Translations under genes and position numbers: made by a program
Source: Macrostomum lignano
Taxonomy: Eukaryota
Reading direction: 5' to 3'
NCBI GenBank assembly: GCA_002269645.1
Contig: NIVC01004732.1
Coordinates: 1 to 36,677 of the forward strand
DNA: 36,677 nt
Notes under the pieces: model-generated
What the model was told of the DNA's origin: nothing
The model's input: only the letters and a program-made list of their open reading frames with translations
Databases searched by the model: none
In this document: positions 1-36,677 of the stretch, piece by piece
How the letters are laid out: the number at the start of each line of letters is the position of its first letter
How positions within the stretch are numbered: position 1 is the first letter of the stretch

Positions 1-790
1 TTTTAAATCCGTTCAAGGCGCCTGGGCCCGACGGCATCTAGCCAGCGTTCTTGCACGTGGCGGTGAAAAACCACCGCTTCTCGGACCTCCTCTGTCGGCA
101 CCTCCGAACTTGCATGGAACTGGGCTGACCTGAAAAGAGCCAAGCCTGGAAAGAGCGACTACATGTACCAATCGGTGAAGGCCTTCAGGCCCATCAGCCT
201 TACCTTAGTTTGTTGGAAAGTTATTTTTTACTCCGACAGCCAAGCAGCCCTTCGGGCACTCTGCCAAAGCACCACCGGCTCCAAATCTGTCCTGGACTGC
301 AATTCCCAGCTCAATGGACTCGCGCTAGGCAGTCAGGTGGAGCTCTAATGGATCCAGCGCCACGCTGGTTTCCTCGGCAACGAGTGCACTGACCTGCTGG
401 CCAAGGCTGGCTCCGCCTTTTGAGGCCGATCTCAGGGCCCGCGTCAAGCGCTGGGCTGACTCCGGACATTTCCGCAGGTGGTACGACACTCATATAATTG
501 CTGGCTCAGGCTCAGCCGCAGGGACCTTAGAGCAGTCAGCATGGCCCTCTCCGGGCATGGCTGCTGCTCTCATCACCGCTTCCTTCAGGGCCAGGTAACC
601 GAAGGAGCTGTGCCCCTTCTGTCACTCGGGAAATGAAAATTATGAGCACTTTATCTCCCATTTCCCGGTCTTCACCTGGGCCAGGCTCATTCACTTCGGG
701 CCAAACCCGATTCTCTCCGACATTTGCAGACGGAGATCTGTTTCTGGCTTATTTGCCTTCGTCAGTCAGCCACAGCTACCACTCTTAGTA
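1..790 (+). mobile_element. Degenerate, internally deleted non-LTR retrotransposon with RNase H (LOA/R1/I-group-like)
   Basis: Frame 3 from nt 3 reads LNPFKAPGPDGI*PAFL (pre-RT motif). KPGKSDY...KAFRPISLT (to ~204) is joined directly to RNase H motifs IFYSDSQAALRAL and W..HAGFLGNECTDLLAKAG. A C-terminal zinc-knuckle remnant CPFCHSGNENYEHFISHFP lies at ~611-665. Stops and frameshifts are present, and the element runs off the window start. Confidence 0.85.
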
Positions 791-1538
791 TGCACAGACG
801 TTACGTTTATGCTATATTATGGCGAAATGTTTCTAGCTAGGTTATCTATTTTACGAGATAAATCTTCATTCGTCTATTTTTCTCGTTTTCTAATTTCTCC
901 TCTCACAACTCACAACATGCGACAGCAAGCCAAAAGGCTGAAGAGTCAAAATTTATAAAAAAATCTGAACATTACACTGTGACATTAACAAACTCAATCA
1001 ACAGGTACGCGCGAATTACGCGCACATTTGGAGCGTAATGTCATACACAGCGCGTAAAACACGCGTATTACGCTAGTGTATTTAGTGCGTTTTAGACGCG
1101 ATACTTTGCTCAAAGCAAATTAAAAATAATGGTTAATTATTCAAATCTCCAGTAAAGCGAACAGCGTGCACCATGCGTGTGCACAACGCATATGTAACGC
1201 GTTCGCATGCTTTTGTTTATTATGTTAGTATTTTATTTAATTTTTTTATCTGTTTCCTATCGTTACAGTAGAACCATTCTTTTCAATAGTTATATAGCAT
1301 ACTCAGTATCTGTTTCGTGTCAACATTAGTTAGATTTAAGCCAACTGCATGTAATCTGGAGCATGCAACACTTGTTTTATGAATTACTTTGCTTTATATG
1401 ACTTATATCTAGATAGTTAATTATAAAGATATATTAAAATATAGCTATATGATACATTTTATCATGCATTAATTTGGTTACTTTTATTACTTTGAAATAT
1501 ATTATGTACTTTGGATTTTTATATTTCAAGCTTATGAT

Positions 1539-3073
1539 CTTTCGGCCCCCTGGGGGGGGAAGCCTTCGGGCCTCAGGTCTCAGAAATAAATCAATTAGAG
1601 TCCTGGCCCCCCACTCCTGTCAGATGGTCAGCCCCATGGTAGCTTAATCTTGTGGCGAGCAGTCTAGGTCCTATAGCTAAGAGAGGGACAGCGAGAGACA
1701 AGCAGGGAGAATTTCGAAGGTAGAGATCAACTAATCCGCAGACTAAGCTAACTCGCTGCCACCAGCCCGTGCGTCCTGGCTCACCAAACCGGGACTCTCG
1801 AAATCGGGCTTCCGACTAGAGGGGGCTTAGCCTTACCTGCCAACTAGTGTCTTTTTGCTGTCAATCTCGAAGTCATAGCCGATAATAAGAAGGACACTGC
1901 TGGGACTTGATCGCATTGGCAATGCAGGTACAGAGGGGACTTGTGCAGGGGATTCTTGTAGTGGCGAGACTATGGGGTAGCTACATGTACTATTACATTG
2001 CTAAATACGAGGAATTGTACTTTTGGCCTTCAATGCGCCAACCAGCCTCTCCTAGCGCTGATGATAGGCTAACTCGAACATCGGAGACCGCATGATACTT
2101 TACCCGAGCCGCTTGGCTAACCTAGAGTGCACAGAGTACATCTCTGGCGCCGATTCTGCACTATTGGCAATTTCGCTAACTGATTTGATGGATTGATCGA
2201 CTGAGAACTGCCTTGCCATTGGTCCACTGTGACCGGTGCCTACTAGCTTAGCTATTCATCTGAGCCATCGGCGAACAAAGAAATAAAACCGATAAAAATA
2301 ACTGTTAGATTTAACCTTCTCCTTAGATCACTTCACATCTCAGATTGAATTGGAGTTCAGACTACTAGCAGTATTATTGAATGATTTCTGCCTCGATTAC
2401 AGCACTACTGAACAAAATGAGCAAAAGTGTGCGCCTAATCCAGCTACTGAAACAGGGGACAGATAAGGAATCACCCAATCAAGCAAGTCTAGGCAGCCTC
2501 TCACCCAACCAATCAGAATTTCAACAGCCGGAGACCAGGTAATCCACAGTGACCGAATCGGCTTAGTGCTTCGCAGCTGTAGGCTCGGGATGATGCTGAT
2601 GTCACAAACTTCGCAGATAGCTAGCAGGTGATGATCTTTAACCTTGATGTTCGCTGTTGACGACCGGGGGAATTCGTCCTTGATGGTGATGGGGGGTGTC
2701 GCGATCCGGGGATCAAGAGACGACGGTCGGGCTCCGTTAGGCCAAAGTCCTAGGAGGTGGAGCCGAATTCCAGCCAGTTGAGCTCCGAGCGGGCCAAAAA
2801 CGCCGGTTTAAATAGCCGCCAACTGGACCGCAATTTGTTATAATGGAACACCTCGATTCTGATTGGCTGAGCCGATTTGTAATAACGCACGTCGAATTTT
2901 CTGATTGGCTGAGCTTGTTGCCACCCAAATTCACGTGACCGGGAGATCCCATCAGTTCCCTCAGGGTCGTAAAAATATGACGGGTGCGGCCATAAATCAA
3001 TCAAAATCGCAACAAAATGATTTATGACTTTCCGCGTAGAATTGACAAAGACTAATGAAAAAATATACATTAG
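1539..3073 (-). repeat. Left arm of a ~1.55 kb inverted duplication
   Basis: Reverse complement of 3527-5120. About 95% identical by eye over 1561-1740 (9 differences in 180 nt), with arm-specific indels elsewhere. Confidence 0.95.
2807..2938 (-). promoter_or_regulatory. Pol II promoter-like module (E-box, two CCAAT boxes, TATTTAAA), left-arm copy pointing leftward
   Basis: TCACGTGA 2931-2938, ATTGG 2904-2908 and 2862-2866 (42 bp apart), TTTAAATA 2807-2814. Confidence 0.5.
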
Positions 3074-3526
3074 TGATGAGGACGCACTTTTTTCCAAATC
3101 CCGCGCTAGCACATGGGCTCTAAACTTACTTGCCTACTAACAGTGGGCAATGGGCATTTTTATCCGTTTTCTGCGAATTGTCATAGAATCTATACTAGAT
3201 ATAATGTTTGGTCATACTAGTAGTCATAATAACATAGGCGCAGCTTTTTGGGTCATAAATCATTGCTTTCGAAGCTGGTCTGACAGCCACCTGCGCCTCA
3301 CTCAGTGTTGAGACGGGCGCCAGATGGTCTGAGAGGATGCGGGCGGTAGCTTTTTTCTCATCATTTTGACAGGCCATCAAGATTTATGAGGTCAGAGCCT
3401 ATTGTTCGTGTTCACTCAAGCGTGTGACAGCTTTGACAGCTATGCGTTTTACCCCTAAAAGTACTTTGGGATTAGCGATTAGCAATTTCTCTTCATTATC
3501 TTCACTTTCTATTTAATAAGAGCTTT

Positions 3527-5120
3527 CTAATGTATGTTTTTTTAATTAATTTCTGTCAATTCTACGCGAAAAGTCATAAATCATATTGTTGCGATTTTGA
3601 TTGATTTATGGCCGCACCTGTCATGTTTTTACGACCCGAGGGAACTGATAGGATCTCCCGGTCACGTGATTCTGGTAGCAACAAGCTTAGCCAATCAGAA
3701 AATTCGACGCTCATTTTAACAAATCGGCTCAGCCAATCAGAATCGAGGTGTCTCATTATAACAAACTGCGGTCCAGTTGGTGGCTATTTAAACCGGTGTT
3801 TTCGGCCCGCTCGGACTGCATTCCGGGTGCTACCCCTGCAAACCTTCTTGCGACCGGGTGCCACCCTTGGCTCCACCGGCCAGGAATTGACCGACGTTTC
3901 TTGATCCCCGGATCGCGACACCCCCCATCACCATCAAGGACGAATTCCCCGGTCGTCAGCAGCGAACATCAAGGTTAAAGATCATCCATCACCTGCTAGC
4001 CATCAGCGAAGATTGCGACGCCGCAGCAGACAACAGACTAAAAAACCCTGAACAATCGTCACATTTAACAAGCCCCCACTTTGAGAACACTCGGTCTAAT
4101 TAGCATCATCCGGGCCTACAGCTGCGAAGCACTAAGCCGATTCGGTCACTGTGGATTACCTAGTCTCCGGCTGTTGAAATTCTGATTGGTTGGGTGAGAG
4201 GCTGCCTAGACTTGCTTGATTGGGTGATTCCTTATCTGTCCCCTGTTTCAGTAGCTGGATTAGACGCACACTTTTGCTCATTTTGTTCAGTAGTGCTGTA
4301 ATCGAGGCAGAAATCATTCAATAATACTGCTAGTAGTCTGAACTCCAATTCAATCTGAGATGTGAAGTGATCTAAGGAGAAGGTTAAATCTAACAGTTAT
4401 TTTTATCGGTTTTATTTCTTTGTTCGCCGATGGCTCAGATGAATAGCTAAGCTAGTAGGCACCGGTCACAGTGGACCAATGGCAAGGCAGTTCTCAGTCG
4501 ATCAAACTACCAAATCAGTGAGCAAAACTGCCAGAAGTGCAGAATCGGCGCCAGAGATGTACTTTGTGCACTCTAGGTTAGCCAAGCGGCTCGGGTAATG
4601 AATCATGCGGTCTCTGAAGTTCGAGTTAGTCTATCATCAGCGCTAGGAGAGGCTAGTTGGCGCGTTGACGGCCAAAAGTACATATTTTCGTATTTAGCAA
4701 TGTAATAGTACATGTAGCTACCCCATAGTCTCGCCACTGCAAGAATCCCCTGCACAAGTCCCCTCTGTACCTCGGCATCGGCTATGACTTCGAGATTGAC
4801 AGCAAAAAGACACTAGTTGGCAGGTAAGTGCAAAGCCCCCTCTAGTCGGAAGCCCGATTTCGAGAGTCCCGGTTTGGTGAGCCAGGACGCACGGGCTGGT
4901 GGCAGCGAGTTACCTAATCTGCGGATTAACTAATTTCTACCTTCAAAATTCTCCCTGCTTGTCTCTCGCTGTCCCTCTCTTAGCTATAGGACCTAGACTG
5001 CTCGCCACACGATCAAGCTACCACGGGGCTGACCATCTGACAGGAGTGGGGGGCCAGGACTCTAATTGATTTATTTCTGAGACCTGAGGCCCGAAGGTTT
5101 CCCCACAAGGGGGCCGGAAG
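3527..5120 (+). repeat. Right arm of a ~1.55 kb inverted duplication
   Basis: Matches the reverse complement of 1539-3073. It carries a ~78 bp extra segment at ~4022-4100 and lacks ~40 bp present at ~1884-1925. The spacer is 3074-3526. Confidence 0.95.
3662..3792 (+). promoter_or_regulatory. Pol II promoter-like module (E-box, two CCAAT boxes, TATTTAAA), right-arm copy pointing rightward
   Basis: TCACGTGA 3662-3669, TAGCAAC 3676-3682, CCAAT 3691 and 3733, TATTTAAA 3785-3792, in canonical order. Confidence 0.5.
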
Positions 5121-5694
5121 GTCGAAACCCATCAGAATACGCGGAACCTACTAATACATGTATGGTTAGTCCTGTTCCTGTACTAGTCTGTATGCAGTTA
5201 GAATTGCGTTATTGTTGTTGTTAAACGGGGTGGGAGCTGTTGCTACCCGCGGATGCCCTGAGAGGGGCTTTGCCGCTGATGGGCACTTCCAGGGGCCTAA
5301 GCCCGAGATACCCACTAGTTGGTTAGACCCTAACGTCGTGGCTAGGGCTGGGTGTGAACTGCCTACTAACCCAAGCCTATGGACTAAGGCACCGCCAACC
5401 CAAAAGTGGGATCAGGGACGATGCTAGGACCGAGTCCACTTAGGCCACCACCCAGCAGGGAAGTCTTTGGAGTGCGCGCGAAAAAGGGTTTGAAAAGCTT
5501 AGCTTGCTACTTAGAGCGGTCCGAGAGCGGGGAAATTCCAGAGGTCTACGGAAAAAGCAATAGTTAGGAATTTGGTATTTGGCTGGAAGGCTTGATTCCG
5601 AGGGCGAGTCTCCTATCAAGAGGTAAACCTAGCAAAACCCTCTTATAGGGCTGCAAGCCACAAGGGTATCACCTATCCAGCTTTAGATTGGAGG

Positions 5695-6968
5695 TAGGGG
5701 TGTTCGGGATGGCATTTTTTCGGGGTTCGGGTTAACCCCGATCCCGAACATCTTTCGGGAATCCCGAACCCCGTCCCGAACATTTATCGGGAACCCCGAA
5801 CCCCGTCCCGAACCCTAATACCGACCCCGAACCCCGATAACCCGAAGTAAGCAATAGCATGAAATAAAAGTGGTATTGACGGCTTCTTACGACTATTAGC
5901 CTGTTTCAGTTCAACTTAAAGTTAATGTGAAATTAATTTTAGGCAGGTTGCATTTCTTTTGATGTGTGAAACATCATGTGCCTCTTTCTCTGCAGAGATG
6001 GAAGCTATCTTATCAATCAAGAATCAATCTCTCTTTTTCTTAATCTCGTTTACTTAGTCTTTGTTGGCATTGCCATTGATGCACGTTGACGCTAGTAAAC
6101 ACTAAAATAATCTGAATTCTCATGTCATCTAATCTGAATGATCAGACTACCAAGTGATAATAGAATAGAACGCGAGTCACTTTACAGTCTCTGGCTCAAC
6201 GAATATGGCATACAGCTAATCGAATTTATCTCGCAAGAACATTAACTTGCTGAGCGATGAGCTGGAAAGGATGCAGCGTTCCTTGCGCTTTAGAAAACCG
6301 GCAGCACTGAAGGCGCACTCTGTTGGGACAGATGATGCTGGGGCAGTGAGGTGAAGCTTAGCGAGCTCTGCCAGTTCTGGAAGATTAGCGGAGTTCTGCT
6401 TCCAGAATTCGCTGACTGCTACCTGAAAATTCTGCTGCGCTAGACTCCTGTACAGAGAAAGCTGATCAGCTGCTCTGCGCCTCGCTTCCTTCTTCCTCGC
6501 GTCTCCTCTGGCGCCGGAGTTCGATGCACTCGCAGTCGCATTGCACTCCTGAGTGGTAATTCCAGATAATCTGCAGAACTGCAAAAACTTGCATCCAGAG
6601 CTCTCTTCAGTACCCAAAATGACATTATCGTGCATCTCCTCGGTAGCGGCCATTGTATTTGCGCTTCTGGCAGCAGCTGCGGCATCTTGCTCAGAAAGCT
6701 CCTGCTCAAGGCTCCACATGACCTCACGTTAAAAACGAAAAAAGCTAATTCTAATTCATAAGGATTTTTTCGTAGTTCTATGGGAATGCAGAAAATTTGC
6801 GAAACCCCGAAAACCCCGAAATCCCGGTCCAAAATCCCGTCCCGAATCCCGATCCCGAACATTTATCGGGAACCCTGAACCCCATCCCGAACATTCATCG
6901 GGACCCCGAACCCCGACCCCTAATCCCGACCCGAACCCCGACCTAACCCCAAACCCCGAACACCCCTA
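5695..6968 (-). mobile_element. Non-autonomous (internally deleted) hAT DNA transposon, 1274 bp
   Basis: Perfect 14-bp TIR TAGGGGTGTTCGGG / CCCGAACACCCCTA, perfect 8-bp TSD ATTGGAGG (5687-5694 and 6969-6976), and many CCCCGAA subterminal repeats at both ends. Confidence 0.95.
6216..6719 (-). pseudogene. hAT transposase C-terminal dimerization domain remnant
   Basis: FWKQNSANLPELAELAKLHLTAPASSVPTECAFSAAG...R..L....LSKLMFL matches the hATC pattern, with the usual ER in SERxFS reading EC. The catalytic N-terminal part is absent. Confidence 0.9.
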
Positions 6969-7055
6969 ATTGGAGGCCAGGCCAAGGGGTCGGGAAAGGG
7001 GCACAAGGCGCAAGAGGACCCGGACTCAGCCGGTATCCCCGATTCGGGGTCTGCG

Positions 7056-8000
7056 CTCCCAAAGGTGCTCCGTGCGTACAACGTGCCAGAGCAGCTGATT
7101 TCGCCATCATGGCGACGTACCGTGATACGAAAGCTGCTTTTTCAACACCGGACGGCCTATCGGTTGAGACATCCTCCGGGGTGCTTCAGGGAGATACGCT
7201 TGCGCCATTCCTGTTCGTTCTGGTGCTTGACTGGGTGCTGCGGACCGCTCTTCCTACCAACTACGACGGCTTTCTGTTGCTGCGACGCGTGGGTCGACGT
7301 CAACCGGAGAGGCGACTCAGTGTGCTTGGCTACGCCGACGATCTCGCCCTGCTCTCCTTAACTGTCGAGGGCGCCCAGCGACAACTGGACAAGCTAGTTG
7401 CTGTTGCGGCGAGTGTCGGCCTGGTGGTTAACACGCAGAAGACTGGCGTGCTCTGTGTGCCGGACGACATCGAGGCTGCGATTTTGTACCGAGGCGCTGA
7501 TGGACAGGCGACAAAACTTCTGCGTTGTCAGCAGTTCGTCTACCTCCGCGGTCTGGTTCCCGGCGTTCACGAGGATTTGCGGCGTCGCCGCGGGCTTGCC
7601 TGGGCTGCCTTTCGTTCTGTGAGGGCAGTCCTGCAGTCCGAGGCGTTACCTGACCGCCAGAGGGCGGCGTTGTTCTAGGCGGTGATCGAGACCGTTCTGC
7701 TGTACAACGCCGAGACCTGGACGCTGACGAGTCGTCGAGCAACAAGTTGACGGGGTGCATGCTGGCCTGCTGCGCGCCGCCTTTAAGATCGGCTACGAGC
7801 GAGTGACCAACGCGGCTTTGTATCACCGCGCCGGCCTGGTCTGTCCAAGCAACCTGTTGGCGACTCCAGCTGGCAGGCCACATCATCCGCGCCGAGTCGT
7901 ACTGCTCTCAGCCGGTGCAGGTGCTGCTGCTGACACTGCAGGCACGCTACCGGCGGGGGCAGGCGTGCACTCGGCGTTTCGTCGACTGCCTACTGGCTGA
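7056..8000 (+). pseudogene. Reverse transcriptase remnant (RTE clade)
   Basis: GVLQGDTLAPFLFVLVLD and GYADDLALLS motifs, followed by VIETVLLYNAETWTLT after an in-frame TAG at 7676-7678. There is a frameshift near 7100. Confidence 0.92.
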
Positions 8001-9154
8001 CGCCGGCGCCCCGGATTCGGCCGGCGGCGTGACGTTCATTCGCGAACTGGCCTTGAGGCGTGCCCTGTGACGCTTAACGCGTATTCTGTTGTTGTTGTTG
8101 TAGATAAGCGCGAACTTTATATCTTTGCGTTCTTTTTTAGACTAAAAAGCGTTTATCCCTAAGTTTTTGAGATCCCGCGTATGTGACCCTGAACTTTTTA
8201 ACTTTACTGTACATTTGCGACTCTGCACTTTGCGACCCCTAATTTGCGACTCTGTGTTTGAAAGACTCTACGTTTGCGACCCTGAGTACGATTCTGCATT
8301 TGCGCCTGCGCTAATTGCAATCCCTGCTGCGCCCAGGAGCTCGTTTGCATACCAAAACAGTACACCAGCTTGCATGTGGAGCTAGAGGATCGTCGCCCGA
8401 GATCATGCTAAGGTTTAATAATACATGTAGGGAATTTTGACCCCCGACCACATCCAACCTGGAAATGCATCGTACACGTGCTAGAGACGACTAAAACCTT
8501 TACTATTTATCGAGAAATCCATTTTTTTCAGAAAAATGATATTTGTCCTGAAAAATCCAAGGAGGAGGCGGCGAATAATCGTGCAATGGGTTGTTGACAG
8601 CGAATTGCTGTATGACGTAAAAAGCATTTGAGACGTAGAGTCATGCATTTTTTAAACTCATTCAATCTGTGCCCGAATTTTTCAGCCCCCCATCAATATA
8701 CATTCTCAACCTGCTATGGCGGGTGAGAGGATTGATCAGGAGGGCCCCGAGGTTCATAAAATAAGACTGTCGTGCTTTGTTCCCGAACGGGGAACCAAGA
8801 GTTCGAAGATGGTGTCAAGAAGAACCTGCCTCTCAGAGTTCTGGCTTGATTAATTAATCATTTTTGATCAGGTACAGCTTGAACACAGAACTATCGAATC
8901 AAAAGAGTGTTTTTAGCTGCAAAAGATTATGAAGCCGCTGAGAATATAAAGTAAAAAATTATCGCGCTACTTTTCTGCACAAAATCATACGCTATCAAAT
9001 CATTTTAGGCGATAAAATTACAGGAAATTCATTCTGACGTCCTGTGCATTGGAAGAAAAATATTTACAAAATATTTGTTTTAAATGCACTCCTTAAGAAT
9101 AAATCTAAACATTTCTTTTTTCCGACAAGAATGCCCGCGGGCCCCATCCTCCCA

Positions 9155-10071
9155 CCAGGCACGTATTAAACATTCGCCGACACTTATATTCAGACACTTC
9201 TACAGACACTTTAGTTTCTGTCGTACGAATCGTAGGAACAAGCATTAAATTTGTTTATTTCTAACAAACTATCAGTAAAATGCTTTATTTTAAGCTTTTT
9301 TTGCTTTATTTTATTAAATATGAATCATGAAATTTGTTATTCTGCATAGATTCTCTTCACGTAAAGAAGAATGTTAAATTTGTCCAGGACACTTCGTAAA
9401 TCATTTTTAATAAATGTAAAATAAGTTTCTTGAAGTCCAAGAATTCAAAGAATCGCCTTATTTTCGTTGTGATGACAGATGAATGAACGAATGCCGAATG
9501 CGTTCTTGGCTTGTGGATGCAATGCGCCTTAATTCATTTCATTTATATATTTGTATTCGTATCTGAACAATCTATGTAGTCAAAGTAATTAAGATTATTC
9601 TAAATAATGTCTATATCTATTATTGAATTAAAAACTGGGTCGACTGGAACTCTGGAACGGCTATGAAACCCTACGACTACAACTACTACGGCGCACAGGA
9701 GAACTAACACTCAAAACACAGCGCATTCGCGTTTGAAATACGATAGGAATTAGCATACAGTAAAACAATAGTAGTAAAGTACGTACAGTAAGAATCGCGG
9801 AAATAGAAACTCACTACTGAATAAATACTAACTAAATAATATTCAAGAATGTCGGACACATCATAAAAAGTGCGGAGATTTAATTGATACATAAAAATAC
9901 TTTACATAAAATAAAGCAAAAAAGCTTAAAATAAAGCATTTTAAAACTGATAGTTTGTTAGGAATAAACAAATTTAATGCTTGTTCCTAAAAAAAAGATT
10001 CGTACGACAGAAACTAAAGTGTCTGTAGAAGTGTCTGAACAAGTGTCGGCGAATGTTTAATACGTGCCTGG
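9155..10071. mobile_element. MITE-like element with ~160-bp terminal inverted repeats
   Basis: 9155-~9315 (CCAGGCACGTATTAAACATTCGCCGACAC...) is the reverse complement of ~9905-10071. The interior is non-coding and no TSD was found. Confidence 0.75.
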
Positions 10072-11865
10072 CGCCTAAAAGCTGGAATTTTGACTTGAAA
10101 ATTATGTTTTAGAATGTAGTAGATATTTAGTCTATGTGCTGTTTGGTCGGTTTGGAGTTAAATGTATGCACACTTAATTATAAAAAAATACATAGAAATT
10201 TGGACAGTTATGAGTTAGGCCTAGAGAGTAAATCTTTGGTTTCCCTCTCGCTCCCCAGCCCCCATCCCGCTCACTCACCTCCCTCTTGTAATGCTATTTT
10301 TTATTTCTTCCTTATTGATTTGATAACTTCTGACTACAGTCGTTTACATTGAGCTTTCGTTTGTTTCATCGATCAAATATACCCTGACTAAGCCTTACCC
10401 ATACCCTTAGGCCCTAGTCTAAGGCCTACTGGCATTGTGGGTTGAAAGAAACACTTTTTTTCGCGTTTAATGTTGATTTAAGCTTTATCTAAGACCTATT
10501 CATTGTATTGATTGAGCGTGCAACTCTAGCAAGAGTTGTTTGTCTTTATTTTACTATAGGGGCCTACTTTGTATTTGTCCTTTATAGGCCTACACACCTA
10601 ACTTTGTCTTTATTCTACCTTTTTTTCTTATAGGACCTAAATGTAAAAGTCAAGAGACAAAATAGACACTTAAATGAATTAGAAAGCTATCTTAAAAATT
10701 ATTTTTTTTCTAGAGCCTACTTTGTTTCATTCTTAGACTTAAGTTTGAAATTAGGTAGGCCTAGGGACAGGGCCTATTTATAACTATGGTAAACATTTAA
10801 GAGTAAAAAATAAGCTTGCTGTCTAGGCCTAATATTTCAGTTTAAATGTAAATAAAAGCCTTAATAAATTAAGGATCTTAGGCTCATTCATAAAAGAAGA
10901 CCTAAAGATAAAGGGTAAAACTTTTTTTAATACTTTGGCAAAAATTTGCTTTGACCTTAGGCCTATAACATTGTTATTTTTCTAGGTCTAGGAGTACTGC
11001 TCAGGGCTCATGAGTCATGATATTATAAACTTCAAAACTAAAATAGCCTATCTAAAGCCTATTTATATTGCTTATTCTAGTTTTAGAACTAGATCCAATT
11101 TGTAAAGTATAACTTTTTGTTCCTTAAACTAGAAGGATATAAGTGCTTAAAGTTGTGATTATAATTATTGAATGGTAATAGCCAAGAATAAAGTGAAAAA
11201 TTGTGCAAAGTGAAGCTGTTAAAGTAGTCAAATATTCAGCAAAGTTAAATAGTTATATAGTTTTTTTTTCTTGGAAGATCCAAATTGATTATGGTTCTAG
11301 AATGGGCAATGTGAAAAGCCCCCTAGTCTTAAGAATTTAAACTAAAAACTTTTAAAATATATATTATTGAATAACTCAACTTTTATTGTTGGTATAGGTC
11401 CAGTTCTATATCTTATTTCAAACTTATTTTATATATTTAATTATTATTAAAAGCCTAACAATATTAAATAATTATAGGCTAAAAAAATAATAAAGAAAAG
11501 GCAAGGCCAATGTTAATATAAAAGCCTAGACCCCCTATATATTGCATTAGATTTTAGACCTACCCTGGGTGATAAAAGTTCTTTTTTATTTAATTTTATC
11601 TATTATTAAAATATTTCATTAAATTCAAATCTACTTGGAAAATGGCTGTGACATTTTGGCAAAAAATATATTAGTAAATATAAATAAGCCCAATAAAAAC
11701 TTTAAAACAAAGAGAAGGTTTAATTAAAAAAACTTGCAAAATTTATATCAACTTGGCCTAGAATATATTAAGCCAAAAATATAGGGCCTATTAAGGGCCT
11801 ATATATTATAAATAAAAAGTAGTCATTTTTATTGTCTAAAATGAAATGTAATCATTGATTATATA

Positions 11866-12114
11866 CATACATGCACAACCCCCCTGATTTACACTGGCCA
11901 TGCAACTTACTTCTTGACCAAAAATGCAACTTACCTATAAAAGAAACCCTAATGCAATTTTGGGTAAACAGCAGGAGTAACTATAACTGTCTTATAAGGG
12001 CTAAATGCCTCATTATCTAATTAGTACATCTATTTAGGCTGGGCATTTTTGCGACTTACCATTGGTCCACCAAAATTTACAGTGGCCAGGTCGGCCAGCA
12101 GTTGCGCATGTATG
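11866..12114. mobile_element. hAT-type MITE (249 bp) carrying a 28S rDNA fragment
   Basis: 14-bp TIR CATACATGCACAAC / GTTGCGCATGTATG (13/14 match) and 8-bp TSD ATTATATA (11858-11865, 12115-12122). Subterminal repeats are GC(A/G)ACTTAC x3 and TTTACA(C/G)TGGCCA x2. Confidence 0.85.
11962..12025 (+). pseudogene. Decayed 28S rRNA fragment spanning the R2 retrotransposon / I-PpoI target site
   Basis: 52/64 ungapped identity to the conserved eukaryotic LSU sequence as recalled, GGGTAAACGGCGGGAGTAACTATGACTCTCTTAAGGTAGCCAAATGCCTCGTCATCTAATTAGT. Confidence 0.88.
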
Positions 12115-12382
12115 ATTATATATTATATAAGATAAAAAAATTTTCCTATCTCTATTTAATATGTTTTCTTTCTAGAAAATTGTCTTTGAAAATTATATTA
12201 TCTAAAGATATTGCATTTTATTTTAACAACTAGAAATATGTATAACAAAATTATTCTAATAAATCATAGAAACAAAAATTAAAAGCAAAACATTGTTGAC
12301 AAAGTAGAAAAGAAAGTTTTTCAGTGCAATTTAAATATGATTATACAAAAAACTATCTTTAAATAAGTTTAATGGAAATATA

Positions 12383-12564
12383 TAGTAGCGCAACCAGAAA
12401 TTTTTCAAGGGGGGGGCGGATTCGGAGGGTAAAGTCCCAGGAGGGGGGCGGCGAAGGGGTGGCTCTGTTTTTGGCAAAAATTCGCTTGGTCCCCCCTTTG
12501 ATTTTTTTTGGTCCCCTGCCTAAGGGGGGCGACCACCCCCCCCCCTCCCCTGGTTGCGCCACTG
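12383..12564. mobile_element. hAT-type MITE (182 bp)
   Basis: 15-bp TIR TAGTAGCGCAACCAG / CTGGTTGCGCCACTG (13/15) and perfect 8-bp TSD GAAATATA (12375-12382, 12565-12572). Subterminal G/C runs are present. Confidence 0.9.
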
Positions 12565-13123
12565 GAAATATAAGTAATAATAACAAAGTGACTCTTAAAG
12601 TGACCCCGTGGTACATTTTTGCTGGACCCTTGATGCATGTCCATATATTTTCAAAGGTTTATTCCAATAGGTCAATTCACACATAGAGCCAAATTTAAAT
12701 GGATAGCATTGCATCTTCAAATGAAACAGCCCTAAAATTTATTAAATCATTAATTTGCTAAAACATTATAATACTTTGCCTAAGAAATATTTGCTAATAT
12801 ATTATTTTGCCAAAAATCATATAGCTAAAAAATCTACTTGAAAAGTTAAACTTAGAGAGTATAGTTTAAGTTATTAACAATCTTCTATATGTAGCTTTTG
12901 ATTGCACATAGTTAATTTGTTAGATTTTTATAGGAAAATAATGTTTAAAGCAAGAAAAATCCAACCTAAAAGCTGACTATTAAGCCTATGATGGTAGCAT
13001 CACCTTTGAGTTTAACATCAAAGCCTTCAAGCCATTGCTTGACCTTAACCCTTAACTCTTTTTGATGCTTGATCTACCCACAATTCCTTATTAACTCTAG
13101 ACATCTGAGCAATCCCCATGAGC

Positions 13124-14776
13124 CATAGCATTTCAGCAATTCCCTTCTGTGAGCCTTGAAATCCCAGCAATTCTCTCTATAAATCATAGCATTTCAGCAA
13201 TTCCCTTCTGTGAGCCTTGAAATCCCAGCAATTCTCTCTATACATCATAGCACTTCAGCAATTCCCTTCTGTGAGCCTTGAAATCCCAACAATTCTCTCT
13301 ATAAATCATAGCATTTCAGCAATTCCCTTCTGTGAGCCTCCCTATTGGAATAAATGTTAAAAACCCGCGGACGCGCGCTTTAGAAAAGAGTCAAACTATT
13401 TTACCGCGCTTTAGGATTATTAGAGATGTTCCGAAAGATCTGCAGTTTCGTCGAAATCAAAATTCGCTAACTTTCCAAAATCAAAATCAAAATTTCCCGA
13501 AATCAAATTCAGAAAAACAAAGTTTAGTATGATCAACACTCACTTTTTTACTTTCAATTTACTGCTTAAGCAAAAAGAAATACATGTATATGTAGTAGAA
13601 AGTAGTTTATTTTTAGCGACTTTTTAGACACTACCAAAATTTTCACTTCTAAATTTTATTTCGAAATTGAAATTCGCTCTAAAAAATTTCAAATTTTGGA
13701 AAATTGAAATTGAATTTTCGGAACATCTCTAAGCTTAATAAATTACGAGTGTATAAGCCCCTTCAACAGAGGTATTATACCCATTTCCATGTATATGTAT
13801 TTGCTAGAGCAGCAGCCAGTAAGAAAGGGCAGCGCACGCAGGCGCTGCGCCTGTGCGCGCGCTGCGCTTTAGAAAAATTTCAAAAGTGCGCCGGACACCG
13901 TCCGCGGTTTTACAACTTTTTCCTATAGGGGTGAGCCTTGAAATCCCAACAATTCTCTCTATAAATCATAGCATTTCAGCAATTCCCTTCTGTGAGCCTT
14001 GAAATCCCAACAATTCTCTCTATACATCATAGCATTTCAGCAATTCCCTTCTGTGAGCCTTGAAATCCCAACAATTCTCTCTATAAATCATAGCATTTCA
14101 GCAATTCCCTTCTGTGAGCCTTGAAATCCCAACAATTCTCTCTATAAATCATAGCATTTCAGCAATTCCCTTCTGTGAGCCTTGAAATCCCAACAATTCT
14201 CTCTATAAATCATAGCATTTCAGCAATTCCCTTCTGTGAGCCTTGAAATCCCAACAATTCTCTCTATACATCATAGCATTTCAGCAATTCCCTTCTGTGA
14301 GCCTTGAAATCCCAACAATTCTCTCTATACATCATAGCATTTCAGCAATTCCCTTCTGTGAGCCTTGAAATCCCAACAATTCTCTCTATAAATCATAGCA
14401 TTTCAGCAATTCCCTTCTGTGAGCCTTGAAATCCCAACAATTCTCTCTATAAATCATAGCATTTCAGCAATTCCCTTCTGTGAGCCTTGAAATCCCAACA
14501 ATTCTCTCTATAAATCATAGCATTTCAGCAATTCCCTTCTGTGAGCCTTGAAATCCCAACAATTCTCTCTATAAATCATAGCATTTCAGCAATTCCCTTC
14601 TGTGAGCCTTGAAATCCCAACAATTCTCTCTATACATCATAGCACTTCAGCAATTCCCTTCTGTGAGCCTTGAAATCCCAACAATTCTCTCTATACATCA
14701 TAGCATTTCAGCAATTCCCTTCTGTGAGCCTTGAAATCCCAACAATTCTCTCTATAAATCATAGCACTTCAGCAAT
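13124..14776. repeat. 61-bp minisatellite (~17 copies), split by a MITE
   Basis: Unit ATAAATCATAGCATTTCAGCAATTCCCTTCTGTGAGCCTTGAAATCCCAACAATTCTCTCT. About 3.5 copies lie before 13340 and about 14 after 13930. Confidence 0.97.
13340..13930. mobile_element. Non-autonomous DNA transposon (591 bp) inserted in the 61-bp array
   Basis: Imperfect TIR CCCTATTGGAA...CCGCGGACG / CGTCCGCGG...TTCCTATAGGG and perfect 8-bp TSD GTGAGCCT (13332-13339, 13931-13938). Confidence 0.9.
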
Positions 14777-14937
14777 CCTCTCAAGAGTCTACATTTAGAA
14801 AAAATAGGGAGATATAGATACAGATACGGATATAAGATAACTTCGAAACCCTACTTATGAATGTTAGTTGCCCTAGGCATCATTAGTTAAAAAGAACTAT
14901 TATTATGAAGTCTTTTCTCTCATGCAAGAGCAACAAA

Positions 14938-15042
14938 ATGTCGAAAGCAGCTACAAGGCGGCGTGGTCCAAAGCAGAGGACGCAGAGATACACTAGCAAT
15001 GTGTTCAGCATGTTCACCGAACAGTCAGTGCAGGAGTTCAAG
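14938..15042 (+). CDS. MRLC: Myosin II regulatory light chain, coding exon 1
   Basis: MSKAATRRRGPKQRTQRYTSNVFSMFTEQSVQEFK followed by a GT donor at 15043 (phase 0). Contains the RxTSNVF phospho-motif of non-muscle/smooth-type RLCs. Confidence 0.93.
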
Positions 15043-15389
15043 GTAGAATTGTTTAACAAGCAATCTTGCACTGCATCTGTGCCTCTCTGTGCCCCATCAC
15101 CTGCCACCACGCACTCACTGTGACAGTTGGCACTGGAATCCTTTACAATTATCGTCCGCATTGTTCGGCTGAAATTGCTTAGCTTTCTAATATAAGCAGG
15201 CCAGTGGACGGAAGTCGTAAAGGGTTCTATCGCTGTCTTAGCATCGTGTCCCACCTTTTCACTATCTAAGCGACCCGGATTTTAATGCTGTCTTTGTACA
15301 AATATTTTTGTTGTCATTATTTGTTGTTTTCGTTGTTTAGAGTTGAATTTTGTATGGCAGCTGCTGGTCAATAAATATCTACTATCGCA

Positions 15390-15805
15390 GATTGAGAATA
15401 GAGATTCCATTATTGTATATTAGGGATAGAAATCCAATTATAGAGGATTAGGGATAGAAATCCTATTATAGAGGATTAGGAATAGAGATTCCACTGTTGA
15501 GGATTAGAGATAAAAATCCCATTATAGAGGATTAAGGATAGAAATCCCATTGTTGAGGATTAAGGATCGGAATCCCATTGTTGAGGATTAGGGATAGAAA
15601 TCTCATTATTGAGGATTAGGAATAGAGATTCTATTATAGAGGATTAGGGATAGAAATCTCATTATTGAAGATTAGTGATAGAAATTCCATTGTTGAGGAT
15701 AAGGGGTAGAAATCTCAATATTGAGGATTAGAGGTAGAGATCCCATTTCTGAGGATTTGGAATAGAGATTCCATTATAGAGGATTAGAGATAGAAATCCC
15801 ATTAG
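15390..15805. repeat. 28-bp intronic minisatellite (~15 degenerate copies)
   Basis: Unit ~AGAGGATTAGGGATAGAAATCCCATTAT, containing the internal hairpin GGGAT-AGAA-ATCCC. Confidence 0.92.
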
Positions 15806-15904
15806 AGAATTAATGATATAGATACATTGGTCAAAAGGTGTGGGATCTAGATATCGAAGGTCTATCTCCAATAAAATATTTGCTCCCTACCCGTAATCGC
15901 CCAG

Positions 15905-16324
15905 GAGGCATTCAACATGATCGACACGAACAAGGACGGCGTGATCGACAGCGAGGATCTGTCCGAGATGCTGGTCTCTCTCGGCCGCGACGAAGCCGGC
16001 CTGCAGCCATACGTGGAAAGAATGCTGGCGGAGGCCCCTGGCCCCATCAATTTCACCATGTTCCTCACTCTGTTCGGCGAGAAAATGTCCGGCAGCGACC
16101 CGGAGGAGACAATTCGAAATGCGTTTGCTTGCTTCGATCCGGAAGGAACTGGCGTCATCTCCGAGGAGCAGCTGCGCGAGATGCTCACCACTATGGGCGA
16201 CAGGTGGACTGACGAGCAGGTCGACGAACTGCTGCACGGCGCCCCGGTTCGCGACGGCCGATTCGACTATGCCGAGTTTGCGCGCACGATCAAGCACGGC
16301 AAGAAGGAGGAGGGCTATAATTAG
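15905..16324 (+). CDS. MRLC: Myosin II regulatory light chain, coding exon 2 (spliced protein 174 aa)
   Basis: CCAG acceptor at 15901-15904, then [19 protein letters not shown] (EF-hand loop)...[18 protein letters not shown]...FDYAEF..IKHG, ending at a TAG stop. Confidence 0.95.
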
Positions 16325-16362
16325 GCTAATGCCGATGACAATTGTAGGCTGAGTCTTTATCC

Positions 16363-16836
16363 GTTGCCATGGTTACACAATACTTGATTTAGTAATTATA
16401 TTTTTGTCAGTAAACATAGCATAAGCATGACGCATGTTATTAATTTCTCATTAGGCTAAGCCCATATATGCGCAACCTTGGGCCAATCACCCAGCCATTG
16501 GCTGAGAGCAGTCACGTGACTATTCTGTCCAATAGCGACTTACATGTGTGTGTTGCCAATAGAAACGTCCGGGTGATTGCGCCCAAGCATGTAAGGCTAT
16601 ACAATAAAATTTATTGAATATTTATTAAACTTTCATGTACTGGCAAGCTGCTTTACAAAATAAAAATGAAGAGAAACCGAAATTACTTTCGATTTGTCCG
16701 AACAATTCATCTCCTCAAATGTTTCAATGAAGCATACTCGTAGCAACCACCAACCATGTTTGTTTAAAGTGCTTGGCAGTTGCTGTGGTTGTGATGGTTA
16801 AACAATAATAAGTATTGCTTTGTTGCTATTGGCAAC
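16363..16836. promoter_or_regulatory. Cluster of three palindromic RFX X-box-like sites with an E-box and CCAAT boxes
   Basis: GTTGCCATGGTTAC 16363-16376, GTTGCCAATAGAAAC 16552-16566, GTTGCTATTGGCAAC 16822-16836. GTCACGTGAC 16511-16520 and CCAAT at 16483, 16529 and 16556. Confidence 0.55.
16477..16587. repeat. Short inverted repeat, possibly a degenerate MITE
   Basis: CTTGGGCCAATCACCCAG (16477-16494) versus CCGGGTGATTGCGCCCAAG (16569-16587). No clear TSD. Confidence 0.45.
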
Positions 16837-17792
16837 ACGATGCTGACGTTGTAAACTTGCACTTTTGCCGTGAAATTTTCTACACTAACGTACTACTATG
16901 AATAGTAGTATTTAGTTTTTTATAAGAAGTTAATATCACATTAATTGTAACCTCTTAAATCGGTATTCTATCTTTTTCATTTTAACAAATAAAGTATTGT
17001 ATTTTTCAGTAAAAACTGTTTATAACCCTTATGCAGTAGTAACTGAGTTACGTCTAGGCTTGTGTGTGTCAATTAAAATTAATCTATCATTATTTGCATG
17101 CAGTTTGCGGTGAGCGTACAGACAGGGCAGATCCACTCCATTCCGGATGTTGGCAATTCCGCTTTATTGTCTCCATTTCTCTATTACTGTTTGCCTAATT
17201 TTGTTTAAAAATCGAATTCCGTTTTTTCCTAAAATTTTCGCAATTTTTGCATCGATTTTTTAAATATTATTTTTTTTAGAGAGTTCTCACTACTTGCAGT
17301 AGTTTTAATTAGCTAGCTTTTGTTTTAGAAAAATAAAATGCACAGTATTTTTTCTCTGTGTCAATTTTAAGTGTTTATTTGGCTTAAGCTTTCTGTTGGC
17401 TGTATTGTCGAGTGCAATCATGGGAATTTTATAGTGCTGTACCGTATTTTAATAATTGCAATCCCTGCTTGCCATTCCATCCTTCCTGTTTTTGGAGGTC
17501 TGGTATGTGTTAGTTGGTACACTATTGATTGACCATCTAATTCTGATTGAATAATTAATAAGTCAAAGCGTGACTCTTATATTTTAGTTCGCCAAAAAGT
17601 ATTTCTTGTTGTCATTTATTTCTGTATGAACTTAATAGGAAGGGCTTGTGAGCATAGTCTGCAGCTGAACTTCTATAGTAGTATTTTCTGGCACCCTGGC
17701 CCAACGCCTTCAACGACATTGTCTTGCAACCAGCGCTGACGGCAATTCTGCTCATTGCGCTGACACCTGAGCACATACAAGCGTGCCAATAC

Positions 17793-18357
17793 TGTTGAGA
17801 GTCGCAATGTCACTATTCTTGTTGAGAATCGCAATGTCACTATTCTTGTTGAGAATCGCAATGTCACTATTCTTGTTGAGAATCGCAATGTCACTATTCT
17901 TGTTGAGAATCGCAATGTCACTATTCTTGTTGAGAATCGCAATGTCACTATTCTTGTTGAGAATCGCAATGTCACTATTCTTGTTGAGAATCGCAATGTC
18001 ACTATTCTTGTTGAGAATCGCAATGTCACTGTCTTGTTAAGAATCGCAATGTCACTCTCTTGTTAAGAATCGCAATGTCACTATTCTTGTTAAGAATCGC
18101 AATGTCACTTTTTTGTTAAGAATCGCAATGTCACTTTTTTGTTAAGAATCACAATGTCACTCTCTTGTTAAGAATCGCAATGTCACTCTCTTGTGAAGAA
18201 TCACAATGTCACTATTCCTGTTAAGAATCGCAATGTCACTCTCTTTTAAAGAATCGCAATGTCACTCTCTTTTTAAGAATCGCAATGTAACTCTCTTGTT
18301 AAGAATCGCAATGGCACTCTGTTGTTAAGAATCGCAATGGCACTGTCTTGTTAAGAA
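17793..18357. repeat. 27-bp minisatellite (~21 copies)
   Basis: Unit GAGAATCGCAATGTCACTATTCTTGTT, homogeneous at the left and degenerating to the right. Confidence 0.97.
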
Positions 18358-18943
18358 CAGCAAAACGAAAAAGTTGTTGTTATTGTAGAAATAATTTTTG
18401 AGGTTGCATCGCAGACTTAAAAGGATAAGGTTGTTGCATTCAAATTAGGAAAGAAAACGATTTGCTTAGGTCATAAATTCTCAAAAATAAACTAAATACG
18501 AAACTCCCTTATCGATAGCCAAAAGGGATTTTTGTTTACGTTAACACTGCTCATATTTGGCTACTCACGTTGCACTTTCATTCATTGAGCGTCTCAGGAG
18601 ATGTTGTTGTGCACTAGAATTTTCCTTTAACTCGATAGGCGTGCGGATGCAGATCTTATACGCAATTCTTTGCCACCTGTCAGGTCGGCTGTCCCTTGTT
18701 GCATTAATTTGTGCGGTTTTCCACTAGCTCTGCTTGTTTAACCGCGCCGCGTCCCTGCCCTGTAATCTGCAGACGGATACAATCGCTGCCTTTCCTAGGC
18801 CGCATCGGGCTGTGATGCATGACGTCAGCGGCTTGATATTCTCTACCGGCCTCTTCTTCTCAATTAGTATGTTGCGGATGGGCCATTCTCTCGTCAGGAT
18901 CACATGATACCCTGCTTGACCTATGATTTCACCTGTGAAAATT

Positions 18944-19125
18944 GTCCGTGTATCTGTCTGCCTGTCTGTGTATTAGTGTCTGTCTGTCTGTATCTGTCTG
19001 TCTGTATCTGTCTGTCTGTATCTGTGTGTCTGTCAGTTTGTCTGTCTGTCTGTCTGTCTTAGTGTCTGTCTGTCTGTCTGTCTTAGTGTCTGTCTGTCCG
19101 TCCGTCTATCTTCTGCTTGTCTAAA
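18944..19125. repeat. Degenerate (CTGT)n microsatellite
   Basis: Repeated TCTG units with TTAGTG interruptions. Confidence 0.9.
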
Positions 19126-20244
19126 TGTTTTCCAACATGTCTGCCTGTCTCTGTCACTGTAGGGGTCATTCTTGGCTCCCTGTCCAGCCTTTGAAAGTGT
19201 CTGTCTGCCCTTTTAACGTCCTTAGCCGTATTTCCCTGTGCATGCAATTAACAGGGCTTAATTGAAACGTAGGCGCGGTAAAAGCAAGCGGTAGCTTCCC
19301 AAATTCGCACCTCAAAAGGCTATCGATTGATCTTAACTTTTACGCTAATAACATAGGAATGAGTACTTCGTCAAAGTTTTTTAACAGCTTTTAAGCCGAA
19401 CTTGGGACAGAAATGGGGTTTCGGGTTTTAAAAAATTCTTTCAAGTCTCGGACTGAATGTGAATTGTCTGTCGGAATAAATGCTTCTTTGTTACTCTGAT
19501 GCTTCTTTGTTCGTTGCTTGGGCTGGCCATTAAAGAATTCCCTATTGTCTCCATTGTCAGAGTTCACACGCTTCTATACAATACGATATTACTCTTATTA
19601 CTGGTAAATAGATGGCTGTAAGCTGGTTACCTTCCATTTATGGTCAGTAATGAAGCAATTTCGCTTAGAAAAAAGTTTAATTGCGATAATTAGGATCGGC
19701 TAGAGAGGCAGTCCATCTTGTTCTCATTTACTCCCCGTGCCCTATAGCTGAGCACGTGACTCCTTATCTCTGAATTCAAAGGCAAAAGTAGAATCTCTCT
19801 TTCCCGCTCTCAATCCCCACCTTTCATTTATCATTGGCTTGGGCGCCTGTCGCAGTGTGTCTCACTGTTGCACACGGAGCCGCCGTGTCTCTCTTCCTAT
19901 TAACTCTATCTGTAGAGACGGGCCCCGCAGCTTCACTATATATACTGTTCGACACGGCCTCGCTTCATCCGCCTCCTCTCTTTTTGTAAAACGAGCGGCT
20001 TCAGTCTCCCTGCAGCCCCACCCCATCTCTTGGGCCATTTTAAAGCTCTCGGCGCGGCTTCTGCTCATCTGCTTGTGACTTTCTGGCTTTCGTCTTCTCT
20101 TTCTGTTTCTAGCTAATTTTACTCGCGTTGTCTGGCTTCGCTTGCTTTGCTGCGGACGGTATTTTTAGGTGAGACAGAAAAATGTCCTGTGTCGCTTAGG
20201 GGCTAAGCTGCTGTGTGATTTATATCCTATTGCTGATCCTGACC

Positions 20245-20930
20245 TGGTCTGTGTGTCTGTCTGTTTGTCTGTCTGTCTTTTTGTTTGTTTGTCTCTGCTT
20301 TTGTCTGTCTGTCTGTCTGTCTTAGTGTCTGCTTGCCTGTCTGTCTCTCTGTCTGCTGTCTATCTTAGTGTCTGTCTTTTCGTTTTTGTCTGTCTGTCTC
20401 TCTGTCTGTCTCTCTGTCTGTCTGTCTGTCTTTTTGTTTGTTTGTTTGTTTGTCTGTCTGTCTGTCTGTCTGTCTTAATATCTGACTTAGTGTCTGTCTG
20501 TCCGTCTGACTTAGTGTCTGTCTGTCTGTGTCTGACTTAGTGTCTGTCTGTCCGACTGTCTTAGTGTCTGTCTGTCCGTCTGACTTTGTGTCTGCCTGTC
20601 CGACTGTCTTAGTGTCTGTCTGTCCGTCTGACTTAGTGTCTGTCTGTCCGACTGTCTTAGTGTCTGTCTGTCCGACTGTCTTAGTGTCTGTCTGTCCGTC
20701 TGACTTTGTGTCTGTCTGTCCGTCTGACTTTGTGTCTGCCTGTCCGACTGTCTTAGTGTCTGTCTGTCCGTCTGTCTTAGTGTCTGTCTGTCCGACTGTC
20801 TTAGTGTCTGTCTGTCCGTCTGACTTTGTGTCTGTCTGTCCGTCTGACTTTGTGTCTGCCTGTCCGACTGTCTTAGTGTCTGCCTGTCCGACTGTCTTAG
20901 TGTCTGTCTGTCTGTCTGTGTCTGCCGTCT
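20245..20930. repeat. (CTGT)n-derived array with 24-bp higher-order units
   Basis: Simple TCTG repeat to ~20480, then units such as TCTGACTTAGTGTCTGTCTGTCCG / ACTGTCTTAGTGTCTGTCTGTCCG. Confidence 0.93.
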
Positions 20931-21271
20931 GTGTCTATCCATGTTTATTTGCCTCGTTTCCTGTCATGTAAAAATCTGTCAAATTCATAACAAATTTTGT
21001 TTCATTCTGTTTGAAGGCCATCCGAGTCCCCACATAGTATTTTGTCTAATTGATACAATCGTATTGAAAATAGTAATATGCCGCTTTTAGGACAATATAG
21101 ACCAGTAAACAGTAGACTAGAGAAGGGACAATATCAGCTTTGAAAAGCTTATTCGGCGCGGCGCAGCACCTTGGCAGATGGGATTTGCGCCACGCCTAGG
21201 AAGAATAGAAGTGCCTGGATTTTTCAGCTCATTTCCTTAGTAGATTATTGCAATTGTTGCCAGCATGCATG

Positions 21272-21540
21272 GAGATTGGGATTTCAATAACTGGGGAATA
21301 TGAATTGAGATTGGAATTTCAATAACTGGGGAATCTGTATTGAGATTGCAATTTCAATATCTGGGGAATCTGAATTGAGATTGGAATTTCAATAACTGGG
21401 GAATCTAAATTGAGATTGGGATTTCAATATCTGGGGAATGTGAATTGAGATTGGGATTTCAATAACTGGGGAATTTGGATTGGGATATCTGAGGAATCTT
21501 ATTTGGGATATCTGGGGAATCTGAATTGGGATATCTGGGG
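21272..21540. repeat. 35-bp minisatellite (~6 full copies plus degenerate tail)
   Basis: Unit ~GAGATTGGGATTTCAATAACTGGGGAATCTGAATT. Confidence 0.9.
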
Positions 21541-21658
21541 ATTATTTTACTTGGAATCAACACACCCTGAACACAGCAATTGATGCAATTATCGCTGATT
21601 TGAACTCTTTCAAGCGGACTCCGGTGGTCAGTAATCCAGCTACTGTAGCCAATCGCCA

Positions 21659-21958
21659 ATGCGCCAGCAGCAGCCACAGCCGCTGCCAACGCCGCAGGCC
21701 GGGCTGCCTGGCAGACGGGCCCAGTTCTGCGCCATGTGCTCCCGGGCTCTGGCGGCGGCCGCTTCCAAAACCGGCGAACAGGTCGGCCAGCTGACTGCCC
21801 GGCCTGACCAGGCGGCAACTACTAATTGCACCAGCTCCGTGTTCGACAGCCTGTGCGGTGCCGACGCAGTCACGACCACGACCACGAGACCTGCTGCGGC
21901 GCCCGAGGCCGCCGGCGGCAACAGTGGTGGACTGTTTTCGGATGTCTCTCAGACCCAG
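21659..21958 (+). CDS. Single-pass membrane protein with PPSY motif, first visible coding exon
   Basis: GC3-rich ORF MRQQQPQP...FCAMCSR...NCTSSVFDSLCG...SDVSQTQ with a phase-0 donor CAG/GTTTGT at 21959. There is an in-frame TAA upstream at 21632. An additional upstream exon cannot be excluded. Confidence 0.7.
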
Positions 21959-22037
21959 GTTTGTTTATTTTGGATGATTATTGATTTATAACCACTTACT
22001 GAAGTCTAGGCAAGAGTCTCCACTTGACTGATAATCT

Positions 22038-23225
22038 CACTGAGAATCGCCCCCACCCCAATCAGAATCGCTCCATCCCACTGAGAATCGCCCCCACCCC
22101 AATGAGAATCGCCCCATCCCAGTAAGAATCGCTCCCATCCCTCCATCCCACTGAGAATCGCCCCCACCCCAATGAGAATCGCCCCATCCCAGTAAGAATC
22201 GCTCCCATCCCAATGAGAATCGCCCCCACCCCAATGAGAATCGCCCCATCCCAGTAAGAATCGCTCCCATCCCAATGAGAATCGCCCCCACCCCAATGAA
22301 ATTCGCCCCAACCCAGTAAGAATCGCTCCCATCCCAATGAGAATCGCCCCCATCCCAATGAGAATCGCCCCCATTCCAATGAGAATCGCCCCCATTCCAA
22401 TGAGAATCGCTCTCATCCCAGTAAGAATCGCTCCCATCCCAATGAGAATCGCTCCCATCCCAATGAGAATCGCCCCATCCCAGTAAGAATCGCTCCCATC
22501 CCAGTAAGAATCGCTCCCATCCCAATGAGAATCGCTCCCATCCCAATGAGAATCGCTCCCATCCCAATGAGAATCGTCCCATCCCAGTAAGAATCGCTCC
22601 CATCCCAGTAAGAATCGCTCCCATCCCAATGAGAATCGCCCCCATTCCAATGAGAATCGCTCCCATCCCAATGAGAATCGCTCCCATCCCACTGAGAATC
22701 GCCCCCACCCCAATGAGAATCGCCCCCATTCCAATGAGAATCGCTCCCATCCCAATGAGAATCGCCCCCATCCCAATGAGAATCGCCCCATCCCAGTAAG
22801 AATCGCTCCCATCCCAGTAAGAATCGCTCCCATCCCAGTAAGAATCGCTCCCATTCCAATGAGAATCGCTCCCATCCCAATGAGAATCGCTCCCATCCCA
22901 ATGAGAATCGCTCCCATTCCAATGAGAATCGCTCCCATCCCAATGAGAATCGCTCCCATCCCAATGAGAATCGCCCCCATTCCAATGAGAATCGCTCCCA
23001 TCCCAATGAGAATCGCTCCCATCCCAATGAGAATCGCCCCCATCCCAACGAGACGGTCCCATCCCAATGAGAATCGCTCCCATTTCAATAATAATCGCTC
23101 CCATTCCGATGAGAATCGCTCCCATTCCAATGAGAATCGCTCCCATCCCAATGAGAATCGCCCCCATCCCAATGAGAATCGCCCCCATCCCAATGAGAAT
23201 CGCCCCCACCCCAATGAGAACCGCC
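22038..23225. repeat. 20-21-bp C-rich intronic minisatellite (~56 copies)
   Basis: Unit GAGAATCGC(C/T)CCCATCCCAAT and variants. Confidence 0.97.
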
Positions 23226-23289
23226 TCTACCCGAAAAACAAAGTCTTGAACCGGAGCCGTATACCATATTATCATGGCATCCCGTCCAG

Positions 23290-23691
23290 GTATTCATAGT
23301 GGTCCTTGGCGCCGGGCTCATCATACTGGTCCTGCTAGCCTTGGACAGCGTATTTCGCAGGCAACGAATCGCCTGCATGCGCCGCTGCTGCAAGGCGCCG
23401 GCGCCGAGTCCGAGACACGCCGGCATCGGCCTCGGCGGCGCCGGCGGCGGCGGCGGCATCGTCTACGACTTTGACGGCGCCGCGGACGAGTTGCTCAACC
23501 CTACAGGCGATCCCGGCGGCGCCGCCGTAGCCTTCGCCGCTCCGTCGTCAAATTCGCGGCATCGCGGCGGCAAAACAGGCGGCAGAGCGCCGCACGGTCG
23601 GGATGCGGTGACGCCGCCGCTGGAAGAGGTCTCAACCACCCTGCCGCCGTCCTACGCCTCCTGCATGCACCCTGAGAGAACGGATTTGTGA
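23290..23691 (+). CDS. Single-pass membrane protein with PPSY motif, last exon (spliced 233 aa from ATG 21659)
   Basis: Acceptor GTCCAG/ at 23289. TM helix VFIVVLGAGLIILVLLAL, then a basic and Cys juxtamembrane segment RRQRIACMRRCCK, then C-terminal LPPSYASC and a TGA stop. Phase matches the upstream exon. Confidence 0.78.
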   Translation, partial: VFIVVLGAGLIILVLLALDSVFRRQRIACMRRCCKAPAPSPRHAGIGLGGAGGGGGIVYDFDGAADELLNPTGDPGGAAVAFAAPSSNSRHRGGKTGGRAPHGRDAVTPPLEEVSTTLPPSYASCMHPERTDL

Positions 23692-23843
23692 ATGCGTAGC
23701 CGCCCGCTGGATGTTGCTACTGCTTTCGCCCGTCTTCTTCCGCCGCGAAATGTGTGCTTCGCTATTATTCATTCGACGAATATACTTAAAATTGGAATAG
23801 TCTGCCTTTCGCGCTACCAGAAAATTGCTTCTTCATACCTCTT

Positions 23844-24615
23844 GAACCGCCCCATCCCTATCAAGAATCGCCCCATCCCAATCAAGAATCGCCCCATCCA
23901 AATCAAGAATCGCCCCATCCCAATCAAGAATCGCCCCATCCCAATCAAGAATCGCCCCATCCCATCCAAGAATCGCCCCATCCCATCCAAGAATTGCCCC
24001 ATCCCAATCAAGAATCGCCCCATCCCATCCAAGAATCGCCCCATCCCAATCAAGAATCGCCCCATCCCATCCAAGAATTGCCCCATCCCAATCAAGAATC
24101 GCCCCATCCCATCCAAGAATTGCCCCATCCCAATCAAGAATCGCCCCATCCAAATCAAGAATCGCCCCATCCCAATCAAGAATCGCCCCATCCCATCCAA
24201 GAATCGCCCCATCCCAATCAAGAATCGCCCCATCCAAATCAAGAATCGCCCCATCCCAATCAAGAATCGCCCATCCCATCCAAGAATCGCCCCATCCCAA
24301 TCAAGAATCGCCCCATCCCATCCAAGAATTGCCCCATCCCAATCAAGAATCGCCCCATCCAAATCAAGAATCGCCCCATCCCAATCAAGAATCGCCCCAT
24401 CCAAATCAAGAATCGCCCCATCCCAATCAAGAATCGCCCCATCCCATCCAAGAATCGCCCCATCCCAATCAAGAATCGCCCCATCCCAATCAAGAATCGC
24501 CCCATCCCATCCAAGAATCGCCCCATCCCAATCAAGAATCGCCCCATCCCAATCAAGAATCGCCCCATCCCATCCAAGAATCGCCCCATCCCAATCAAGA
24601 ATCGCCCCATCCCAT
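23844..24615. repeat. 21-bp C-rich minisatellite (~37 copies)
   Basis: Unit AAGAATCGCCCCATCCCAATC / ...CCCATCC, a sibling of the 22038-23225 unit. Confidence 0.97.
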
Positions 24616-25169
24616 CAGATGTTAAAAGCCAGTAGCTGCTTGACAATTGGCATACACGAGCCTCGCATTGTACTACTCTGACTCACTCTCTAGTCGCATT
24701 GTCTCACCAACAATGTATTGTTGAACGAATCGACTTTCCTTTTGTTTATATTGTTTTTCAAGATGCAAAGCAAACGGTTTTTTCTAGTCCGACTGCATAA
24801 CTTTTTACCAGGTTTCTACGCACTGTTTACTCAGTTTTATACAATTGTTTTTGAGCAGTTAAATATTTTGTGTAATTGCTGAGCATGAACTGATATATTA
24901 TAAGCGAAGTAACGATATAACTCTCCTGTAGATTGTATTAATGTTATATTAGTATTTATTTCGTATAGCTGTTCGCTTGCCAACATGCAATGTCCCCAAG
25001 CATGTCTGACTTGAAGTCTGCATTGCCCTATCTATATATATAATATACTCATTCACTATTTCTGTACTGCTATATGTTGTAGCGTGAATGCGCAGATCTC
25101 TCTGCTATATTCCTTCAATGCCTTGTTTTTTAATCATCTGCGATCTCTCATTTTATGTCTTAGCTGTCT

Positions 25170-25348
25170 CTACTATCTTGGCATATTATTTTATCTCAGT
25201 CTATTCTATCTCATCTCACATCGATTCTGTGGTCTCTCCAGACACGCGAAATCTTGAGCCGAATTTATTTGGCCACACCGGAACTCGAACCCGGGTCCTC
25301 GCGGACAACAGAACGATGCGATACCGCTCCTGCCACGACGGACCCCCC
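25170..25348 (-). mobile_element. tRNA-derived SINE
   Basis: The minus strand has A-box-like TGGCAGGAGCGG and B-box-like GGGTTCGAGTTCC at tRNA spacing (25271-25345). The acceptor and anticodon stems do not pair properly, and a GAGAT/AGA-rich tail follows. Confidence 0.7.
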
Positions 25349-26109
25349 AGTTTTATGTTGTTATCTACTAGTATTTATAGTTAGTCTTTTCCTATCTAAA
25401 TTATAGTATCTTATCTTCAGGCTTTTTTTATTTACCAGGTAATTATCGTAATTACCTTTATACCTTGATTAATGCTACAGCAGGACTCAATTGCCTATTT
25501 GGTCTGGCGGGTCCTAGCATTCCTCGGTTTATTTATTAACTTTATTGCCTGTCGTTCTCAGCTGCTCGGACCTATATTATACTTTTAGTGTACTTTTTTA
25601 GCTCTCAAACCCGACTCAACTGAAGAGTTTTAAAAACATAAGCAGTACAGCTGTCGTCTTTACCTGCTATATTATTAATGTATACAAGTGTTCCGTGTCT
25701 TGTTTTTTGCAGGGCATTTTTTTCTTAGCCTGTCACATCTGTTTAGATAAAGCTGACGGTATTATGTAATGATTGCAGAGATTAATAGATCATATATATA
25801 TTGTTATTGTTTATTTATGCATATATTATGTTTTTCACACTTTTTACAATTTGGCACATAGCGCGTTACGCTGAAACCTAATTTTTAATACCAATATTTG
25901 AACTATTAATTATAATTTTAATATTTGATTCATAAATTTATAAAAAAATATAATGTACGCTCCACAGTGATCCAGGCTTCACTATTTGGCCATCTTTTTC
26001 CTACGCTAAATATTAGCTAGAACAGCTCAAAATTGCATAATATAGTTTCAATTTTGCTGAATTTCAATCTCTATTAAATGTTAAGATTGGCAATTCAGAT
26101 TGTTCAAGT

Positions 26110-26213
26110 CCCAGGCCTCCCTCAATCCCCAGGTAGTTTGAATCCCAGGGTCTCCCTAAATCCCTAGGTATTTTGAGTCCCAGGGCCTCCCCAAATCCCT
26201 AGGTAGTTTGATC
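26110..26213. repeat. ~35-bp tandem repeat, 3 copies
   Basis: Unit ~CCCAGGGCCTCCCCAAATCCCTAGGTAGTTTGAAT. Confidence 0.8.
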
Positions 26214-26782
26214 CCGCTCTAATTAGGGTTTTTCAACTATTTGCAACGAGTTCGAATAAAAAATCCACTCATCCAGCAGCATTCTCGGCAGCAGAAAGAT
26301 GTCGCAATTTTTCTCTTTTCTTTCTGCATTTTGAACTGAATTCTCAGAAAATCTAAGCTTAATTGGTTCAGCTCGAATCTTGTGTCCGTTTAACCCTCGC
26401 CCTCGTATTCTGTCTCAAATTCTCTGTTGGGCAGTTAAATTAAAATGCGAGGTAATTTGACTCCATTTCAGTAATTAGGTTTGCCTTGTGGCAGAAAAAT
26501 ATCGATAATTCTCTTTAATCAGTGTAGCGTTACCCCCTCTCAGTCTGCTGCTCTGGCCTTTTTGGAATCCGATTACGGTTACAGATGCTCATTATAAGAC
26601 TTACTAAACACTGCGGGCAAATCTCGGTGGGCAATTTTTGTGCTTCCCTTCAATGTGGGTTAATCTTATAGAGTGGATTAATCTAATCTAGTTGGGAGTA
26701 GATCAATCTCATCTTAGTTGAGAGTAGATCAATCTCATCTGGTTGAGAGTAGATCGATCTGTGGTCAGGTGAGGTTGAAATG

Positions 26783-27249
26783 CCGAGCATCAGACCGATC
26801 AGGGGAGGCTGAGACGCCAAGCATCAGGGGGTCAGGGGAGGCTGAGATACCAAGCATCAGGGGGGTCAGGGGAGGCTGAGACGCCAAGCATCAGGGGTCA
26901 GGGGAGGCTGAGATACCAAGCATCAGGGGGGGGTCAGGGGAGGCTAAGATACCAAGCATCAGGGGGGTCAGAGGAGGCTGAGATACCAAGCATCAGGGGG
27001 GGGTCAGGGGAGGCTGAGATACCAAGCATCAGGGGGGTCAGGGGAGGCTGAGATACCAAGCATCAGGGGGGTCAGGGGAGGCTGAGATACCAAGCATCAG
27101 GGGGGTCAGGGGAGGCTGAGATACCAAGCATCAGGGAGGTCAGGGGAGGCTGAGATACCAAGCATCAGGGGGGTCAGGGGAGGCTAGACGCCAAGCATCA
27201 GGGGGGTCAGGGGAGGCTAGACGCCAAGCATCAGGGGGTCAGGAGAGGT
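26783..27249. repeat. ~34-bp G-rich minisatellite (~14 copies)
   Basis: Unit CCAAGCATCAGGGGGGTCAGGGGAGGCTGAGATA with variable G-run length. Confidence 0.95.
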
Positions 27250-27562
27250 TAGGTAATAAAATATTTCTTCATTTGGTGCTCTCCAGAGGGATGTTAAGAT
27301 TGTCACTCTGAAGAACTGAATTGAACTGAAGAACTGAAACAAATTATAAACTGCTTAACTACTCGCAGTAGTTCGTGCGCTCATTTGCAATGAAATTTTA
27401 ACGAATAAAATAACAGGAGCTGAGCTTGACGCTATATGGGAACTTAGCCCACCACCCAACCACGCTCAGTGTTCCCGGCAACAACTGGGCTCCGCTAGAT
27501 GCGCTTAAAATCTCTTCCCGCGGAGGGAATTATAAGCTAGGGGGTAGGATTTGGTCCCCTTC

Positions 27563-27572
27563 CCCTAGCAAC
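27563..27572. promoter_or_regulatory. RFX half-site (CCCTAGCAAC) ~190 bp upstream of the TPPP start codon
   Basis: Matches the RFX monomer motif CCTAGCAAC, and its position fits a proximal promoter. Confidence 0.4.
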
Positions 27573-27762
27573 GCAAACAGAGCTGGATAGAGGGTGGGGG
27601 GACAGACAGGGGAGTGGGAGAAGTTCATGGCCCAAGTGTACTCTCGCGAGCTCATGCGCGGGTACACAATATTCCTTGAAAAGCCAGACAGAACTGAGCC
27701 TAATCTCTCTGATCCGCTCCGCTCGTAGGCGAATATTTTCAAACTTTCTAAGAAGAAAAATC

Positions 27763-27947
27763 ATGGCCGATCTAAAGTCGAGCTTTGTCGCTTTCTGCGA
27801 CGCCACAAAGAAAGGTTCGGACAAGGCTAGCGACAAAACTATTAAGAAGATCTTCACGGATTGCGGCGTTTTCAAAGCGCTCAAGTTGACTTCGAATGAC
27901 ATGGACATCTCGGTGTCCTCATTTAAGGGCAAGGAGAAGATCAAAGG
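27763..27947 (+). CDS. TPPP: Tubulin polymerization-promoting protein (p25alpha family), exon 1
   Basis: MADLKSSFVAFCD...KIFTDCGV...TSNDMDI..SFKGK, with a phase-2 donor GG/GTAATG at 27948. Confidence 0.88.
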
Positions 27948-28026
27948 GTAATGGGAAATAATTGACACTATGAATTCCTTAGAATTCAGAATAATTGAGT
28001 CTGAATAAAATGTTCTACCAATGCAG

Positions 28027-28174
28027 AGACCTGGACTATAACCAGTTTTGCAACTTTCTAAAGCACTTCTGCGCCGAAGCGGCTACAAAGAAGAAAGTGG
28101 AAAGTGCCGACAAGGCCGAGGAGGCAGTCAAGAAGTTGATTTCAGAGAAAAAGCCGACCGCTCACGGTGCCACG
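28027..28174 (+). CDS. TPPP: TPPP/p25alpha, exon 2
   Basis: Acceptor TGCAG/ at 28026 after a 79-bp intron, DLDYNQFCNFL...KPTAHGAT, then donor ACG/GTAAGG. Confidence 0.88.
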
Positions 28175-28191
28175 GTAAGGGATTCCCTTGG

Positions 28192-28620
28192 CATCCGCCC
28201 ATCTAAATAGTCTATGGCCACTGCACCCGCTCACCTAAATAGTCTATGGCCACTGCACTGCACCCGCTCATCTAAATCGTCTATGGCCACTGGACCCGCC
28301 CATCTAAATAGTCTATGGCCACGGCACTGCACCCGCCCATCTAAATAGTCTATGGCCACTGCACGACTGCACCCACTCATCTTAATAGTCACTCATGCAT
28401 ATATAATATATAATAGTCACTGCACCCACTCATGTCCACTATACCCGCCTATCTAAATAGTCTATGGCCACTGCACCCGCCCATCTCAATAGTCTATGGC
28501 CACTGCACCCGCCCATCTAAATAGTCTATGGCCACTGTACCCGCCCATCTAAATAGTTTACGGCCACTGCACCCGCGCATCTAAATAGTCTATGGCCATG
28601 GCACTGCACCCACCCATCTC
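28192..28620. repeat. 32-bp intronic minisatellite (~12 copies)
   Basis: Unit CTAAATAGTCTATGGCCACTGCACCCGCCCAT with small internal duplications. Confidence 0.93.
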
Positions 28621-28725
28621 CATAGCCTATACAGCTAGTGGTCCTTGTACTAAACACGTATAAAACAGTCTTTGGTAAATCCGTTCGCAGCAAAACATAT
28701 TACTAATTGAAATTTGCTATGGCAG

Positions 28726-28914
28726 GCCGCCTCAAAGGACGGCGCCACAAAGCGCCTGACGGATGTCAAAGGCTACACGGGCGCTCACAAGGAGCGATTT
28801 GACGCCGACTCGGGCAAAGGCAAGGGCAAGGAGGGTCGCGAGGACGTGGCCAAGAACGAAGGCTACGTCAGCGGCTACAAGAACGCCGACACGTACGACG
28901 AAGCCAAGAAGTAG
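28726..28914 (+). CDS. TPPP: TPPP/p25alpha, exon 3 (spliced protein 173 aa)
   Basis: Acceptor GGCAG/ at 28725. [31 protein letters not shown] is the p25alpha signature with its GxGxGxxGR motif, followed by GYVSGYKN. Confidence 0.95.
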
Positions 28915-29817
28915 ATTGTGGCTCACTTATGAGGCTCCAGATGGCGCCGGAAAACTTTGAAATGCTATACAATAAATCAGGCAAACTTTAAATCTCATAT
29001 TTTAGAATTTGTTTCCTAGCTCGTAGAAACTGCGCTCTGACAGCTAAAGCTTAGTTATACAAAGTATGACGTAATCTGTATTCAGGCATCAAGTTGTGTA
29101 CTCGTAATTTTTTCACCAATACGGTTCACAGTAGTTACTGTTTTTATTCCACTGTCAAATTCAAATGGGCGCCAAAAGTAAAAAATAATTGTTTGATTTC
29201 ATTAGAAAGAAGTTCATGCAATTCGAAGTTTTAAATTTCTAATATACGAGTACTATTTTTGCCTTAGTAGTATGCGTCTAAAAAATTAGGTTTATTAGAT
29301 ACTAAAGTAAAGTTTACCTTCAACTGGTAATTTTAAAGCTTGATGTTGTAAATTTGTTTGTTATTCATTTTATTAAAGTTCGAAAATAAGCACCTACGTG
29401 AGTATTAAGGCTCTTAAATTGATGTTCAGGCGCCAAACTGGGTATCTAAGCGCCAATCTAAGTTTTGAATTGTCAAAAAAGGTTTTGGAATGCCGTAATT
29501 TGTGATTTTATTGGAAGCACTAAAAATATATGCGACATTATTGCCTTAAGGACCAAATGAGTTCAGCTAAGGACAGCGGAACGAGACCGGCTCCCCCATA
29601 TCCTGACAATGGGCCCGCAATCTGCATAGCTAGGCGTGTGCGCGGGGGCTCAGCTGCCTTCTCTATTGTTGGACTCCGCGGGATTGGGCCGACCGTAGGC
29701 GACTGCGCCTGTCTGCATCTTTAATGACAGCCGGCCCGGCATGCTTAGAGCGCTTCTGCCTGAAGCTCAGCTGCAGTACGGCGCTGTACTGGCTTATGGG
29801 GGAGTTTAATTGCTAGG

Positions 29818-30205
<388 letters not shown>

Positions 30206-30823
30206 TAGTGTCTTGTCTCTATCGAGTTTTATCTCATGAAATCTAAAAAAGCGTTTTTGGCGTATAATTGTAATCATATAAGCAAATGTTTTTGTTCCTA
30301 CTTGAAGTAGTTAGGTGAATATTACTTAACATTCCAGACGACAAGCAAAAACCCGAATTCCAAATTTTGTATTGGTTTGCATCCAAAAAACCTATAGGAT
30401 TAGGATGAATGTGCCACAATGTGACCAGATTTGGTAGCTCTGATCTGGATGTATTCCCCCGGTTCTGAACATTTTCTATTCGCAATACTGCAGCGGGTCA
30501 GTTTAATTAAGAAAATTTGCATGCCGACATGAAGCAACAAAACTCGAAAGCGAATAACCAAGAGAATAAAGGAACAGCAGGTGCCTGACTCACGTCTATA
30601 TGAAGAGCCTAAATATGAATTCAGCTTTCTGCTGGGGTCACGATCGGTTCTCAATATGCGGCTAATTGTGCATTTCGTATGGAGTAGAATTCACTATTGA
30701 ATGCGCTTCAGGCATAAGCCTTCATATAATCATAGAGTCGACCCGCAGATATCAGCGAGGCAAGAAGTTATGCCCGTTGTGTAGGTGCAGTCTCTGCTGC
30801 CTTGGTAGCTGTTCCTCATGGGC

Positions 30824-31278
30824 GTGAAGCTTAGAGCTGGTGAAGCTTAGAGCTGGTGAAGCTTAGAGCTGGTGAAGCTTAGAGCTGGTGAAGTTTTGAG
30901 CTTGTGAAGTTTTGAGCTGGTGAAGTTTTGAGCTGGTGAAGCTTAGAGCTGGTGAAGCTTAGAGCTGGTGAAGCTTAGAGCTGGTGAAGCTTTGAGCTGA
31001 TGAAGCTTAGAGCTGGTGCTTAGTGGGTGAAGCTTTGAGCTGGTTAAGATTTGAGCTTGTAAAATTTTAAGCTTTTGAACTTGTGAAGTCTCGTGCTTGT
31101 GAAGTCTCGTGCTTGTGAAGTCTCGTGCTTGTGAAGTCTCGTGCTTGTGAAGTCTCGTGCTTGTGAAGTCTCGTGCTTGTGAAGTCTCGTGCTTGTGAAG
31201 TCTCGTGCTTGTGAAGTCTCGTGCTTGCGAAGTCTCGTGCTTGTGAAGTCTCGTGCTTGTGAAGTCTCGTGCTTGTGA
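30824..31278. repeat. Two adjacent related 16-bp arrays
   Basis: GTGAAGCTTAGAGCTG units (30824-~31080), then GTGAAGTCTCGTGCTT units (31081-31278). Confidence 0.93.
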
Positions 31279-31313
31279 AAGTGACTGGGAAGAGCTGGAC
31301 CGAGTCAGCTTAC

Positions 31314-31708
31314 CACACACGGCGTCCGTATTTCATATCTGTCAATCGCTAACTGGACTTTTCCTTCGCAACTCGAGCGGCAAACTAGCTGAACCCAATT
31401 GCCGCCTGCGGCTGTCGCGTCCTGATTGTGTTTGTCTTCACGGCGGCGCGGCCAATTTCGGAAACAATTTGCCTTCACGTGTGGCCACCGATTGACGGAA
31501 TTGGTTTTGAAGCTGCTTGGGCACCCAATCAGCGAGCTCAGCAGCGCCGAGTCCCCATCTGTGGACTCCGGCTGACAACAGTGCAAATCTGGTTGGCTCG
31601 CTGCCTGGTTTCCAACCCACCTCCCCTTCGGCCAGTGCTTCCCAGCCTTCAAAATCGACACCGGACTGGGAGGATTAGAGAGGCTGCTACCAAACCCAGT
31701 CGACCTAC
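31314..31708 (-). CDS. Candidate internal exon of an unidentified minus-strand gene
   Basis: Open frame bounded by acceptor GATTTTAG/ (31709) and donor GTG/GTAAGC (31313), flanked by satellites on both sides. No recognisable domain, and a competing plus-strand ORF exists. Confidence 0.35.
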
Positions 31709-31835
31709 CTAAAATCAGTTTTTGCTTTATTGAAGCGCAAACTCGAGCAAGGAAACTCAAAGGTAAGATAGTTGCTTAACTTGTTTATCTCTCTGTGTTG
31801 TCTTTCGGTGAGAGAACTTCCACTAGAGTGAGTAG

Positions 31836-32690
31836 TGCATGAAATCGGGTGGGGGTTGCATGAAATCGGATGGGGTTGCATGAAATCGGGGGGGGTTGCA
31901 TGAAATCGGGTGGGGTTGCATGAAATCGGGTGGGGGTTGCATGAAATCGGGTTTGGCTGCATGAAATCCGGTTTGGCTGCATGAAATCGGGTGGGGGTTG
32001 CATGAAATCGGGTGGGGTTGCACGAAATCGGTGAGGGTTGCATGAAATCGGTGGGAGGTTGCATGAAATCGGTGGGTGGGAGGTGCATGAAATCGGGTGG
32101 GGTTGCATGAAATCGGGTGGGGGTTGCACGAAATCGGGTGGGGGTTGCATGAAATCGGGTGGAGGTTGCATGAAATCGGGTGGGAGGTTGCATGAAATCG
32201 GGTGTGGGTTGCATGAAATCGGGTGGGTTGCATGAAATCGGTTTGGCTGCATAAAATCGCGGTAGGCTGCATGAAATCGGGTAGGCTGCATGAAATCGAG
32301 TGGGGCTGCATGAAATCGGGTAGGCTGCCATGAAATCGGGTAGGCTGCATGAAATCGGGTGGGTTGCATGAAATGGTAGGCTGCATGAAATCGGGTGGTG
32401 GGTTGCATGAAATCGGGTGGGGTGCATGAAATCGGTGGGGGGTTGCATGAAATCGGTGGGGTTGCATGAAATCGGGTGGGGGTTGCATGAAATCGGGTGG
32501 GGGTTGCATGAAATCGGGTGGGGGTTGCATGAAATCGGGTGGGTTGCATGAAATCGAGTGGGGGCTGCATGAAATCGGGTGGGTTGCATGAAATCGGTGG
32601 AAGGTTGCATGAAATCGGGTGGGGCTGCATGAAAGCGGGTGGGGCTGCATGAAAGCGGGTGGGGCTGCATGAAACCGGGTGGGGTTGGCA
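31836..32690. repeat. 20-22-bp G-rich minisatellite (~41 copies)
   Basis: Unit TGCATGAAATCGGGTGGGGGT and variants. Confidence 0.96.
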
Positions 32691-32973
32691 TATCAGAGCT
32701 TGAAAGCAGGTATAAAAATACCAGAAAGGCTCTTGTCGATGCCTATCTAAAAATATTGCTATTGAAATTCCAATATTTCATGTAGAAAATAGCTTGTGCT
32801 CCAATCATTGTCAATACTTTATATCAGTTTTCTAACAATCCTCTCTTGCATCGGAGCTTGACAACGGCTTGACAACCAAAAAACTATTTTGGAATAACTG
32901 AACTCGACGATTCCTAGCCACTGAGTAAAAATGCTCACCCAGTTAAAAAAGTTGCCTCTAAGTTTTTTACAAC

Positions 32974-33110
32974 CTGCAGAAGACCAAAATTCAGCTTCCG
33001 TCCCGGTTCTGTTGTTGGCAGTGGCATTTTCAGAATTCCAGTTGGCATCTGCAGTCAGCCGGAGCACTGAATGAATGATGGGTTTTGGGCGACTGCTGTT
33101 AAAACTGCTT
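32974..33110 (-). CDS. Candidate upstream exon of the same minus-strand gene
   Basis: Acceptor CTTTTTAG/ and donor GCAG/GTTGTA (weak). The phase-1 end is compatible with the 31708 exon start. Confidence 0.25.
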
Positions 33111-33556
33111 CTAAAAAGTGTAGACAATGCTTGCTTTGCTTAGTGGGCTGAGACGCAAAGCATTGGTATCTAGATAGCTGCTCGGAACAAAGGGGAGAGG
33201 AGAGTGACTGAAGGAATTGCTGACACAAAAACTCGCTCTTAACTGAGCCTCGTATTCGATTTGAAATGCTTAAATTTTCGACTTTCAATTTATCGGCAAA
33301 GAAGACGCCAGCTGCGTCAGCAGTTTAGAGGTGCTTCAGGGGAATGGAATACTTTGTGCCTGCGTTTACCTTCTTTGTTGCGCGCTTCTGCAAGTCCTCT
33401 CGTGAGTGACTGAGAGAGCGGATCGCTACGTGTGATATGTTACGTATGACACAGGGAACACACGTAAAAAGACACATGGAGAAGAGCCTCAAAACATATT
33501 AATACTTTAAAAGACACTCGGAGAGGTTTCACGGTAACTACGAGAGAGACTACGGT

Positions 33557-34003
33557 ACATGTAGAGACACATGCAGAGACACATGCAGAGACACATGAGA
33601 CACATCAGAGACATACTTGTAGAGACGTATATAGAGAGACATGTAAAGACACATGGAGAGAGACGTGTAGAGACACATTGCAGAGACACATGCAGAGAAA
33701 CATGTAGAGACACATGTAGAGACACATTGCAGAGACACATGTAGAGACACATGCAGAGACACATGCAGAGACACATGTAGAGACACATCCAGAGACACAT
33801 GCAGAGACACATGTAGAGACACATGTAGAGACACATGCAGAGAAACATGTAGAGACACATGTAGAGACACATGCAGAGACACATGTAGAGACACATGTAG
33901 AGACACATGCAGAGACACATGCAGAGACACATGTAGAGACACATGTAGAGACACATGTAAGACACATGTAAAGACACATGTAAAGACACATGTACAGACA
34001 CAT
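33557..34003. repeat. 12-bp minisatellite (~37 copies)
   Basis: Unit AGAGACACATG(T/C). Confidence 0.95.
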
Positions 34004-35064
34004 CAAACAAACAAGCCATCAGAATTCTAATAAACTGTCTCCAATGCAGACAAAAGTTCATGAGTTCTCCGTGTCTAAGCAGACGACTCGGATCCCAATC
34101 AGCTCTCTAAAGCGGCTGAGACAAACTTAGACATATGGAATCATCTGAAATTCAATTTAAAAGCGACATGCAAACAGCGCGTATAAGCGATGAAAGCAAA
34201 TTTACCCAAAGAGAATGAGCGCCATCAGTTGCGGAAATGTAAGCAGGCATCGATTAGGCGCGTATTAGTCTACTTAGTCTACTAGCTTTTGAGTCTTGCT
34301 TAAGATTTTCTAGCTGTCGCTGTAGTTTTAAAACCACAGGTAAAACATTTTTTTCATGTCGATAGATTGAGCTGACAGGGCTGCTAAGATCAAGGTCGCG
34401 CTTTCTTATCATTCTACTCTCGTGCTCTAAAACATCCGGAGTTTGCTCAGACTCAGAGATTCGGGACAGACACGTAAATTAAATTTTGTTCCAGCCAGTC
34501 TATCAGCCGGGTCACGTTTCTGGTGTCATATCCCAGATATCCCAATTCCAACAGGTGCTGCTTGCGGTAGATTGCGAAGTTGTGTGTGCGTGTGTGTGTG
34601 CGTGTATGTGTTTGCTGTGGATCCATGTGTCCGTCTGCTGGCCTCCCCATCCTGATTCTCTCCCTTTCAGGACCTTGGGGGGAGCAGTTCGCCACAACAA
34701 GAAATTCTCATGCAGAAGGTGCAAGATCTATTTGAATTGGCTGTGCATCTGACAGATTTGAGTTATTAAGAGCCGGCGTCTCGCAACGATGCGGGGATAT
34801 TCCAAAATTTGTTATACTCTGCATCTGACAGGCCCCGGTTCTGGGTTAGAATTGCTCGTAACTCCAAGCCATGAGCACACTGAGCCTCTGAACCCTTCAA
34901 CCCTCATCGGCTGAACCTGCTGTATCTTCTAACTCAAAAAGTCGCTTGAGCCTTGGGGAGCAAATCTCCGGTACCACAATACAATAAGACTTTATAAGTA
35001 CCAAAAAGTATTTGATACCAAAATCCGCTGGGCCGACCGGCCCGCTGAAACCCCGCAGCCAGCC

Positions 35065-35373
35065 ATGACGCGCGCCAGTCCTCGCCAGGCTCTCAGCTGC
35101 TGCCGCCAGTCTGCTGCTCTGCTGCTGCTGCTGCTGCTGGGCCTCCTCTGCCTGACGCCCCGCGCCAGCCTGGGTCAGCCGCTCCGCACCGGCGCCGCCG
35201 CCAACGCTGCCGAAGCCGCCCCGGCTGCCCCGGCCGCCGGCGAGACGTACGAAGCCGACGATGTCGCCAAAATCGGCGCCCTCATGGCCGCACTGGACGA
35301 CATCGGGGAGCAGCGGCAGCGCCAGCGGCTGGACAAGAAAGCCGGCCATCCGTTCCAGTCGCAGGCCTGGTGA
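35065..35373 (+). CDS. Putative secreted peptide / neuropeptide precursor (102 aa)
   Basis: GCCATG context and GC3-rich codons. A Leu-rich signal peptide ends ...RASLG/Q, followed by an Ala-rich and acidic spacer, a dibasic KK and the terminal peptide AGHPFQSQAW. Confidence 0.7.
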   Translation: MTRASPRQALSCCRQSAALLLLLLLGLLCLTPRASLGQPLRTGAAANAAEAAPAAPAAGETYEADDVAKIGALMAALDDIGEQRQRQRLDKKAGHPFQSQAW

Positions 35374-35709
35374 TCGAGCTTGAAAACCTGCCAGAGGCCA
35401 TCCGAACGGGAGCTGCTGTAACCTGTTGCCTCTCTCCCTGTATCACTCCTGTTCCCCTCCTCAGCTTCTCGGTATGAAAAGGAGAAATCATTTGAAAATA
35501 TAATAAACGAATAAATACCAAGTGGAAGCAGACCAACTGCTAAGCTCTGTGGCTGGCGTAACAGCAAATCAAATAAATCTCTGCTTTTGAAACTCATTAA
35601 TTGGCCATGCTATGCAGACACGGTGCGTGCAGTCGGCTTTTGACCTGTGTTGCTCTTTCTGCTTGCCTGTTATTACTATTTATTGCAAGTTGCTTTCTCT
35701 ACGATCACC

Positions 35710-36085
35710 CTCAGGTCACACTCAGGTCACACTCAGGTCACACTCAGGTCACACTCAGGTCACACTCAGGTCACACTCAGGTCACACTCAGGTCACACTC
35801 AGGTCACACTCAGGTCACACTCAGGTCACACTCAGGTCACACTCAGGTCACACTCAGGTCACACTCAGGTCACACTCAGGTCACACTCAGGTCACACTCA
35901 GGTCACACTCTGGTCACACTCAGGTCAACCTCAGGTCACACTCAGGTCACACTCAGGTCACACTCAGGTCACACTCAGGTCACACTCAGGTCACACTCAG
36001 GTCACACTCTGGTCACACTCAGGTCAACCTCAGGTCACACTCAGGTCACACTCTGGTCACACTCAGGTCAACCTCAGGTCAACCT
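35710..36085. repeat. 11-bp minisatellite (~34 copies)
   Basis: Unit CAGGTCACACT. Confidence 0.97.
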
Positions 36086-36119
36086 TAGCTAGGTCATCTC
36101 GGATCAACCTCCAGTTCTC

Positions 36120-36655
36120 GCTAGGCACCTTCTAGTCACTCTCTAGGCACCTCTAGTCACTCTCTAGGCACACTCTAGTCACTCTCTAGGCACACTCTAG
36201 TCACTCTCTAGGCACACTCTAGTCACTCTCTAGGCACACTCTAGTCAATCTCTAGGCAACCTCTAGTCACTCTCTAAGCACATTCTAGTCACTCTCTAGG
36301 CAACTCTAGTCACTCTCTAGGCACACTCTAGTCACTCTCTAGGCACACTCTAGTCACTCTCTAGGCACATTCTAGTGCCACTCTTTAGGCACATTCTAGT
36401 CACTCTCTAGGCACATTCTAGTCACTCTCTAGGCTTATTCCAGTCACTCTCTAGTCACTCTCTAGGCACATTCTAGTCAATCGACAGGTGCCCTCTAGTC
36501 ACTTGTTAGGTCACTCTCTAGTCACACCCTTTCACTCGTTAGATGCCCTCTAGTCACTCTCTAGTAAGACTCTAGTCACTCGACGGGTGCCCTCTAGTCG
36601 CTCTCTAATCCTCTCGTCACTCGTTAGGTCACTCTCAAATCACTCTCTAGTCACA
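36120..36655. repeat. 22-bp minisatellite degenerating toward the window end
   Basis: Unit CTAGTCACTCTCTAGGCACACT, made of two related 11-mers. Confidence 0.9.
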
Positions 36656-36677
36656 AATTACAATGTAGGCACACTCG

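Follow-up and report, generated by a model that had tools for sequence, protein, structure and literature searches.

CpG decay driven by cytosine methylation is known from vertebrate bulk DNA, from old transposons and from the methylated compartments of mosaically methylated invertebrate genomes, and vertebrate-like depletion leaves a CpG observed/expected ratio (o/e) of 0.15-0.2. In fungal RIP, cytosines are mutated through the RID/DIM-2 pathway in Neurospora crassa, with CpG+CpA-biased variants in other ascomycetes. Vertebrate retroelements are edited by AID/APOBEC enzymes, and APOBEC leaves signatures that are set by the base 5′ to the cytosine (TpC, CpC, WRC) and are usually strand-biased. 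The flatworm Macrostomum lignano retains DNMT1 and DNMT3 and carries 5-methylcytosine (5mC) at a low level (PMC11292947, PMC9246332, PMC10658182), and the pattern of genomic DNA methylation is undescribed for any free-living flatworm (PMC9246332). M. lignano is among the few flatworms to have kept both DNMT1 and DNMT3.

Here we describe a domain of ~4.3 kb (positions 10519-14826) that is nearly CpG-free, lying in a 36,677-nucleotide stretch of M. lignano DNA that we analysed whole and refer to as the window. Mapping of CpG positions reproduced all four CpG-free runs listed in a preliminary description of this DNA (10519-12051, 12107-12388, 12609-13365 and 13931-14826), and the rest of the window, called CpG-rich there, has a CpG o/e of 0.81 against 0.36 in the domain (GC 0.33). 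Within 10519-12051, no CpG occurs where 30.4 are expected, a computed value that agrees with the ‘few tens’ estimated earlier; 2000 mononucleotide shuffles of this block gave a mean of 30.3 CpGs and a minimum of 17.

The depletion is specific to CpG. The unique non-coding part of the desert (2292 bp, ~2.3 kb, 27% GC) has 0 CpGs versus 42.3 expected, and GpC (76) and the other G/C dinucleotides (CC+GG, 135) are unaffected; the AT-rich flank adjoining the desert has 55 CpGs and 64 GpCs. For the unique AT-rich debris overall, a single CpG is left versus ~44 expected. Neither AT-richness nor transposon-debris status explains the loss, since CpG-normal comparators of similar GC within the window have an o/e of 0.6-1.4, and kilobases of the window with degenerate hAT and RT fragments have values of 0.90 and 1.08. 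Gene-proximal sequence to the right of the desert has an o/e of 0.73-1.07, and the left flank is likewise undepleted. The desert lies upstream of a myosin regulatory light chain gene (14938-16324, plus strand; exon 1 14938-15042, exon 2 15905-16324) whose spliced exons encode 174 aa that match a UniRef M. lignano protein at 100% identity, and 110 bp separate the end of the domain from the start codon.

The desert is a composite of old AT-rich debris, a young CpG-free satellite and recent CpG-carrying insertions. At its left end, block A1 (10519-11857) is unique, non-coding, 27% GC and CpG-free, with no ORF of at least 50 aa, no RNA family relic and no tandem periodicity by TRF, even at score 30. 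A small element bounded by terminal inverted repeats (TIRs) occupies 11858-12122. Block B (12107-12387; 18% GC) is CpG-free and uninformative alone, with merely 2.3 CpGs expected, and block C (12564-13104; unique, ~29% GC) holds a single CpG at 12607. Further right, tandem repeat detection identified a 61-bp satellite on the plus strand, one head-to-tail array (96-98% matches) that an insertion has split into a left part of ~3.5 copies (13105-13339, or 13124-13339 in a narrower delimitation) and a right part of 13.9 copies, 98% identical (13931-14776). Its unit is CpG-free, rich in CpA/TpG (o/e 1.27) and poor in TpA (0.56). Because ~1.1 kb of the domain is this single satellite, it amounts to one 61-bp observation repeated 18 times, and the length of the desert is inflated accordingly; the two parts are an ordinary example of a CpG-free mini- or microsatellite array, with no difference from that class.

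Two of the three insertions flanked by target site duplications (TSDs) in the preliminary description stand. The insertion that splits the satellite (13340-13930) is a MITE-like element of 591 bp with 30 CpGs (o/e 1.6), ~34-bp TIRs starting CCCTAT, a perfect 17-bp inner inverted repeat (13420-13436 / 13716-13732) and a perfect 8-bp TSD, GTGAGCCT, at 13332-13339 and 13931-13938; excising it with one TSD copy restores the 61-bp phase of the satellite. The insertion at 12388-12563 is a short G/C-run foldback element with 8 CpGs (o/e ~0.5), 10-bp TIRs (GCGCAACCAG / CTGGTTGCGC) and a slightly diverged flanking repeat of 13/14 bp (GGAAATATATAGTA at 12374-12387, GGAAATATAAGTA at 12564-12576). The higher CpG content of the insertion with the perfect TSD, compared with the one whose flanking repeat has diverged, is consistent with decay over time. 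For the proposed first insertion, 12052-12106, we found no TSD; this segment, with its 3 CpGs, looks instead like the right end of the TIR element and pairs as a TIR with 11866-11879.

That pairing gives one of three independent comparisons in which CpG has become CpA/TpG on the desert side. The left arm of the TIR element, CATACATGCACAAC (11866-11879), and the reverse complement, CATACATGCGCAAC, of its right arm, GTTGCGCATGTATG (12101-12114), differ only as GCAC versus GCGC, the CpG being lost in the left arm alone, and a direct-repeat pair differs only as TGCAAC versus TGCGAC; in both pairs the CpA member lies on the desert side, with polarity inferred without an outgroup. The third comparison is a relic of 28S rRNA inside the TIR element (11936-12049, plus strand), which spans the R2/I-PpoI target region and is flanked by TGCAACTTACC (11925-11935) and TGCGACTTACC (12050-12060). 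The embedded 28S fragment noted earlier is real, matching positions 2222-2310 of Rfam LSU_rRNA_eukarya (32.9 bits, E 7e-7), and alignment confirmed the substitution spectrum described for it, six transitions and one transversion with three changes at CpG and three at CpA/TpG, as drawn from one well-aligned 65-nt sequence. The 28S ancestor had at least five CpGs and the relic retains none; in the well-aligned part, 3 of 3 ancestral CpGs have changed, with one hit each. All transitions are G:C-to-A:T and fall on both strands (four G-to-A, two C-to-T), and none of the 33 A:T sites has changed.

Cytosines of the relic became T at 6 of 10 CpG/CpA sites versus 0 of 18 CpC/CpT sites (Fisher P = 5.6e-4). 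For CpA alone, 3 of 4 became TpA against the same 0 of 18 (Fisher P = 0.0026), a post hoc result with n=3 from the data that prompted the hypothesis, and these changes are suggestive of a CpA component. Besides the relic, we found no further sequence of known ancestor in which the CpA changes could be checked independently. By our reading of the alignment, the mutated cytosines have the 5′ neighbours C, C, T, C, A and T and the 3′ neighbours G, G, A, A, G and A; the 5′ neighbours being mixed, what these sites share is a purine on the 3′ side. Clustered C-to-T and G-to-A changes in a retroposed-looking fragment recall AID/APOBEC editing of vertebrate retroelements, a candidate that we rejected for the relic on its mixed 5′ neighbours, constant 3′ purine and changes on both strands. 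The relic may also have mutated inside a silenced rDNA unit, before its insertion here.

The preliminary description had taken the desert to bear a RIP-like signature and had proposed a local process of cytosine methylation or deamination. We consider it quite unlikely that the locus underwent local double-strand C-to-T hypermutation at cytosines followed by a purine (CpG, CpA) under a repeat-silencing system, whether by a reaction like that of fungal RIP or by deamination after dense CG and CA methylation by a DNMT3-type enzyme. The 28S relic has the expected form, with G:C-to-A:T changes on both strands that share a 3′ purine; the product is AT-rich, as in fungal RIP, and DNMT3 is reported from M. 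lignano in the literature. Among the sub-blocks, block A1 alone has indices that lean mildly towards RIP: its TpA/ApT of 1.25 exceeds the 0.89 above which RIP is usually called, its (CpA+TpG)/(ApC+GpT) of 1.05 comes near the cut-off of <1.03, and its CpA/TpG o/e of 0.78 is the window minimum. By the same two criteria, applied within the window, the signature does not hold for the desert, which gives 0.93 and 1.61 over the whole domain and 1.13 and 1.25 over its unique part. CpG-normal AT-rich comparators in the window span 0.75-1.11 and 0.96-1.67, ranges that overlap or nearly reach the desert values, so neither index distinguishes the desert from them. In fungal RIP terms it is CpG that vanishes here, not CpA: CpA/TpG is undepleted over the domain (o/e 0.94 overall, 0.93-1.25 in comparators) and in three of the four unique sub-blocks, namely the TIR element that hosts the relic (1.21), block B (1.15) and block C (1.19). 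Repeated copies that lie within the domain or next to it would be ideal RIP targets, and they too are unmutated. A 917-bp foldback at 9155-10071, with 165-bp arms that are 98-100% complementary, is CpG-normal (o/e 1.42) and yet, with indices of 1.00 and 0.96, as RIP-like as the desert or more so; the 18-copy satellite has a TpA/ApT of 0.46, a (CpA+TpG)/(ApC+GpT) of 3.84 and only three polymorphic sites, including one transversion. The host, moreover, is an animal, in which we know of no RID homologue. What survives of the earlier proposal is local C-to-T removal of CpG, which the three pairs support, and not the RIP label. Longer odds still attach to the broader idea that M. lignano hypermutates CpG and CpA on both strands at local targets, as an animal analogue of RIP or a footprint of dense CG and CA methylation by DNMT3, wiping CpG entirely out of selected repeat-derived patches and marking displaced rDNA.

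It is possible, though on balance unlikely, that the composition is intrinsic: blocks A to C would have been amplified from short CpG-free AT-rich units, with TAGGCCTA among their cores, or would belong to a transposon family with a CpG-free consensus, so that they were never CpG-rich and no special mutational process would have acted on them. The window offers precedents, as about half of its roughly 20 tandem arrays have CpG-free units, six further arrays yield CpG-free runs of 300-400 bp, and the other CpG-free runs of at least 300 bp are all tandem arrays; tandem and simple repeats account for 15% of the M. lignano genome (PMC5730564). Such an origin would also fit the lack of a CpA/TpG excess and the presence in block A of degenerate direct repeats that surround the TAGGCCTA core. 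This palindrome and degenerate GGCCTA-type words, located by word counts and repeat families, lie within short degenerate direct repeats (families D1, D6, D14 and D17) at 10216-11801. TAGGCCTA is indeed frequent, as the preliminary description had it, with 5 exact copies versus 0.51 expected in the whole window, all at 10216-10965, and GGCCTA/TAGGCC 6-mers are enriched 49-fold in 10200-11830. It is not coextensive with the desert, since the cluster begins at 10216, ~300 bp to the left of the first CpG-free base, and we found no evidence for the proposed derivation of TAGGCCTA from CGGGCCCG by C-to-T changes; more simply, it is the core that a degenerate repeat has conserved, or else a putative binding motif. 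Against an intrinsic composition, the sequence is aperiodic by TRF at score 30, so a decayed array should have gained new CpGs, and its G and C are clustered, as the GpC and CC+GG counts show, with CpG nonetheless at 0. The loss of every CpG of the 28S ancestor, and the fact that the TIR and direct-repeat partners differ exactly at CpG, also argue for removal. A foreign or artefactual origin (contaminant, horizontal transfer, nuclear mitochondrial copy or assembly chimera) would account for a composition sharply unlike the flanks and a block with no match elsewhere in the window, but is hardly credible: the block is continuous with, and interrupted by, host-type repeats (the satellite, the TSD-flanked MITE-like elements and a eukaryotic 28S relic), the desert stops close to a gene of undoubted M. 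lignano identity, and the block has no strand asymmetry, no ORFs and no organellar RNA genes. Exact scans gave no match for one word of the 61-bp satellite in bacterial and archaeal genomes, or for one word of block A and one of the 13340-13930 insertion in metagenomes.

We therefore favour, with a probability of about one half, CpG loss by local deamination of 5mC in a desert enlarged by the CpG-free satellite; both methylation as the cause and its local targeting are what we infer. The substrate would have been old repeat debris, AT-rich and non-coding, that measures ~2.3 kb and comprises the TAGGCCTA-rich block, the TIR element with its 28S relic and two further AT-rich blocks. With cytosines of this patch methylated in the germ line, 5-methylcytosine would have deaminated spontaneously and, as an ordinary consequence, all CpGs of the patch but one would have been converted, mainly to TpG/CpA, in addition to a general drift from G:C to A:T. 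The young, homogeneous satellite, its unit presumably CpG-free by chance, would add 1.1 kb of length and no evidence, and the CpG-carrying elements would have inserted later and be too young to have decayed. Deamination at this locus would share with methylation-driven decay elsewhere the CpG-specific loss with GpC untouched, the CpG-to-TpG/CpA changes at sites of known ancestor, the CpGs kept by young insertions, and a host with DNMT1 and DNMT3. Unlike in typical cases, the loss is near-total and limited to an intergenic patch of 2-4 kb, the M. lignano genome is otherwise CpG-normal (o/e 0.8) and reportedly weakly methylated, the desert shows no clear TpG/CpA surplus, and methylation of the locus is itself putative. 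Several points weigh against deamination. At an o/e of 0.15-0.2, ~6-8 CpGs should persist in the debris and one does, so the depletion exceeds what methylation usually gives; TpG/CpA shows no clear excess to match the loss (o/e 0.94 overall and 0.78 in A1); and 12052-12106 keeps its three CpGs despite seeming part of the same TIR element. With both flanks undepleted, a deamination account must also assume a special local target.

On present evidence, ordinary features explain much of the desert. The near-total loss of CpG in one patch nevertheless suggests that methylation in this lineage, past or present, is aimed at particular non-genic or repeat-derived patches and not at gene bodies. If this is true, CpG deserts would allow former methylation targets to be mapped cheaply, from sequence alone. 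Should the CpA component of the 28S relic turn out to be general, it would indicate a RIP-like process in an animal, and that would be truly surprising.

The intervals that the preliminary description had reported as free of CpG, within the flagged domain at 10519-14826 (the desert), proved exact to the base when CpG positions were recounted. The desert has a GC content of 0.33 and a CpG o/e of 0.36, compared with 0.81 in the remaining window, and its longest CpG-free stretch, 10519-12051, contains no CpG where 30.4 are expected (minimum of 17 in 2000 shuffles). This loss is not an effect of composition: seven comparator segments of the window with GC contents of 0.31-0.42 have CpG o/e values of 0.6-1.4, and kilobases carrying degenerate transposon fragments have values of 0.9-1.1. 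The AT-rich flank next to the desert holds 55 CpG and 64 GpC, and another AT-rich kilobase 30 and 44; the unique CpG-free DNA of the desert holds 76 GpC and 135 CC+GG, that is, its G and C are clustered, yet it has no CpG. As GpC excess is typical of AT-rich DNA across the window, only the CpG loss and the word TAGGCCTA set the desert apart.

The desert is intergenic, its right edge lying 110 bp upstream of the start codon of a myosin regulatory light chain (MRLC) gene at 14938-16324 on the forward strand, with two coding exons (14938-15042 and 15905-16324). The spliced product of 174 aa is 100% identical to a Macrostomum lignano MRLC in UniRef, where three identical MRLC proteins are listed, and the second-best UniRef match (83%) is likewise from M. 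lignano, which together place the window in this free-living flatworm; there is very little chance that the desert is foreign or artefactual sequence. One exact word each from its leftmost unique block, from the satellite and from an insertion's terminal inverted repeats (TIRs), the latter two described below, had no match in collections of metagenomes and prokaryote genomes. Separate look-ups of the MRLC protein, the exon-2 ORF and the 83% paralogue as exact proteins likewise gave no match, the collections searched being without the M. lignano genome. The single MRLC intron (15043-15904) is half occupied by a 28-bp minisatellite (15398-15804). Minisatellites are abundant in the window (36 TRF rows), and transposon debris includes an ORF with a hAT transposase dimerisation domain (6216-6719, reverse strand) and a reverse-transcriptase fragment inside a 62% GC block (7109-7678, forward strand). 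Such crowding is consistent with the published M. lignano genome, which is more than 50% repetitive, with tandem and simple repeats accounting for 15% (PMC5730564); the DV1 assembly also contains 180 Mb of blocks that share at least 95% identity (PMC5730564). At 27676-27951 on the forward strand, an ORF resembling an exon encodes a p25-alpha (TPPP) domain. Four minisatellites, at 17793-18357, 22034-23224, 22114-22170 and 23844-24614 (units of 27, 21, 29 and 21 bp, respectively), have a GAATCGC core in common, which suggests a related array family.

The depletion is real, although the desert is a composite of several components and roughly a quarter of the observation is trivial. A 61-bp satellite of about 18 copies (13105-13339 and 13931-14776; 96-98% identity, only three polymorphic positions) is interrupted by an insertion at 13340-13930, and excision of this insertion with one copy of its target-site duplication (TSD) restores the 61-bp phase. 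Only about 1.8 CpGs are expected per unit of such composition, so their absence is unremarkable, and some 1.1 kb of the desert amounts to one small observation repeated 18 times; all other CpG-free runs of at least 300 bp in the window are tandem arrays. The satellite unit and the 28-bp intronic unit have AAATCCCA-like words in common. The part that requires explanation is the unique remainder, about 2.3 kb of non-coding DNA at 27% GC (10519-12051, 12107-12387 and 12564-13104), which has no CpG against 42.3 expected, or one CpG once the boundary of a second insertion is corrected. No ORFs were found in this remainder and no strand skew in the desert, and coding capacity and a mitochondrial insert were rejected on these grounds. 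TRF detected no tandem periodicity in the unique blocks down to a score of 30, and sensitive self-BLAST of 10100-13100 returned only short weak AT-rich matches within the window, with no paralogue, and one 78-nt inverted repeat (70%) inside the desert.

The preliminary description had counted three TSD-flanked insertions in the desert, two of which stand. The 591-bp, MITE-like insertion at 13340-13930 has TIRs of about 34 bp and a perfect 8-bp TSD, GTGAGCCT; its interior holds a perfect 17-bp inverted repeat, TTAGAGATGTTCCGAAA / TTTCGGAACATCTCTAA (13420-13732, enclosing about 313 bp), which may be a nested smaller MITE. The other, at 12388-12563, is a small foldback element of G/C runs; it carries eight CpGs, has 10-bp TIRs and is flanked by a direct repeat of 13/14 bp. 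For the third, 12052-12106, a search found no TSD, and this stretch with its three CpGs is instead the right end of a small element at 11858-12122 with 14-nt TIRs. The near-palindrome TTTGGCAAAAA occurs at 10934, 11655, 12470 and 12804, one copy being within the insertion at 12388-12563, and allowing up to one mismatch gives seven matches where 1.9 are expected; the sequences flanking the four sites do not align with one another.

The element at 11858-12122 contains a 114-bp relic of 28S rRNA (11936-12049; Rfam LSU_rRNA_eukarya 2222-2310, 32.9 bits, E 7e-7), which was detected when scanned as a short piece and missed by the whole-window Rfam scan; scanning in small pieces gave no further conserved-RNA relics in the desert. 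The relic lies between the two copies of an 11-bp direct repeat, TGCAACTTACC / TGCGACTTACC, and is rearranged precisely at the R2 / I-PpoI target (TCTTAAGG^TAGCC to TCTTATAAGG--GCT); judged from its sequence, it resembles a copy, retroposed or used as filler, of an rDNA unit whose R2 site had been cut or occupied. Substitutions were scored against the Rfam consensus and universally conserved 28S over 65 confidently aligned nt, excluding the R2-site core. The alignment reproduced the spectrum first described, with six transitions among seven substitutions outside the cut site: the six are all G:C-to-A:T, the seventh is a transversion, and none of 33 A:T sites changed. All three ancestral CpGs in this part were changed, once each; CpGs are also gone from the upstream (gCgCGGG to TTTTGGG) and downstream (GACGCGC) parts, where the alignment is weaker.

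Two further pairs of sequences bear on ancestry. The TIRs of the element differ as GCAC versus GCGC and the repeats bracketing the relic as TGCAAC versus TGCGAC, with the CpA copy on the desert side in both; the polarity is probably CpG loss, two independent A-to-G CpG gains within 55 bp being less likely. Together with the relic, these pairs argue that the desert formerly had CpGs and then lost them. CpG survival changes abruptly at 12051/12052, inside one apparent element: to the left every CpG with an inferable ancestor is gone, and in the 55 bp to the right three are left, including those of the partner TIR and partner repeat.

The relic also supplies the sole result that sustains the RIP-like signature (fungal repeat-induced point mutation) proposed in the preliminary description. 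Three of four CpA/TpG sites have become TpA and none of 18 CpC/CpT cytosines changed (Fisher, CpA versus CpY P = 0.0026, CpR versus CpY P = 5.6e-4), the CpA signal comprising three substitutions in the very data from which the hypothesis arose. The mutated cytosines have mixed 5' neighbours and lie on both strands, excluding an APOBEC-type pattern for the relic, and share a 3' purine. Preference for a 3' purine characterizes RIP and likewise DNMT3-type non-CG methylation. CpA/TpG around the relic is not depleted, which counts against CpA hypermutation, and the CpA changes may have arisen before the relic was inserted, perhaps while it belonged to a silenced rDNA unit. Relics of the two insertions and the TTTGGCAAAAA flanks yielded no trustworthy independent sequence of known ancestry in the desert: for the insertion at 13340-13930, transition-tolerant local alignment gave low-complexity matches only, and a 23-nt match to its terminus at 12649-12671 (CGCGCG versus TGCATG on extension by eye) was rejected as too short; for that at 12388-12563, one 18-nt match, TTTGGCAAAAATT[C/T]GCTT, with a CpG/TpG difference, barely exceeded shuffled controls and was likewise rejected. 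The CpA signal is unlikely to represent a novel phenomenon.

Beyond the relic, a RIP-like signature did not hold up. The indices TpA/ApT and (CpA+TpG)/(ApC+GpT) are 0.93 / 1.61 for the desert, 1.13 / 1.25 for its unique part and, in the satellite, 0.46 / 3.84. AT-rich comparators with normal CpG content range over 0.75-1.11 / 0.96-1.67, so the indices fail to set the desert apart. Only 10519-11859 leans towards RIP (1.25 / 1.05, CpA/TpG o/e 0.78); the CpA/TpG o/e is 1.15-1.21 in the unique blocks 12107-12387 and 12564-13104 and in the relic's host element. The expected targets of a repeat-directed process, the 18-copy satellite and a 917-bp foldback element (9155-10071; 33% GC, arms of about 165 bp that are 98-100% complementary, CpG o/e 1.42), are both unmutated. 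This foldback, young and AT-rich, lies only 450 bp from the desert's left edge. The word TAGGCCTA is indeed strikingly frequent, with five occurrences, all in 10216-10965, against 0.51 expected window-wide, and GGCCTA/TAGGCC is enriched 49-fold in 10200-11830. Nothing supports derivation of TAGGCCTA from CGGGCCCG. The cluster starts some 300 bp before the desert's left edge, embedded in short degenerate direct repeats, and it may be a decayed minisatellite core, DNA-transposon subterminal repeats or a set of protein-binding sites. The literature on TAGGCCTA gave irrelevant primer matches only.

Of the local cytosine-directed change first proposed, CpG loss by C-to-T is thus likely and RIP unsupported. 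RIP-like or mCH-driven CpR hypermutation, which would account for the relic's CpR bias, is improbable given the undepleted CpA/TpG around it and the intact satellite and foldback. Derivation of the desert from CpG-free repeats is a somewhat better, still unlikely, account, as the relic, the TIR pair and the repeat pair point to former CpGs and weaken a purely intrinsic explanation. We favor, at a probability of roughly 0.5, local CpG decay, driven by 5-methylcytosine deamination, in an intergenic patch of old DNA derived from repeats, which would subsequently have been extended by the CpG-free satellite and broken up by younger CpG-bearing elements. M. lignano retains DNMT1 and DNMT3 and has 5mC at low levels, in a pattern not yet described (PMC11292947, PMC9246332, PMC10658182). 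The two datable insertions are in keeping with progressive decay, with a CpG o/e of 1.6 for that with the perfect TSD (13340-13930) and about 0.5 for that with the diverged flanking repeat (12388-12563). Against deamination, the depletion is unusually complete, a TpG/CpA surplus is not clear, a special local target must be assumed and the abrupt 12051/12052 edge is unaccounted for. The desert is a further example of a type of feature that is already known.

Follow-up and report, generated by a model that had tools for sequence, protein, structure and literature searches.

The stretch of Macrostomum lignano DNA considered here raises the question of whether a short DNA transposon has captured the segment of the 28S rRNA gene that contains the R2 and I-PpoI target sites, and whether it carries that target, still intact, outside the rDNA. 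The window, by which we mean the whole 36.7-kb stretch that was analysed, contains an ORF (15917-16324) with 100% identity to the UniRef myosin regulatory light chain (MRLC) protein of M. lignano, a free-living flatworm. The element that holds the 28S-like sequence sits in AT-rich intergenic DNA (GC 0.27-0.33), at a distance of 2.8 kb from the MRLC gene and on its upstream side. The rest of the window is crowded with minisatellite arrays and transposon debris.

Reading of the sequence together with a repeat finder confirmed every coordinate of the 249-bp element in the original prediction, with its 14-bp terminal inverted repeats (TIRs) and 8-bp target-site duplication (TSD) (table 1). A structure scan of the window for 14-nt inverted repeats (one mismatch or fewer) flanked by 8-bp direct repeats free of mismatches, at a spacing of 60-800 bp, returned two candidates, the 249-bp element and one artefact, and no TIR plus TSD structure arose when the surrounding 3 kb were shuffled 3000 times. 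The second return, at 2931-3669, was rejected as a palindromic 8-mer, TCACGTGA, within a long inverted repeat, with no insertion. That inverted repeat is a large foldback-like structure in its own right (2630-3986), with arms of about 430 bp (2630-3063 vs 3538-3986) that are 90-98% complementary and a spacer of about 470 bp.

The element has stop codons in all six reading frames, and its concatenated six-frame translation has no protein relatives among 5.8 billion proteins. In size (249 bp, below about 800 bp), in its want of coding capacity and in its combination of TIRs and TSD it has the properties of a MITE, and it is a MITE-like class II insertion with TIRs and an 8-bp TSD. Each arm holds a subterminal unit of about 40 bp, of the form ATTTAnnCTGGnCA..TGCrACTTAC..ACCAAAA, followed by a partial copy of itself; the likeness between the left unit (11887-11923) and the right unit (12032-12075) is significant at p=0.008 (3000 shuffles). 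Subterminal repeats are transposase-binding sites in hAT elements, where they are bound by BED domains (PMC10368747), and the direct-repeat units of the present element are its likely transposase-binding sites.

Table 1. Positions, in the window, of the 28S-bearing element and its parts, of another element that shares its terminus, and of neighbouring features
Feature	Position	Strand	Remarks
Left TSD copy, 8 bp, ATTATATA	11858-11865	.	Identical to 12115-12122
Element body	11866-12114		249 bp, non-coding
Left TIR, CATACATGCACAAC	11866-11879	+	13/14 complementary to 12101-12114
Left subterminal repeat unit, ATTTACACTGGCCATGCAACTTAC..ACCAAAA	11887-11923	+	Direct-repeat similarity to 12032-12075
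Partial second copy of left subterminal unit, ATGCAACTTACC	11924-11935		
28S (LSU) rDNA-derived fragment, 64 bp	11962-12025	+	Spans R2 / I-PpoI site region
Right subterminal repeat unit	12032-12075	+	Direct orientation vs left unit
Partial copy of right subterminal unit, ATTTACAGTGGCCA	12075-12088		
Right TIR, reverse complement CATACATGCGCAAC	12101-12114	-	13/14 vs left TIR
Right TSD copy, 8 bp, ATTATATA	12115-12122	.	Identical to 11858-11865
MRLC gene, two exons within window	14938-15057 and 15902-16324		
Second inverted-repeat element, left terminus CATATATGCGCAAC	16463-16595	+	133 bp
Minisatellite arrays (1)	13124-14776, 15398-15804, 17793-18357, 20247-20919, 22034-24614		
Minisatellite arrays (2)	26763-27248, 29819-30205, 30824-32687, 33557-34003, 35705-36654		

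The pattern of the terminal 14-mer, CATAYATGCRCAAC, has a third exact occurrence in the window, at 16463, where by our own arithmetic about 1e-3 extra matches would be expected by chance. This third match caps another inverted-repeat element, which indicates a family of elements with the CATAYATGCRCAAC terminus. The second element starts about 140 bp past the stop codon of the MRLC gene. Between its two ends there is agreement at 22/24 positions, with two indels, and the sequences on either side of it, GCTAAGCC and GCTATACA, which may be a decayed 8-bp duplication, agree at 5/8. It has no LSU/28S similarity. The evidence for a multi-copy family thus consists of one further element with the same 14-nt terminus, found within the window.

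The original prediction called the element a hAT-type MITE. Its MITE-like character and 8-bp TSD stood, and the hAT assignment, for which the length of the TSD is the one ground, was not supported. The terminal consensus of hAT elements is YARNG, to which the CATAC that begins both termini of the present element is a misfit, and P-like elements likewise make 8-bp duplications. The element also differs from hAT-superfamily MITEs in the fit of its TSD to the hAT target, at one of two positions, and in that no transposase with the element's ends was seen in the window. It resembles them in its 8-bp TSD, short TIRs and subterminal repeats (PMC10368747), and the window does hold a hAT remnant. As regards the target, hAT/Hermes elements make an 8-bp TSD with a preference for nTnnnnAn (PMC10368747); ATTATATA has T at both position 2 and position 7, and the opposite strand, TATATAAT, has A at both, a fit at one of the two constrained positions on either strand. 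On these features of the sequence we do not file the element as hAT, and we infer that it was mobilised by a transposase producing 8-bp duplications, whether hAT-like or P-like.

The hAT remnant just mentioned is an ORF at 6216-6719 (-) with a hAT C-terminal dimerisation domain, Dimer_Tnp_hAT (PF05699; E=3.5e-11). It is what is left of a transposase, cut off upstream by other sequence, and the window has no second remnant of the hAT kind. The presence of this dimerisation domain shows that the M. lignano genome is home to hAT elements; no CATAYATGC terminus was found near it.

The centre of the element was compared with full eukaryotic LSU genes, which we had recovered as contaminants in prokaryotic assemblies by means of a 36-mer around the R2 site. 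Two of them, L001 and L017, were verified by Rfam as complete LSU_rRNA_eukarya (3210 and 2856 bits). When the whole window was aligned by blastn with the L001 LSU, positions 11962-12025 aligned to LSU 2212-2275 at 56/66 positions with two 2-nt gaps (E=7e-12), a significant match where the lack of one would have told against the original prediction. This is the sole significant LSU match in the 36.7 kb, all other blastn matches having E of about 1 or more. The predicted ungapped identity of 52/64 was reproduced exactly with a consensus built from 65 distinct LSU sequences, and the local score of the fragment was 45, against a best of 22 among 200 shuffles of the element. Rfam reported no LSU match in the whole window at the gathering threshold, nor in 11700-12300 at E up to 10; we used blastn against Rfam-verified LSU genes because the covariance model misses an internal fragment as short as 64 nt. 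Neither Rfam nor blastn found further rDNA within the window, in agreement with the prediction that no other rDNA lies nearby.

The borders of the 28S fragment are sharp in extension tests on both sides. Upstream, the weaker similarity that had been proposed back to AAGAAA at 11941 is not significant against shuffles (p=0.30), and neither is 28S homology downstream of 12025 (p=0.99). Escherichia coli 23S rRNA matches the fragment over merely 32 nt (E=0.9), so that the source is a nuclear eukaryotic LSU gene and a bacterial or organellar origin can be rejected; a chance likeness to 28S is rejected by the E value of 7e-12. The fragment has decayed by seven substitutions (7/62, 11% diverged), of which six are G:C to A:T and three lie at CpG, together with a TA insertion and a TA deletion. 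Taken together, these comparisons show that the centre of the element derives from the R2/I-PpoI region of nuclear 28S rDNA.

What the fragment carries at the target itself is a broken site. The published R2 substrate reads ...GACTCTCTTAAGG^TAGCCAAATGCC..., where ^ marks the bottom-strand nick, and the nick site AAGG^TAGC has the intact form ...CTCTTAAGG^TAGCCAAATGCC... (PMC13000458). The I-PpoI site is the 15-mer CTCTCTTAAGGTAGC (PMC2034468, PMC2602781). At this place the present copy reads CTGTCTTATAAGGGCTA. Around the nick the element has AACTGTCTTATAAGG^GCTAAATGCC (in shorter form CTGTCTTATAAGG^GCTAAATGCC), and CTCTCTTAAGG^TAGCC in 28S has become CTGTCTTATAAGG^GCTAA, a TA having been gained within TTAA and a TA lost directly 3' of the nick, after AAGG. 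No match to the I-PpoI 15-mer was found anywhere in the window at three or fewer mismatches. The prediction that the element has the R2/I-PpoI target as cargo is borne out insofar as the fragment spans the site region, and fails in that the TA insertion and TA deletion break the site.

Both indels of the fragment fall inside the 15-bp I-PpoI/R2 site (11995-12003), and the other 49 bp carry substitutions only. This clustering, which is not statistically compelling, could reflect one complex mutation or a repair scar. It is also the case that the indels lie exactly on the R2/I-PpoI site, which could hint at past cleavage and repair instead of random decay.

We consider it probable that the element is a copy of a non-autonomous cut-and-paste transposon (MITE) in which the 28S piece is repair filler and now an inert passenger. 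Internally deleted DNA transposons arise via interrupted gap repair, and such repair is known to patch in filler DNA from other places. On this model the 64-bp piece would have been copied from a 28S rRNA gene of the host itself and acquired as filler by template switching or end-joining capture during double-strand-break repair, either in an ancestor element or in the present copy; filler capture of this sort would be the same process as gives rise to non-autonomous elements with internal deletions. Few templates in the nucleus are as abundant as rDNA, which its high copy number makes a likely donor of filler. The MITE would have inserted into AT-rich intergenic DNA upstream of the MRLC gene, duplicating 8 bp of its target, and the captured piece would have decayed neutrally, with nearly all changes G:C to A:T and with a minor rearrangement where R2 and I-PpoI cut. 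We read the piece as an inert passenger because it breaks the array of repeat units, ends abruptly and has decayed with the spectrum that neutral sequence in an AT-rich genome should show. The presence of rDNA modules within transposons is a recognised outcome of modular reshuffling (PMC10946416).

An alternative that we regard as unlikely is that the MITE arrived without rDNA and that the 64-bp 28S piece was patched in later at this locus and never mobilised. The sharp borders by which the 28S piece breaks the array of direct-repeat units agree with such a local patch, and the related element at 16463-16595 is without the piece. On the other side, the core (7/62 plus two indels) appears more diverged than the TSD and TIRs (1/22), which mildly favours capture before insertion. 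The comparison of the TSD and TIRs, with one difference in 22 paired positions, and the core, 11% diverged, gives p ~0.04 under a uniform rate and p ~0.16 when limited to G/C positions, and it is not decisive because the TSD consists of A/T alone and only G/C sites have decayed; to this extent it also agrees with late patching. The same figures weakly suggest, from the sequence, that the core may be older than the present insertion.

The original prediction had gone further and proposed that the MITE family, if it had amplified the 28S R2/I-PpoI target, would scatter landing pads or decoys for R2, or give rise to rRNA-matching small RNAs. We find such a target-carrying, amplified family very unlikely, despite several observations that agree with it. 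Both the element and the 28S core within it are genuine, the terminus occurs again in the window, as would be expected of a TIR family, both indels of the core lie on the cleavage site, and a non-LTR reverse-transcriptase fragment, with R2 proteins as its nearest solved relatives, lies 4 kb off. R2 elements moreover occur in flatworms (Platyhelminthes), and some of these have lost their specificity for the 28S target (PMC5035012). Against this, the site is broken in the present copy, and single substitutions at several positions of the site already impair cleavage by I-PpoI (PMC2034468). The other element with the same terminus (16463-16595) is without the core, and no further copy was found in the metagenome, viral or protein collections searched: the metagenome scan gave no TIR pair at MITE spacing, the metagenome and viral scans gave no example of the element's variant core, and the viral scan gave none of the true 28S sequence. 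Small RNAs matching rRNA are also unlikely to come from this copy because the fragment and 28S agree exactly over no more than 11 nt in a row, which is too little for perfect targeting by small RNAs. Dispersed intact R2 targets find no support in the evidence at hand.

Related to this is the scenario, to which we likewise attach very little probability, that the MITE family gained its 28S target early and then amplified, and that younger copies or the family consensus have intact R2 sites outside the rDNA. The indels at the cleavage site of the present copy would then be scars of cleavage and repair. One copy was examined as a sample of core-bearing copies, and both family-wide carriage of the core and an intact site in the family consensus are compatible with that single copy.

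That the locus holds no transposon, and instead a stray rDNA fragment at a break whose TIR and TSD are fortuitous or were produced by microhomology-mediated repair, is scarcely credible: according to work cited in a review (PMC10946416) animal genomes commonly contain scattered fragments of rRNA genes, and the TSD is low-complexity A/T in an AT-rich region, but a 13/14 TIR with an 8/8 TSD occurred 0 times in 3000 local shuffles, the identical 14-mer stands at the tip of another inverted-repeat element, and the arms hold repeated subterminal units. A birth within the rDNA, in which a transposon end in or beside a 28S gene mobilised the adjacent 28S sequence in the manner of the rDNA-dwelling Pokey, is highly improbable as well: true 28S has GCGCATGAATG 3 nt past the core, 10/11 like the inner right terminus GCGCATGTATG, but this likeness is not significant (p=0.18, whereby we rejected a 28S-derived right terminus), the 28S piece is central, away from the termini and with non-rDNA repeat units on either side, and no additional rDNA homology was found in the window.

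The preferred reading, a MITE with captured 28S filler, makes the element a new example of a recognised phenomenon and not a new kind of system. A 2024 review of rDNA modules in transposons lists 5S promoters in SINEs and in Cassandra/Ajax, 28S fragments in SINE28, and IGS repeats in the MITEs of Pokey and in Pokey itself (PMC10946416). The table of that review has no class II element with a 28S coding fragment inside it. Our literature searches found none either; in keeping with the original prediction, which knew of no description of such an element, they turned up neither this element nor 28S-carrying MITEs.

Among the closest known systems is Pokey, a piggyBac element of Daphnia, with its MITEs (mPok), which like the present element is class II, contains internal sequence derived from rDNA and concerns the same 28S hot-spot (PMC3849761, PMC10946416 Table 2). 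In Pokey, however, the rDNA part consists of IGS repeats and not of 28S coding sequence, the duplications are TTAA, and the element inserts into the 28S gene, whereas the present element has an 8-bp duplication, occupies an AT-rich intergenic site and has the 28S piece inside it. SINE28 of mammals is similar in that the body of a mobile element includes 28S rRNA gene sequence (PMC10946416); it is a retrotransposon moved by LINE machinery, and the present element is class II by its TIRs and fixed 8-bp duplication.

With Pack-MULE-type transduplication, and with the filler of internally deleted hAT or P elements, the present element shares host DNA between intact ends and a non-autonomous nature; the likeness to gene-capturing transposons lies in the modular reshuffling cited in PMC10946416. 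Its cargo differs from that of the Pack-MULE type in being a 64-bp piece of an rRNA gene and not protein-coding exons. Dispersed pseudogene fragments of rRNA genes are likewise short, decayed LSU pieces outside the array with G:C to A:T decay, but the present piece is enclosed by transposon ends and is not free in the genome.

The element is a small addition to the catalogue of rDNA-carrying transposons. For annotation, elements of this sort give rDNA-like matches outside the array, which are open to misreading as rDNA loci or R2 targets. Should it prove true that genomic copies share an intact R2 site, they would form a natural system of dispersed R2 targets, and such intact sites outside the rDNA could act as landing pads or decoys for site-specific retrotransposons. 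Early amplification, if it took place, may bear on the reported loss of target specificity by flatworm R2 elements.

Some further features of the window may be recorded. The non-LTR reverse-transcriptase fragment lies at 7109-7678 (+) (RVT_1, E=4e-10), outside any 28S context, and its nearest solved structures are the R2 retrotransposon proteins 8gh6 (E=5e-8) and 9nl2. Minisatellite arrays are unusually dense across the window; their repeat units are 4-69 bp long and number up to 57 per array, and the arrays account for most of the long spurious ORFs of the window. Exon 1 of the MRLC gene is directly preceded by a 61-bp array, and the intron of the gene contains one of 28 bp. An ORF at 27676-27951 (+) has a weak match to a p25-alpha (TPPP) domain (E=1e-4) and is probably an exon of a neighbouring gene.

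The collection of LSU references also brought to light contamination in public prokaryotic genomes, in that more than 120 assemblies with bacterial or archaeal labels include contigs with eukaryotic rDNA. L001 itself carries a complete 18S-5.8S-28S unit inside a 'Nitrosomonadales MAG'.
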